A stretch of 64,000 bases of DNA, taken from NCBI GenBank assembly GCA_963705425.1, contig CAVPJO010000006.1, positions 60,599 to 124,598 of the forward strand, read 5' to 3'. The stretch is from an uncultured Chloroflexia bacterium (lineage in GTDB: Bacteria; Chloroflexota; Limnocylindria; Limnocylindrales; CSP1-4). Shown here in pieces: positions 1 to 64,000 of this stretch. How positions within the stretch are numbered: the first letter of the stretch is position 1; the number at the start of each line of letters is the position of its first letter. The translations under genes were made by a program, and so were the position numbers. The notes beneath the pieces are model-generated. The model was not told the DNA's origin. It saw nothing but the letters and a program-made list of their open reading frames with translations, and made no database searches.

Positions 1-279
1 GATGCTCTGTATGTGCACGGTCTGGCCCGTCTTCTCGGCGATCAGCTTCTTGAGGACGTACGGCCGCACGGCGTTGCGCAAGGTCGAGGCGCCGACGATG
101 AGCACGTCGGGCTTCCCCCGCCGCAGCATGTTGGCGAGGCTCACGTCGGTGAGGAGGTTCGACGAGGGAGCCTCCGGGAGGCGACCGCGGTCGATGAGCA
201 CGCGCGTCCCCAGCTCGACGACCAGGAGCGGTCCGAACAGCAGGATGCCGACGAGGATGACCGTACTGGGGCGGATCAT
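1..279 (-). CDS. SGNH/GDSL-fold hydrolase-like protein, paralog B (N-terminal part only; gene continues beyond window start)
   Basis: Minus-strand translation from ATG at 279-277 gives MIRPSTVILVGILLFGPLLVVELGTRVLIDRGRLPEAPSSNLLTDVSLANMLRRGKPDVLIVGAS..., clearly paralogous to the N-terminus of the upstream gene (MIRPTVVLIAAVLLLGPLLVLELGARSLIETGRLPTAPSTS...). Its start overlaps the upstream stop (ATGA). Confidence 0.6.
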   Translation of the reverse strand, partial: MIRPSTVILVGILLFGPLLVVELGTRVLIDRGRLPEAPSSNLLTDVSLANMLRRGKPDVLIVGASTLRNAVRPYVLKKLIAEKTGQTVHIQSI

Positions 280-1319
280 CGATCGACCGCAGTCAGTCCT
301 TCGAGCAGCGCCTCACGAAACTCCGGCGTCTCCCACAGTCGCGAGGTGACGATGCGTGCGCCCTTGCGCGAGAGGTGGCGGTGGTCACGCTGCCAGTCGG
401 GCGCCCAGTCGTCCCCGGCATCGGGCACCGCGATGATGGCCACGTCGGCGGCCTCGGCGAGGTCAGCGTAGCCCGCGGCGAGCTGTGTCTCCCAGTCAGG
501 GTTGCGCTCGACCAGGGCTTCCTGCAGCGGCGGCGAGTAGGGCACGGTCACGACCAGCACCGTCACACCCTGGGCGCGCAGGTCGTCCACCAGGGCCGCG
601 AACTGCGAGACGACCACGGGCGACCCCGTGACCTCGTCGCTCAACCGCTCGACCGTGGGAGAGAGCAGGCGCTCCAGCCGCTTGCGCGTGGCCGGGCGGG
701 CACTGACCCAGCCATTCTCGAAGACCTCTCGATCGCTCCCGCTGATGGTCGTGGGCAGGGGCTCGGTCATGGCTGCGGTCAACCGCTCGGGGTATCCGCG
801 CCAGCGCCACAGGGCGGATCGCTGACCGAGCCGGCAGCTCCACTGCTCGTATCCTTCGAGGTCAGCGCAGCCACTCCACGCCCGCCCCAACTCCGAAGCC
901 GCCAACCAGCCCTCTCGGTCCCAGCGTCCCGTCATGCTCGTGGGCGTCAGGCCGATGATCACCGTATCGGGCAGGAGGTCACGCTCGGCCAGGCCCTTCA
1001 CCAGCACGCGCTGGTCATCGTGGACGAGGCCGCCCAGGGCCAGGTTGTGGACGCGGATGCGCTGGCCGGTCTCGGTCTCGACGAGCTTCTCGAGGACGTC
1101 GGGAGAGAGGGCGTTGTGCATCGACGAGTTGCCCAGGACCAGCACGTCAGGTCGACCCATGCGCTCGAGGTTCGCGATGGAGATGTCCGCCTCGAGGCTC
1201 GTGCTCGGAGCCGTCGGCAGACGACCGGTCTCGATGAGCGAGCGCGCACCCAGCTCGAGGACGAGCAGGGGGCCGAGCAACAGGACGGCGGCGATGAGGA
1301 CGACGGTCGGACGGATCAC
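276..1319 (-). CDS. SGNH/GDSL-fold hydrolase-like protein, paralog A (DltD/AlgX/AlgJ-type partner of MBOAT)
   Basis: 348-aa ORF starting at GTG 1319, 8 nt after the MBOAT stop. N-terminal signal/anchor, LVLGNSSM block near the N-terminus and DHRHLS block near the C-terminus, consistent with SGNH blocks I and V. Gene order matches MBOAT O-acylation cassettes. Confidence 0.6.
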   Translation of the reverse strand: MIRPTVVLIAAVLLLGPLLVLELGARSLIETGRLPTAPSTSLEADISIANLERMGRPDVLVLGNSSMHNALSPDVLEKLVETETGQRIRVHNLALGGLVHDDQRVLVKGLAERDLLPDTVIIGLTPTSMTGRWDREGWLAASELGRAWSGCADLEGYEQWSCRLGQRSALWRWRGYPERLTAAMTEPLPTTISGSDREVFENGWVSARPATRKRLERLLSPTVERLSDEVTGSPVVVSQFAALVDDLRAQGVTVLVVTVPYSPPLQEALVERNPDWETQLAAGYADLAEAADVAIIAVPDAGDDWAPDWQRDHRHLSRKGARIVTSRLWETPEFREALLEGLTAVDR

Positions 1320-1327
1320 GGCTGGAC

Positions 1328-2615
1328 TCAGAACTGCTGGTAGATGAAGGCGGGCGCGGCCGGTGGCAGGAGCATGACCGCGATGGCGAGGGCTACACCA
1401 TAGGCTAGCCAGCGGCGCGCCGACCGGCGCGGCGCCAGCCGGCGCGCCAGTGGCACCCAGCCCGTCCACTGAGCCACGATGAACAGCGTCAGCGTGGCCA
1501 CCAGGGCCAGGCTGGGCATCGTCCCGCCATGGGGCACCAGCATGCGTGCGTAGAAGTGGGCCGCGGACTCCAGATTCGGGGCCACGAAGGGTACGCGCGC
1601 CAGGACCACGAAGGCGAAGGTGACGACCCATGACAGCGCCACCGGCAACACCGGGTGCGAGGGCAGGCGGCGCCACCAGCGGTTGACGGAGAGCCCGATG
1701 CCCTGCAGCAGACCCCACACGGCGAAGCCGCCGCCGGCCCCGTGCCAGACACCCGCCAGGGTCATCGTGACGATGAGGTTGAAGTAGGTGCGCAACCCAC
1801 CCCGGCGTGAGCCGCCCAGCGGGAAGTAGAGGTAGTCGCGTAGCCAGGCCCCCAGCGTGATGTGCCAGCGGCGCCAGAACTCGGCCATCGAGAGCGAGCG
1901 GTAGGGCCAGTCGAAGTTGCGGGGCAGACCGAGGCCAAGCAGCCGGGCTGAGCCACGAGCCATATCGGTGTAGCCGGCGAAGTCGAGGTACAGCTGGAAG
2001 CTCCAGGCCGTGGCGATGGCCAGCAGGGCCACCGACGAGTAGCTGCCGATATCGGCGAAACCGTCGCGCACGACCGGGTGCAGCTGATCGGCCAGCACCT
2101 TCTTGAACAGACCGCTCACGAGGAAGGGCACGGCCATGTCCAGGAGCGCGAGGTCGAAGCGGCGATGGAAGCGCAGCTGCGGCAGGAACTGCTGACCACG
2201 CATGATGGGCCCGGCCAGCACGCGCGGGAAGAAGGCGATGAAGACGGCGAAGTGCAGCGCATCTCGCTCGGGAGCGGCACCGCGATAGACGTCGACGACA
2301 TAGGCGATGAGCGTGAAGGTCACGAAGCTGATGGCCAGCGGCAGGACCAGCCCGACGCCGCCCCACTCGACCGGCTCGCCGCTGACCAGGCTGAGCAGGG
2401 AGGCGCTGCTGCCGAGCGCCACGTCGAGGTACTTGAAGATGCCCAGCACGGCCACGTCGAGCACCACGGCAGTCGATCGTCGCGGCCTTGCCATGAGGGC
2501 CTGCCGCGGCCAGCCCGAGCAGGTAGTTGGCGCCGATGAGCAGCAGGAATCCGGGCACATAGCCGACGTTCCAGCTCGCGTAGAAGAGCATGCTGGCGCC
2601 GAACAGCCACCACAC
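1328..2615 (-). CDS. MBOAT family membrane O-acyltransferase (AlgI/DltB-like), interrupted by one frameshift near 2495
   Basis: N-terminus MWWLFGASMLFYASWNVGYVPGFLLLIGANYLLGLAAAGP lies in one frame. The remainder (VLDVAVLGIFKYL ... FWRRWHITLGAWLRDYLYFPLGG with the conserved MBOAT His) lies in a second frame ending at 1328. Confidence 0.8.
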
Positions 2616-2780
2616 CCGGACACGGCGTGGCAGCAGCCAGTAGCCGAGAACGACGGCGGCGAGGAAGACGACGAAGGCGACGGTGGTGAAGCTGATCGGT
2701 GGATGCTAGCAACCGATGGCCCACGTTCGTGGCACTCTGGCGCGCGAGGTCGGGACGGAAGGTGGAGCCGGGAGGTGCAG

Positions 2781-3828
2781 GTGTCACAGACGTGGCTACG
2801 GGTCGGGGGCGGCCTGGCTGTCTTCGTGCTCATCGCCGTAGCCGGCATGGCGGCACTGGCTGATCTCGAGTTCGAGGCTGCGCTCGACACGTTCACGCTG
2901 GCGATGGTGGTGGCCATCCCGGCTGGCGTCGCCACCTACGCCCTCATCGAGTACCTGCAGACGCGACGTCTCGACTCCATCACGCGCCAGTTCGACACGC
3001 GCACGCTGGTGCTCATGCCGGTAGCCATGGCCCTCAACATCGTGCTCGGCACGGCCGTGGCCAGCGCGCTCAAGATCCCCATCTACCTCGACTCCATCGG
3101 CACCATCCTGGTGGCCGTGCTGGCCGGCCCGCTGGCCGGCGCTGCCACCGGCTTCCTCTCCAACGTCATCTGGACCTACCTCGCGCCGCCGCCGTTCCAG
3201 AGTCCCTTCGCGGTGCCCTTCGCCGTGGTCGCAGTGGTCGTCGGCCTGCTCGCGGGGACGTTCGCGCGCTGGGGCTGGCTGCGACCACGACGCAGCGCCT
3301 CTGGCCGGCGGCTGGTGGTCGGTGGGGTCGATCTCCATGGGCCTCATCGCGGTCATGGCAGGCCTGGCACTGCAGGCCTGGAAGATCGCCGCGGAAGGCC
3401 GCGAGCTGGCACCACAGAGCGACCAGACGGCCTTCGTCATCCTGGGCTGGGTGGCCATGCTCCTGGTCGTGGGTACGGCCGTCGGCCTCATCGTGCTGCT
3501 CTTCCGGCGACGCGACGTGGCGGTGGCCTACATCCTCGCCGCCGGCGTCATCACGGGCATCGTCGCTGCCTTCGTCGCGGCGCCCATCGCGGCCGGCCTG
3601 TTCGGTGGCGTGACCGGCTCGGGGGCGGACTTCGTCATCGCCGCCTTCCGTCAGGCCGGGGCCGACCTCGAGCAAGCAGTGCTGGGCCAGAGCCTCATCT
3701 CCGACCCCATCGACAAGGTCATCACCTACTTCGTGGTCTACCTCATCCTGGGAGCCATGGCGCAGCGTGCCATCGCTCGCTTTCCACAGGGTGAGTACTT
3801 GCTTCCGCTCGCCGACGACGCGGATTGA
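2781..3828 (+). CDS. ECF-transporter S-component-like polytopic membrane protein (apparent frameshift near 3285; could be two fused or adjacent S-like units)
   Basis: GGAGG sits 5 nt before GTG 2781. First half has IPIYLDSIGTILVAVLAGPLAGAATGFLSNVIW; second half (frame of 3322-3828) has LISDPIDKVITYFVVYLILGAMAQ. Immediately upstream of the EcfT/EcfA genes. Confidence 0.45.
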
Positions 3829-3840
3829 GGCGAGCCACCC

Positions 3841-4660
3841 GTGACCCCACCGTCGCACCGACCCCCCGGCCTCGATGCCGAGGCACACTCGGGCGCTGCC
3901 GCGCCCACGGCCTGGCAGCGCCTCGACCCGCTGACCCGGCTGGTCATCTCGGTGGGCACGGTGCTCGGCGGCGATCCTGCTCAGCGGTGTGCTCTGCCCA
4001 CTGCTGCTGGTATCGATGGCCGTGATCCTCCCGGCAGTGAACGCTCGCGTGCTGCGCCAGGTCCTCGTCGGCGGATCTGGTGCTGGCGCTGCCGCTGGCC
4101 GTCAGCGTGGTCGTGGTCAACGTCTTCTTCTCGGTCGGCGGCAGCGTGGTTGCCGAAGTGGGACCGCTGCGCATCACCGAACAAGGCATCGCACTCGCGG
4201 TGGAGGTCCTGGTACGAGTGCTCACCATGGCCGGTGCGGTGGTGCTTGTTCTACCCCACGACCCGACCGTCCGAGCTGGTGGCCAGCCTGCAGCTACCAT
4301 GGCGTCTCGGCACGGCTGACCTTCGTCATCTACAACGGCGTGGCCATGATCCCGCGCCTGGCCGAACGGGCGCGCGAGGTGACGGCGGCGCAGCGGGCGC
4401 GCGGCCTCGACACCGAGGGCAGCTGGTTGCGACGCGGACGCGGCCTGGTCGCGGTGGCGGCACCGACCGTGCTCGGCGCCATCCGGGAGATGGAGACGCG
4501 GACGCTGGCGCTCGAGACGCGGGCCTTCACCCGACCGGGACGGCCGACCGTCCTGCGCGTGGCGCCTGACAGCAGCGTCGCAGCGGGCGGCTCGCTGGGC
4601 GATCCTGGTCGGACTGGCGGCTCTGGTCCTGGCGCGGGCCACGGGCGTACTGCCGTGCTG
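3841..4660 (+). pseudogene. ECF transporter transmembrane component EcfT/CbiQ family, at least 5 frameshifts
   Basis: CbiQ-like segments are scattered over three frames: RLDPLTRLVISVGTVLG; LALPLAVSVVVVNVFFSVGG...LRITEQGIALAVEVLVRVLTMAGAVVL; YPTTRPSELVASLQLPWRL; RLTFVIYNGVAMIPRLAERAREVTAAQRARGLDTEGSWLRR...ETRAF. The final TM segment AILVGLAALVLARATGVLPC ends with a TGA that overlaps the EcfA1 GTG start. Confidence 0.6.
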
Positions 4661-5459
4661 AAGCTCGAGGGCGTCTCCTACCGCTACCCCGGGGCCAGCG
4701 GCAACGCCTTGCACGCTGCCAGCCTGGAGCTGGCCGAAGGCACCGTCACCGGCCTCGCCGGGGCCGCCGAGGCCGGCAAGACGACGCTCTGCCTGGTGGC
4801 TGGTGGGCTGGCCCCCCGTGTCGTCGGTGGCGAGGTCAGGGGCGAGCTCACGCTCGACGGCGCCGACCTCACGGGCTGGCCCATGCATCGGCTCGCCGAG
4901 CACGTCGTGACCGGGCTGCAGGACCCGGCCGGACAGCTTTCGCTCATCGCCGAGACCGTCTTCGAGGAGGTGGCCTTCGGGCCGGCCAACCTGGGACTGC
5001 CGCGCGACGAGGTCATCGAGCGTACTCGCGGGGCGCTCCGCCTGGTCGGCATCGACGGGCTCGCGCGATCGCGACCCGGGGCGGCTATCGGGCGGCCAGC
5101 AGCAGCTCGTGGTCGTGGCCGGCCTGCTGGCCATGCGGCCGCGCCACCTCATCCTCGACGAGCCGGTGGCCCACCTCGACGCACGGAGCGCCCGACTGGT
5201 ACTCGACGCGATGGCCTCCATCGCCGCCTCGGGCACAGCCGTGCTCATCGCCGAGCAGCGCACCGAGGCTCTGGCGGCGGTCTGCGACTCGCTGGCCGTC
5301 GTGGCCAACGGCAACCTCGTGGCCCAGGGTCCGGTGCAGGAGGTCCTGGCCGACCCGGCCACCTTGGCCTTCGGCATCGAGGGACTTCCCCGTGACCGGC
5401 TGCGACGCAAGCTGGCGGAGGCCGGCCTCGACCCCGCCCTGGCGGAGGAGGCGTCGTGA
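4655..5459 (+). CDS. ECF transporter ATPase EcfA1-like (ABC NBD), one frameshift near 5075
   Basis: VLKLEGVSYRYPG...GKTTL (degenerate Walker A) in one frame. LSGGQQQLVVVAGLLAMRPRHLILDEPVAHLD (signature motif plus Walker B) in the +1 frame. Confidence 0.7.
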
Positions 5460-6302
5460 CCGAGCTGCGCCTCGAGGGCGTCGTCTACGAGTACTCCGCT
5501 GGCGTACGAGCCCTCGACGGCGTCGATCTGGCCATCCCGTCCGGTTCAGTCACTGGCGCTGATCGGGGCCAACGGCAGCGGCAAGACCACGCTGGCTCGT
5601 CACCTCGACGGATTGCTGCGCCCGAGCCAAGGACGCGTGCTCGTCGGTGGCGAGGATGCCGCCACCCGCGACGTAGCCCAGCTATCCGCCATCGTGGGTC
5701 TCTGCTTCCAGCAGCCAGACCGCCAGATCTTCAGTCGCAACGTGCGCGACGAGGTGGAGTTCGGCGCCCGCCACCTCGGAGCTTCGGATGAGGAGGCCTT
5801 CGCCCGAGCGAAAGAGGCGCTAGCCGCGGTGGGCATGGCCGACGACTTGTGGCGGCACCCCGACGACCTCGGCGAGACGCGACGCAAGCTGCTGACCATC
5901 GCCTCGGTGCTGGCCATGCACACCCCCGTGGTCGTGCTCGACGAGCCGACCACCGGCCTCGACGTTCGCGGAGTCGAGCGCATCAAGGGCATCGTCGGGG
6001 CGCTTCACGAAGAGGGCCGCACCATCGTCGGCATCAGCCACGATATGCGCTTCGTGGCCGAGTCGTTCGAGCGCATCGTGGTCCTCGACCGTGGCCGCAT
6101 CGTCCTCGACGGCAGCCCCGTCGAGGTCTTCGCCGAGAGCGCCTGGCCCGTCTTGCGCGCCGCCGGCCTGGAGCCACCAGCGGCTGCCCTGGCCGGGGCT
6201 CGCCTGGGCCTGGGCTCGACCCCGACCGAGGTCTCGCTGGCCGAAGCACTGGCACGAAACCAGGCCGGCGCGCTCGACACCAACGGCCTCGTCGGCACCT
6301 GA
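5456..6302 (+). CDS. ECF transporter ATPase EcfA2-like (ABC NBD), one frameshift near 5545
   Basis: MTELRLEGVVYEYSAGVRALDGVDLAIPSGSVT, then after a shift LALIGANGSGKTTLARHLDGLLRPSQGRVLVGG (Walker A), then LLTIASVLAMHTPVVVLDEPTTGLD and ISHDMRF. GTGA overlap with the upstream gene. Confidence 0.7.
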
Positions 6303-6662
6303 GGTCGGGAGGTAGCGGTGGTCGGGAGGTAGCGCCGCCAACCGCTCGGTCGGCAGGGCAGCAGCGGGCGGTCACGTGCTCGGCAGCGCACCGTTCGACG
6401 CGCCGCGCGGAATCGATCGCGCTCCGCCACCAGCATCGAGATCGGAGCCTGAGGACGTCGCCGCGGTCGGTGCACTGCACGCCCGCACGGGGCGCGGGCC
6501 CCGGACATCCGATCCGGAACATGCCCACATGCGTGCCCGTTGCGCAACCGTCCGGTCACTTGAACCCTGTTGCGTCAGCCCGTGTACGATTCGCCGAGCC
6601 AGAGAGGCCGGGACGCTGCCCGCCCGGGTGCGCCTGTCGCCGACACCAGGGAGGTCCTATCG

Positions 6663-7682
6663 ATGATCAGGCGTCGCCCCGTGCTTGCAGCCACCGCGCT
6701 GCTGGCACTCACCGTGACCGCGAGCGGGACCGCGGCCGTCGCGCAAGATGAGCCACTGTCCGTCTTCGGCGCATATGCCACACAGATCGAAGAGCCGTGG
6801 GACGGTGTCATCCACACCGCGCTACAGGCGGCAGAGGACGCCGGCAGCATCGTCTACGACTATCGCCGACGACATCGGCTACTCCGGTGACATGGAGTTC
6901 GTGCTCCGCCAGGTCGCCGAGCATCGATGAGCCCGACATCATCTTCGGCGATGCCTTCGGCAACGAGGAAGCTGTTCGCGCGGTCGCGGCTGACTATCCG
7001 GACATCGCCTTCGTCTTCGGCTCCGGCGGCGGCCCGGCCGACCCCAACTTCAGCGTCTTCGACAACTGGATCCACGAGCCGGCCTACCTCGCCGGCATGC
7101 TCGCCGGTGGCCTGACCGAGAGCGGCATCATCGGCGTCGTCGGCGGCTACCCGTGCCCGAGGTCAACCGCATCACGCAACGCCTTCATCGCGGGCGCGCA
7201 GTCGGTGAACCCCGACGTCGAGGCCAAGGTCAGCTTCATCAACAGCTGGTTCGATCCGGCCGCGGCCAAGGAAGCCGCCCTGGCCCAGATCGATGCCGGC
7301 GCCGATGTGCTCTACGCCGAGCGTGCGGGCGTCATCGAGGCGGCCGTGCAGGAAGGGCGTCATCGCCGTCGGCAACATGAGCGACCAGTCGGCCGATGGG
7401 CCCGACAACGTGGTCACCAGCGTGACCTGGAACATGACTCCGACGGTCGAGTACATCATCGACCAGGTCGCGGGCGGCACCTACACCGCCCAGGACCTCA
7501 AGGACTTCAGCATGGTCGCCAAGGGCGGCGCCGCGCTGGCGCCCGTCAACGAGGCGCTCGTCCCGGCGGAGCTGCTCGAGGAGGTCAAGGCCGAGGAGGC
7601 CAGAGATCGACGTCGGGCCTGTCTTCCGCGTCGACATCAACGAGGCCACGCCCGCCAGGCTCGGTGACCCGCGACCCGAGTA
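6663..7682 (+). pseudogene. BMP-family ABC transporter substrate-binding lipoprotein (PnrA/Bmp-like, nucleoside type), at least 6 frameshifts
   Basis: MIRRRPVLAATALLALTVTASG signal peptide. BMP-like blocks spread over three frames: SIVYDY / ADDIGYSGDMEFVLRQVAE / IDEPDIIFGDAFGNEEAV...YPDIAFVFGSGG...GVVGGYP / VPEVNRIT / NAFIAGAQSVNPDVEAKVSFINSWFD... / VIAVGNMSDQ... / EIDVGPVFRVDINEATPARLG. Confidence 0.7.
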
Positions 7683-7705
7683 GACGTCCCGACAGCCCGA
7701 CCACG

Positions 7706-9282
<1,577 letters not shown>

Positions 9283-9286
<4 letters not shown>

Positions 9287-10431
9287 CGTTCGAGGCGCGG
9301 CGCATGGCGGAGAGCCGCATCGGTCGGTCGGGCATCATCGCCATCGGCGCCATCGTCACCATCCTCGCGGTCACGGGCGGCGCCTTCATCATCGCCGGGG
9401 CCGATCCACTCGATGCCTACTACGCCTACTTCATCGAGCCGCTGACCCGCGAGTTCACGCTGCTGGAGGTGCTCAACAAGGCCACGCCCATCCTCTTCAC
9501 GGGCACGGCCGTGGCCATCGCCTTCCGGGCCGGCTACTGGAACATCGGTGTCGAGGGTCAGCTGCTCATGGGCGCGGTCGCGGCCGCCGGCATCGGCCAG
9601 CTGGTGCAGGGCTGGCCGCCGATCCTGGTCTTGCCGCTGATGGTCGCGGGTGGCGCGCTGGCGGGTGCCGCCTGGGCGCTGGTGCCGGCCCTGCTGCGTG
9701 TGCGCATGGGCATCGACGAGGTGGTGACCACGCTGCTGCTCAACCCGGTGGCGCTGCTCGTCGTGCAGGCGCTGCTGCATGGTCCCTGGAAGGACCCCGA
9801 GACCGGCTTCCCGGAATCGCCGCGCATCGCGGAGGCGGCGGAGTTCCCGCAGCTGTCCGAGTTCATCCCGCTCATCGGCAAGTCGCGTCTGCACCTCGGC
9901 TTCGTCATCGCCATCGTCATCATCGTCATCGCCTGGTGGGTGCTGAGCCGCACCTCCACGGGCCTGCGCGTCCGTGCCGTCGGCCTCTCGCCACACGGTG
10001 CCCGCTTCGCCGGCATCAAGGTCGAGCGCACGCTGCTGCGCGTAGCGCTCATCAGCGGCGCCATCGCCGGCATCGCCGGCGTCAGCGAGGTGGCCGGCAT
10101 CCAGTTCCGCCTGACCGAGGGCGTCTCCCCGGGGTTTGGCTACACCGGCGTGGTGGTGGCCATGCTCGGCGGGCTGGCCCTGCCCGGTGTGCTCATCGCC
10201 GGCCTGCTGCTGGGCGACCTGAGCGTGGGTGCCTCGTCGGCCGTGCGCAGCCTGCAGATCCCCAGCCAGCTGGGCGATGTCGTCCAGGGCACGATGCTGC
10301 TCGTGGTCGTGGGCGCCGTGGCCGTCTATCGCTGGCGCACCACCCGCGAGGATGACCGGCCGGCCGATGAGGGCGAGCCCCCACCCGATGAACCGGAGGG
10401 CCAGCCGCCCACGGAGACGTCGCCGACATGA
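9283..10431 (+). CDS. ABC transporter permease (BMP/nucleoside-type, first of two)
   Basis: Intact 382-aa polytopic ORF with an ATGA overlap to the ATPase gene. Multiple hydrophobic helices. Position fits the SBP-ATPase-permease-permease order. Confidence 0.8.
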
Positions 10432-11351
10432 TCTTCCTCGCCGACATCATCGCGGCCACCTTCCGCAACGCCACACCGCTCGTCTACGGCACCGTGGGCG
10501 AGACCTACACCGAACGCGCGGGCATCCTCAACCTCGGTGTCGAGGGCACCATGTACGCGGGCGCCTTCTTCGGCTTCGCTACCGCCTACTACACCGGCAA
10601 CGTCTGGCTCGGCCTGCTCGGCGCCATCATGGTGGGCCTCATGGCCGGTGCCTTGATGGCGCTGATGACGGTCACGCTGGGAGCCAACCAGCACGTCAGC
10701 GGCCTGGGCCTGACCATCGTGCTCATCGGCGTCAGCGAGTTCGCCAACCGGCTCCTGTTCACCGGCGCCACCCTGGCTCGCATCGAGCCCATGCCGCTGT
10801 GGGACCCCCTGGCCGGCCTCGGCGAGGAGAACCCATTGGCCACCATCGCCAGCCAGTATGGGCTCACCTACATCGCCTTCCTGGCCGTCGTGCCCGTCGC
10901 CTGGTGGGTGCTCATGAAGACACCCCTGGGCCTGGCCATTCGCGCCGTGGGCGAGAACCCGGAGGCCGCCGACGTGGCCGGCATCAACGTCTTCCGGGTG
11001 CGCTACATCGCGCTCATGATCGGTGGTGCGCTGATGGCCGTCGGTGGTGCCTTCATCACCCTGGCCGTACTGGGCACCTTCACCCTGGACATCATCGCCG
11101 GCCGCGGATGGGTGGTCATCGCCCTGGTCATCTTCGGGCGCTGGCGCATCTTCCGCGGCGTCCTCGGAGCGCTCATCTTCGCGGGCGTCTACTCGCTGGG
11201 CCTGCGCTTGCATATCACGGCCGGTTTCGAGGCCATCCCCAACGAGATCATGCTGGCGCTGCCCTATGTCATCGTCATCGTGGCCCTGGCCATCTCGGGT
11301 CGCAACGTGCCCTACCCGGGCGCCTACCTGAAACCCTATCGCCGTTCCTGA
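10428..11351 (+). CDS. ABC transporter permease (second of two)
   Basis: Intact 307-aa polytopic ORF overlapping the previous permease by 4 nt. Confidence 0.8.
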   Translation: MIFLADIIAATFRNATPLVYGTVGETYTERAGILNLGVEGTMYAGAFFGFATAYYTGNVWLGLLGAIMVGLMAGALMALMTVTLGANQHVSGLGLTIVLIGVSEFANRLLFTGATLARIEPMPLWDPLAGLGEENPLATIASQYGLTYIAFLAVVPVAWWVLMKTPLGLAIRAVGENPEAADVAGINVFRVRYIALMIGGALMAVGGAFITLAVLGTFTLDIIAGRGWVVIALVIFGRWRIFRGVLGALIFAGVYSLGLRLHITAGFEAIPNEIMLALPYVIVIVALAISGRNVPYPGAYLKPYRRS

Positions 11352-11379
11352 GCATTCGACCGACATACGAGGAGGAGAC

Positions 11380-11826
11380 ATGGACGACCAGGCATTCATG
11401 AAGATCGCTATCGACGAGGGCGCGCAGGGGCTGGCCGAGGGCGGCGTGCCCGTCGGTGCCGCGCTGGTGGCCGACGGCAAGGTGCTCGGCTCCGGTCACA
11501 ACCGCCGCGTCCAGCAGAACAGCGTCATCCGCCACGGCGAGACCGACTGCCTCGAGAACATCGGCCGCCTGCACGCCTCGACCTACAAGCGAGCCACGAT
11601 GTACACCACGCTGTCACCCTGTGACATGTGCACGGGCGCCATCCTGCTCTACGGCATCCCGCGCGTGGTCATCGGTGAGAACGAGACCTTCATGGGTGGC
11701 GAGGAGTACCTGCGCTCCCGCGGCGTGGAGGTCGTCAACCTCGACTCGCCCGAATGCAAGGCGCTCATGGCCGAGTTCATCGAGCGCCACCCCGACATCT
11801 GGAACGAGGACATCGGCGAAGAGTAG
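11380..11826 (+). CDS. Cytosine deaminase, FCY1-type (CMP/dCMP deaminase zinc-binding fold)
   Basis: MDDQAFMKIAIDEGAQGLAEGGVPVGAALV...GSGHNRRVQ...HGETDCLEN...TLSPCDMCTGAILLYGIPRVVIGEN...DIWNEDIGE is colinear with yeast Fcy1, including the HxE and PCxxC zinc motifs. Confidence 0.85.
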   Translation: MDDQAFMKIAIDEGAQGLAEGGVPVGAALVADGKVLGSGHNRRVQQNSVIRHGETDCLENIGRLHASTYKRATMYTTLSPCDMCTGAILLYGIPRVVIGENETFMGGEEYLRSRGVEVVNLDSPECKALMAEFIERHPDIWNEDIGEE

Positions 11827-11903
11827 GCGGATGCCCCGACCCGCCCACACATCGCCGCGGTCGATGCGGCGAGGAGGGTTACGGGGTGCTGCGGAGGAAC
11901 ATA

Positions 11904-12393
11904 TGCGACGGAGCACGGCCCCCATCGAGCCGCTATGGAAGGAACGCCGCCTGGCGCTGAGCCCCGACGAGGCCTTCGCGCCTGTTCACGACCGAGATGG
12001 GCAGGTGGTGGCCGATGGCCACCCACAGCATCGGCGGTGACGACGCCACCGACGTGCGTTTCGAGTCTCAGGTCGGTGGACGCGTGGTCGAGATCGACGG
12101 CTGCTGAGCGGGAATACTCCTGGGCCGACGTGATGACCTGGGACCCCCCGCATCGAGTGGTGTTGTCCTGGCATCCGACCGTCGAACCGGTGGCTGCCTC
12201 GACCATCGATGTGCGCTTCGAGGCACTGCCGGAAGGCACGCTGCTGCGCCTCGAGCACAGAGACTGGGAGGAGTACGGAGCCCGGCTGGGAGCGGAGCTG
12301 CGGTCCGGCTACGAGCCCGGCTGGGATGAGGTGCTGGGAGCCTTCGAGGCCCGTGCCGGGGAAGCCAGGCGGGGAGTCCATGGTGGTCCGTGA
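11904..12393 (+). CDS. SRPBCC/AHSA1-like domain protein, 2 frameshifts
   Basis: GGAGG sits 6 nt before ATG 11904. C-terminal EYSWADVMTWDPPHRVVLSWHP...RFEALPEGTLLRLEHRDWEEYG is typical of the family. Shifts near 11990 and 12105. Confidence 0.45.
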
Positions 12394-12408
12394 GACACTG
12401 CCGCGACC

Positions 12409-14796
12409 GTGATGAAGCCAGTCGCCCGCCGCGCAGGTCGTGCCCATGCCCCGATGCTGGGCCTGGTGCTGATGGTCGCGTTGTCGGCCCTGGCCACCGG
12501 GTCCGCTGCCAGCCCGGTCGCCGCACAGGAGGCGACCGACTGCGATCGCGGCTGGTTCGACGTCGAGTTGCGCGAAGACATCGCCCCCGAGGAGGTGGTG
12601 GCCCTCGCGGAGGACGAGATCTGGGTCGCCGGTGGGGCCATGCTGGGTGGCGGCCGGCGACAGGCGGTCACCCTGCACGGTGACGCCGACAGCTGGGACC
12701 TGCAGGTCCCGCCCGGACCCGACGAGCGCGACACGGGCTTCATGGGCATCGCCGCAGCGGGTCCCGGCCAGGACGTCTGGGCAGTCGGCTATGCGCGCGA
12801 GGTCGACTACGTCTCGGCCATGACCGCCGTTCGCCGCGAGGGTGGCTGGCATCTGACCGACGTCATGCGGCCCGGTGGCGAGGGCGCCACGCTGGTCGAC
12901 GTCGATGCTGCCCCGGGGGCGGGAGTGTGGGCGGCCGGCTTCATCCAGGGACCACCCGGCGACCAGCGAGCCTGGATGCTCGAGCGCGTCAACGACGGCT
13001 GGGAGGCGTCGCAACCACCCCTGGGCGACGGTGAGCGGGCCACGCTGGCCGGCCTGTCCGTCTCTGACGAAGGCGGGGTCTGGGGCGCCGGTACCGTCCT
13101 CAAGGGTCCCGGCATGCGGCCCTACCTCGTGCAGCGCATCGACGACGGTTGGCTGCGCCACGATGTGCCCGGGCTCGAGGGGGCAGCCCTGGCCGACATC
13201 GACGTCCCAGCCGTGGACGATGGCTGGGCCGTGGGGCACCGCCTCAGCGGCGAGACCATCGCACCGCTCATCCTGCACTGGGACGGAAACGCCTGGCTGG
13301 AAGCCGGGGGCCCGGACGTCGGCTCCGAAGCGACGTTGCTCACGAGCGTCGCGCGCGCCGAGGGCGTGCTCACGGTGGGCGGCACCACCTGGCACCCGGG
13401 CAAGGGCCGCTATGTCGGCTGGGTCGCCCGCGATGACGGTTCCGGCTGGACCGTGACGGTGTCGCGACCAGGCTGGGGCATGGGCACCGTCACCGACATC
13501 GACGGCGATCCGGGCACGAGCGGCTGGGTGGTCGGCCGCATGGACGAGGGTCTCATCGGGCGCGTCTGCGCCTCACCGTCTGCCCCGCTCGCAACGGAGG
13601 AGATCAAGCCCGCGACTCCGACCGGGGTCACGCCCCCCAGGGAGGCCACATCACCCAGCGCCATCGCGGGCGCGGTCGTCGCACTCGACGTGACCAAGGC
13701 GGCAGGCCTGCCCACCGAGAGCCAGAGCTGGGGCTCGGTCGCGGCCGACTTCGACGGTGACGGCCTCGATGACATCTTCCTCGGCCGCCATGGTGCCCGG
13801 GCAGCCCTGTACCTCAACGCCGGTGGCCGCTTCGAGGACAGCGAGCGCAAGTTCGGGGGCGGTGACCGTCACGGCTGCGTGGCCGGCGATGTCGACGGCA
13901 GCGGCCTGCCCGACCTGTACTGCTCGTTCGGCGCCTCTCGCGGCACCGGCACCAAGGCCAACCAGCTGTGGCTCGACCCGGGAGGCGCCACGCCCCAGGA
14001 GCACCCGCGAGCGGGAGGTGCCACCGAGCCACTGGGCCGCGGTCGTCAGGCGCGCCTCCTCGACATCGACGAGGACGGCCACGCCGATCTCCTCCTGGGC
14101 CAGGAGACCAAGCGCATGGACGGTCAGCCATCCACCAACCGGGCCTTCCTCAGAACCGGTCCAGCGCGCTTCGAAGCGGCCGAGATACCCGGCTTCGATA
14201 CGGGTCTGGCGACCGAGTCACTCGACATCGCCGACTACGACGGAGACGGGCGCGTAGATGTCCTGCTCGTGTACTACGACAAGCGCGCCGGGGAGCCCAA
14301 GGCCGGCATCCGTCTTTATCGCAACGAAGAGGGCCCCGCCTTCACCGATGTCACGGCGGAGGCCGGCATCGCGACCATCGACGAGCGCGACGCCGAGTTG
14401 AGGGACATGGACGGTGACGGACGGCCGGACCTGGTCCAGCTCTCCGAAGAGCGCGTCCTGGTGTCTGCCCTGCGCGACGGACGCTTCGAACCGATCTTCG
14501 AGCGGCACGTGGATTCAGCTGCGGCGCTGGCCACGGGTGACGCCGACGGGGACGGGGACCGTGACATCTACGTGCTGCAAGGCAAGTCGGACGAGGGCGC
14601 CCACGACCTCATCCTGCTCAACGACGGTGACGGTGCGTCATTCGTGGAACTGGCCGTGCCCGAGGTCAAGGGCGGCAGCGAGGACGACGTCGTGGCCCTC
14701 GACTACGACGGCGATGGGCGGACGGATTTCCTCGCCACCAACGGCCGCAACAGCGCACGCGGGCCCGTGCAGCTCATCACGCTGGGGCCCGCGTAG
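12409..14796 (+). CDS. Secreted FG-GAP/VCBS-repeat protein with N-terminal propeller-like repeats (795 aa)
   Basis: N-terminal signal peptide. The C-terminal half has at least 7 FG-GAP-type motifs (ADFDGDGLDDIFLG, GDVDGSGLPDLY, DIDEDGHADLLLG, DYDGDGRVDVLLV, DMDGDGRPDLVQ, GDADGDGDRDIYV, DYDGDGRTDFLA). No frameshifts. Confidence 0.8.
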   Translation: MMKPVARRAGRAHAPMLGLVLMVALSALATGSAASPVAAQEATDCDRGWFDVELREDIAPEEVVALAEDEIWVAGGAMLGGGRRQAVTLHGDADSWDLQVPPGPDERDTGFMGIAAAGPGQDVWAVGYAREVDYVSAMTAVRREGGWHLTDVMRPGGEGATLVDVDAAPGAGVWAAGFIQGPPGDQRAWMLERVNDGWEASQPPLGDGERATLAGLSVSDEGGVWGAGTVLKGPGMRPYLVQRIDDGWLRHDVPGLEGAALADIDVPAVDDGWAVGHRLSGETIAPLILHWDGNAWLEAGGPDVGSEATLLTSVARAEGVLTVGGTTWHPGKGRYVGWVARDDGSGWTVTVSRPGWGMGTVTDIDGDPGTSGWVVGRMDEGLIGRVCASPSAPLATEEIKPATPTGVTPPREATSPSAIAGAVVALDVTKAAGLPTESQSWGSVAADFDGDGLDDIFLGRHGARAALYLNAGGRFEDSERKFGGGDRHGCVAGDVDGSGLPDLYCSFGASRGTGTKANQLWLDPGGATPQEHPRAGGATEPLGRGRQARLLDIDEDGHADLLLGQETKRMDGQPSTNRAFLRTGPARFEAAEIPGFDTGLATESLDIADYDGDGRVDVLLVYYDKRAGEPKAGIRLYRNEEGPAFTDVTAEAGIATIDERDAELRDMDGDGRPDLVQLSEERVLVSALRDGRFEPIFERHVDSAAALATGDADGDGDRDIYVLQGKSDEGAHDLILLNDGDGASFVELAVPEVKGGSEDDVVALDYDGDGRTDFLATNGRNSARGPVQLITLGPA

Positions 14797-14855
14797 GTGC
14801 TTGGTTCGGGGCACCGCCCGGGCGCCCCCACAGGGGAGGCTACGAGACCGGGAGG

Positions 14856-15350
14856 CTAGGAGTCGTCACCCTGATGATCGAGGGCGTCCTGCAGGTGGGC
14901 CTCGGTCTCCGCGTCCAGGGTGGTCTGGTAGACCTTGCCCTTGTAGGGCTCGAGCGCGCCGACCACGGCCGACGCAGAGCCGCTGCCCACCACGAACAGG
15001 GCAGAGGTGTTCTCGGTCAGGTCGTTGGTCACATCGTTGATGAGATTCTTGTCGATGTTGTGGTGCAGCGAACGGCCGATCGCGCCGCCGACCAAGCCGC
15101 CGATGATCAAGCCGCCGACCGGAAAGAAGACGAGCCCGATGAGCAGGCCCAGGACCCCGCCGGTGATGGCGCCACCAGCGGTAGCGGTGTCCACGCCGTG
15201 ATGCACGTGGACCTTGCCGTCCGCGTCCTTCTCCACGACCGCCATGTCCGAGATGCTTGCCGCGTGGGCCTTCTGGATATCCTTCAGTCGCTGCCCGGCC
15301 TGTCCGGCCGTCTCACGCTCACCGAAGGTGATGACCAAGAGCTGGCTCAT
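14856..15350 (-). CDS. DUF1269-like glycine-zipper membrane protein
   Basis: GGGAG sits 7 nt upstream of ATG 15350. MSQLLVITFGERETAGQA...AITGGVLGLLIGLVFFPVGGLIIGGLVGGAIG glycine zipper. Confidence 0.55.
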   Translation of the reverse strand: MSQLLVITFGERETAGQAGQRLKDIQKAHAASISDMAVVEKDADGKVHVHHGVDTATAGGAITGGVLGLLIGLVFFPVGGLIIGGLVGGAIGRSLHHNIDKNLINDVTNDLTENTSALFVVGSGSASAVVGALEPYKGKVYQTTLDAETEAHLQDALDHQGDDS

Positions 15351-15435
15351 ATGTGATCTCCCTATCGTTTGGTAAGGGAGTGTACGTCGCGGCGGACGCC
15401 GTGACCAGTCGCACAGGCACCGCTGCGGCCGCCCC

Positions 15436-16044
15436 TCAGGTGCGCTCGAGCACGACCTCGTTGACGGCACCGCGGACGATGGTCCAGGCGCGCAGCTCGG
15501 GCGGCTCCACCGCGAACGAGGCCAGCAGGTAGATGGCCTCCGGGAAGGCCGCCAGGCCGATGTCCGTGGGCGACGGACTCGGCGGTGAGGCCACGTGTGA
15601 GTGGACGATGGCCCACACCACCTCGTCGTTCTCGTCGATCTGCTCCAGCAGCTCGAGCTGCTCCATGGGGTCCATCAGGTAGCGGTACGGCGACTCAGCC
15701 ACGTTGCGCATGCCCACGAAGCGCGAGGGCACGCCGCCATCTTCGGCGACCCGGTCGGCAACCAGCACGCCGCAGCCCTCGTTGGGCAGCGCAGCACGGA
15801 GCCAGGACACGACCTGCGCGCGGACGGCTGCCGGGATGCGAGCAGAGGCCGGCACCCACGGTGGTCCGCCGTCCGGCGCTGGTCCACCGCCGGCCATGCG
15901 CCGGCCCTCCGCCAGGCCACGATCGGCGGCCCGCTGCCAGGCCTCGACCTCAGGCACGACCTGACCGCCACCGCTGACCGCGGGCTCATCTGCCGATGAG
16001 AGCACCTCGGGTGCGCGGTCGGGGCGCCGCGGGTCGCTCACCAC
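15436..16044 (-). CDS. mec: JAMM/MPN+ metalloprotease Mec+-like (CysO-cysteine peptidase). The start is uncertain and may be at 15897
   Basis: JAMM motif AIVHSHVASPPSPSPTD and upstream EGCGVL. Sits immediately downstream of cysM and cysO. Confidence 0.7.
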   Translation of the reverse strand: MVSDPRRPDRAPEVLSSADEPAVSGGGQVVPEVEAWQRAADRGLAEGRRMAGGGPAPDGGPPWVPASARIPAAVRAQVVSWLRAALPNEGCGVLVADRVAEDGGVPSRFVGMRNVAESPYRYLMDPMEQLELLEQIDENDEVVWAIVHSHVASPPSPSPTDIGLAAFPEAIYLLASFAVEPPELRAWTIVRGAVNEVVLERT

Positions 16045-17057
16045 AGGTTGAGGCTGTCGATGTCATCGCCCTCGGCGTCGAGATCGCGGGTCCAGACGTC
16101 TTCGCTGAGGTACTTCCAGCCACCGTCGGCAAGCAGGGCCACGATGGTGCCGCGCTCCATCTCGCGGGCCAGCTGCTTGGCCGCCACCATCACCGCCCCG
16201 CAGGAGACACCGGCGAAGATGCCCTCCTTCTCGGTCAGCTCACGCAGGGACTCGATGGCCTCGGTGTTGGAGACCAGGAACTTGCCGTCGATGACGGTCG
16301 GGTCGAAGATCTCGGGAATGAAGCCCTCGTCGAGCGAGCGCAAGCCCTGCACCGTCTCCCCGGGCAATGGCTCGGCGGCGTAGATGCGCACCTCGGGATT
16401 GTGCCGGCGCAAGCGTCGGCCTACACCCATCAAGGTGCCGCCCGTGCCCAGACCGGCCACGAAGGCATCGACCTCGGGGCAATCGGCGATGATCTCCTCG
16501 GCCGTGGTCTCCTCGTGCGCACGGGGATTGGCCGGGTTGCCGTACTGGTACGGCATCACGAAGCGCGAGTCCTTGGCCACGAGGTGCTTGGCCAGGGCCA
16601 CGGCACCGTTGGAGCCGAGATGGCCGGGCGAGTCGATGACCTCAGCGCCGAACAGGGCCAGCAGCTGCCGGCGCTCCATGGTCACGTTGTCGGGCACGAC
16701 CACGGCCACTCGATAGCCCTTGCGCCGCGCGATCATGGCCAGGCCGATGCCCGTGTTGCCGCTGGTCGGCTCGATGATGATCGAGTCCGGCCGCAACCGG
16801 TCGGAGGCTGCGAGGTCCTCCATGAGGTACTTGGCCACGCGGTCCTTGACCGAGCCTGTCGGGTTCATGAACTCGAGCTTGGCGTAGAGGCGCACGTTGG
16901 GATTGGGGCAGACGTTGGGCACCTCGACGAGCGGGGTGAAGCCGATGGCATCGACGATGCTCGGGAAGCGTCCGCCGTGCCGCGCGTTACCGCCGTGGGC
17001 GTGCGGCCGGAGCGCGTCGACCTCGGCGCCTGACTGTCGTTCCGTCGTCGAAGTCAC
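16038..17057 (-). CDS. cysM: Cysteine synthase CysM-type (PLP-dependent O-phospho-serine sulfhydrylase family)
   Basis: GSVKDRVAKYLMEDL (PLP lysine), GNTGIGLAM and GLGTGGTLMGVG motifs. Intact 339-aa ORF. Confidence 0.85.
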   Translation of the reverse strand: MTSTTERQSGAEVDALRPHAHGGNARHGGRFPSIVDAIGFTPLVEVPNVCPNPNVRLYAKLEFMNPTGSVKDRVAKYLMEDLAASDRLRPDSIIIEPTSGNTGIGLAMIARRKGYRVAVVVPDNVTMERRQLLALFGAEVIDSPGHLGSNGAVALAKHLVAKDSRFVMPYQYGNPANPRAHEETTAEEIIADCPEVDAFVAGLGTGGTLMGVGRRLRRHNPEVRIYAAEPLPGETVQGLRSLDEGFIPEIFDPTVIDGKFLVSNTEAIESLRELTEKEGIFAGVSCGAVMVAAKQLAREMERGTIVALLADGGWKYLSEDVWTRDLDAEGDDIDSLNLW

Positions 17058-17072
17058 GACGAGCAGACCTCG

Positions 17073-17348
17073 CTAGCGACCCCCGGCCATGGCCGGCAGC
17101 AGGATGATCTCGTCGCTGTCACCGACCGGCGTGGCCAGCTCCTGCTCGTAGCGCACATCACGTCCGTTGACGTAGACGTTGACGAAGCGGTTGAGTGAAC
17201 CGTCCTCGCTGAAGATCTGTTCTCGCAGACCGGGGAACTGCTCGAGCAACAAATCGAGGGACTCGCCGACGGTGGAGCCGGTGACCTCGACCTTCTTCTG
17301 GTTGCCGGCCTGCGCGCGCAGCACCGGCGGGATCCGGACCGCAGTCAT
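17073..17348 (-). CDS. cysO: ThiS/MoaD-fold sulfur carrier protein CysO-like, ending GG-R
   Basis: 91-aa ORF ending ...DEIILLPAMAGGR*. ATGA overlap with the upstream E1-like gene. Next to cysM and the JAMM gene. Confidence 0.75.
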   Translation of the reverse strand: MTAVRIPPVLRAQAGNQKKVEVTGSTVGESLDLLLEQFPGLREQIFSEDGSLNRFVNVYVNGRDVRYEQELATPVGDSDEIILLPAMAGGR

Positions 17349-18529
17349 GCGTTCACCCCCATCGTGACGGCTGGAGTGGTGGGCAGTGCGAAGACGCCGT
17401 CACCAGCCGGCTCGGCGCTCTCGCCGTCGCCGCAGGCCGGGCACTTCGGGTCGCGCTGTAGCCGGAGCTCGCTGAAGGCCCCGTCGAGCGCATCGTAGAT
17501 GAGCAGTCGCCCGCTGAGCAAATCGCCGATGTCGAGCAGGACCTTGAGGCCCTCTGTGGCCTGCAGCAGGCCCATCACGCCGGGCACCACGCCGAGCACA
17601 CCGGCCACCGAGCAGCCGGGCGCCAGCTCGGGCGGCGGAGGTGTGGGGTACAGGCAGCGATAGCAGGGGCCCCGGTTGGGCTTGAACACCGTGAGCTGGC
17701 CCTCGAAGCGGAAGACCGAGGCATGGACCACGGTGATGCCCGCCTTGACCGCGGCGTCGTTGAGCACGTAGCGGGTCTCGAAGGTGTCGGTGCCGTCGAA
17801 GATGAGGTCGTAGCCGGCAATCAGCTCCTCGACGTTGTCGGGCCCCAGCATGACCTCGCGGGCCACGACCTTGACGTCGGGATTCAGGTCGGCGATGGTC
17901 ATCTTGGCCAATTCCACCTTGCGCATGCCGACGCGGTCGGTGCGATGGATGATCTGGCGCTGCAGGTTGGAGGCATCGACGACGTCGAAGTCGACGATGC
18001 CGATGGTGCCCACACCGGCCGCGGCCATGTACAACATGGCCGGCGAACCGAGCCCACCGGCGCCGATGAAGAGGACCTTCGAGTCGAGCAGCCGGGCCTG
18101 ACCTTCGACCCCGACTTCGGGGATGAGCAGGTGCCGCGAGTAGCGCGCCTTCTGCTCGCTGCTCAGCACGGTGGGCTGCTCCCAGGCGCGACCCTCGGAC
18201 TTCCATGCCTGGAAGCCGCCGCTCATGGAGGCGACGCTGGTGTAGCCCATCTCCAGCAGCGTCTGGCCGGCGAAGAGCGAGCGGATGCCGCCGGCGCAAT
18301 AGACGACGATGGGTGCCGCGCGGTCGGGTGCGAGCGCTTCGATGTCCTGCTCGATGTAGGACTTGGAGAGGTGCCGCGCACCGCCGGCGTGGCCCTGCTC
18401 CCACTCGCTTTGCTCGCGCACATCGAGAAGGATGGCGCCACGCTGAGCGGCCTGTTCAGCTTGCGCCGTGGTCACCTCACGGACCTGCGCTCGTGCCTCG
18501 GCGAGGAGGTCTCGGTATGACTTGGTCAT
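17345..18529 (-). CDS. Rhodanese-E1 (ThiF/MoeB) fusion adenylyltransferase/sulfurtransferase, MoeZ-like but with the rhodanese domain at the N-terminus
   Basis: N-terminal rhodanese domain with the active-site loop VVYCAGGIRS. E1 Rossmann motif LFIGAGGLGSPA. Two CxxC pairs (CYRC, CPAC). Confidence 0.85.
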   Translation of the reverse strand: MTKSYRDLLAEARAQVREVTTAQAEQAAQRGAILLDVREQSEWEQGHAGGARHLSKSYIEQDIEALAPDRAAPIVVYCAGGIRSLFAGQTLLEMGYTSVASMSGGFQAWKSEGRAWEQPTVLSSEQKARYSRHLLIPEVGVEGQARLLDSKVLFIGAGGLGSPAMLYMAAAGVGTIGIVDFDVVDASNLQRQIIHRTDRVGMRKVELAKMTIADLNPDVKVVAREVMLGPDNVEELIAGYDLIFDGTDTFETRYVLNDAAVKAGITVVHASVFRFEGQLTVFKPNRGPCYRCLYPTPPPPELAPGCSVAGVLGVVPGVMGLLQATEGLKVLLDIGDLLSGRLLIYDALDGAFSELRLQRDPKCPACGDGESAEPAGDGVFALPTTPAVTMGVNA

Positions 18530-18661
18530 CGGGGGTGGGACTCCGTAGTGGCTCGACTCGGGCTGTCGATGCGGGGAAGTGGCACGGTCTTCGGCGGCCG
18601 GCCTATGAAGCCGGCCCGCGACACGCGCATGACCCCCTGACCATGGCCTCGTGCATGGCGG

Positions 18662-19072
18662 TCATATCCTGGCCTCCGATGCACCGGACGCGGCCTGCTC
18701 GCCATCGCGCTCCTTGAGCGCGCGCTGCAGTGTCTCCAGTGAAAGCAGCGCGCACTTCAGGCGCGCCGGGCTGATCTCGATGCCCAGCAGATCGAGGATG
18801 TCCTGGTTCTTCATGGCCTCCACCTCGGCCACCGAGCTTCCCTTGATCTCGTCGGTGAGCAGCGACGCGGAGGCCTGGCTGATGGCACAGCCGCGCCCGC
18901 TGAATGCCACGTCGGCCACGTTGCCGGCGTCGTCGACGATGAGCATCATGGTGATGCGGTCACCGCACAGCGGGTTGTGGCCTTCGTGGACGGCAGTGGG
19001 CGCGTCCAGCGTGCCGAAGTTGTGGGGCGCTCGGTAGTGCTCGAGGATCTCGTCGCGGTAGAGGTCGTCCAT
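18662..19072 (-). CDS. sufU: SufU-type Fe-S cluster assembly sulfur-transfer scaffold
   Basis: PLCGDRITMM, GRGCAISQASASL and KCALL ligand motifs. Confidence 0.85.
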   Translation of the reverse strand: MDDLYRDEILEHYRAPHNFGTLDAPTAVHEGHNPLCGDRITMMLIVDDAGNVADVAFSGRGCAISQASASLLTDEIKGSSVAEVEAMKNQDILDLLGIEISPARLKCALLSLETLQRALKERDGEQAASGASEARI

Positions 19073-19108
19073 GGGCCTGTGCAGGGTACTCGATGCGGTG
19101 GCTGGCTT

Positions 19109-20395
<1,287 letters not shown>

Positions 20396-20424
20396 CGCTC
20401 AGCCAGCTGGCTGCTCGGGTCGAG

Positions 20425-21342
20425 CTACTCCTCCCCGCCTTCGAGGCGTTCGATCTCGGGGTCCTCCTCGAGCGCCTCGATGTCGAAGCCGGCCTCGCTG
20501 AGGATGGGCGCATAGCCCTCGTCCTCGAGTCGCAGGGCGAGGTCCTTGCCACCCGAGGCGATGATCTGGCCGTGCGCGAGCACGTGCACCCGGTCGGGCT
20601 GGATGTAGTTGAGCAGGCGCTGGTAGTGGGTGATGAGCAGCACGCCGAGGTCGGGGCTGAGCTGGGCGTTGACGCCCTCGGCCACGATGCGCAGGGCGTC
20701 GATGTCCAGACCCGAATCGGTCTCGTCGAGGATCGCGAACTCCGGCTCGAGGATGGCCATCTGCAGCATCTCGAGGCGCTTCTTCTCGCCGCCTGAGAAA
20801 CCCTCGTTGACATAGCGTCCAGCGAATAAATCGTCGAGATGGAGCAGCTCCATCTTGTCGCGCATGAGCTTGCGGAACTCGCCCATCTTGATGCCGCCCC
20901 TGGTCATGTCCGAAGGGTCGATCTCACCGTCGCCGGCGTCGAGGCCGCGACGGCGTGCGTTCAGTGCAGTGCGCAGGAAGGAGGCCACCGACAGGCCGGG
21001 CACGGCGGTGGGGTACTGGAAGGCCAGGAAGAGGCCCAGGCGAGCGCGCTTGTCCGGGGAAAGCGCCAGGATGTCGATGCCCTTCCAGGTGACTTCGCCA
21101 CTGGTGACCACGTAGGCGGGGTGACCCATGAGCGCATAGGCGAGCGTGGTCTTGCCTGAGCCGTTACGGCCCATGATGGCGTGGACTTCGCCCTTGCTGA
21201 TCTCGAGGTCGATGCCGCGCAGGATCTCGATGTCCGGGTTGGCGGTGGGCACCACGTGCAGATCGCGGATGACCAGCACGCGGTCGTCGGCCACGACGTC
21301 GGTGGCGGTGGTGCCCTGCAGGGTGGCGGTGTCGTTGGTCAT
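20425..21342 (-). CDS. sufC: Fe-S cluster assembly ATPase SufC
   Basis: EVHAIMGRNGSGKTTL, FSGGEKKRLEMLQM and AILDETDSGLD. ATGA overlap with the upstream Rrf2 gene. Confidence 0.9.
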   Translation of the reverse strand: MTNDTATLQGTTATDVVADDRVLVIRDLHVVPTANPDIEILRGIDLEISKGEVHAIMGRNGSGKTTLAYALMGHPAYVVTSGEVTWKGIDILALSPDKRARLGLFLAFQYPTAVPGLSVASFLRTALNARRRGLDAGDGEIDPSDMTRGGIKMGEFRKLMRDKMELLHLDDLFAGRYVNEGFSGGEKKRLEMLQMAILEPEFAILDETDSGLDIDALRIVAEGVNAQLSPDLGVLLITHYQRLLNYIQPDRVHVLAHGQIIASGGKDLALRLEDEGYAPILSEAGFDIEALEEDPEIERLEGGEE

Positions 21343-21872
21343 GGCTGGGCGACGGGCTCCTTGATGGGTCGCTCGGTGAGCGGCTGGACGGCCACGAGGG
21401 CCGGGTCGGGATGGGCGGGATGGCCGGAGCGGGGCTCGGCAAGCTCCTCGAGGGTCATGGAGTCGAGCGCAGCGACGATGGCCTCACGGACGCGCTGCCA
21501 GAGGCGTTCGACGTTGCAGAAACCGGCACGCTGGCAGATCTCGGCGTGGAGGGGGTCGTCGCTGGCGCAGATCATCGGGGCGATGGGCCCCTCGAGTGCG
21601 GTGATGACCTCGCTCATGTGGACGTCAGCCGGGGGCCGGGACAGCTCGTAGCCGCCGTGAGCACCGCGGGTGCTGGTCACCAGACCGACCTCACGAAGGC
21701 TCACCACCAGCTGCTCAAGATAGGGGCGCGGCAGTGCCTCGTGGTCGGCCATCTCGGAGAGGCTCACAGGCCCGCTGCCGTAGTGGCGGGCGAGCTCGAC
21801 CATGAGCCGCACTCCGTATTCCCCACGCGTGGAGAAATGGAGGGCTCCCGAGGTCGGGACGGTGGTACGCAC
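21339..21872 (-). CDS. Rrf2-family transcriptional regulator (IscR/SufR-like); start is approximate
   Basis: HFSTRGEYGVRLMVELARHYG winged-helix N-terminus. Cys residues (C...C.....C) for a possible Fe-S ligand set. Confidence 0.7.
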   Translation of the reverse strand: MRTTVPTSGALHFSTRGEYGVRLMVELARHYGSGPVSLSEMADHEALPRPYLEQLVVSLREVGLVTSTRGAHGGYELSRPPADVHMSEVITALEGPIAPMICASDDPLHAEICQRAGFCNVERLWQRVREAIVAALDSMTLEELAEPRSGHPAHPDPALVAVQPLTERPIKEPVAQP

Positions 21873-21965
21873 GGTGCTCAGACTGGTCTCCTGCTCGCCG
21901 GGCCGACTGGGGTGCCACTGGGCGTGCGCACCCGGCAATTCCGACTGAATTCGTCAGGATTGAGT

Positions 21966-22292
21966 CTAGACCTGCGGCGTCCGTGCGTCAACGCTGCCAG
22001 GAGCCGAGCTCGCATGTCTCGTCGCCGAGACCCTCGACGAGCCCGACGACATCGCCGGCCCTTGGGTCGACCGCGGCCAGCCGCCAGGCACCAGCCCGAC
22101 CGCGTCCAGGAACCCGCACGAGCCGACGAACGAGCGGTCCGTGGCGACGTCGAAGGCGACGAGACCGGCATCGTCACGGTTGACGTCGGCGTCGGCGATC
22201 AGTGCAGCGAAATCACTGTCGGCAAGTGTGGCATCGAGGGCTTCCATCGAGTGTGAGGATGTCCAGGACGGCGAGGGCGCGGGGCCGGCCAC
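21966..22292 (-). CDS. Hypothetical protein
   Basis: ORF with coding-like amino acid composition between the Rrf2 and GNAT genes. No recognisable motif. Confidence 0.2.
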   Translation of the reverse strand: MAGPAPSPSWTSSHSMEALDATLADSDFAALIADADVNRDDAGLVAFDVATDRSFVGSCGFLDAVGLVPGGWPRSTQGPAMSSGSSRVSATRHASSAPGSVDARTPQV

Positions 22293-22384
22293 TCATCGGT
22301 CGCCTCTGGCGTCATGGAGTGCTGGGTCTAGCAGCCCGATGTTTGACATGGCCTGATGCAGATCGGAGCCATGACCGTGCTGGC

Positions 22385-23053
22385 CTACCGTCCCTTGGTA
22401 TCGCCGCGCGGGACGTCTGGCCTGGGTTCCACGGCCAGTCGCATCGTCGTTGAGGCTGAGAACCCCATGAGGCGGCTCAGGTACGGGGTACGCTCGGTCT
22501 TGACCGGCTCGAAGCCGACTCGTTCATAGAGGGCATGCGCACCCGGGTTGGTGTCGACGACGTCGAGACTGATGGACGTGCACCCAAGCGCGTCAGCCAG
22601 CGTCACGAGTTCGGCAAGTAGCCGCGTACCCACGCCCTGGCCCCGCCAGCTCTCCTCGACCACGATGCCATCCATGAGGAGTTCTCGGTCGTGCGGTTGA
22701 CGCTCCAGCAGGGCAAGTACTGCCAGCTTCGGCAGCCCTCGGATCCAGCCATACGCTCGCAGGACATCGGCGGCGGACACATCCGTGAGTGCTCGGCCGT
22801 CGTGATGGTATCCGGCGAGACCGATCAGCCGGCCGTCGGCCACAGCGACGACGGCGCGATCGCGGTTCAGGTGCTGCGCGATGAACCGCGTTCCCTTGTC
22901 TGGTGGACCCAATGGGTATCCGAGCTTGCGTCCGAAGGCTTGCCAGTACAGCTCGGCGGCTGCCGGCTCTTGCCCTTCGCGTAGTCCGCGCCGGATGACG
23001 ATGGCGCTCGAGCAATTCTCCTGCTCCACGACATCGACTCCCCTGTCTTCCAT
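22385..23053 (-). CDS. GNAT family N-acetyltransferase
   Basis: VVEESWRGQGVGTRLLAEL acetyl-CoA binding motif (Q/RxxGxG/A). Confidence 0.7.
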   Translation of the reverse strand: MEDRGVDVVEQENCSSAIVIRRGLREGQEPAAAELYWQAFGRKLGYPLGPPDKGTRFIAQHLNRDRAVVAVADGRLIGLAGYHHDGRALTDVSAADVLRAYGWIRGLPKLAVLALLERQPHDRELLMDGIVVEESWRGQGVGTRLLAELVTLADALGCTSISLDVVDTNPGAHALYERVGFEPVKTERTPYLSRLMGFSASTTMRLAVEPRPDVPRGDTKGR

Positions 23054-23424
23054 CTGGCCTCAGCGCAGCCCCTGTCACGAGCATAGACCGCTCCTACTCC
23101 AGCAGCGCATCCAGCAGCACCGCTGTGTCGTCCTCCCCGCTCATCGCCTTCCTGGCGGGCTAGACAGCCAGCGACCGCGATCGACCATGTCGGGCAGGTC
23201 GAGCAGGACAGATGTCGGCTGGGGGTCCGCTCGCCGGAAGGCCTCGGGCCCTGCAGGCATCAACGCGCATGGCCATGCATCCGTAGCGCATATATCCGGA
23301 CCCGGCCCACTCCACTGCATGGTCATGCACGAGCCGTCGGCCTCAGTGGGCTCAGATGGTGGCTAGCGGCGCCACGGGTGACATTTGTCATGGGGCCGCG
23401 CCAGGCTCTGGTCCGAGCGTCGGA

Positions 23425-23967
23425 CTACGACGGCTGGATCGGTGACTGCTGCTGCGGTCGCTGGATGACCTTGATCGCGTGACGGCGACCTGGATGGCCG
23501 TCGATGGCCGCGCGCAGGGTGACCTGGCCCTCACCGGGAATAGCGATGGGGATGTTGAAGGCCAGGGGCACGAGCATGTCCATGCCGGACATGCCGGGCG
23601 GCCGACCCGTGGCCAGCTTGGCCTCGAAACCGATCATGCGGGTGTCGTCATGCAGCAGCTCGATGGCCACCGTGTGGTTGTCGTCGGTATACGCGAAGGG
23701 GATGCGCACGCCGAGGGCGATACCCAGCATCATGCGATGCGGGAACTGCTGTGGCTGGATGCGGTCCCAGCTGCCGCCCATCAGATAGAGCTTGCCGTTG
23801 ACGACCTCGGCCCGGTCGGCTGCCAGCAGGTAGTCGACCTCGGGCACGCGGGTCAGCGTGGCCTCAGCGGCGGCCAGGGCACCCTCGAGCTGGTCCGTCG
23901 AGGCGACCCCGTCGGGAGCGTCGTCGCTCTCAGGCGTATCGGTATCGTCGTTGGCGGGGTCGGTCAC
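23425..23967 (-). CDS. Hypothetical protein (acidic N-terminus), translationally coupled to the upstream DUF4389 gene
   Basis: 180-aa ORF with an ATGA overlap at 23964-23967. No recognised motif. Confidence 0.4.
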   Translation of the reverse strand: MTDPANDDTDTPESDDAPDGVASTDQLEGALAAAEATLTRVPEVDYLLAADRAEVVNGKLYLMGGSWDRIQPQQFPHRMMLGIALGVRIPFAYTDDNHTVAIELLHDDTRMIGFEAKLATGRPPGMSGMDMLVPLAFNIPIAIPGEGQVTLRAAIDGHPGRRHAIKVIQRPQQQSPIQPS

Positions 23968-25031
23968 AGTCGCGGGTCATCCTCTCCGAGTGAGAAGGGC
24001 GGGTAGCGGTCGACCATCAGCATCAGATAGGCCATCACGCGGAAGCCCCATCGTATGAACCCGCCGACGAGGGTGTACATCAGGTCGGCCTGGCGGCCCA
24101 GGAACAGCACCGGTGCCCACATGAACAGGTACAGGATGCCGACCAGGATGCTCAGGAACATCAGCACGATGAAGTGCGGGATGAGCAGGATGCCGCGCAC
24201 CAGGATGCCCAGCACGGGGATGCCCCAGAGCCGGTTGATGCGCACGCCTTCGTCGAAGCGCACGCTCACCGGATGGTCTTCGCCCGAGAGCGAGAAGGGC
24301 GGGTAGGTCGGGGTGAGCAGCTCGTAGTAGGCCTGCACGCGCGTGCTCCAGCCCATCAGACCGCCGATCCAGCGGTAGCCCCAGCCCGGGAAGCGACCCA
24401 GCATCAATACCGGGATCCAGGTCACGAGGAGCATCAACACGGAGACGATGGCCAGCAGGAACAGGACGAGGAAGTGCGGGAGGAGCAAGACCCAACGCAC
24501 CATCTGGCCGATGATGGGGATACCCCAGAGGCGGTTGATCCTGGCCTCGCGGTCATACGAGACGTTGACCGGATAGGCGTCGGGCGCCAGCGGATAGGCG
24601 GGCGGCGGCTGCCACATCGGCTCCGGCTGCTGAGGCGGGTAGCCGGGCTGCTGAGGCGGGTAGCCGGGTGGCGGCGGGTAGCCGGGCTGCTGAGGCGGGT
24701 AGCCGGGTGGCGGCGGGTAGCCGGGCTGCTGAGGCGGGTAGCCGGGCGGCGGCGGGTAGCCGGGCTGCTGAGGCGGGTAGCCGGGCGGCGGCGCGTAGTC
24801 GGGCGGCGGCGCGTAGTCGGGCGCGGCTGCCCCGTCGGGCGGAGGCTGGTAGGCCGGTGGAAACGCCTGCTCCTGAGGCGGCTGATAGGCAGGCACCGCA
24901 TCAGCCGGCGGCGGCGCAGGGTCGAACGGCGGCTGATAGCCGGGCGGAGGCGCCTGCCCCTGCGGCGGCTGTTGGGCATCGGTCGCGCGCTGATCCTGCG
25001 GCGACGCTGGATCCTGGGAATCCCACGTCAT
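23964..25031 (-). CDS. Pro/Gln/Tyr-rich repeat protein with two C-terminal DUF4389-like membrane domains
   Basis: N-terminal PPPGYPPQQPGY repeats. Duplicated motif (V/I)RINRLWGIP(I/V)(I/L)G...LL(L/I)PHF(L/I)VL, each followed by hydrophobic helices. Confidence 0.6.
   Translation of the reverse strand: MTWDSQDPASPQDQRATDAQQPPQGQAPPPGYQPPFDPAPPPADAVPAYQPPQEQAFPPAYQPPPDGAAAPDYAPPPDYAPPPGYPPQQPGYPPPPGYPPQQPGYPPPPGYPPQQPGYPPPPGYPPQQPGYPPQQPEPMWQPPPAYPLAPDAYPVNVSYDREARINRLWGIPIIGQMVRWVLLLPHFLVLFLLAIVSVLMLLVTWIPVLMLGRFPGWGYRWIGGLMGWSTRVQAYYELLTPTYPPFSLSGEDHPVSVRFDEGVRINRLWGIPVLGILVRGILLIPHFIVLMFLSILVGILYLFMWAPVLFLGRQADLMYTLVGGFIRWGFRVMAYLMLMVDRYPPFSLGEDDPRL
24627..24820. repeat. Near-perfect tandem repeat of a 39-bp unit (21-mer + 18-mer) inside the coding sequence
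   Basis: gctgctgaggcgggtagccgg / gtggcggcgggtagccgg repeated about 5 times. Encodes PGYPPPPGYPPQQ units on the minus strand. Confidence 0.85.
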
Positions 25032-25165
25032 GTCATAACCTCATCGATGGATGACAGGCAGGCCACAGCCTACACGGTCCCCTGCCTTCGCAGCAGCCGC
25101 GCCGACAGACAGCGTCGAGCCCGACCCTCACAAGCAGCCGAACTCCAGGCCGAACCACGGTCTGA

Positions 25166-26435
25166 CTATAGGCCGAAGCGCTCGATGGCCTCGACCGCGA
25201 GGACACGGCCGATGGCCAGCGCCGAGGTGGCCGCCGGCGAGGGCGCATTGAAGACATGCAGGACACGGTCCGAGCCTCCCAGCAGGAAGTCGTCGACCAG
25301 CGAGCCGTCCCGCTGCAGGGCCTGGGCACGAACGCCCGAGGGACCGAAGACGAGATGCTCCGAGCTCAGGGCAGGCACGTACCGGCGCAGGTCGGCAAGG
25401 AACGCGCGCTTGGACCAGTCGCGCCACATCTCCCCCGCGCCGGCCCGCCAGAACCGGCGTGCCAGCCTGAGGAAGCCCAGGGTATGCGACCGTCTCAACG
25501 AGGTCGTGCACGGAGACGTCGCGCCGCCGGTAGCCCTCGCGTGCGGTGGCCAGCACGGCGTTGGGACCGGCCAGCACGCTGCCGTCGAGACGCTTGGTGA
25601 GGTGCGCGCCGAGAAACGGGAGCCGCGGGTCCGGCACCGGGTAGATGAGGCCGCGGACGAGGTGCGCCGCCTCGGGCCGGAGCGTGTAGTAGTCACCCCG
25701 AAAGGGCACGATACGCGGTCCATCGAGGTCTTCGGGGTCGGTCATGGCCGCGACGCGATCGGCTTGCAGACCGGCACAGGCGATGACCCGCCGGGCCAGC
25801 AGCGCACCACGCGAGGTACCGATGACCATCTCGTCACCGCGCCGACTGATGGACTCGACCTCGCGACGCGTCTCGATGACCCCGCCGCGAGCCACCACGT
25901 CGTGGGCGAAGGCACGAGCCACGGCGGCGAAGTCGACGATGCCGGTGCCGGGGCTCCACAGTGCCTTGATACCTACCGCGTGCGGCTCCAGCTCACGGAT
26001 GCGCTCGGGGCCGACCTCCTCAAGGCCGGGCACCTCGTTGGCCAGGGCTCGCCGCTTGAGAGCCTCGAAACGGCCCGTCTCGGAGTCGTCGAGGGCCAAC
26101 ACCAACTTGCCGGTCCGCTCGACGGTCAGACCGTGAGCCTCGCAGTAGACCTCCAGGTCGGCCTTGCCCTCGCGGCAGAGCTGCGCCTTGAGGGAGCCCG
26201 GCTGGTAGTACAGCCCGGCGTGGAGCACACCGCTGTTGTGGCCGGTCTGCCCGGATGCGACGGTGGCTTCCTTCTCGAGCAGGAAGACGCGCAGGTCGGG
26301 CTTGCGCTCGAGCAGGCGCAGCGCCGTGGCCAGGCCGATGATGCCCGCACCGATGATGGCCACATCGCTGCGGTCGGACACGGTGGACCGTGGTGCGGCC
26401 GCCCCGGGCTCCCGCTCCCCGCTCATGGCCTGCAC
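25166..26435 (-). CDS. FAD-dependent L-2-hydroxyglutarate oxidase/dehydrogenase (LhgO-like), one frameshift near 25500
   Basis: DVAIIGAGIIGLATA dinucleotide-binding motif. The C-terminal third continues in another frame (...GFLRLARRFWRAGAGEMWRD...VFNAPSPAATSALAIG). Confidence 0.65.
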
Positions 26436-26511
26436 CTGGTCGTCGGCCGCGCCCCTGTCGAGGGCGAACCCTGCACCGTGAGTGTTCCCTGGTGGGCTGA
26501 TGCCCGATCCG

Positions 26512-27307
26512 TCAGCGGCTGCTGCCGAAGATGCGCAGCATGAACAGGAACAGGTTGATGAAGTCGAGGTACAGCATCAACGCACCCATGCACCGTGGCC
26601 GAATCCTTGTTGATGTTGGGCATGGCGCCGTTCTTGAGGCGCTGCACGTCCCAGGCGGTGAGACCGGTGAAGATGGCCACGCCAGCGATGCCGATGAGCA
26701 GGTTCATCATGCTGTTGCCGGGGAAGAAGAAGAGCTGCACGACCATGACCACGATGAGCCCGATGAGCCCCATGAAGAGGATGCCGCGAAGGCTGGTCAG
26801 GTCGCGCTTGGTGACCGCGCCGTAGAGCGCCGCACCGCCGAAGATGGCCGCCGCGCCGGCAAAGGCCGAGACGACTCCGGCCATGCCGCTCTGCGAGATG
26901 TTGCCCGGGGCCGTGGCATCGTACGTGAACGAGTAGACGATGACGCCGAGCACCAGGCCCATCGTCAGTGCGTAGACGAAGAAGAGGCCAAGGGCTACCG
27001 CAGGGGGGATGCGCGCGATGAGGAACATGATGCCGAAGACGAGGCCGAGCTGGCCGATGAGCAGGAGCATCCAGTAGTCGGAGACGGTCTGCAGCAGGGT
27101 CGGACTGGACATCACGAAGGCGGCTGAGATGGCCGAGAGCAGGACGCCCACGAACATCCACACGAAGCTGCCGGTCAGGAAGCCTTCGCGCGGCGCGCTG
27201 GAGACGATGGGCCCGGCGAGCGTCTTGGAGGTCCCGCTCTGGCTGGAGACCCCACCGCTGGCGGGGGCCTGCGCGCGATCAAGGGGGTCGCTATCGCGTG
27301 ATTGCAC
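26512..27307 (-). CDS. Bax inhibitor-1/YccA family membrane protein, C-terminal frameshift near 26595
   Basis: Seven hydrophobic segments. The C-terminus GAMPNINKDSA then shifts to MGALMLYLDFINLFLFMLRIFGSSR*. Confidence 0.6.
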
Positions 27308-27383
27308 GACGTTCGATTCCTTTCGAAGGTGCCCATCGCATGGGCGCTTGAGTTACCAAGTCTAGCGAGGAACTGTGCGTCGC

Positions 27384-28016
27384 CTATCCGCGCGAGCGGG
27401 GCGCGGTACGGCCGGCGGCCTGTTCGGCGAGGCGAGCCAGCACCCACAGCAGGTCGGCGAGGCGGTTGAGGTAGGGCATCAGCCAGGCGCCGGGCACGAG
27501 ACGCTCATGATCGAGGGCGATGACCCGGCGCTCGGCTCGACGCACCACGGTGCGGCTCTGCTCGAGCGCGGCTGAGAGACGGTCGGTACCGGGCACGACG
27601 AACTCGCGCGGCATCTCCACGCGTGCCTCGGCGTCCCTGAGCGTGGCCTCGAGGGTCGTGAGCATGGCCTCATCGACGCGTGTCTCACCGTCGCGCAGCC
27701 GATCCCAGGCGTCCGGGTTGGTGGCCAGCTCGGCACCGGCCACGAAGAGGTCACGCTGCAACCGCAGCAGCAGCTGGCCAAGGTCGGCCAGGCCGGAGGG
27801 CAGCGCGGCGGCGCGGGAAAGCGCCGAGACCTCGGCGCGAGCAAGGCCCAGGCAGGACACGGCTTCATCGATGGTCCCGTAGGCCTCAGCGCGAGCGTCG
27901 TCCTTGGCGATGCGGCCGCCGTAGAGCAGGCCGGTGGTGCCGTCATCGCCCTTGCCGGTGGCCACGGCGCTGTCGGCGATGGCCGGGCGTCGACCACCTT
28001 CGTGGGGGGCGTTCAT
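27384..28016 (-). CDS. PduO-type ATP:cob(I)alamin adenosyltransferase
   Basis: TGKGDDGTTGLLYGGRI and TIDEA motifs. Confidence 0.8.
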   Translation of the reverse strand: MNAPHEGGRRPAIADSAVATGKGDDGTTGLLYGGRIAKDDARAEAYGTIDEAVSCLGLARAEVSALSRAAALPSGLADLGQLLLRLQRDLFVAGAELATNPDAWDRLRDGETRVDEAMLTTLEATLRDAEARVEMPREFVVPGTDRLSAALEQSRTVVRRAERRVIALDHERLVPGAWLMPYLNRLADLLWVLARLAEQAAGRTAPRSRG

Positions 28017-28056
28017 GAGGGTCTGCGGCTGGTGCTTGCCGTGCGGCCGGGCGTCG

Positions 28057-28416
28057 CTACCAGGTCAGCCCCGCGTCACGCGGGTCCCAGCGCTCGGCCA
28101 GGAGGGTGACCTTGACCTCGTGGCCCACGGCCTCCTCGGCCGCTTCCTTGACCTGCTGGATCATGGAGCCGGCATAGGGGCAGAACGGGGTCGTCAGGAT
28201 CATCTTGATCTCGGTCTCGTCTTCGCCGAGGATGACCTGCTTGATGAGTGCCAGCTCGACCACGTTCATGCCGATCTCGGGATCGACCACTGAACGCAGC
28301 GCGTCGAGCACGGCCAGCTCGCGGGAGCGCCGCACGGGATCGATGACGGGCACATCGTCGTCGGAGGAAGCGATGGTGGGGCCGATGAAATCGTGGGTGA
28401 TGGTCGGTTCAGACAT
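28057..28416 (-). CDS. DUF59 (SufT/MIP18-like) metal-sulfur cluster assembly factor
   Basis: LRSVVDPEIGMNVVELALIK...TTPFCPYAG conserved core. Confidence 0.75.
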   Translation of the reverse strand: MSEPTITHDFIGPTIASSDDDVPVIDPVRRSRELAVLDALRSVVDPEIGMNVVELALIKQVILGEDETEIKMILTTPFCPYAGSMIQQVKEAAEEAVGHEVKVTLLAERWDPRDAGLTW

Positions 28417-28482
28417 GGTCCGGTCATCCTACACCGGGCTTCGCCCAAGACCGATGACAGAGACTGGGCCGAGGGATCGCGC

Positions 28483-29636
28483 TCAGGCTATGGTCTCACC
28501 GAGGGAGACGCCCATGTCCCGGGCGGTCTGGACCCAGGAGTGGTCGAGCGGCACGGTCTTGCGTTTGCCCACGACCCGGCCGAGCGGCACCGGCCTGGCC
28601 TCCTCGCCCTTGGCTGCGATCATCACGCCGAACTCCCCGTCGGCGATGGTGCGTGCACAGGCTGCACCAAGACGGGTGGCCAGCAGCCGGTCCGCGGCTG
28701 ACGGTGTCCCACCGCGCTGTACGTGCCCGAGGATGGTCACGCGTGACTCCAGGTTGGTCAGGCGTTCCAGCTCCTCTGAAAGGACCAGCGTGGTGTTGTG
28801 GAGATGGGACGAGATCTCAGCGATGCGAGCCCGCGACGCCTTCATCCTGCGGTCACGGTCGGGGCCCGATCGCTTGAGCTTCCTGGCCTCCGCGAGGGCA
28901 TCCTCGGCAGCGCGCAGTGCGGTCGCGCGGTCGCTCGGCAGCGCGCCTTCGGACACGGCCACGATGCTGAACGAGCTGCCGGTCCGGTGCGCTGCCGGAT
29001 CGCCTCGGCGACGGCTTCGATGTCGTAGGGGATCTCGGGGATGAGGATGACGTCCGCACCACCGGCCATGCCGGCCCCCAGCGCCAGCCAGCCCGCGTTG
29101 TGGCCCATCACCTCGACGACGATGATGCGGTGGTGGCTGTGGGCGGTGCTGTGCAGCCGGTCGATGGCCTCGGTGGCGATGCCCAGCGCGGTGTCGAATC
29201 CGAAGGTGATGTCGGTCATGGCCACGTCGTTGTCGATGGTCTTGGGCAGGGTGACGACGTTGAGGCCCTTCTTGAGCAGCCGATAGGCGTTCTTCTGGGT
29301 GCCGCCGCCACCCAGGCAGACGAGGGCGTCGAGCTGATGGTTGTGATAGTTCTCGACGATGACATCGGTCATGTCCAGCGTCTGCTGTCCCACCGTCATG
29401 CGGTGCGGCTTGTCGCGGCTGGTGCCCAGGATGGTGCCGCCGACGGTGAGGATGCCCGAGAGCTGCGACCGGTCCAGGGGAACGGTGCGGTTCTCCATCA
29501 GGCCACGGAAGCCATCCCGGAAGCCGATGACCTGCATGTCGTAGGCGCCGATGGCCGTCTTGCCCACGCCACGGATGGCGGCGTTGAGGCCGGGGCTGTC
29601 ACCACCCGCTGTCAGGATGCCGATCGTCTTGGTCAT
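28483..29636 (-). CDS. pfkA: ATP-dependent 6-phosphofructokinase, one frameshift near 28970
   Basis: [34 protein letters not shown] and [10 protein letters not shown]. The C-terminal part (SIVAVSEGA...GHVQRGG) lies in another frame. Confidence 0.8.
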
Positions 29637-29691
29637 GGAACTCCGCCTCGCTCGATGGTGGGCACGGGCGCAGCCGGCGCCGCTCGAGAGG

Positions 29692-30018
29692 TCAGGCCGT
29701 GGTGGCCCCGCTCACGACGACACCGCTGGCGCGCAGATGCTCGGGGAAGGCCTCGGCCTCGCTGGCCTCGAAGCCGGGCCCACGGATGGAACCGTCCGCC
29801 TCGAAGAAGGCCGCGTATCGATGACGGTGCTCGCTCGCGTATCGGAAGGCCTCGGCGACCCCCACGGGCTTCAGCTCGGGATGCTGGCTGAGCATCTCGG
29901 CCGGTGAGAGTCCGTTGCTGCGCATCTCGAGCAGGTTGCGCACGGTCAGGCGCGTGCCGTAGCAGAAGGGCTCGCCGTTCATCACCAACGGGTCCGTCTT
30001 GACCCACTTGATGGTCAT
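29692..30018 (-). CDS. DUF433 domain protein
   Basis: [40 protein letters not shown] matches the DUF433 core. Confidence 0.65.
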
Positions 30019-30518
30019 CAGACGACCGTGTCGTCGCCGAAGCCGGCGCCCTTCCAGACGAAGCGCACGGCTGCATTGCCCCGGTGATCGCCGGGCAGGC
30101 GACGGTGGTGGCGCATGCGCTCGACCCAGGCGTTGACGGGCTCGCGGACGAGGTCCGCCTGGGCCGAGGGTCCGATGGCCACGGCAGCCTCCCCGAGGCC
30201 ACGGATGAGCGTGACGACATCGTTCATGCGCACGTGACGGCGCCGGTAGATGGGCACCAGCGTCTCGCCGTAGACGACCACGTATCGATCCTCGCCGGTC
30301 TCGATGGCTCGCGCCAGCTGTTCGATATGGCGGTCGTAGTCGCGCAGGAAGCGGCGCTGCATGACCTCGTCGTAGCGCTCGCCCAGCGACGGGTCGATGC
30401 GCAAGGCGGACTCCAGCGACATGGCCGGGAGACGGCCGGCCGAGCGCAGTCGTGCGGCCGCGGCGGGATGGCCGGCGGTGGCGTCAGAGGGCGGAAGCCC
30501 TGTTGCGGGATGAGGCAT
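30018..30518 (-). CDS. Hypothetical protein coupled to the DUF433 gene (start may be at 30422)
   Basis: ORF whose stop overlaps the DUF433 start (ATGA at 30018). No recognised motif. Confidence 0.4.
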   Translation of the reverse strand: MPHPATGLPPSDATAGHPAAAARLRSAGRLPAMSLESALRIDPSLGERYDEVMQRRFLRDYDRHIEQLARAIETGEDRYVVVYGETLVPIYRRRHVRMNDVVTLIRGLGEAAVAIGPSAQADLVREPVNAWVERMRHHRRLPGDHRGNAAVRFVWKGAGFGDDTVV

Positions 30519-30669
30519 GAGCGTCCATCAGTCTAGCGACCTCGGCCGGCGTCGCACGGCTAGAGTTGACGCCATGGCCCAACCCGGCGAGCGACGACCT
30601 AGCAACGTGCCTGCGCCCCCTCCCCTCCGCAGCCGCGGCTGGGATCGGCTGCGACCGCGCTCCACGGCC

Positions 30670-31065
30670 ATGGCCGTCGCGGAAGCACTGCTGGTGGCCT
30701 CCCTGGCCGCGGTCATCTGGGCCCTGCTCAAGGGATTGCTCGAGTTCCCCGGCGTGCTGGCCGTGGCGGTCGTCGGTGGCTGGGCCATCGGTGTGCTGCT
30801 GTGGCAAGTCCGAGCCTCGCCGCTGCTGGCCGCACTCATCGCGGGGGCGGCCTGGCTGGTCGGCCTGATCCTGACCTGGCTGGTGGCCATGGCCATGCTG
30901 CCGAGCTCATCGCGCACCTTCCTCGAGCGGGTCGAGGGCACGCCCTTCCTCGACTGGCTGGCACCCCAGGCTGGCCTCCTTGAGATCGTGGGCCTGGGGC
31001 TCTACATACTGGCCGCCCTGTATGGTGCTCGCCCCAGATCGGGGACGGCAGCGCCCGGCCGCTAG
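30670..31065 (+). CDS. Hypothetical membrane protein
   Basis: Four hydrophobic helices (MAVAEALLVASLAAVIWALL...). Confidence 0.3.
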   Translation: MAVAEALLVASLAAVIWALLKGLLEFPGVLAVAVVGGWAIGVLLWQVRASPLLAALIAGAAWLVGLILTWLVAMAMLPSSSRTFLERVEGTPFLDWLAPQAGLLEIVGLGLYILAALYGARPRSGTAAPGR

Positions 31066-31410
31066 GCGTTCGACTCGCCCAGGAAGGGCATGCCGTCCTG
31101 CTCGACGGCCTTGAGGCTCATGCGCAGGGCCGCGGTCTTGGCGGTGGCGACATCGCGCACGTAGCCGGCTTCCTCGTCGGCGGTCATGGCTCGTCCGCGC
31201 ACGGCATCCGCCGGCCGGCCCACCATCAGCCACGAGAGGTGGTAGCGATCCATCGAGCCCCAGGCGTTGCGCAGCAGCTCGTCGGACCCCGCGATCCAGG
31301 TACGCAGCGCGGCCATCGAGGGGTGTGCGGCGAGACGCTCGCCCTCGCTGATGAGCGCGCGGGCGGTGGCCATGTACTCGTCTCGGGTCACGCGCCCTAT
31401 CATCGGTCCA
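31062..31410 (-). CDS. Hypothetical protein
   Basis: 114-aa ORF (MIGRVTRDEYMATARALISEGERL...). No recognised motif. Confidence 0.3.
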
Positions 31411-31411
31411 G

Positions 31412-32499
31412 ATGACACTCGCTGCCGGACCCGACGCCACCCACGTGCTCGACATCGACCTCGGTCCGGCCCGTGAGGTCGCGACCGCCTACGTTGCGGG
31501 CGGCACCGTCCCCTGCGCTGCGTTCGGGGTCGTCGATGCCGCCGGACGCTGCAGCTTGGGGCTTCGTCGACGGTGCCGGAGGGCCAGTCGGACCCAAGAC
31601 CGTCTTCTTCCTGGCCTCCATCACCAAGGGCATCGTGGCCACGGCGATGATGCGCTACGTCGACGAGGACCGGCTCGACCTGCACGCGCCGCTGCTGCGC
31701 TACCTGCCCGAGCTCGAGGGCAGCGCTGCCGCCGAGGTCAGCGCCTGGCACGTGCTCACACACACCTCCGGGCTGCCGGACATGCCCATCGATTCATTGC
31801 GCCATGACCGACCTACCTACCAGCGCACGCTTCGAGTTCATCCGGGAGGCTGCCCCGGTGGCCGCGCCTGGTGCCGAGTATGCCTACGCCTCAGCCTCGT
31901 TCATCCTGCTGGCCGAGACCATGGCGCGCCTCAGCGAGACCACCTTCGCCGAGGCGCTCTCGACGCGCCTGACCGGTCCCCTGGGCATGAGCGAGACGAC
32001 CTTCGACGCACGGCCGATGCGCGCACGGGTGATGCCCGTGCATGGCTTCGGCGTCGACAACCGGCTGGTCGCAGGAGGTCCTGCTGCGCTTCCTGGCCAC
32101 GGCGCAGCTGCCGGGCGGCGGTCTGTTCGGCACGCTCCCCGACCTGCTGGCCTGGGCCGCGCGCTACTGCCGTCCGACCCCCTTGCGCGCGGGACCACGT
32201 GTGCTCTCACAGGCGGCCATCGACGAGATGACACGCAACCACATCGCCGGCCTGACGGCAGGTGTCCGAGGACGGCGTCGAACGCGAGGCTCATCAGGCC
32301 TTGGGCTGGCGCAAGCCACAGCCTGGATGGCCGGGGTCCGAGCGCGTCGTTCACGCACGGCGGCATCACCGGCGGGCGGCTCTGGGTCGATCCCGATGCG
32401 GGCTTCGCCGTCGTCTTCTTGACCAACCTCTGGCATGCACCCATCGAGGTGTCGATCGCCGTCATCGACGCGGTCTACCGCGCACGAGACGGAGGCTGA
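31412..32499 (+). pseudogene. Serine hydrolase of the beta-lactamase/transpeptidase fold (class C/esterase-like), at least 4 frameshifts
   Basis: SITKGIVATAMM (SxxK) appears in one frame. Further family-like blocks (YAYASASFILLAETMARL, LTGPLGMSETTF, ...SFTHGGITGGRLWVDPDAGFAVVFLTN) appear in other frames. Confidence 0.55.
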
Positions 32500-32508
32500 T
32501 CGGCCGCC

Positions 32509-32928
32509 TCAGGCCGCGCCACCCTCCTCGATGGCGAACGCCGCCAGCCGTGCCTCACAGGCAGCCGCGCGTCGCTCAGCCTGGCGCACGACCCAGGGGT
32601 CGACGCGACTGCTGTCCTCGATGACCAGCTCGGGGCCGGCGGTGCCTTCGCGCAGCACGATGCCGTCGCTGTTGCGGTAGTCGGACAGCCAGTTGGCCTG
32701 GAGCTGCACGATGGTGGCGACGACGACCTTGCGCGAGAAGGACCAGTCGAGGTGGTCGGCGTTGAGCTGGTCGACGATGTCGCGTACCCGCAGCGACGAG
32801 CCGCGCGGCAGCCGCGCCAGCAGGTGCACCACGCGCAGCTCGGCGAAGGGGTCGCCGCTCTCGGCCACGGTCGGTGGCTGGACGATCGGGTCGGGCAGGC
32901 CGGGCGTGTCGCGCAGCTGCATGGTCAT
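32509..32928 (-). CDS. Hypothetical protein
   Basis: About 139-aa ORF (MTMQLRDTPG...), 20 nt downstream of the preceding small ORF. Confidence 0.3.
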   Translation of the reverse strand: MTMQLRDTPGLPDPIVQPPTVAESGDPFAELRVVHLLARLPRGSSLRVRDIVDQLNADHLDWSFSRKVVVATIVQLQANWLSDYRNSDGIVLREGTAGPELVIEDSSRVDPWVVRQAERRAAACEARLAAFAIEEGGAA

Positions 32929-32947
32929 CGGCTGGGCCAGGGCCGCT

Positions 32948-33256
32948 TCAGGTCTCGCCGGCTCCGATGCCGACCTCGAGGCGATCCTCTCCGGTCTTCG
33001 CCGGTCCACGACGCACGGCGAGGTAGCTGCCCTGGGGTGCCCCAGCGAGGAGCGGCAGGACCGTGGCCACGATGGCGTCAGCATCGGCACCGACTAGGCG
33101 CATGGCCATGAAGCCCTTCTCCAGCGAGTTGGTGTCGTGCTCGCCGGCACCGGTCTCGTCGAGCGCCCGCATCAGCTCGTTCTCGAGGGCAAAGACCTTC
33201 AGTTGCTCACGCGTGGTCTCGAAGTCGGGGTCGTAGAGCCGCATCCACAGCGTCAC
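32948..33256 (-). CDS. Hypothetical protein
   Basis: 102-aa ORF (MTLWMRLYDPDFETTREQLKVFALENEL...). Confidence 0.3.
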   Translation of the reverse strand: MTLWMRLYDPDFETTREQLKVFALENELMRALDETGAGEHDTNSLEKGFMAMRLVGADADAIVATVLPLLAGAPQGSYLAVRRGPAKTGEDRLEVGIGAGET

Positions 33257-33394
33257 CCGGTGCTTGTCGGCATGGGCCTCGAAGGTGGCTTCGGCCGACT
33301 GGCGCCACTCTGCGTCATCGCGGCCCGCCGGCCGGCCGGAGCCGCCGGCTCGCTCGGAGTCACCTCCCAGGAGCCGCCTCAGGAAACCCAGCGG

Positions 33395-34935
33395 CTAGAG
33401 CAGCTCTCCGTGTGCCGCGCCGGTGGGCTCGCCCTCAGCCGGCCGTGGTTCCTCGCCGGGCGCGTACGCACGGGCCTCGGGGGCTTCGGGGGCTTCTCCG
33501 GAGGCGAGACTGGCCTGCGCCGGAGCCGCCTCACCTTCGATGGCGCCGACGCCGTAGGGCACCCACTTCCCAGGTGCCTGCAGCCGGTGCGCCTCCGTGT
33601 TGCCGCGGGTGTGGATCTGGGCATGACCGGCCGGCTCGATCCACATGGCATCGCCCTGGAGCAAGCCGTGCACCCCGCTCTGGCCGGGCTCGGACCGCTC
33701 GTTGCGGCAATAGGCACAGGCCCGCCGATCGTGGGGCGTGTACTCGGTGGGCTCCTCGTAGGTGGTGATGTAGCCCTCGTAGTTGCGCAGCACGACCTTG
33801 TGGTCGGAGTAGCTGATGAGGTAGTTGGGCATGACCGGGATCTTGCCGCCACCGCCGGGTGCGTCGATCACGTAGGTCGGCACTGCGTAACCGCTGGTAT
33901 GGCCGCGCAGGCCCTCGATGATCTCGAGGCCCTTGCCCACCGGGGTACGGAAGTGACCGGCACCGGCCACCAGGTCGCACTGGTAGAGGTAGTACGGCCG
34001 GATGCGGTTCTCGACCAGCTTGTGCACGAGATCGCGCTGGATGTGAACGCAGTCGTTGACGCCGGCCAGGAGCACGGATTGGTTGCCGATGGGCACACCG
34101 GTGCGGCTCAGCTGGTCGACCGCGCGCGAGACCTCGGGCGTGATCTCGTTGGGATGATTGAAGTGAAGGTTCACCCACAGCGGGTGGTACTTCTGGAGCA
34201 TCTCACAGAGAGCCTCGTCGACCCGCTGGGGCATGAAGACCGGGACACGCGTGCCCAGACGGATCGATCTCGACGTGCGGGATCTCGCGCAGACCGCGCA
34301 GCACGCGTTCGAGAAGCTTGGGCGACATGGTCAGGGGGTCGCCACCCGAGAGCAGCACATCCCGAACCTGTGGCGTGCGGCGCAGGTACTCGAGCTGCGC
34401 CTCGAAGTCCGCCGTGTTGAAGTTCTGCGTGGCGTCGCCGACGATGCGCGAGCGCGTGCAGTAACGGCAGTACGAGGCGCACTGCGTGGTCACCAGCATC
34501 AGCACTCGATCGGGATAGCGGTGCACCAGCCCCGGGACCGGGGAGTGCTCGATCCTCGCGCAGGGAATCCTCCATCATCGCCGTGAAGGCCTGCTGCTCG
34601 TCGCCGAGCGGCATCACCTGCCGGCGGATGGGATCGTTCGGATCGGTGGCATCGATGAGGCTGATGAAGTAGGGCGTGATGTCCACGCGGAACTTGTCCG
34701 GCGCGCCGAGTCCCTCGCGTTCGTTATCGGTGAGCTCGAGGATCTGGCCGAAGGTCTCGAGGTCGTTGACGCGGTTCGAGAGCTGCCATTTCCAGTCGCC
34801 CCACTGCTCGTCGGACACGTCGTCGTAGTAGGGCGCGCGGCGGCTGCGAGCGGGTTGCCCGTCGGGGCCCAGCGCCAGGGCCGGGTCGCGCGGGTTGATC
34901 CAGTTGGCTTGTTCGTTGGTGGTGACCACGGTCCC
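33395..34935 (-). pseudogene. kamA: Lysine 2,3-aminomutase (radical SAM, KamA family) with a Pro/Glu/Ala-rich C-terminal tail, 2 frameshifts
   Basis: Radical-SAM CASYCRYCTRSR (CxxxCxxC). SGGDPL. A C-terminal KamA block containing GVPIGNQSVLLAGVND and YYLYQCDLV. Shifts near 34545 and 34260. Confidence 0.7.
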
Positions 34936-35379
34936 TCCTGCGTGGTCCGCGATGATACTCCGCGCGCCGCGCGACCTCCGCTGCGCGATCGCCCGCTGCG
35001 CGACCTCGGCCCCATGGCGGCCCGGATGGTGCCCGGACGCACCGCCCCACGTGGCTCGATAGGGCCATATACCGGCGGTCCGATCGGGCGTAGTTTCCAT
35101 GGGCTGAACCCGCGTGGCCATCGAGCCCAGGTTGCGGATCCGGCGCATTCATCCCCATCCCGGATCAGCTGAATACGACCAACGGGGCTTCATCGAGCCG
35201 AGCACCTGCCCCGTGCCCCAGCCGCGGCGACGTGCCCGGGCCACCGCTTCATCATCTATCCTGCGGGGCCCCACCGGCGCTACGGAGACCCTCACCGAGG
35301 TCCTCTGCCCGCTGCGGTGGCGCATTCGCGCCGGGCCTTGTCGTCGTCATCGGCTCCTCCGCCATCGGAGAACGACCTG

Positions 35380-35649
35380 ATGGACAAGATACGAGTCGCG
35401 GTGGCCAGTGCCACCGAAGGGGTCGCCGACCTGCGACCCGTGCTGATGTTACGCTCCCTCTTCTCGCGGGCCACGGGTGCCAGCGAGAGCCAGCGTGGCC
35501 AGGGCCTCGCGGAGTACGCGCTCATCCTGGCCGGTATCGCCGTGGTCGCGATCGCCTCGCTGGTCTTCCTCGGGGGAACCATCAGCGAACTGTTCTGGGC
35601 GCCCATCAACGTGGAGTTCGCCCAGATCCTTTCCAGGCTGGGCATCTAG
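35380..35649 (+). CDS. flp: Flp family type IVb prepilin (copy 1). An alternative start exists at 35446
   Basis: GQGLAEYALILAGIAVVAIASLVFLGG is the Flp motif (G/xxxxEY plus a hydrophobic helix). GGAG sits 9 nt upstream of ATG 35380. Confidence 0.75.
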   Translation: MDKIRVAVASATEGVADLRPVLMLRSLFSRATGASESQRGQGLAEYALILAGIAVVAIASLVFLGGTISELFWAPINVEFAQILSRLGI

Positions 35650-35912
35650 CCCTCCCTGGGCTGGGCATCCAGCCAGCACCGTCCGCCACTCGCGCTGAGC
35701 GGCCGCACACCGCTGCGGCCGTCTCGTGCTGCGCTCTTCGTTGTCCTCAATCAACGCTAAGTGACCAGATGGTCGATCCGCGCTTCCAATCCACTTTTTC
35801 CGAAGGTACTGTCTGACGACCGTCCCTGCGTGGTCGCGAGACCCGGGTTGTGGGGATTCGCAGGAACCTTGTTCTTGTGGCTTGCCGTTTTGCTAGGATT
35901 CCGGTCCTCATG

Positions 35913-36305
35913 ACTTGGGAGCGACTGCGAGTACTCGGCTACATCTGCGCCTTCCTGTTGTTGGGCGCGATCATCACCGCGCTGTATGGCGCATTCCGAA
36001 CAGAGTTGGAAGCGAGCCAGTTCATCGGTTTCTTCGGTGGTGTGTTGCTGGGCGCAGTGATGGTGGGCTTCCTGCTCATCATCTTGCTCGTACCGGAACG
36101 ACGGCGAACGGGATGGGTCGAGGCCATCACGACCGTCAACGCCAAGTACCTCTTCCTCGCGCTCATCATCGTGTGGGCACTGGCGATGGGGTTCCTGGCG
36201 AGCATGAACCTCGAGGTGAATACCGTGGGCGTCCCGGCCCTGATCGGGCTCTTCGCGGGCATCTTCATCTTCATGGGCTTCATCTGGTCGGTCATCGGAG
36301 AGTAG
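35913..36305 (+). CDS. Small polytopic membrane protein located between Flp pilin genes
   Basis: 4 predicted TM helices (LGYICAFLLLGAIITALYGAF..., FIGFFGGVLLGAVMVGFLLIILLV...). Confidence 0.45.
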   Translation, partial: TWERLRVLGYICAFLLLGAIITALYGAFRTELEASQFIGFFGGVLLGAVMVGFLLIILLVPERRRTGWVEAITTVNAKYLFLALIIVWALAMGFLASMNLEVNTVGVPALIGLFAGIFIFMGFIWSVIGE

Positions 36306-36533
36306 GAGGCAGCTAGCGCCTCATCGTCACCCGAGGGCGGCGACACGGTCGAGTCGAATCCGGCCTGGTCGACGCGCGTCTCCGGCCCGGGCACCAACGC
36401 GGTGATCCGCGGTTCGAGTCCCTCGCGCGACCTTCTCCCCGTGACCGCCGACGTCTGGAACACCGGATCGGGTTCCAGCGTCGAGGTCGGATGACCTGCA
36501 TCCCACAGAGATCCAACGGAGGGCAGCCCCGCT

Positions 36534-36722
36534 TTGACAGAACTCATCCGTCAGCTGGCCGCACTGCGGCTGGCCAATGACGAGGAAGGCCAGAGCCTGG
36601 CCGAGTACGCACTCATCCTGGCGCTCATCGCCGTCGTGGCGATCATCTCGCTCATCTTCCTCGGCGACACCATCGGCAGCTTGATGTCCTACATCGGCGC
36701 CACCATCGACCAGAACACCTAG
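36534..36722 (+). CDS. flp: Flp family type IVb prepilin (copy 2), TTG start
   Basis: GQSLAEYALILALIAVVAIISLIFLG. GGAGGG sits about 11 nt upstream of the start. Confidence 0.8.
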   Translation: MTELIRQLAALRLANDEEGQSLAEYALILALIAVVAIISLIFLGDTIGSLMSYIGATIDQNT

Positions 36723-37016
36723 TTCACACCAGAACGGGACAGATCACACATATCTCGCCAGGGACTGGTGCGCCAGCACCACCGAAGGTCCGGTTCCGGC
36801 ACCCCCAAGAGGTGCCATGGAAAGTCCTCAGGGCCAGCATCATCATTCTCGGCACTGAGGACGTGACCACTGGCCTGCCGGCCGTCCCTAGTGAACAGTC
36901 AGCGGCGGGGCTGTACCATCCGCCGAGCACGGAAGCCAAGTCGGCTGCCGAGCGTATTCATCCATCACCGGCGAACCGCTCAACGGAACGCCAATCACTC
37001 TAGGAGGACCATCACA

Positions 37017-37172
37017 ATGGTCGACTTCCTGCTTCGCCGCGACGAGGATGGCCAGGGCCTGGCCGAGTACGCGCTGATCCTGGCGCTTATCGCCATCATC
37101 GCGATCGCCGCCCTCATCTTCCTGGGTGGCGAGATCTCCGAGATCCTCTCGACGATCGGCGCCCAGATCTAA
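37017..37172 (+). CDS. flp: Flp family type IVb prepilin (copy 3)
   Basis: GQGLAEYALILALIAIIAIAALIFLGG. AGGAGG sits 9 nt upstream of ATG 37017. A terminator follows directly. Confidence 0.85.
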   Translation: MVDFLLRRDEDGQGLAEYALILALIAIIAIAALIFLGGEISEILSTIGAQI

Positions 37173-37200
37173 AGGCGCTGCTCTTCAAGAGCACACGAAC

Positions 37201-37234
37201 GGCCCGTCCCTTCCGGGGGGCGGGCCGTTTCTTC
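37201..37234 (+). terminator. Rho-independent terminator after flp copy 3
   Basis: GGCCCGTCCC-ttccgg-GGGGCGGGCC stem (10 bp, one G.U pair) followed by TTTCTTC. Confidence 0.5.
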
Positions 37235-37305
37235 ATGTCCGCGACCTCACCTGACACCGGTCCCTGAGCGCGACGGACCGCGCCAGCCACCTATCATCAG
37301 CGCGA

Positions 37306-38080
37306 ATGCCAGCCTCTACCCGCGATCCCCAGCCCCAGTCACGAGCCACCCCTGCGGGCTGGCGGGCGGGCGCCCCTGACTACGTCGGTGTCGGCACCGC
37401 ACGTTCGGGCACGAGCTGGTGGGACAGCCTCATCAACTCACACCCCTGCGTGAGCCGTCTGCCCGAGACGCCCAAGGAGGTCCACTTCTTCGATGCGCTC
37501 TGGGCGTCAGACCTGAGCACCGCGGAGATCGAGCGCTACCATGCCAACTTCGCCCGCCCCGAAGGCCACCTCTGCGGCGAGTGGACCCCCGGCTACATGC
37601 TTGACGTGTGGACGCCGGCCCTGCTCAGGCAAGCCGCGCCCGATACCCGTCTGCTGGTCCTGCTACGCGACCCCGTGGAACGCTTCCGCTCCGGGCGGAC
37701 ACTGGCCGAGAACCGCTTCACGGTCGGCTCCACGGCACGGGCCGCCGCCAATGCCGCCTTCAATCGGGGCATCTATGCCGACCAGCTGCTGCGCCTCTTC
37801 GCGGCGTTTCCGCGCGAGCACGTGCTGGTGCTCCAGTACGAACGGTGCGTGGCCGAGCCCCGCACCCAGCTCGAGCGTACCTACGCCTTCATCGGGCTCG
37901 AGCCGGAGATACCCACCTGGCATCGACCCCGGCGCACGTGTCAATGAGTCGCCTGGCCCCAAGGTCGTGCTCAGCGAGTGGCAGGAAGACCAGCTGGTGC
38001 GCCGCTACGCACCCGAGAACGAACGGCTGGCAGCGCTGCTGCCGGAGTTCGACATCTCCCTGTGGCAGGCACCGCGATGA
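37306..38080 (+). CDS. Sulfotransferase family protein (PAPS-dependent, Stf-like), one frameshift near 37905
   Basis: 5'-PSB motif GTARSGTSWW and 3'-PB motif LLRDPVERFRS. The C-terminal 55 aa lie in another frame ending at 38080. Confidence 0.7.
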
Positions 38081-38924
38081 CCCTCAAGGCGGGGCTGCGT
38101 CGCCTGGCGGTGCGGGGCTCGCGCGCCTGGTATCGCTGGCGCGGCCCGCGACAACCGGGTCCGCCGGAGCCACCGGCCATCCCCGACGGCTGGCAGCGCG
38201 GGTCCACCCCACTACGTCGGCGTCGGCGCCCAGAAGGCCGGTACCTCGTGGTGGAACCGCCTCATCGAGGCTCATCCCGACGTCGTCAACGCGGGCGGCC
38301 AGCCCAAGGAGCTGCACTTCTTCGATCGTGCCTGGGAGACGCCCTTCGGTGCTGATGACGCGCGGCGCTATCAGCGCTACTTCCCCGTGCCGGAGGGCAA
38401 GGTCGCGGGCGAGTGGACGCCCGGCTACCTCATCGACTTCTGGACGCCCGAGCTCATCGCCCGGGCGGCACCCGAGGCCCGCATCCTCGTGCTGCTGCGT
38501 GACCCGCTGGAGCGCTTCCGCTCGGGGCTGACCCACCAGCTGGCTACCTCGCGTCAGCCGCTCGGCCACCGCGACATCCAGGGCGCCTTCCAGCGCGGGC
38601 TCTATGCGCCGCAGCTGCGGCGCGTGCTCGCGGCCTTCCCGCCCGAGCGCGTCTGGGTCGGCCAGTACGAGGCCTGCCGGGCCGACCCCGCGACGCAGCT
38701 GGCGCGCACGTACAGCTTCCTCGGCCTGGCCCCGCTTCGAGCTCAAGGACGATGCCTTCCGTGGCGAGGTCAACCCCACCACGCAGCAGAAGTTCGAGCC
38801 CTCGCCGTCGCTGCGGGCGTCGCTGCTCGAGGGCTATGCCAGGGACATGGCCCAGCTCCCGGAGCTGGTGCCTGGGCTCGATCTGTCGCTGTGGCCGAGC
38901 GCCGGCGAGGTCGGCCTGGGCTGA
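38077..38924 (+). pseudogene. Sulfotransferase family protein, tandem paralog of the preceding gene, 2 frameshifts
   Basis: After a shift near 38213 the frame reads GAQKAGTSWWNRL ... LLRDPLERFRS, the same two motifs as the paralog. Second shift near 38735. Ends at 38924. Confidence 0.65.
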
Positions 38925-38931
38925 GTGAGGC

Positions 38932-39618
38932 CTAGTAGCCGAACGTGAGCAGGATCGACTCCCAGTTGATCCACAGGTCCCAGGTGCCGGCGCCGATGAG
39001 CAGCACGCCGGAGATGATCTCGATCTTGCGGTGGTGGCGAGCCAGGAAGCGCACGACCGAGTCCTGTCGCGTCCGGGCCAGCACCGAGAGCAGCACCAGC
39101 GGCAGCCCGAATCCGAGGGCGAAGACGACGAAGGTGGCTACGGTCCCGACGGTCTCGGCAGCGCCCACCGAGATGGCCAGCGTGGCGATGAGGAAGGGTC
39201 CCGCACAGGGCAGCGCGATGGGGCCCAGGAAGACGCCGTACAGGTAGGCCTGGGAGAGAGGCCCGCTGGCGCCCGGGACCTTGACCGTCGGCGCTTTGAG
39301 GAACGGATTGATGCCGGCCAGCAGCAGCACGCCCAGCGTCACCAGCAGCAGGTCGATGATGGGGATGGCAAAGCCCAGCAGCGCGCCGATGGGAGCTGAG
39401 AGGGCGACCACGATGAGGCCGATGACGACCATCGAGGTGATGAGCCCGGCCAGCACCGCGAGGCCCAGGAAGCCGGAGATGCGGCGAGCCTTGCTGGTGC
39501 CCGCCTCGGCGCCGGTGGCGCCGGTCAGGTAGGCCAGGAATGCCGGGTACAGCGGCAGCAGGCAAGGACTCGCGGCCGAGGCGAGGCCGAGCGTGAACGT
39601 CGCGAGCAGTGCTTCCAT
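38932..39618 (-). CDS. ccdA: Cytochrome c-type biogenesis/thiol-disulfide transporter CcdA (DsbD_2 family)
   Basis: LASAASPCLLPLYPAFLAYLTG with a conserved Cys near helix 1 and a second Cys (ALPCAGPFL). 6 TM helices. Confidence 0.75.
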   Translation of the reverse strand: MEALLATFTLGLASAASPCLLPLYPAFLAYLTGATGAEAGTSKARRISGFLGLAVLAGLITSMVVIGLIVVALSAPIGALLGFAIPIIDLLLVTLGVLLLAGINPFLKAPTVKVPGASGPLSQAYLYGVFLGPIALPCAGPFLIATLAISVGAAETVGTVATFVVFALGFGLPLVLLSVLARTRQDSVVRFLARHHRKIEIISGVLLIGAGTWDLWINWESILLTFGY

Positions 39619-39699
39619 GGGCGGGCAGCCTAGGCATCGCACGGTGACGTGTTCGTGACGCGCATCACACGCGCATCGCGTTCGGTGACGTTCCTGTGA

Positions 39700-40972
39700 C
39701 TACCAGTCGAGCCAGTCGGCTGAGGCCTTCTTCATGGACAGCAGCAGGCGTCGGCCCTCACCCTTCGAGGGGTCGAGGAGGTTGGGCTGGCTGGTGCCGT
39801 GGATGATGTAGGGCCGCAGCCGAAGCTCCATGAGCCGGCCGCCGTGGAAGGTCGCCTCCAGCAGGGCCGACTCCATCGTGTTGGTAGACCAGTGCTGGTC
39901 GAAGATGAGGTTGCCCAGCGAGTACAGCACCGGCGTGCCGTCGATGTCCTCGATGGCGCCGGCCACGTGGCTGTGCCCACCGAGGACGAGGTCGGCCCCG
40001 GCCTTGACCCAGCGCTGCGGCATGGGCTGCGCATCCGGCAGCGGCTGGCGGGTGTACTCGACGCCCCAGTGCGGGAAGACGATGACGACGTCGGCCCGTT
40101 GCGCGTGGCCTTCCTGATGTCGGGCACGAGGTAGCGATCGAGGCAGGGCGTGGCACCTGCCGCCGGTCTCGGCAGCCCAGTAGGCCTTCACGAAGCCGAG
40201 GCAGGGGATGATGGCCAGGCGTGTCTCCCCGGCCTCGAGGTAGCTGACCTTGCGGGCCTGCTCGAGGTCCTTGCCGGCGCCGCCGAAGGCGATGCCGTTC
40301 TGGCGCAGGATGCGGCGCGTGTCCGTGATGCCGTCGGCTGCCGTAGTCGCCGATGTGGTTGTTGGCCAGCGAGAGCCAGTCGATGCCGGCGCGCGTGAAG
40401 ATCCTGGTCAGCTCCGGCTTGCCCGCGAAGCGCGTCCCGCTGCGGTGGAACGACGGCCGACTCGGTGACCGGCTGCTCGTGGTTGGCGATGGCCAGCTCG
40501 GCATCCTTGAAGAGCTTGCGCACCGCGCCCTTGTTCCCGGTGAGCACGTAGCGCGGCACGAGGTTGTCGTTGAAGACCGGGTCGCAGCAACCGTGGCCGG
40601 TGACCCGCGCGGTGCCGCCGTCGAAGGGGTAGTCCACGCCCTTGCCCTTGCGCACGACGGTGTCGTAGACGCCGCGGTCGGTGAAGGAGTCACCGCCCGC
40701 CACGAGCACCCACGTCCGGCGCCTGCTCCCAGACCTCGTTCTCGGGCAGCTGCCAGCGTCGACACGCTAAGGGCCAGTCCGCGATGTCCTTGACACGATC
40801 GTTGCCGATCAGCGAGACGCCGTCGACCTGGAGGCATGCGCATCGAGGGCGCACGTCGGTGGCGGCGACCAGGCCCAGTGCGCCCTTGCTCACGGCCTTC
40901 GGCCAGCCTGCCGAGGTCGCCGCGCCGCACGTCGGCATGGATCTCGATGTCCGAGCGCGTCGGCCAGCGCAT
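39700..40972 (-). pseudogene. CapA/PGA_cap family metallophosphatase-fold protein (poly-gamma-glutamate synthesis type). Multiple frameshifts. Related fragments and an N-terminal TM segment extend upstream to about 41480
   Basis: VLVAGGDSFTDRG ... AIANHE / WLSLANNHIGDYG / GGHSHVAGAIE...VLYSLGNLIFDQ blocks are distributed over three frames. Confidence 0.5.
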
Positions 40973-41548
40973 CGGCGATGCCCTCCTCGACGACGATCCG
41001 CCGGAAGCCCTGCCGCTCCGCCCGTCTCGAGCGCGCGCGCATGATCGCGCCTGGCTCGAGGCCCTCCTGCTTGGACCAGAAGCCGGCCACGGGCACGACC
41101 GGCATCGGCCGACTCCGACCCGCGCGTATGCCCGCTGCTCGGAGAGGCCCGCCTCAGCATCGGGGGATGGCGCGACAGGACGCGAAGACGGTGCCTCGCT
41201 CGCTGCGGGGCTGTAGCCAGGACTCGGAGCACGGATCCGTCTCGGCCAGCGCCAGCAGGATGCGTGGCGCGTCGGCCGCGGCCGGTGCGCCGGTCCCTGG
41301 TGATGTCATCGGGGCTGCCGGCAGCGACGGAGGGGGTGGCTGCGTCGGCGCCTCCTGGCCCTGCGCGTCGAGACGGCCACGGCGAAGCCGAACATCGCGA
41401 AGAGGAAGACCGCACCAGGGCGATGACCAGGATCTTCGACCGCAGTTCGGCGCGGCGCGGGTCGGTCGGAGCGTCGCTCATTCGGGCTCGTCGTCTCCGC
41501 TGTCGGCGGGCACGGCAACATCGCTGACGGATCGGCGAAGCCGGGACT

Positions 41549-41625
41549 TGGCGGACCCGACCGGATTCGAACCGGCGATCTCCAGCGTGACAGGCTGGCA
41601 TGTTAGGCCGCTACACCACGGGTCC
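41549..41625 (-). tRNA. tRNA-Asp: tRNA-Asp (anticodon GTC), CCA encoded
   Basis: GGACCCGTGGTGTAGCGGCCTAACATGCCAGCCTGTCACGCTGGAGATCGCCGGTTCGAATCCGGTCGGGTCCGCCA. 7-bp acceptor stem, anticodon loop CTGTCAC, T-loop GGTTCGAATCC. Confidence 0.9.
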
Positions 41626-41698
41626 TGCGGAATCGGGACTGTAGCAGAGAGTGGCCGAACACGCCGCGCCAGCGGCGCGTCGCTATGCTCGCTGCACC

Positions 41699-42760
41699 AT
41701 GCCCGACCTCATCGACCTGCGCTCCGACACCGTCACCAAGCCCACCCCGGCGATGCGCCGGGCCATGGCGGAGGCCGAGGTCGGCGACGATGTCTTCGGC
41801 GACGACCCCACCGTCATCGCGCTCCAGGAGCGTGCCGCCGAGCTGACCGGCAAGGAGGCCGGCCTGTTCGTCGCCAGCGGCACGATGGGCAACCTCGTGT
41901 CGCACATGGCCCACGTTGCCCGCGGCGGCGAGATCGTGGCCCGCAGGGGCGCACATCATCGTCGAGACGAGGCCGGGTGGACACGCGGTCATCAGCGGCG
42001 CCACCGTCCGGCCGGTGCCGGCCGGCCCCGACGGCACCATGGACCTCGCGGCCATCCGCGCGGCGATGCGCGACCCCGACGACCTCCACCAGCCACCGAC
42101 GGCGCTGGTCGATGCTCGAGAACACGCACGCGCCTTCGATGGGCCAGCCGCTGACGGCCGCGTACACCGCGTCGGTCGCCGCGGTCGCCCACGAGCATCG
42201 GCGTGCCACTCCACGTCGACGGGGCACGCCTGTTGAACGCGGTGGTGGCTCTCGGGCACTCCGGCCCACGAGCTGCTGGCCGACGCCGACAGCGCCACCT
42301 TCTGCCTCTCCAAGGGACTGGCCTGCCCGGTCGGCTCGGTCGTCGTCGGCAGCAGCCGACTTCATCGAGCGCGCGCGCCGGGCCCGCAAGCTGGTCGGCG
42401 GCGGCATGCGCCAGGTCGGCGTGCTGGCGGCGCCCGGCCTGGTGGCCTTGAGGATGGGCCCGGAGGGCATGATCGAGCGCCTCGCCGAGGATCATGCCAA
42501 CGCGCGCCGGCTCGGCCGATGGGCCTGGCGGAGCTGGACGGCATCACCGAGCTCGACCCGGCTCGGGTCACCACCAACTACGTCGTCTTCGGGGTGCGCC
42601 CGCGACCGGGCCAGGACGCGCTCGAGGCACGAGCCGACGTTCATGACCGAGACGCGCCAGCGCGGCGTGGCCTACATCGAGTACAGCCGACGGCCACGTC
42701 CGCGCCCTGACGCACTACGGCATCGAAGCGGCCGACATCGAGCGAGACGCTGCTGGCCAC
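41699..42760 (+). pseudogene. ltaE: Low-specificity L-threonine aldolase (LtaE family, PLP-dependent), at least 6 frameshifts
   Basis: [39 protein letters not shown]...[11 protein letters not shown] in the first frame. Later family blocks ([55 protein letters not shown]) lie in other frames. Confidence 0.65.
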
Positions 42761-42838
42761 AAGGCGAGGCGCTGCGGGCAGCCGGGCTCTCGGCCGTCAG
42801 CGGCCTGAGCGATCCGACGGAGGGGGACGAGCAGGACC

Positions 42839-44490
42839 ATGGAGACTGCACGCACAGCCGACGACATCGCGGCTCGAGGCACTCATCCAGTCGCGCTTCG
42901 ATGCCTGCGTCGAGACCTGGCCGAGCCACGCCACCCGCCTCGGCATCCACGCCCACGACGGTCGGCTGGCCGACCTGACCCGCGCGACCAAGGAGGCCGA
43001 CATCGCCGCCGAGCGCACGCTTCGTCGGCGGAGCTCGAGGCCATCGACCTGGCCGTGCTCAGCGAGCCCGTAGCGCTTCGAGCGGGAGCTGGCCCTCCAC
43101 GGCGCCCGACTGCGGCACTTCGAGGCGGAGGTCATCCGCGGCTGGGAGCGTCGCGCCTCGGCGGTCGACGAGATCGGCGACGCACTGTTCCTGCTGCCGG
43201 CGCGCGACTTCGCACCGCTCGACGAGCGTCTGCTCTCGCTGACGCGCGCATCGAGGCCATCCCCGCCGCGCTGCAGCAGGTCCGCGACCGTCTCGGCGAC
43301 GAGCCGGTGCGCCTCTGGAAGGAGCTGGAGGCGGTAGCCGCGGGCGAGCTGCCGCTGCTCGTCCAGGAGATCGTCGACCGCGCCACAACGGCACTGGCCG
43401 GCCGGGCAGCCCCGAGCTGCACCGCCTGCGACACGGCGGCGCAGGCCGCCGAAGCCGCGCTCTTCGACTACGCCGCCTGGATCGAGGGTCAGCTCGACCG
43501 CTGTGGCGAGCGCGTTCGCCCTCGGGCGCGACGAGCTCGACGCAGCTCATCGGCCTGCGCGCGCTTCGACGGCCTCGACAGGACGACATCCTGGCCATCG
43601 GCTAGGAGCAGCTCGAGGCCATGCATCGAGGCCCGCCGCGAGGCCGGGCGGGCCATCGACCCCGGCCTCAGCGAGAGCGACGTGGTCGACCGCGTCAAGG
43701 CCGATGGGCCGGCCGACTTCGAGGCCGCCCTGGCCGGCTACCGCGACGCGATGCTGCGCGCCCGCGGCTTCATCGCGGAGCACGACCTGGCGACCCTGCC
43801 CGCGACGACATCATCGAGGTGCTGCCCACGCCCGTGCACATGCGCAGCCTGCTCCCGTTGGCGGCCTACTTCGAGCCGGCCGCGTTCGACCGGCCCATCC
43901 GGGGCGTCTACATCGTCACGCCCTCGGTCGACGGCGACCCGCGCGCGATGCTGCGAGCACAACTGGTCATCCATCGTGAACACCAGCGTCCACGAGGCCT
44001 ACCCCGGCCACCACCTGCAGTTCTCGGCCGCGCTGGCCACGCCGACACCGGCTCGCCTGCTCACGGAGGCGCCGGAGTTCCACGAGGGCTGGGCGCATGT
44101 ACTGCGAGCAGATGATGCTCGAGCAGGGCTTCGAGGACACGCCCGCGCGGCGCGTCATCGTGGCCACCGACGCCATCTGGCGAGCCGCCCGCATCGTCCT
44201 CGACATCCGCCTCCATCGCGGCGAGATCGGCGTCGACGAGGCCGTCGACTTCCTGGTCGAGCACACCCGCTTCGAGCGCGCCGGTGGCCAAGGCAGAGGT
44301 GCACCGCTACACGCAGACGCCCGGCTACAACCTCTCCTACCTGCTGGGCAAGGTGCTCCTGCTGCGCTTGCGCGACGATGAGCGGGCCCGCCTTGGCGCG
44401 GCCTTCTCGCTGCAAGGGCTTCCACGATGCCCTGCTCTATTCGGGCAGCCTGCCCGTCTCGTTCCACCGCCGACTGCTGGCCGGCGAGGG
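42839..44490 (+). pseudogene. DUF885-family protein (zincin-like), many frameshifts
   Basis: Blocks NTSVHEAYPGHHLQFS, GWAHYCEQMMLEQG, RIVLDIRLHRGEIGVDEAVDFLVEHTRFER, YTQTPGYNLSYLLGKVLLLRLRD and GFHDALLYSGSLPVSFHRRLL are found across three frames. Confidence 0.45.
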
Positions 44491-44529
44491 CGGCGGGCCG
44501 ACGCCAGCCCGGAGTCCGGCAGCGGCCGC

Positions 44530-45245
44530 TGATGCAGGTCATCCCCAGCCTCGACCTCCAGAACGGTCGCTCCCGCCTGGTGTGGTGGCCGGGTGCATCG
44601 ACCGGGATCGGGCACGCCCACCGACCGGCCCGCGGCCATCGCCGAGGCTCTCGTGGCCCAGGGCGCACCGGCCATCCACCTGGTCGACCTCGATGGCGCG
44701 GCCGCAGGGCCGCCCCGCCAACCTCGAGGCCATCGGCGTCGGTCGCGCGCGCGGTCGCCAAGCCGCTGCAGCTGGCTGGCGGGGTCGATGGGCCGGAGCA
44801 GATCGAGATCGCCTTCGCCGCCGGCGCCACGCGCGTGGTCATGCCCCTGTGGGCGGTGGTCGAGGACCACGCCCTGCTGGCCGACTGCCTGCGCATCGGC
44901 GGCGACTGGCTGGCCGTGGGCATCGACGCCCGGCCCGAGAGCCTGCACGGCTACCCGTGGCGACATCGCCGCGAGCCGCGCCTCGCGGAGCTCGTCATCG
45001 AGCTGCACGCGGCGGGCGTGCGCCGCTTCGTCTTCTCGCACGTGCCGGCACGAAGGCGCCCGGCTGGTCGGCCAGTTCGCCGACGGCCTCGACGCCGAGG
45101 TCTCGTGGCCGGAGGCGTGACCACGCTCGACGGGCTACGGCGGCTGCGTGACGCCGGCGTGCGCCGGCGTCATCCTGGGAGAGGTGCTCTTCACCGGCGC
45201 CATCGACCTGGGCGAGGCCAATTCGCGCTCCTCGCCTGAGCGCGT
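44530..45245 (+). pseudogene. HisA/PriA-like (beta/alpha)8-barrel isomerase-family protein, about 3 frameshifts
   Basis: MQVIPSLDLQNGRSRLVWWPG; then AIHLVDLDGAAAGPPRQP; then LAGGVDGPEQIEIAFAAGATRVVM; then a C-terminal GVILGEVLFTGAIDLGEA block. These are the HisA-type VIPSIDL and DLDGA signatures. Confidence 0.45.
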
Positions 45246-45587
45246 ACTCTCGCGCGCTGCGAACGTTCAGCGGTTGCACGCGAAATGTTATGGAAATCTT
45301 CATCTATGCAACGTGCATATACCGCTTGAGTTATGCTGCCCGTCTGCCGCTACTATCCTGGCGCGTGCTGCTCGACAGCACTACTGACCTAGACGCAAGG
45401 TCATGGGTAGGTTGGGTTAGGGTAGCCGGTGAAGCCGGCGTCATAGATGCCCTTGCGACGTGGCAGAAGATCGGGAGCTTGCTCCGGATCAAGCCGGGAC
45501 AGTTAAAGCGACCCCGTTTCGACGGGGTCGCCTCGATTCTGGGGACCTTCGCTGCGAGCCGGCCCCGCATGGACCGCGGTCGCCTAG

Positions 45588-46998
<1,411 letters not shown>

Positions 46999-47007
46999 GT
47001 CGCGAAT

Positions 47008-47775
47008 CTACTGCAGGTTGACCAGCAGCCCCCCGTCGACGATGACCTCAGCGCCATTGATGTAGCGGGCCTCGTCACGAACCAGCAGCCTGACCACGTC
47101 CCCGATGTCGACCGGATCGCCGATACGCCCGACCGGGATGCGTCCCTGGAAGTACTCCGTCTTGCCCGGCTGGGCGAAGTCATCGCGGTTGATGTCGGTG
47201 GTGATGGGGCCGGGCAGGACCGCATTGCAGGTGATGCCGTGCGGGCCGAGCACGATGGCCATGGACCGCATCAGCGCAGCCAGGCCGGCCTTGGTCGAGC
47301 AGTAGTGGGCCTGTTCCGCGCCACCGACCAGCGCCGAGATCGAGGAGATGACGATGATGCGCCCACCGGCTCCCCGCTCGACCATGGCCCTGGCCGCGGC
47401 CTGCGCCGTGAGGAACGCGCCCTTGAGGTTGACCGCGTGAGTCCGGTCCCAGGTCTCCTCGGTCAGTTCGAAGAACGGGGTGAACGGACAGATCCCGGCG
47501 TTGAGCACGACGACATCGAGGTGGCCCAGCTGCTCCAGCGCCCGGGCCACCATGGTCTTGACCGCAGGGCCGTCGGCCATGTCGGCTTGGAGCAGGACCG
47601 CCTCGCCGCCGACAGCCTCCACTTCGGCGGCAGCCTCGCGGGCAGCCGCTTGGTTGCTGTCGTAGTTGATGCCCACTGCATAGCCGTCGGTCGCGAGAGA
47701 GACCGCGATGCCGCGGCCGATGCCCCGCGAGGCGCCGGTCACCAGCGCAGTGCGGCGCTCCTGTGTGGCATTCAC
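47008..47775 (-). CDS. SDR family oxidoreductase (FabG-like)
   Basis: TALVTGASRGIGRGIA, NAG and YCSTKAG motifs. Intact. Confidence 0.85.
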   Translation of the reverse strand: MNATQERRTALVTGASRGIGRGIAVSLATDGYAVGINYDSNQAAAREAAAEVEAVGGEAVLLQADMADGPAVKTMVARALEQLGHLDVVVLNAGICPFTPFFELTEETWDRTHAVNLKGAFLTAQAAARAMVERGAGGRIIVISSISALVGGAEQAHYCSTKAGLAALMRSMAIVLGPHGITCNAVLPGPITTDINRDDFAQPGKTEYFQGRIPVGRIGDPVDIGDVVRLLVRDEARYINGAEVIVDGGLLVNLQ

Positions 47776-48263
47776 CTTCGGTCGGTCGCCTCCACTCGGT
47801 AGACCCGCAAGCAGTGCCCTACGCCGAACAGGCTGAAAAGCCGTCGGTCGGATGCTGGGAAGAGATCGATGACCTCAGCCATGGCTACGACCTGGGGCCG
47901 GTCGACCTCGTAGCTGACGCCGTCCTTGACGATGGTGGCGCTGCCACTCGCGAGCACGTTGCGGGTCCACTGCGTACGGTCACCGTAGACCATGGCCATC
48001 ACGAAACCGTCGTCGCTGGGCTCGATGCCGAGCGGGGTCGCATAGGCCTTGCCCGAGGTGCGGCCAGTGTGGTGGAGCACACCGGCGAAGGCACCGGGCT
48101 GGCCGGCCGACTCCATCTGGCCCGGATTGAAGAAGCGGATGTTGAGCCGACGCACGGTGTCGAGCAGGGGTGGCCACTTGGCGCGCATGCCACCGATGAA
48201 CACGGCTCCGAGCGCGATGAACCCGACGAGGATGGCTCCCAGCACTGAGGCGATCGCGGTCAT
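47772..48263 (-). CDS. Deazaflavin (F420H2)-dependent nitroreductase-family protein (Ddn-like, DUF385)
   Basis: NIRFFNP ... LHHTGRTSGKAYATPL ... core resembles the Ddn family. ATGA overlap with the SDR gene. Confidence 0.7.
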   Translation of the reverse strand: MTAIASVLGAILVGFIALGAVFIGGMRAKWPPLLDTVRRLNIRFFNPGQMESAGQPGAFAGVLHHTGRTSGKAYATPLGIEPSDDGFVMAMVYGDRTQWTRNVLASGSATIVKDGVSYEVDRPQVVAMAEVIDLFPASDRRLFSLFGVGHCLRVYRVEATDRR

Positions 48264-48684
48264 GGCCCGACGATACGCCTCTGGTCGCTGCCGATGGAGG
48301 GCCCTTGGCCCGACGGCTGGTCCGGGTGCTGCAGCCTGACCTCATGTGTCCAGGCGACGATGTCGCGGGCTCGCCCGGCGGTCGTGGCCGGGCGCGAGGC
48401 GACCTGGGTCACGAGAGCACCGCCCGGTTCCGAGCCTGGCACGATGTCGCGCCCGACCCCTGGCTGCTGCAGGCCGTCGCATCGGTCGAGTTCGCTCGTG
48501 GGCTGCACAGGCCGGGTCCGTGGCCGGGCCGGTCACGGCGCCGAGAGGCCGTCGCGCGAGGCCAGCGTCGGCCCAACAGACGGCGAAGTGGCGAGGCGGC
48601 GAGAGGCGCCGTCTCAAGGAGGCAGGAGACTACCGCCACGACGCACGCTCGAACCGCATCCGCGTACACTGCCGTTGTCTTGTG

Positions 48685-48759
48685 CGCCCGTAGCTCAGTG
48701 GATAGAGCGTCTGCCTCCGGAGCAGAAGGTCGTGGGTTCGAGTCCCGCCGGGCGCGCCA
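48685..48759 (+). tRNA. tRNA-Arg: tRNA-Arg (anticodon CCG), CCA encoded
   Basis: GCGCCCGTAGCTCAGTGGATAGAGCGTCTGCCTCCGGAGCAGAAGGTCGTGGGTTCGAGTCCCGCCGGGCGCGCCA. Anticodon stem TCTGC/GCAGA, loop CTCCGGA. Confidence 0.9.
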
Positions 48760-49090
48760 AACCCCCGGTTTCACGCTTACAACGGGCGGATGACCCTGTC
48801 CCTGCGTCGTCGTCGCTCCGCGGCGTCCATGTTGTTGCGCAGAGCATCTGCCGCTTGGCAGAGCTTGCCCTCGAAGCTGGGCTCGGCCTTGGAGTTGTTC
48901 CTGCCGCCCTTGGTGTCTGCCACTCAGCCCTTCCTCTTGCGCCTCCCATCGACGATGGGCGACAGTACACATCAAGATGCTCAGCCAATGAGGTCGTAGG
49001 GCGGCAGAACCGAGAACACCGCAGTCGGTGTGGTACGGGGTGAATGGCGACTGCGAGTGGCGCTGTCCACCTCCCTGCAGAAGAAACATC

Positions 49091-50302
49091 TCAAGAGCTG
49101 TCCTCGTCCCCGACCGCGTCCATCACGTCGGGAGCGACGTACATATCCTGATGTCCACGCGTGCCTACCTGGCTGAGTATCCCGAGCTCCTTGAGCCTCT
49201 GAACCTGCCGACGGGCATTGTGGTAGGGAACATCCAAGAGCTCTTGCGCCAGCGCGATCGTGATGAATGGCCGCTCAATCAGACGGCCCGCAAGCATGAC
49301 CGCACCTCCGGGTGCACGGGCGGATGCAGCGCGATCTTGCAGGCTGTCGCGAAGTTCGAACAGGCGCTTCGCACGCGTTGTTGCGTCCTTTGCCTGGATA
49401 GCCACGCCCTGTAGGAAGAACGAGAACCAGGCTGACCACTCCCCTCGTTCGGTGACGCCCTGGAGTCTCTCGTAGTACTCGACGCGGTTCCTTTCCAGAT
49501 ACGCGGAGAGATAGAGAAGCGGCAAAGGCAGAAGGCCCCAGTGAACGAAGAGCAGAGAGACGAGCAGACGGCCTACCCGCCCGTTCCCGTCATTGAACGG
49601 GTGGATGGCCTCGAACTGGTAGTGGATGGCGGCGAGGCGGACAAGTCGATGGAGCAATGGGTCGTCGGAACGTGCGTACTCCTCAAACTGCTGTAGGGCG
49701 TCGCGCATCTGAACTGGCGGAGGCGGAATGTAGGTCGCAGTGGTGAGCGTTGCCCCAGGTGGGCCGATCAGGTTCTGTCCGTCACGAAACTCGCCGGGAG
49801 TCAGCTCTCGGCCCCGTACGCCCCGCATCAGATGGGAGTGAAGTTCTCGTAGCAGCGCCAAAGACACCGGATAGTGCTGGATGGCGTCGATACCTCTATT
49901 GAGAGCTGTCACATAGTTGAGGACCTCGCGAACATCCCGTGGCTGCCCGCGACGGGTCCGAGTGTTCTCGTCCTCATCGTCGGCCACTCCAGGTAGTCGG
50001 AGTTGTGCTTCGAATGCGTACAAGTCCGCGATCGTCGCCTGGGTTCCCTCGATTCGCGACGATAGGACGGCTTCCTTCCTGAGAAACGGACTCAGCAGGA
50101 TATTTGCGTTCGCCAGATTGCTGCCTGCGCCAGCGAGTTCGCCAAGGGCTCCCGCCGCATCGCCGAGCACGGTGGCGAGTGGAGCGTCGAACTCGAACTG
50201 GGGCGGGAGGGCGCCGGGCACCCAAGCCCAGTAGTCAAGGCCGTGGTGCTCCGCCCGCACCGAGTGGCCGGGTCCGCCCCAGGATCGTGGGTCTGTGACC
50301 AT
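49091..50302 (-). CDS. Fic/DOC family protein with N-terminal Fic_N-like domain
   Basis: HPFNDGNGRVGRLL (Fic motif HPFx[D/E]GNGRxxR) and upstream SSRIEGT. 403 aa, intact. Confidence 0.8.
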   Translation of the reverse strand: MVTDPRSWGGPGHSVRAEHHGLDYWAWVPGALPPQFEFDAPLATVLGDAAGALGELAGAGSNLANANILLSPFLRKEAVLSSRIEGTQATIADLYAFEAQLRLPGVADDEDENTRTRRGQPRDVREVLNYVTALNRGIDAIQHYPVSLALLRELHSHLMRGVRGRELTPGEFRDGQNLIGPPGATLTTATYIPPPPVQMRDALQQFEEYARSDDPLLHRLVRLAAIHYQFEAIHPFNDGNGRVGRLLVSLLFVHWGLLPLPLLYLSAYLERNRVEYYERLQGVTERGEWSAWFSFFLQGVAIQAKDATTRAKRLFELRDSLQDRAASARAPGGAVMLAGRLIERPFITIALAQELLDVPYHNARRQVQRLKELGILSQVGTRGHQDMYVAPDVMDAVGDEDSS

Positions 50303-50523
50303 GCGTCTACTCTAGCGTAGAGTTACATCTGATGTCAGCCCATGTAACTCTAGCGACAGCGACTTACAGGAATGTCAATAGAGATCGGTGAAAGTCCATC
50401 TGGCCCCCCAGGATGTCACTGGCGTCAACGCACACAGGAAAGGACCCGCATTTGACAGCACGATACCTCGACGCATTCAACCCCCCACCGCACGCTCATG
50501 CCACAACGCTTCGGGTCGGATAT

Positions 50524-50585
50524 CTCCGGAGCAGAAGGCCGTGGTTCGAATCCCGCCGGGCGCGCCACTCCCTTGGCTTCACGCT
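50524..50585 (+). repeat. Partial direct repeat of the 3' half of tRNA-Arg plus about 20 nt of its 3' flank (att-like scar)
   Basis: CTCCGGAGCAGAAGGcCGTGG-TTCGAaTCCCGCCGGGCGCGCCActCCCttGGcTTCACGCT compared with 48713-48780 CTCCGGAGCAGAAGGtCGTGGgTTCGAgTCCCGCCGGGCGCGCCAaaCCCccGGtTTCACGCT. Confidence 0.65.
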
Positions 50586-50873
50586 AGTGAGGAGTGACGT
50601 CCCGAGTCGGCCGTCAACGGCAACCTGCGGTTCCACATCGAGTCAGCGAACACACCGCGATGATCACGCTTGCCCCAACAGCCAGGACAGGTACGCGGAC
50701 TCGGGCCCAGCAGGGTCGCAGCTTCCCGCCGCCGCCCATGTGTTGCGATCAGGTGTAGTCCAATCGGGCCATGGGCCCGTACCAGCGATCCGGTGCCCGA
50801 TGTGGTCGAGAGCGGTAGCGTCCCCACTAGGCCTACGGCCCATGCGCGAAAGTCATGCATTTGGGGGTACTTG

Positions 50874-51953
50874 GTGTTCTACAGCAGACGAATCCGACTC
50901 ACACTGATGGCGACGATGGCGGCAGTGCTCGCGGTGGGCACCATGGGCGCAGCCGGCGCTGAGCCTGAGGAAGGCTCCGAGCTCCACTTCCTGAACTGGG
51001 AGGAGTACGTCGACCCGCAAGTCGTCGAGGACTTCGAAGCGGAGTTCGGCATCGACGTCATCATCGACTTCTTCTCAGACGAGAACGAGCTTGTGTCGGT
51101 CATCCAGGCTGACACGTCGCGATACGATCTCTTCACTACCTCTGACGCGACGCTCCACGAGATGATCGTGCAGCGGCTCGTCGCTGAGCTGGACCTCGAC
51201 AACATCCCGAACCTGGTCAACGTGGATCCGCGCTACCTCGATCTGCCCAACGATCCCGGCAGCAAGCACAGTGTGCCCTACGACTGGGGCACGACAGGGC
51301 TCGTCTACAACACCGACTGCATCCAGCCCGAAGAGGAATCCTGGAGCCTGCTGATGGACCCGCGTGTTCGCGGACGAATCGGCATGGACACGGACTTTCA
51401 GGTGGTCCTGGGAAGCGCCTTGAAGAGCCTGGGCTACCCGCTCAACTCGGGTGATCCGGCGCAGATCGAGGAGGCGGTGGATCGCTTGATGGAGTTGAAG
51501 TTGGATCAGGGCATGGAGTTCATCGTCTGGAACGACATGCTCGATCGGGTCACTGCGGGCGATCTGTGTGTGGGGCTCGCGTTCAACGGTGACGCGGCCG
51601 TCTACATGGATGAGTACGACAACCTTGGATACTTCGTGCCCACTGAGGGGTCGGATTTCTACCTCGACGTCCTGGCCATCCCTCGCGATGCTCCGAACAA
51701 GGCCGCTGCAGAGTCGTTCATCGACTATCTGCTCAGGCCGGAGGTGCATGCCGCGAACAACGAGTACACGGGCTACGCCGTCCCCAATCGGGCGTCCATC
51801 GAGGAGGGGTACGTCAGCGCAGAGATACTGGCTGACCCCGTCATCTATCCGGACACTGCCGGTCTCGAAGCGTGGATGCCCTTTGCCGCGGACTCTGACC
51901 GTCTGGGTCTCTGGAACGAGGCCTGGTCCAGATTCGTCCTGGCGACCAGCTAG
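50874..51953 (+). CDS. Periplasmic polyamine-binding protein, PotD/PotF/NspS-like (orphan SBP; alternative start 50907)
   Basis: Signal peptide RRIRLTLMATMAAVLAVGTMGAAGA. PotD-like blocks (LHFLNWEEYVDPQVVEDFEAEFGI, VPYDWGTTGLVYN, DFYLDVLAIPRDAPNKAAAESFIDYLLRPEV). Confidence 0.75.
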   Translation: MFYSRRIRLTLMATMAAVLAVGTMGAAGAEPEEGSELHFLNWEEYVDPQVVEDFEAEFGIDVIIDFFSDENELVSVIQADTSRYDLFTTSDATLHEMIVQRLVAELDLDNIPNLVNVDPRYLDLPNDPGSKHSVPYDWGTTGLVYNTDCIQPEEESWSLLMDPRVRGRIGMDTDFQVVLGSALKSLGYPLNSGDPAQIEEAVDRLMELKLDQGMEFIVWNDMLDRVTAGDLCVGLAFNGDAAVYMDEYDNLGYFVPTEGSDFYLDVLAIPRDAPNKAAAESFIDYLLRPEVHAANNEYTGYAVPNRASIEEGYVSAEILADPVIYPDTAGLEAWMPFAADSDRLGLWNEAWSRFVLATS

Positions 51954-51973
51954 TCCAGGGCCGTAACGGACGC

Positions 51974-54445
51974 GTGTCGCCGTTTCGATCGTCGCTTCGC
52001 CGCATCGTCCTTGGAGGCAGCTTCCGAGGACGATTCGGCCGCGCCTCAGTGCTCACCGCACTGGCACCCCTGCTGGCGCTGGCCCTGGTCTTCGTGACGT
52101 CGGCGCGAACCGATCTCGAAGGCGTGGCCAGAGAAAACCTGGCGAACCAGGCGCGCCTCCAGGCGACTGCGGTGGACAGCGTCCTCAAGAACGCAAGCGA
52201 GGCCGTGGGGGTGCTGGCGGCCAATCCCATCCTCCGCGATGAGGATGCGGAACCGGAACAGATCCGTCAGCAGCTCGACGCCTATAGCCAGTTCGACGAG
52301 ATCGTGCTCTTGCACCCGGCCGGAGTGGTCATCGAGGCTACGTCGTATCGCTTCTCCGGCCGTTGGGATGCGAACGCCGCCTTCCGTGGCGCGATGGCGG
52401 GGCGACAGGTCATGACACCGCCGCTCTTCTATTCCGATCCAGATCGACTCGTCGTTGAGCACGCCGCTCCGGTCATCAGAGACGGTGACGTCGTGGCCGT
52501 GGTCGTGGGTACCATGAACATGGATCGCGTTTGGCAGGCCCTCGACGACGTCACCATCGGGCGGTCCGGCTACTTCGCTGCATTCGACCAGCATGGCAAT
52601 GTCATCGCACACCCGGACAAGTCGCTGGTCCTCCGGAAGTTGGAGGGCTTCCCGTCCTCGAGCGATGGCTCGAGCGAGACTCCCGTTCGATACGTTCAGC
52701 CCGATGGAACGGCCCAGGTCGGCTACAGCGTGACCGTCCCATCCTCCGGGTGGCGCGTGGCTGCGCTCGAGCCGGAGGACGAGGCCTACGCTATCGCAGA
52801 TACGGCGGTGTCCAGGGTCTGGCTCGTGGCCATCGTGGCCCTGTTGATCGCGCTCGGCACGGTGCTCGTCGTGTCCCGCGCGGTCTCCAAGCCGATGGAG
52901 ACGGTGAACATGGCCATGCGCAGCATCGCCGACGGCCACCTGGAGCAGCGGGTCCGACCGGCAGGACTCGAAGAGATCGACCGGCTGGCGGGCTCGTTCA
53001 ACGCGATGGCCGCCGAGCTGGAGGAGCGCAGCGCTCTGCTGGATGCGGAGATGGCCGAGCGCGACCGCGCCGAGCAGCGCATCAAGTACCAGGCCTATCA
53101 CGACCCCTTGACCGGTCTGCCCAACCGGATGCTACTCAAGGATCGCCTGGACCTGGCCCAGGCGGATGCGCGTCGAAGCGGCGAAGCGTTGGCCCTGATG
53201 TTCCTCGACCTGGATCGCTTCAAGCTGGTCAACGATTCGATGGGTCACACGTTCGGCGACGAGCTGCTCTTGAGTGTCGCCGATCGGATCACCAGCGAGC
53301 TGCGGGAGGGTGATTCGGTGGCCCGTGTGGGTGGCGACGAATACGTCCTGTTGCTGCCGCGCGTGTCGGGCCCGGAAGAGGCCCTCGCGGCTGCTCACCG
53401 GGTCGTCGAGAGTCTGCGCGTGCCCTGGGAGGTGGACGGCAGGGAGTTCCACCTCACGGCCAGTATCGGGATCGCGTTGTACCCCGGTGACGGGGTCGAT
53501 GCCGAGTCGCTGATGCGGAACGCCGACACCGCCATGTATCAGGCCAAGGAAGAGGGGCGGGACCGCATCCGGGTCTTCCGAGCCGAGATGGACGAGAGCG
53601 TCCAGCAACGGGTGAGGCTCGAGCAGGACCTGCGCCTCGCGCTGCAGCTGGAGCAGTTCGTGCTCCACTACCAGCCCCTGGTCCATTCCGATACGGGTCG
53701 CGTCACCGGCATGGAAGCGCTGCTGCGCTGGGACTGTCCCAAGCGTGGACTCGTGCCCCCGGACAGGTTCATCTCCCTCGCCGAAGAGACCGGTCTCATC
53801 TGGGAACTCGGCCGCTGGGTGCTCAGGACGGCCTGCGCCCAGGTCCAGGCCTGGACCGCATCCGGGCAGATCGATAGCTTGTCGGTGTCTGTGAATGTCT
53901 CGGCTCGGCAGTTCCATGACATGGGCATCGTCGACGAGGTCCAAAGCGCCCTGGCCGAGACGGGCCTGCCTCCAGGCCAACTCGAGCTCGAGATCACCGA
54001 GAGCACCGCGATGCGCGACGTCGAGCACAGCATACGAACGCTCACCCGGCTCAGGGAGATGGGTGTGCGCGTGTCGATCGACGACTTCGGTACCGGCTAC
54101 TCCTCGCTCTCATACCTCAAACGGTTCCCGGTCGACATCGTCAAGATCGACCGCTCATTCGTGATGGACATCTCCCACGACCCCGATGATGCCGCCATCG
54201 TGGCCGCCATCATCGCCCTGGCCAGGAGCCTCAAGATGGAAACCGTGGCCGAAGGGGTCGAAACGGACGAACAACTCGCATTCCTGCAGGCGCACGGTTG
54301 CCCGTCATTCCAGGGGTTCCTCTTCAGCAAGGCACTGCCCCCAGCGGAACTGGTTCGACTGCTGGCCGACGGCGCATTCCGGGAATCCGAGCCGCGCGAC
54401 ACGACGATGCCAGCGCTCCGGCGGCAGCTCGCGCTCAGCCAGTAG
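51974..54445 (+). CDS. Membrane-bound sensory GGDEF-EAL protein (periplasmic Cache-like domain, HAMP, diguanylate cyclase and phosphodiesterase domains), MbaA-like
   Basis: TM helix, an about 250-aa periplasmic domain and a second TM helix. HAMP. RVGGDEYVLLL (GGDEY variant). EAL domain with GMEALLRW, DDFGTGYSSL and KIDRSFV. 823 aa, intact. Confidence 0.9.
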   Translation: MSPFRSSLRRIVLGGSFRGRFGRASVLTALAPLLALALVFVTSARTDLEGVARENLANQARLQATAVDSVLKNASEAVGVLAANPILRDEDAEPEQIRQQLDAYSQFDEIVLLHPAGVVIEATSYRFSGRWDANAAFRGAMAGRQVMTPPLFYSDPDRLVVEHAAPVIRDGDVVAVVVGTMNMDRVWQALDDVTIGRSGYFAAFDQHGNVIAHPDKSLVLRKLEGFPSSSDGSSETPVRYVQPDGTAQVGYSVTVPSSGWRVAALEPEDEAYAIADTAVSRVWLVAIVALLIALGTVLVVSRAVSKPMETVNMAMRSIADGHLEQRVRPAGLEEIDRLAGSFNAMAAELEERSALLDAEMAERDRAEQRIKYQAYHDPLTGLPNRMLLKDRLDLAQADARRSGEALALMFLDLDRFKLVNDSMGHTFGDELLLSVADRITSELREGDSVARVGGDEYVLLLPRVSGPEEALAAAHRVVESLRVPWEVDGREFHLTASIGIALYPGDGVDAESLMRNADTAMYQAKEEGRDRIRVFRAEMDESVQQRVRLEQDLRLALQLEQFVLHYQPLVHSDTGRVTGMEALLRWDCPKRGLVPPDRFISLAEETGLIWELGRWVLRTACAQVQAWTASGQIDSLSVSVNVSARQFHDMGIVDEVQSALAETGLPPGQLELEITESTAMRDVEHSIRTLTRLREMGVRVSIDDFGTGYSSLSYLKRFPVDIVKIDRSFVMDISHDPDDAAIVAAIIALARSLKMETVAEGVETDEQLAFLQAHGCPSFQGFLFSKALPPAELVRLLADGAFRESEPRDTTMPALRRQLALSQ

Positions 54446-54449
54446 GGGC

Positions 54450-54830
54450 ACGGTACGCCGCCGCTAGCGGCGCGGGTCGAGCGCGGCCGGGATCTCCGCT
54501 GCGCCTGTCTCGCGACCCGTGGGTCGACCGCATCCGAAGAGGTCACCAAGGCCACATTCCTGCGTGCCCATCGGTCACTCGTCGGCCTTGATGGAGCCGC
54601 GACAGTCCGCCCGTGGCTCATGGACGTCACCGCGACGGTCGCGAAGACGCAACTCCGGCAGCCCCATGCCGACACATGCGGAGCGTGAGGCGTTGGCGGC
54701 AGCGTTTGACGGCCTGACCGACCGGGACCAGCGCATCATCGAGTCCCGCTACGGCTTCGACCTGACTCGCGACGAAGCTGCGGTTCGCATGGCCTCAAGA
54801 CCTGAGGGGCGTGGCTCCGGTCAGGGCTCG
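54450..54830 (+). pseudogene. Remnant of an ECF-type sigma-70 family factor (regions 2 and 4 in different frames)
   Basis: EEVTKATFLRAHRSLVGLDGAATVRPWLMDVTATVAKTQLR (region-2-like) in one frame. EREALAAAFDGLTDRDQRIIESRYGFDLTRDEAAVRMA (region-4 HTH) in another. Confidence 0.35.
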
Positions 54831-55216
54831 AGGGTGACCACCGTCCAGCCGGCCAGGCCGTCAGTCGGGCAGGAGCCCGATGTGGTGACGAGGATCCGCT
54901 CTCCAGCCTCAGCGGCCTCGCGGTAGGCGTCGATCTCGCTGAAGTCACATGGTGCGTAGACCGAGCTGTCGCGGAAACGCAGCCGATCCTGCCAGGAGTG
55001 GATGAGGTCCTTCTCGGTGGCCAGTGCGAACTCCGAGTAGCTCTGGTCGTCGATCCGGTCGAGCTCGCCGGGCACCTGCCGCCAGACCTCCCTCATGGGA
55101 AAGGAGCTGTCGACCACCACGAACACCCGCTCGGTGTCCCGTGACAGCGAGATGAGCACGGCGAGCGCCCCGAAGACGAGCAGCAGCCCGGCCAGGAAGA
55201 TAGCCAAGGGCTTCAA
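54821..55216 (-). CDS. Small N-terminally anchored membrane/secreted protein, last gene of the TelA/vWA operon
   Basis: MKPLAIFLAGLLLVFGALAVLISL anchor. Lies 5 nt downstream of the vWA gene. Confidence 0.5.
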   Translation of the reverse strand: MKPLAIFLAGLLLVFGALAVLISLSRDTERVFVVVDSSFPMREVWRQVPGELDRIDDQSYSEFALATEKDLIHSWQDRLRFRDSSVYAPCDFSEIDAYREAAEAGERILVTTSGSCPTDGLAGWTVVTLEP

Positions 55217-55221
55217 GCTGC

Positions 55222-56922
55222 CTAGACCCCGGCGTTGAAGAGCGACACGAGCTTGAACTCGACATCGCCCTCACTGGCATTGATGCTGGCCGCCTCCACC
55301 AGGGAAGCCAGCCGGCCAAGCTCGTCAAGGTCAGCCTCGAAGCCGACCGTGAACACCGGGATGCGCGCACCCGCGATGACCTCGTCGACATCCCCGAACT
55401 CGAGGCCCTCGTTGGTCTCGCCGTCGGTCAACACCACGAGCATGTACTTGCCGCTCGGGTCAGCCGCACGCTGCTCGATGAGCATGTCCAGGCCAAGCAC
55501 GATACCGTCGTACATGGCCGTTCCGCCGACCGGATCCATGTCCTCGACGGCAGCCGCGAAACGAGCCTGCTGGTTGAGGTCGAAGGTCGCGATATCGAGC
55601 ACCTTGCGCACGCTGTCGCTGAACTCGACCATGCCCACCGATGCTGCGGGGTTGATGAACTCGCGAGCCGAGCTCAGCGCGCCCTGCACGGCCACGATCC
55701 GGGAGCCGGCCATGGACCCGCTGGTGTCGGTCACGAAGACCGCGTAGACGGGCCGCCCCGCGTCCTTCTTGTCCTTCCACAGGCTCTGCGCTTCGATGAG
55801 CGTCTGCCCGGACGGGACAGACACATCCGAGACGAAGTCGGGCGGAGCGAAGCCGTACTCAGACGCCTTGTCCCGGAGCTCCTGGCCCTCGATGTGGGCA
55901 GCGAACGACTCCAGGGTCTCCCGCTCCCCCGGCGTCGCGCTGTCGAAGGCATACAGTGGGTTGTCGTGGCGGACCCCGAAGGGGATGAACTCGAAACCAG
56001 ATCGCAGTGAGTCGGTGTTGGCGAAGGTCTGCCATTCCATGACGAAGGCGTCGAGCGTGCCGTTGTCCTTCTCCACCGAGTCCCGCATCTGGATGGTGGT
56101 GAAGGCCACGAACGGCACCTGCTCCTGGAACGCCTGGAAGACGCTGGCCACGTCGGGCGCGACCAGGCGCGCTTCGTCACCCGCGGCGAAATCGTCGAGC
56201 ACGGTGAGCAGGAAGTTGAGCCCGGTCGAGGAAGCGAACGGGTCCGTGTAGCCCATCACCAGCTCGCCGGCGATGACTGCTTCGATGAGCGTCTTGGTGT
56301 CGAGCTCGCCGTACTTCTCGCGAAGCTGCTCCGCGGTCTCGTCCTTCATGACGATGCCGGCCACGTTGGGCACGGTCTGATCGGTCACGACGGACATGGG
56401 CCTGTGCACCTTGGCCATCTCGACCCAGAGGTGGTTGGAAGGGCTGAAGCCGGCGGGCACGTTGTCGCCCGCGGCGATGAACTGGTAGCCCGTGCCCGAA
56501 GCGATCTTGCGGATGGCGACCTTGGCGTCGCGCCCATCGGCCAGCTTCTGGTTCGAGGCGTTGAAGGATTCGGCAGCCTCGACCATCCAGCCATCGATGC
56601 CGGAACCGGACTTCTCGGTGGAGGCGAAGATCTCAGCCACGACCTGGTCGGAGCGCGGCTGCGGATCGACCACGAGCGCGAACTGGCTGATGTCGGGGAG
56701 CGTATCGGCGAGCACCTTCTGCGGCGGCGCCACGCTGGCCTTGCGGGTGACCGGCGCATCGAACCAGCCGATGTCAGCAGCCAGCTCGCTGATGCTCTGC
56801 TCCGCCGAGGCTTGGTCGAGCGGCTCGGTGTCGCCATCGAGATCACCGCTGCAGGCTGTGACCGCCAAAGCGAGCGCCACCAGGGCCGCGATGAGGAGCT
56901 TCGGTCGCGTGTTGTCTGTCAT
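55222..56922 (-). CDS. Lipoprotein with C-terminal von Willebrand factor A (vWA) domain
   Basis: Lipobox LALAVTAC|SG. C-terminal vWA with VYAVFVTDTSGSMAGSR (DxSxS MIDAS), LVVLTDGETNEG and IPVFTVGF. 566 aa. Confidence 0.8.
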   Translation of the reverse strand: MTDNTRPKLLIAALVALALAVTACSGDLDGDTEPLDQASAEQSISELAADIGWFDAPVTRKASVAPPQKVLADTLPDISQFALVVDPQPRSDQVVAEIFASTEKSGSGIDGWMVEAAESFNASNQKLADGRDAKVAIRKIASGTGYQFIAAGDNVPAGFSPSNHLWVEMAKVHRPMSVVTDQTVPNVAGIVMKDETAEQLREKYGELDTKTLIEAVIAGELVMGYTDPFASSTGLNFLLTVLDDFAAGDEARLVAPDVASVFQAFQEQVPFVAFTTIQMRDSVEKDNGTLDAFVMEWQTFANTDSLRSGFEFIPFGVRHDNPLYAFDSATPGERETLESFAAHIEGQELRDKASEYGFAPPDFVSDVSVPSGQTLIEAQSLWKDKKDAGRPVYAVFVTDTSGSMAGSRIVAVQGALSSAREFINPAASVGMVEFSDSVRKVLDIATFDLNQQARFAAAVEDMDPVGGTAMYDGIVLGLDMLIEQRAADPSGKYMLVVLTDGETNEGLEFGDVDEVIAGARIPVFTVGFEADLDELGRLASLVEAASINASEGDVEFKLVSLFNAGV

Positions 56923-56951
56923 GACGCGTTCCCCATTGGTGCGGGTCTGAT

Positions 56952-58154
56952 TCAGGCGTCCCTCTCGACATCGAGCGAGCCGACCGCTGCCGTGCCGCGC
57001 TCGTGCGTCTCGATGGCCTTCTCGGCCTCGGTCGTGAGCTGGTCCAGTTCGACGATGCTGTGCGCCATCTGGGGCAGGGCCTCGCGGCGGTAGCGTGAGA
57101 TCTCATCGAGGGCGATGTTGATGTCACCGAAGGCTGACTTGAGAGCTTCCATGTCCAGCATCGTGCTCGCGGCCTGTTGGTGGATCTGGGTGCCCTGCGT
57201 CTTGAGGCGCTCGGCCGTGCCGGCGATGAGGTCGGATGTGGTGCGGTTGAGCGCCTCGACCTTGTCGAGGACGACCTTCTGATGGGCCACGGCCATGGCC
57301 ACCGCGACGGCGATCTGGAGGGCGCTGATGGTCACGTCCACGGCGCGGTCCACGCCGCGCACGAGCTCGCGGTTGTTGCGGATGATCAGCGCGGTCGCAA
57401 GCACGCCTTGCTGGTTCACGGCCAGCTGCTGCTGCAGGTCCATGGTGCGCTGGCGCAGGATGAAGACGAGCTCCTCCTCGATGAAGGCACGTCGCGGATC
57501 ACCCGGCTCGATCTCCTCGTCGAGCTTGGCGTTGATGGCCGCATCGAGGGCCTGCGCGAGGGCCACCTGCTCAGACAGCGTCAGCGTCAGCTCACGCATG
57601 TTCTTCTGGTCCTCGTTGAGGGTCACGTTGTCGCGCTTGAGTTGATCACGCCCGCTCTCGAGCGAACGGATGATGGCGTCGATGACGCCTTGCGACGTCT
57701 CGAACTGCATGAAGTAGCGCTGCAGTGGCGTGCCCAGGCCCGGGATCATGCGCAGCGTGCGGTTGAACCAGCCCGGCTCGAGATCGAGCGAGGTGGGGTC
57801 CAGCTTCTCGACCTCGATGCGCAGATCAGCCAGGGACTTGGCGACCGGGCCTCCCTCTTCGGTCTCGCGCGAAAGGTCTCGCAAGGGCGCCTGCAGCATG
57901 CGGCTACGACTGGCCGCGCGCCGCTGCAGGTCGCGACCCATGCCCTCGACCGCGTCGATGCTGGTGACCCTGGCGTCCTGGTCAGCGGGGTCCACGGCGA
58001 CGAGCTGGGCGGCATACTCAGCCGCCCGCTGCTGCAGCTTCTGGTCGATGGTCGGCTCGACCACGACCACCTCGGCCTTGGTCTCCTCGACGTTCAGATC
58101 GAGCTTCAGTACGGGGCTCTCGTCCCGGCCCGCGGATCCGGTTTGGCTCGTCAT
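56952..58154 (-). CDS. TelA/YaaN-like toxic-anion-resistance family protein (all-helical, about 400 aa)
   Basis: Size, helical repeat composition, a C-terminal YRREALPQM-type block and linkage to a 2TM XpaC-like gene resemble the TelA/KlaA family. Assigned from family resemblance, not a motif search. Confidence 0.6.
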   Translation of the reverse strand: MTSQTGSAGRDESPVLKLDLNVEETKAEVVVVEPTIDQKLQQRAAEYAAQLVAVDPADQDARVTSIDAVEGMGRDLQRRAASRSRMLQAPLRDLSRETEEGGPVAKSLADLRIEVEKLDPTSLDLEPGWFNRTLRMIPGLGTPLQRYFMQFETSQGVIDAIIRSLESGRDQLKRDNVTLNEDQKNMRELTLTLSEQVALAQALDAAINAKLDEEIEPGDPRRAFIEEELVFILRQRTMDLQQQLAVNQQGVLATALIIRNNRELVRGVDRAVDVTISALQIAVAVAMAVAHQKVVLDKVEALNRTTSDLIAGTAERLKTQGTQIHQQAASTMLDMEALKSAFGDINIALDEISRYRREALPQMAHSIVELDQLTTEAEKAIETHERGTAAVGSLDVERDA

Positions 58155-58207
58155 CTATGCACTCCCTTTGGCTCGCTGACTGGCAACAGCAGCGACGTCT
58201 CCTGATA

Positions 58208-58962
58208 TCAGGTGGTGGCGTATCGGCTGGCCCGATCGGCCAGCTCTTCGAGTGCTTCCATGGCCGCCTCGGCATCTCGCGGGGTCAAGCCGATGGGTGC
58301 GTCCGCGAGGGCGGTCGAGGTGCGGTCGAGCAAGGTCATGGCCGATTCGTTCTGGGCCAGCAGGTAGGTGACCTTAGCCTGTTGTGTGGCCGCCAATGCG
58401 CGGCGATCCTGCAGCGACTCGATCTCTGCCTGCGTGGAGTCACCGGCCTCGCCCTTGAGCTCGGCCAACCTGGCGTCGATGTAGTCGGGGTCGATGGTGC
58501 TGACGCTGCCCATGGCCACCGCGACCTCCCGCAGGTTGCTGATGACCGCAAGGTAGACCTGCTGGGCGGTCGACTGGTAGCGCGCATAGGTCAACTCGCC
58601 GGTCTTGAGGCGCCGGTCGAGCATGGCCGACAGGTTTTCACGCTTCACCGTGATGGCCTGTAGCTGGTGGGCCGGACGCGGGTCGTCGAGTCGCTCCAAC
58701 TCGTCACGGAGCAGGCGCAAGTCCGTGTCGCTCACCTCGGGCAGGGTCGGTGCCTTGAACTGCAGTCGCCTGAGCGTTCCGGTCGCAGCAAGCAAGAGCG
58801 GCCAGGCGACGACGGCGATGATGCCGACCACGACGACCACGACGGCCAGCACCGTCGGCGGCTGCATGAGCATCAGGATCGCAGCCACGAGCACCACCAC
58901 GGCACCGATCGCGATCCAGGAGGGCGGGTAGCTCATGACCGCCTGCCACCAACTCTTCATGC
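58208..58962 (-). CDS. XpaC-like 2-TM protein with cytoplasmic coiled-coil domain, first gene of the operon
   Basis: MKSWWQAV..., two TM helices (IAIGAVVVLVAAILMLM and VLAVVVVVVGIIAVVAWPLLLAA), then a helical domain. Lies 53 nt upstream of the TelA-like gene. Confidence 0.5.
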
Positions 58963-59191
58963 CATCGAACCTCCAGCCTTGATGTGGCCCGCGGAGTATC
59001 CATGATGACTGTCGGCGGCAACGACCGGTAGTCGCAAGAGCCATCCGGCCCACGGGCCGAGAGCGGGGCGAGGAGTCGGGCCAGGGGCCGGGCGCAGACC
59101 ATGTGCTGGCCGTGCGCCCCGGGCTGAACGGCCCCCGACGAGGGTCTGATCGAACGTTCCGAGCGCGCCCGACCAGCTCTAGGCTGGCGGT

Positions 59192-60295
59192 ATGAAACGC
59201 GTAGTGCTGCACTTGACATTGCTTGCGATCATCGTCGCGGCCATGGTCATCGGCATCGCGGCCGGCCTGGCACGCCTGGGCATCGAGGTGCCCACGGCGG
59301 CCATGGAGCGCGCCCTGGACCACGGCCCCATCCTCGTGGCCGGCGTCTTCGGCACGCTCATCTCACTGGAACGCGCAGTGGCCATGCGTACTGTCATGAC
59401 GCGCGGCTGGACGTGGGCTGACGCAGCCCCGGTGCTCGGTGGCGCCGGCACCATCGTGCTGCTGATCGATGGCGCCACCGTGCCCGCGATGGCCTTGCTG
59501 ACCGCCGGCGCAGCCGTCCTGGTCGGGGTCAACCTCGAGATGCTGCGACGCCATCCCACGCTGGATGTGCTGACCATGGCCATCGGCGCAGGCTTCCTGC
59601 TGCTGGCCGACGCGGCCTGGCTGGCCGCGCGCCCGGTGCCCTTCCTGACGCCGTGGTGGATGGCCTTCCTGGTGCTGACCATCACTGGCGAGCGACTGGA
59701 ACTGGCCCGGTTGCGCGTGCAGGGCCGCTTCGCCCGGGCCTCGTTCGCGGTCGCAGCCGCGGTCTACATCGGTGCGCTGCTGTCCATGACCGCCGATGTC
59801 GCGCTGGGCGTCCGCCTGTCCGGCATCGGCATGGTCGCGCTCACGGCCTGGTTGCTGCGCTTCGACATCGCCTGGCTGACCATCCGGCGCCCGGGACTGC
59901 CACGCTTCGTGGCTGCTTGCCTGCTGGCCGGCTACGCCTGGCTGGGAGTGGCCGGGCTCATCGCGGTCATGAACGAGCAGATCTGGGCCGGCTTCAGCTA
60001 CGACGCCTACCTGCACGCCGTGCTGCTCGGCTTCGTGTTCTCGATGGTCTTCGGCCACGCACCCATCATCTTTCCGGCCATCCTGGAGCGGCCCATCAGC
60101 TTCCACCCCATCGCCTGGCTGCCACTGGTTCTGCTCCACGTCGCGGTCGCGGCACGCATCCTTGGCGACGTGGCCATGAACCAGGCGCTGCGACAGGGCG
60201 CGGGCCTGCTGACCGGAGTCGCTATCGCCGCCTACGGCGTGGTCATCGTCGTCGGCCTCAGCGGGGGTCGTGGATCGCGCAGCGGCGGCGGATAG
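59192..60295 (+). CDS. Polytopic integral membrane protein of unknown function (10-12 TM, conserved His residues)
   Basis: 367-aa intact ORF. Hydrophobic helices throughout. FSMVFGHAPIIFPAIL block. Confidence 0.55.
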   Translation: MKRVVLHLTLLAIIVAAMVIGIAAGLARLGIEVPTAAMERALDHGPILVAGVFGTLISLERAVAMRTVMTRGWTWADAAPVLGGAGTIVLLIDGATVPAMALLTAGAAVLVGVNLEMLRRHPTLDVLTMAIGAGFLLLADAAWLAARPVPFLTPWWMAFLVLTITGERLELARLRVQGRFARASFAVAAAVYIGALLSMTADVALGVRLSGIGMVALTAWLLRFDIAWLTIRRPGLPRFVAACLLAGYAWLGVAGLIAVMNEQIWAGFSYDAYLHAVLLGFVFSMVFGHAPIIFPAILERPISFHPIAWLPLVLLHVAVAARILGDVAMNQALRQGAGLLTGVAIAAYGVVIVVGLSGGRGSRSGGG

Positions 60296-60406
60296 GCCGG
60301 TCGGCCGCCAAGGAGAGTGCCCAGGGGCGCCCGGTCAGGACGAACGGCCCTTCCCTTGCCGCCTGTCCTGGGTACCATATTGCTTGTATGAACCGAACTT
60401 ACAGTA

Positions 60407-60883
60407 ATGACTGACACTACGCGAGCCCGGGGCCTTGAGATCACGGAGCTCATGGGCGTGTGGTTCTCGTCGCTCGGCGTGCCACGGTCGACCGGGCAGA
60501 TCTTCGGCTACCTCATGGGCTGCGATCCGGCCGAGCAGTCGGCGGGCGAGATCGCCGCGGGCACCGGTATGAGCCGTGCCTCGGTCAGCGCGGGGGCACG
60601 CATGCTCGTGCAGTTGAAGGCCATCGAAGAGCGACACCGCGTCGGTGACCGCAAGACCTACTACCGACTGCGGTCCGGCTGGTGGGTCCAGGCGACCATG
60701 ACCAAGTTATCGGGTTTCGATCGGCTGGCCGACGAGGCCAGACGTATCAAGGCCGCCGGCAGCGTGACCCGCACCGACGGCCTTGACGAGCTCATCGCGT
60801 TCGCCGAGTTCTGGCATGAGGAGTTGCCCGGGCTGGCTGAGCGCTGGGAACGGCGACGGAAGGCACTGAGTGAGGAAGCATGA
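60407..60883 (+). CDS. MarR/GbsR-type winged-helix transcriptional regulator
   Basis: GQIFGYLMGCDPAEQSAGEIAAGTGMSRASVSAGARMLVQLKAIEE HTH block. Stop overlaps the start of the ABC ATPase gene. Confidence 0.65.
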   Translation: MTDTTRARGLEITELMGVWFSSLGVPRSTGQIFGYLMGCDPAEQSAGEIAAGTGMSRASVSAGARMLVQLKAIEERHRVGDRKTYYRLRSGWWVQATMTKLSGFDRLADEARRIKAAGSVTRTDGLDELIAFAEFWHEELPGLAERWERRRKALSEEA

Positions 60884-61797
60884 CCACGAACGACGGAGCA
60901 GCCCCCATCAAGACGGAAGGGCTGACCAAGCACTACAAGGACGTCAAGGCGCTCGTCGACCTGGACCTTGAGGTCCAGCGTGGCGAGGTCTTCGGGTTCC
61001 TGGGACCCAACGGTGCCGGCAAGACGACGACCATCCGCAGCCTGCTGCACTTCATCTTCCCGACCGCGGGCTCAGCCACGGTGCTGGGACTGGACGTCGC
61101 CACCAATGCCGTCGAGATCCGCAGCCGCGTGGCCTACATGCCCTCGGAGTACTCGCTGTACCCGAAGCTCACGGGGGCCGAGAACATCACCTACCTGGCC
61201 AACCTGCGCGGCGGCGTGGACCTCGATGTCGTGAGCTCGCTGGCCGAACGCTTGGACGTCGACCTGACCCGCAAGGTCAGTGACCTCTCCACGGGCAACA
61301 AGCAGAAGGTCGGGCTCATCCAGGCCTTCATGAATCAGTCGGAGCTGATCATCCTCGACGAGCCCAGCACCGGCCTCGACCCGCTGATGCAGCAGGAGCT
61401 GCAGACCATGATCCGCGAGGTCCGCAAGGATGGACGCACGGTCTTCCTGTCCAGCCATAGCCTGGCTGAGGTCGAGCGTGTCGCCGACCGAGTCGGCATC
61501 CTGCGCCACGGTCGCCTCGTGGTGGTCGAGCGCGTCGACGCCCTGAAGCGCAAGGCCATCCGGCGCATCGATCTCGAGTTCGACGAACCCGTCGACGCTG
61601 CCGTCTTCGAGTCGGTAGACGGCGTGCGCTCGGCCGCGGCGCGCGGCAACACGGTCGTGGTCTCGTTCGAGGGCTCGGTCAACGCGCTGCTGCGGACCGC
61701 TCTCGACCAGGACGTCGTCAACGTCAACAGCCGCGAGGCGGATCTCGAACAGATCTTCCTGGCCTACTACCACGGGAATGGCGACGATGTTGCGTAA
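60880..61797 (+). CDS. ABC transporter ATP-binding protein (ABC-2 exporter type)
   Basis: GFLGPNGAGKTTTIR (Walker A), LSTGNKQKVGLIQA (signature), LIILDEPSTGLD (Walker B) and SSHSL (H-loop). Confidence 0.9.
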   Translation: MTTNDGAAPIKTEGLTKHYKDVKALVDLDLEVQRGEVFGFLGPNGAGKTTTIRSLLHFIFPTAGSATVLGLDVATNAVEIRSRVAYMPSEYSLYPKLTGAENITYLANLRGGVDLDVVSSLAERLDVDLTRKVSDLSTGNKQKVGLIQAFMNQSELIILDEPSTGLDPLMQQELQTMIREVRKDGRTVFLSSHSLAEVERVADRVGILRHGRLVVVERVDALKRKAIRRIDLEFDEPVDAAVFESVDGVRSAAARGNTVVVSFEGSVNALLRTALDQDVVNVNSREADLEQIFLAYYHGNGDDVA

Positions 61798-62587
61798 CCA
61801 CCTGCTCGGGAGCGTCTTCTCCAAGACCATCCGCGACTGGCTGTTGTGGACGGTCATCGCGGTCATCGCGATGTGGGCGATCTCCGCGCTGTATATCGGC
61901 ATCATGGCTTCATCGGGCGACGCTTACGTGACCATGATGGACGACTTCCCCGAGGCCCTCGCCAGCGTCTACGGCATGAACGATGGCACGGCCGAAGGGC
62001 TGGCCATGAGCGGCATCTTCTTCCTCATCGGCCCACTCGTGCTGCTGACCTACGCAATCGGGCTGGGCTCCAGCGCCGCGGTCGGCGAGGAGGAGGCACG
62101 CAGCTTGCCCATCCTGCTCTCGAGCCCACTGCGCCGGCGCTCCATCCTCTTGGCCAAGACCGCTGTCGCGGCCATCGGTGTACTGGTCATCACGGCCCTG
62201 ACCTGGGTCGGGATCGTGGTCTTCGCGGCACTGGTGGGCATGGACCTCTCGGAGCAGAACGTCACGGGCGCGAGCATCCAGCTGCTGGGCATGGTCTTCC
62301 TGTTCGGCGCGCTGGCGCTGGGCCTCAGCGCCTGGCGCGGCTCATCCGCCCTGGGCATCGGCGTGGCCGCCGGTCTGGCCGTGCTCTCGTACTTCGTGAC
62401 CACGCTGCTGCCGGTCGTCGAGGAGCTGGCCGACATCGCCAGGCTGACACCCTGGTACCTGTTCAGCGGGGCTGACTCGCTGAGCCACGGCGTCGACCCG
62501 GTCCTGCTCGGCATCGCTGCCCTGATCGCCGCCGCGTTGTTCGGCCTGGGCGTCTACACGCTCGACCGCCGAGACCTGAAGGGATAG
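61778..62587 (+). CDS. ABC-2 family transporter permease
   Basis: 269-aa 6-TM ORF overlapping the ATPase gene by 20 nt. Confidence 0.75.
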   Translation: MATMLRNHLLGSVFSKTIRDWLLWTVIAVIAMWAISALYIGIMASSGDAYVTMMDDFPEALASVYGMNDGTAEGLAMSGIFFLIGPLVLLTYAIGLGSSAAVGEEEARSLPILLSSPLRRRSILLAKTAVAAIGVLVITALTWVGIVVFAALVGMDLSEQNVTGASIQLLGMVFLFGALALGLSAWRGSSALGIGVAAGLAVLSYFVTTLLPVVEELADIARLTPWYLFSGADSLSHGVDPVLLGIAALIAAALFGLGVYTLDRRDLKG

Positions 62588-62591
62588 CACC

Positions 62592-63425
62592 ATGACCACC
62601 ACCTCCCTCCCGGGTGTGCGCAGCTACCAGCGGTTCGCCATCACCAACAGCTTCACCAAGGCGGTCATGGACCGCATGCTGCTGGCCCTCATCGTGGGGC
62701 TCGGCGTGGGCGCCATGGGCTTGTCCATGGGCCCCATGTGGCTCGCCCTCAAAGACGTCATCGGGGAGATGCTGGACCAGTTCCCCGAGTCCATCATGGC
62801 CATCGCCGGTGGTGCCGACATGGCCGTCGCATCCGGCTGGTACACCGGGGAGATGTACTCCATCGTAGTGCCGTTCGCGGTGATGTTCGTGGCCGTCGCC
62901 TCAGCCGCCCGAGCCTTCGGCGGCGAGATGGAGAACGAGACCATCGGATTGGTGATGTCCACGCCCACGCGCCGCACCCGGCTGGCCGTCGACAAGGTCG
63001 TGGCCATGCTCGTCCACGTAGCCATCGCCTCCGGGCTCATCGGCCTGCTGGTCTGGATCGGCATCGTGGTCAGCGGCATCGACATCGGCATCGGCCATGT
63101 CTTTGCCATCAGCTTCATGGTGGCGCTGCTGTCGGTGTTCGTCGGCGGCATCGCCATGGTCGTCTCCATCGTCTCGGGTCGCGGCGTGCCGGCCATGCTC
63201 GTGGCCATGCTCGTGGCCATCGTCATGTACGCCTGGTCCAGCTTCGTGCCCATGGCCGATGCCATCGCCGACCTGGCCTGGATGTCGCCGTGGCACCACT
63301 TCATCGCCACCGACCCCATGGGCAGCGGCATCGATCTGGTCTCAGCGGCCATCCTGGCCATCCTGGCCATCCTGCCCCTGGTCGTGAGCGTGTACCTCTT
63401 CAAGCGGCGCGACATCGCCGCCTAG
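62592..63425 (+). CDS. ABC-2 family transporter permease (second)
   Basis: 277-aa 6-TM ORF, 4 nt after the previous permease. Confidence 0.75.
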   Translation: MTTTSLPGVRSYQRFAITNSFTKAVMDRMLLALIVGLGVGAMGLSMGPMWLALKDVIGEMLDQFPESIMAIAGGADMAVASGWYTGEMYSIVVPFAVMFVAVASAARAFGGEMENETIGLVMSTPTRRTRLAVDKVVAMLVHVAIASGLIGLLVWIGIVVSGIDIGIGHVFAISFMVALLSVFVGGIAMVVSIVSGRGVPAMLVAMLVAIVMYAWSSFVPMADAIADLAWMSPWHHFIATDPMGSGIDLVSAAILAILAILPLVVSVYLFKRRDIAA

Positions 63426-63491
63426 CATCGACCAGCGGGGACGACCGCACGGCGGCTGGACCAGCAGGCCAGCCGCCGGCCGGGACGACAC

Positions 63492-63965
63492 CTACGGCTC
63501 CTGCCGTCGGGCCTGCCACCAGCTGGCCGCGAACGCGACCGAGACCGCGCACGCGGCACCGACCGTGACCCCGGCGAGCGTGTCGCTGAACCAGTGGGCG
63601 CGAAGGTAGACGCGGCTGGCAGCCATCAGCAGGGCGTAGCCGACGGCCACGGTGAGCCAGGTCCGGCGGCGAGGTCCGGCCGGCACGGAGATCAGTACCA
63701 GCGAGATGGCCAGGGCCGCCGCGGTCAGAGAATGACCAGAGACGAACGAGTAGGTCTGCTCCTCTACCAGGCCCTGCGGCGGTCGGGCCCGCTCGTAGAC
63801 GTTCTTGATGACCACATTGAGGCCGGTAGCCAGGGCCATGGTCCCCAGCCAGACCGCCAGCCCAGGCCAGCGGCGCGCCCAGGTGAGCACCAGGCCCACG
63901 ATGATCACGATGGCCACGCTGGCGGTGGTGCCGCCGAAGACGTCGCAGAAGTGCGCCGCGGCCAC
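63492..63965 (-). CDS. PAP2-family phosphatase (phosphatidic acid phosphatase type 2 / undecaprenyl-PP phosphatase-like). The N-terminus may extend beyond the window
   Basis: KNVYERARPP, SFVSGHSLTAAALAI and ASRVYLRAHWFSDTLAG, the three PAP2 signature blocks (KxxxxxxRP, PSGH, SRxxxxxHxxxD). Confidence 0.7.
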   Translation of the reverse strand: MAAAHFCDVFGGTTASVAIVIIVGLVLTWARRWPGLAVWLGTMALATGLNVVIKNVYERARPPQGLVEEQTYSFVSGHSLTAAALAISLVLISVPAGPRRRTWLTVAVGYALLMAASRVYLRAHWFSDTLAGVTVGAACAVSVAFAASWWQARRQEP

Positions 63966-64000
63966 GAGCAGGTCCTGCTCGGCGGCGATGACCCGGTCGT

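Follow-up and report, generated by a model that had tools for sequence, protein, structure and literature searches.

The window, by which we mean the whole 64,000-nt stretch of DNA that was analysed, carries a compact four-gene cassette in which a TelA-family protein is accompanied by a two-helix membrane protein, a predicted PBP-II-vWA lipoprotein, and a small membrane-anchored protein. Domain identities, predicted topologies, operon structure, and co-inheritance define these genes as a discrete, self-contained unit, which in our tentative view most likely builds one membrane-spanning complex leading from external sensing to TelA. The cassette thereby gives TelA a genetic link to a domain that binds ligands outside the cell and to one for metal-dependent protein interaction. 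All four open reading frames (ORFs) lie within 54821-58960 and were confirmed in the ORF listing of the window. The genes, in the order of transcription, and the parts of g3 are as follows.

58208-58960, minus strand: g1, 250 aa, ATG start at 58960 with GGAGG just before it
56952-58154, minus strand: g2, 400 aa, TelA family
55222-56922, minus strand: g3, 566 aa, predicted lipoprotein with a PBP-II domain fused to a vWA domain
56851-56922, minus strand: predicted signal peptide of g3 with lipobox V-T-A-C24, a sequence pattern following a hydrophobic stretch
55768-56820, minus strand: N-terminal PBP-II-fold domain of g3, approximately residues 35-385, two-lobe fold
55276-55749, minus strand: C-terminal vWA domain of g3, approximately residues 392-549, MIDAS complete
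54821-55216, minus strand: g4, 131 aa, TTG start

The first-pass annotation had described a tight minus-strand operon here, and both its ORFs and its coordinates agree with ours, apart from the start of g1, which it placed at 58962 and which we correct to the ATG at 58960. The gaps between g1/g2, g2/g3, and g3/g4, calculated from the ORF coordinates, are 53, 29, and 5 nt, and these short spacers, with the g3 stop codon 5 nt ahead of the g4 start, point to co-transcription of all four genes. The GC3 of g2, g3, and g4 is 0.89, the same as that of the other window genes, so that the cassette shows no compositional anomaly. Searches around the cassette for flanking repeats or mobile-element ends, at the locus for a riboswitch or other RNA family, and on the operon strand for a terminator all returned nothing. 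The neighbors of the cassette in the window are signaling and transport genes, with no defense island.

TelA has been known for approximately three decades as a determinant of tellurite, nisin, and envelope-stress responses, and we know of neither an assigned biochemical function nor an assigned input signal for it. The assignment of g2 to this family, already proposed for the 400-aa protein in the first pass, was borne out by a PF05816 match of 241.1 bits (E=2.3e-71; gathering cut-off, 30), covering residues 63-382 and profile positions 10-331 of 332. No signal peptide is present, a hydropathy scan revealed one hydrophobic helix at approximately residues 271-296, and a sequence search found no related solved structure. 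In Bacillus subtilis, sigma-W has xpaC-yaaN in its core regulon (PMC3498285); mutation of TelA in Listeria raises sensitivity to nisin and tellurite, as cited in PMC12791056; and XpaC/TelA influence daptomycin binding in Enterococcus faecium (PMC6811118).

The membrane protein immediately upstream of TelA had been called XpaC-like, a description that holds for its architecture and fails for its sequence. An N-terminal hairpin of two membrane helices (approximately residues 7-64, a single hydrophobic block in the hydropathy scan), flanked at both ends by basic residues and connected by a short Q/E-P-P loop (alignment A2), precedes a helical C-terminal domain of approximately 180 aa that is predicted to be cytoplasmic, and the gene shares an operon with TelA across a 53-nt gap, as XpaC does. 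Family-model scans, on the other hand, gave no XpaC match for g1 in Pfam at E<=0.1 and none at all in NCBIfam, nor did any of 66 diverse family members match the XpaC model at E<=0.01; indeed, no Pfam or NCBIfam family matched g1 or these 66 relatives, and identity with XpaC by sequence was rejected. The position of g1 is thus an analogy to XpaC rather than membership, and judging from these scans g1 appears to represent a separate, unnamed family adjoining TelA, comprising 562 homologs and, in a set clustered at 50% identity, 782 representatives. TelA also lies directly downstream of distant members of the family (L081-L086, L090). A sequence search yielded no solved structure for g1, with a weak LemA match for its family (E=0.015). 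A relationship of g1 to TelA as a paralog was discarded at an hhalign probability of 0.1%. A Bacillus record in the plasmid database contains a different TelA paralog, without XpaC upstream.

As the first pass had recognized, g3 combines a lipoprotein signal with a ligand-binding-type N-terminal domain and a vWA/MIDAS C-terminal domain, and lipobox, fold, and vWA match all agree with this reading. The lipobox pattern marks g3 as a probable lipoprotein: the hydropathy scan places a hydrophobic segment at residues 5-29, and Cys24 is kept in at least 90% of 21 homologs with the consensus xAAC. In the structure model, whose pLDDT of 74.7 is moderate with parts of the N-domain lower, the N-domain fold is nearest to sulfate-, thiamine-, phosphonate-, and iron-binding proteins. 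The N-domain of the window protein alone gave no SBP_bac_11 (PF13531) match at E<=1, and 6 of 21 close homologs did match (best E=4.6e-7). The vWA domain matches PF00092 above the cut-off, adopts the vWA fold, and carries the DxSxS...T...D motif as an invariant MIDAS (D399-x-S401-x-S403, T468, D500).

What had been noted simply as a small anchored protein, g4, is indeed anchored, through a membrane helix at its N-terminus (residues 2-25) whose small residues G16 and A19 are nearly invariant; the remaining approximately 100 aa form a miniature vWA-like alpha/beta domain in the predicted fold, which would make g4 a second vWA-fold protein and the core partner of g3. Its MIDAS-like motif is partial (D36-S-S38-F-P-M), and the invariant Cys90 and Cys116 suggest an extracytoplasmic disulfide; this cysteine pair and the long, anchor-type hydrophobic helix are the two features from which we infer its orientation in the membrane. 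Its likeness to the g3 vWA domain is confined to the fold level, and an origin by duplication of that domain was dismissed (hhalign probability, 0.1%). The database protein P0241 is identical in sequence to g4.

Comparison across genomes argued strongly for a single inherited unit. We fetched 80 genome and 80 metagenome loci via g3, of which 110 had enough flank on both sides, and the order g1-g2-g3-g4 on one strand was found in 101 of these (67 + 34). Another seven proceed directly from g1 to g3 without TelA, six of them with g4 next and the seventh (L067) ending before g4 could show, and two carry g3-g4 alone; g3+g4 is the invariant core of the cassette. The homolog scores of all four genes drop together with evolutionary distance, and in the nearest relatives the nucleotide similarity (74-78%) starts and stops at the cassette borders, with different flanking genes. 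A chance adjacency of four functionally unrelated genes is refuted by these data and has a negligible probability, since order and strand are kept in several phyla despite differing flanks. Either the lack of a TelA match or a neighborhood not conserved in related genomes had been named beforehand as a sign of such coincidence; neither was found, because the TelA match is clear and the neighborhood strongly conserved. The first pass had proposed a comparison across Actinobacteria, but the cassette is not specific to them: it has its closest relatives in metagenome-assembled genomes (MAGs) of Chloroflexota, labeled Chloroflexia/Limnocylindrales, and was further found in Acidimicrobiia and in MAGs labeled Alphaproteobacteria and Verrucomicrobiia. 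Clustering of flanking ORFs for a conserved fifth gene gave lineage-specific synteny only, in at most 31 of 80 loci.

In cyanobacterial plasmids, homologs of g3+g4 adjoin a CHAT protease, or a caspase-family protein with WD40, instead of TelA, and in other cases a serine protease with an SPFH protein and a Ser/Thr kinase. Since some variants lack TelA, it may be an accessory of the module and not its central output. A possible but rather doubtful extension of our reading is that g3+g4 constitutes a portable extracytoplasmic sensor, plugging via a two-helix membrane adaptor into interchangeable effectors at the cytoplasmic face, with TelA as one of several membrane-stress or cell-fate outputs and a common external ligand. 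The effector would then be TelA in the window and most relatives, and CHAT/caspase proteases or SPFH with a serine protease would take its place on the cyanobacterial plasmids. If g3+g4 does couple to all of these, it would be a general envelope-sensing module. The same neighborhoods could also be read as biological conflict, an anti-phage or cell-death switch in which g3/g4 would sense invader contact or envelope damage and TelA would be the membrane-altering effector. The protease neighbors fit this account, as do the toxin-antitoxin and TnpB genes near plasmid g3+g4 pairs, the appearance of the cassette as a separate unit amid unrelated genomic surroundings in different phyla, the historical tie of Ter and TelA genes to phage inhibition (as quoted in PMC12054061), and a weak resemblance of the g1 hairpin to the cyanobacterial TRADD-N-associated 2TM domain (PF20712, E=0.033). 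We nevertheless regard it as improbable: the 2TM similarities reach 14.8 bits, far under significance; PADLOC-DB v2 gave the four proteins two sub-significant matches (E=0.0064 and 0.072), each falling on an unrelated coiled-coil region; not one relative was found among 2.9 million viral contigs; and the window surrounds the cassette with the signaling and transport genes described above, at a GC3 as in the host genome.

Larger TelA operons, recovered as L081-L084 and on the Vibrio plasmid pSEA2, hold like parts, namely a g1-like protein, TelA, SBP/OmpA and vWA proteins, and an SBP-vWA fusion. The TelA/g1 pair of these extended relatives has an ABC permease, an ABC ATPase, and several SBP-like genes around it, one of the latter being a PstS-like/OmpA fusion. 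This arrangement, along with the fold neighbors of the g3 N-domain and the SBP_bac_11 matches among its homologs, would suit solute or oxyanion uptake and homeostasis, with g3 as an orphan SBP for an ABC importer encoded elsewhere and TelA + g1 as accessory protection against a toxic analog; a PhoX phosphatase and an extracellular nuclease flank the Sphaerotilus variant, and PPK2 is close by in L084, which would fit as well. Such a role seems unlikely to us, because a permease and ATPase for the g3 PBP-II domain are found only in the extended relatives, being absent from the conserved cassette and not conserved beside it across approximately 160 loci, and because a fusion of SBP and MIDAS vWA with an obligatory mini-vWA partner is foreign to ordinary uptake systems. 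An ABC-2 transporter does lie upstream in the window; it is of the exporter type, and its association with the cassette is not conserved.

Two further features bear on the regulation of the cassette.

59138-59160, minus strand: tentative ECF-type promoter GGAAC-N15-CGT, approximately 200 nt upstream of g1
54515-54791, strand opposite to the cassette, convergent: ECF sigma remnant, with a region 2-like stretch (54515-54661) and a region 4-like stretch (54684-54791)

The motif GGAAC-N15-CGT occurred upstream of g1 in 16 of 72 regions (71 related loci plus the present window, itself among the positives), compared with one occurrence on the opposite strand and approximately 1.5 in shuffles. The positives are confined to three lineages, and the motif is absent in the nine closest relatives; it may tentatively be taken as an ECF-type promoter of the cassette. 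A scan of the upstream region for sigma-70-type promoters found nothing. A degenerate ECF sigma remnant downstream had been reported in the first pass and is present, with regions 2 and 4 in different reading frames, the N-terminus missing, and region 4 scoring 17.7 bits against a cut-off of 24.1. Its interpretation as a decayed dedicated regulator is rejected, because the remnant lies on the opposite strand and is not conserved beside the cassette: none of the nine nearest relatives has it, and only 2 of 80 loci have an intact ECF sigma immediately after g4.

The membrane-spanning complex that we prefer could operate as follows. Outside the cell, the g3 PBP domain would close on a small ligand, perhaps a small anion or polar metabolite, as guessed from its fold neighbors. 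Partner proteins are usually bound by vWA domains through an acidic residue that the MIDAS metal site clamps, and the proposed partner of g3 is g4, which nearly always follows it. Inside the cell, the g1 hairpin and cytoplasmic domain would hold or regulate TelA at the inner membrane face. A ligand or envelope state sensed by g3 would thus be relayed, by its contact with g4, to two elements in the membrane, the g4 helix and the g1 hairpin, and would alter TelA recruitment or activity, whereupon TelA might protect the membrane in the way known from Firmicutes, where it acts against nisin, tellurite, and daptomycin. Because the extracytoplasmic loop of g1 has only approximately 3-4 residues, coupling from g3/g4 to g1 would, speculatively, have to run via the membrane helices. 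The question of TelA input becomes tractable as a search for what the g3 PBP domain binds and for the g3-g4-g1-TelA contacts, and two unannotated protein families are defined, those of the TelA partner g1 and the mini-vWA anchor g4.

Several known systems resemble parts of the cassette. TerY/TerY-P of the ter clusters likewise links a vWA/MIDAS protein to tellurite-resistance-type genes; TerY is cytoplasmic and paired with a kinase and a PP2C phosphatase, whereas g3 is predicted to be a secreted lipoprotein and the cassette contains neither enzyme and has no PADLOC match. The plasmid RK2 genes KilA/TelA/TelB (klaA-klaB-klaC) combine TelA with a membrane protein in a small mobile cassette; our cassette has no evident KlaA/KlaC equivalents, and RK2 is not known to have PBP-vWA genes. 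BatA/BatB are also bacterial vWA proteins that are anchored in the membrane and come in pairs, and BatB (3ibs) is among the fold neighbors of both g3 and g4, but Bat operons also encode a MoxR ATPase and TPR proteins, both absent here, and are not known to contain TelA or a PBP-II domain. Anantharaman, Iyer and Aravind (Mol Biosyst, 2012) reportedly predicted TelA/TerB-centered membrane sensory complexes with PBP-II and OmpA domains, in which gene neighborhood likewise ties TelA to membrane proteins. The label of an uncharacterized envelope-stress system must therefore be narrowed, as TelA-PBP-II/OmpA complexes had reportedly already been predicted; what was found here is the compact four-gene form, without OmpA or ABC parts, with PBP-II and vWA in one lipoprotein, and with a dedicated mini-vWA anchor. 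The Firmicute XpaC-YaaN(TelA) pairs (B. subtilis xpaC-yaaN, Listeria lmo1966-lmo1967, and E. faecium xpaC-telA) likewise place a membrane protein directly upstream of TelA in one operon and are tied to envelope stress through the sigma-W regulon and nisin and daptomycin tolerance; as these sources describe them, they are two-gene units with no extracytoplasmic partners, to which the present cassette adds the PBP-II-vWA lipoprotein and the mini-vWA anchor (PMC3498285, PMC12791056, PMC6811118). Family-model scans detected no sequence relationship between g1 and Firmicute XpaC.

Related forms are carried by cultured organisms, on a plasmid of Sphaerotilus sulfidivorans, on Vibrio pSEA2-type plasmids, and on plasmids of Stanieria and Pseudanabaena. 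Many of the MAGs with the cassette are assigned to Ilumatobacter and Ilumatobacteraceae, which suggests that cultured members of these groups may carry the compact form.

The cassette consists of four minus-strand genes:

58208-58960, minus strand: ORF g1, a 250-aa protein with two transmembrane helices (2TM)
56952-58154, minus strand: ORF g2, a 400-aa TelA protein
55222-56922, minus strand: ORF g3, a 566-aa lipoprotein fusing a type II periplasmic-binding-protein fold (PBP-II) to a vWA domain with a MIDAS
54821-55216, minus strand: ORF g4, a 131-aa anchored protein with a predicted mini-vWA fold and a TTG start

The ORF coordinates reproduced the spacers of 53, 29 and 5 nt (g1-g2, g2-g3 and g3-g4) reported in the first-pass annotation, which placed the g1 start at 58962, 2 bases off the actual ATG at 58960 with GGAGG just upstream. 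Purine-rich stretches lie upstream of the g2 and g3 starts, the TTG of g4 falls 5 nt past the g3 stop, and the g4 sequence is identical to one database protein. Together with a GC3 of 0.89 for g2, g3 and g4, on par with neighbouring genes, these ORFs, start signals and the exact match indicate that g1-g4 are real genes of native composition in an operon layout.

Our g3-anchored search revealed 178 relatives among 185,579 species-level genomes, to which metagenome contigs added at least 456 more. Gene content was counted in the 110 loci whose sequence extends far enough to either side.

Gene content of the informative loci (genome loci; metagenome loci)
g1-g2-g3-g4, same order and strand: 67; 34
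g1-g3-g4, no TelA: 1 (L065); 4
g3-g4 only: 0; 2 (L149, L151)
g3 only: 0; 1 (L157)
all four genes present, ORF limits out of order: 1; 0

The cassette was intact in 101 of the 110 loci, and a merely coincidental adjacency of the four genes is extremely improbable because the comparative data exclude it. Three exceptions at contig ends were counted apart: L067, where g3 directly follows g1; a metagenome locus with g1-g3-g4 whose contig ends upstream; and L069, where downstream space is present and g4 is absent. Natural variants without TelA and with g3 directly after g1 comprised L065, L067, L161, L171, L173 and L175, while L149 and L151 lacked both g1 and TelA, the g3-g4 pair of L151 being followed by a methyl-accepting chemotaxis protein. 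TelA was shorter or more divergent in L045, L050, L056, L059 and L072.

The nearest cassette relatives occurred in MAGs labelled Chloroflexia or Limnocylindrales (75-84% protein identity), followed by Ilumatobacteraceae and other Acidimicrobiia (~62-65%) and by MAGs labelled Alphaproteobacteria, Kiloniellales and Verrucomicrobiia (~50-53%). At the nucleotide level, the nine nearest loci resembled the window (74-78%) from 54815-54845 to 58951-58973 and not beyond; no orthologues of the window's flanking proteins lay beside the cassette in other loci, and no conserved fifth gene was found in the cassette loci. These borders, unshared flanks and the lack of a fifth gene indicate that the cassette is a discrete, co-inherited unit set in varying genomic contexts.

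The TelA-family assignment of g2 was confirmed by PF05816 (241 bits vs a cut-off of 30). The protein has no signal peptide, and its residues 271-296 (window ~57267-57344) form one strongly hydrophobic helix, VDVTISALQIAVAVAMAVAHQKVVL, which could serve as a membrane-association element. In g1, a two-helix hairpin with a 3-residue loop is followed by a helical domain of ~180 aa; the basic residues at both hairpin ends and the short loop predict that this domain is cytoplasmic, on the same side as TelA. The proposed XpaC likeness of g1 is limited to predicted architecture, as g1 matched no Pfam or NCBIfam family and 66 diverse members of its family matched neither XpaC nor any other Pfam family. 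The only sub-threshold Pfam matches of g1 were two-helix membrane domains, 8xMP (E=0.005) and CyanoTRADDas_TM (E=0.033). Profile comparison ruled out g1 as a TelA relative. An exhaustive profile search placed 782 cluster representatives in the g1 family, and TelA was the next gene in every distant member with a readable contig (L081-L086 and Vibrio L090), which makes the family a consistent TelA partner.

Plasmid-borne TelA homologues show the TelA/vWA/PBP theme again. A Sphaerotilus plasmid carries the order hypothetical-TelA-vWA-hypothetical, with a 551-aa vWA protein containing a PBP-like part, and a Nonomuraea record carries secreted protein-TelA-vWA-2TM protein. The Sphaerotilus sulfidivorans variant (L089, 2771-12520) is flanked by genes for the phosphatase PhoX and an extracellular nuclease of the ExeM/NucH type, and PPK2 lies near another relative (L084, 592-1464), a possible phosphate link. 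An extended operon is present on Vibrio plasmids of the pSEA2 type and on a number of contigs from metagenomes. It encodes SBP/OmpA proteins, a vWA protein of 265 aa, TelA and a g1-like protein, a further SBP, and an ABC permease with an ATPase; the metagenomic contigs L081-L083 add an SBP-vWA fusion. This content fits the TelA membrane complexes with PBP-II and OmpA domains that Anantharaman, Iyer and Aravind reportedly predicted in 2012. The ABC genes would also suit another reading, which we consider unlikely, in which g3 is an orphan binding protein serving solute uptake or oxyanion homeostasis.

Full-length g3 homologues without TelA (32-36% identity) were found on Pseudanabaena (L094, plasmid ABRG53c) and Stanieria (L095, L176) plasmids, each followed by an anchored protein of 113-125 aa; the two of these three small proteins that were tested both matched the g4 HMM (E=8e-6 and 1e-4). 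Beside these pairs lies a CHAT protease, a WD40-containing protein of the caspase family, or a serine protease accompanied by an SPFH/prohibitin protein. DnaJ and Ser/Thr kinase genes are also nearby, and L094 holds g3 in two tandem copies. The CHAT protein bears a two-helix hairpin and coiled coil C-terminal to its protease domain, and their weak likeness to g1 (14.8 bits) is a hint of resemblance. Such CHAT/caspase contexts, along with the patchy distribution of the cassette, would accommodate a conflict or cell-fate system, but neither PADLOC nor viral contigs gave support, leaving this a doubtful explanation. The TelA-less pairs with a g4-like partner and the variant loci point to a hierarchy in which g3+g4 are almost always present, g1 usually and TelA mostly.

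The analysis shows the domains, predicted topology and co-inheritance of g1-g4, and the best-supported reading, tentatively held, is that the products form a membrane-spanning complex. Outside the cell, the PBP domain of g3 would close on its ligand, a movement coupled to the MIDAS vWA domain, and g3 would touch g4. The g4 helix, in which the small residues G16 and A19 are nearly invariant, may pack against the g1 hairpin, and the g1 cytoplasmic domain would bind or regulate TelA, which would protect the membrane; we infer these contacts, the ligand and the signal direction. The parts of the cassette, and a linkage of TelA to PBP-II in general, have been described or predicted before. By contrast, the literature searched appears to contain no account of the four genes in this compact form, of a PBP-II-vWA fusion, of a mini-vWA anchor, of the still unnamed family of g1 or of g3+g4 as the core. 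What input TelA receives and what it does are long-standing questions, and the cassette gives a concrete way to approach them.

Regulation was considered from three features:

54515-54661, plus strand: sigma region-2-like stretch (RpoE-seeded iterated search, E=1.4e-13 in a small local database)
54684-54791, plus strand: sigma region-4-like stretch (Pfam match below threshold)
59138-59160, minus strand: ECF-promoter-like motif GGAAC-N15-17-CGT upstream of g1

The first two, out of frame with each other, are what is left of an ECF sigma gene with a frameshift and a truncated N-terminus; this pseudogene lies in the gap that separates g4 from the GGDEF-EAL gene. The degenerate sigma gene of the first-pass annotation therefore exists, but the final third of its ORF is the antisense of g4. 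Its proposed role as a dedicated regulator was not upheld: remnant and cassette are convergent, the remnant was not found beside the cassettes of the nearest relatives, and only in two Ilumatobacteraceae loci, L034 (9018-9755) and L048 (9055-9699), is g4 immediately followed by an intact, co-oriented ECF sigma gene, a frequency that by rough estimate is about that predicted from the density of such genes. The motif occurred in 16 of 72 scanned upstream regions (the window, L014, L026-L028, L035, L040, L042, L046, L052, L062, L070, L075, L076, L079 and L080), compared with 1 on the opposite strand and ~1.5 in shuffles; the cases fall in only three lineages, and none was found in the nine closest relatives. 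ECF-dependent expression is plausible on this basis and, if it holds, would echo the sigma-W control of B. subtilis xpaC-yaaN (PMC3498285).

A divergent 367-aa membrane protein (59192-60295) matched no family. Curiously, the vault partner PARP4 also contains a vWA domain, which parallels the link between TelA and vWA proteins. Suprenant et al. appear in the reference lists of PMC7916137 and PMC3762200. An exporter-type operon (60407-63425, plus strand), divergent from the cassette and unconserved with it, encodes a MarR/IclR-like regulator, whose gene overlaps the start of the following ABC ATPase gene, and two ABC-2 permeases. On the other side, a solute-binding protein SBP_bac_8 gene (50670-51953, plus strand) lies 20 nt upstream of a dCache-HAMP-GGDEF-EAL gene (51974-54445, plus strand), a pairing that suggests c-di-GMP signalling dependent on the binding protein.
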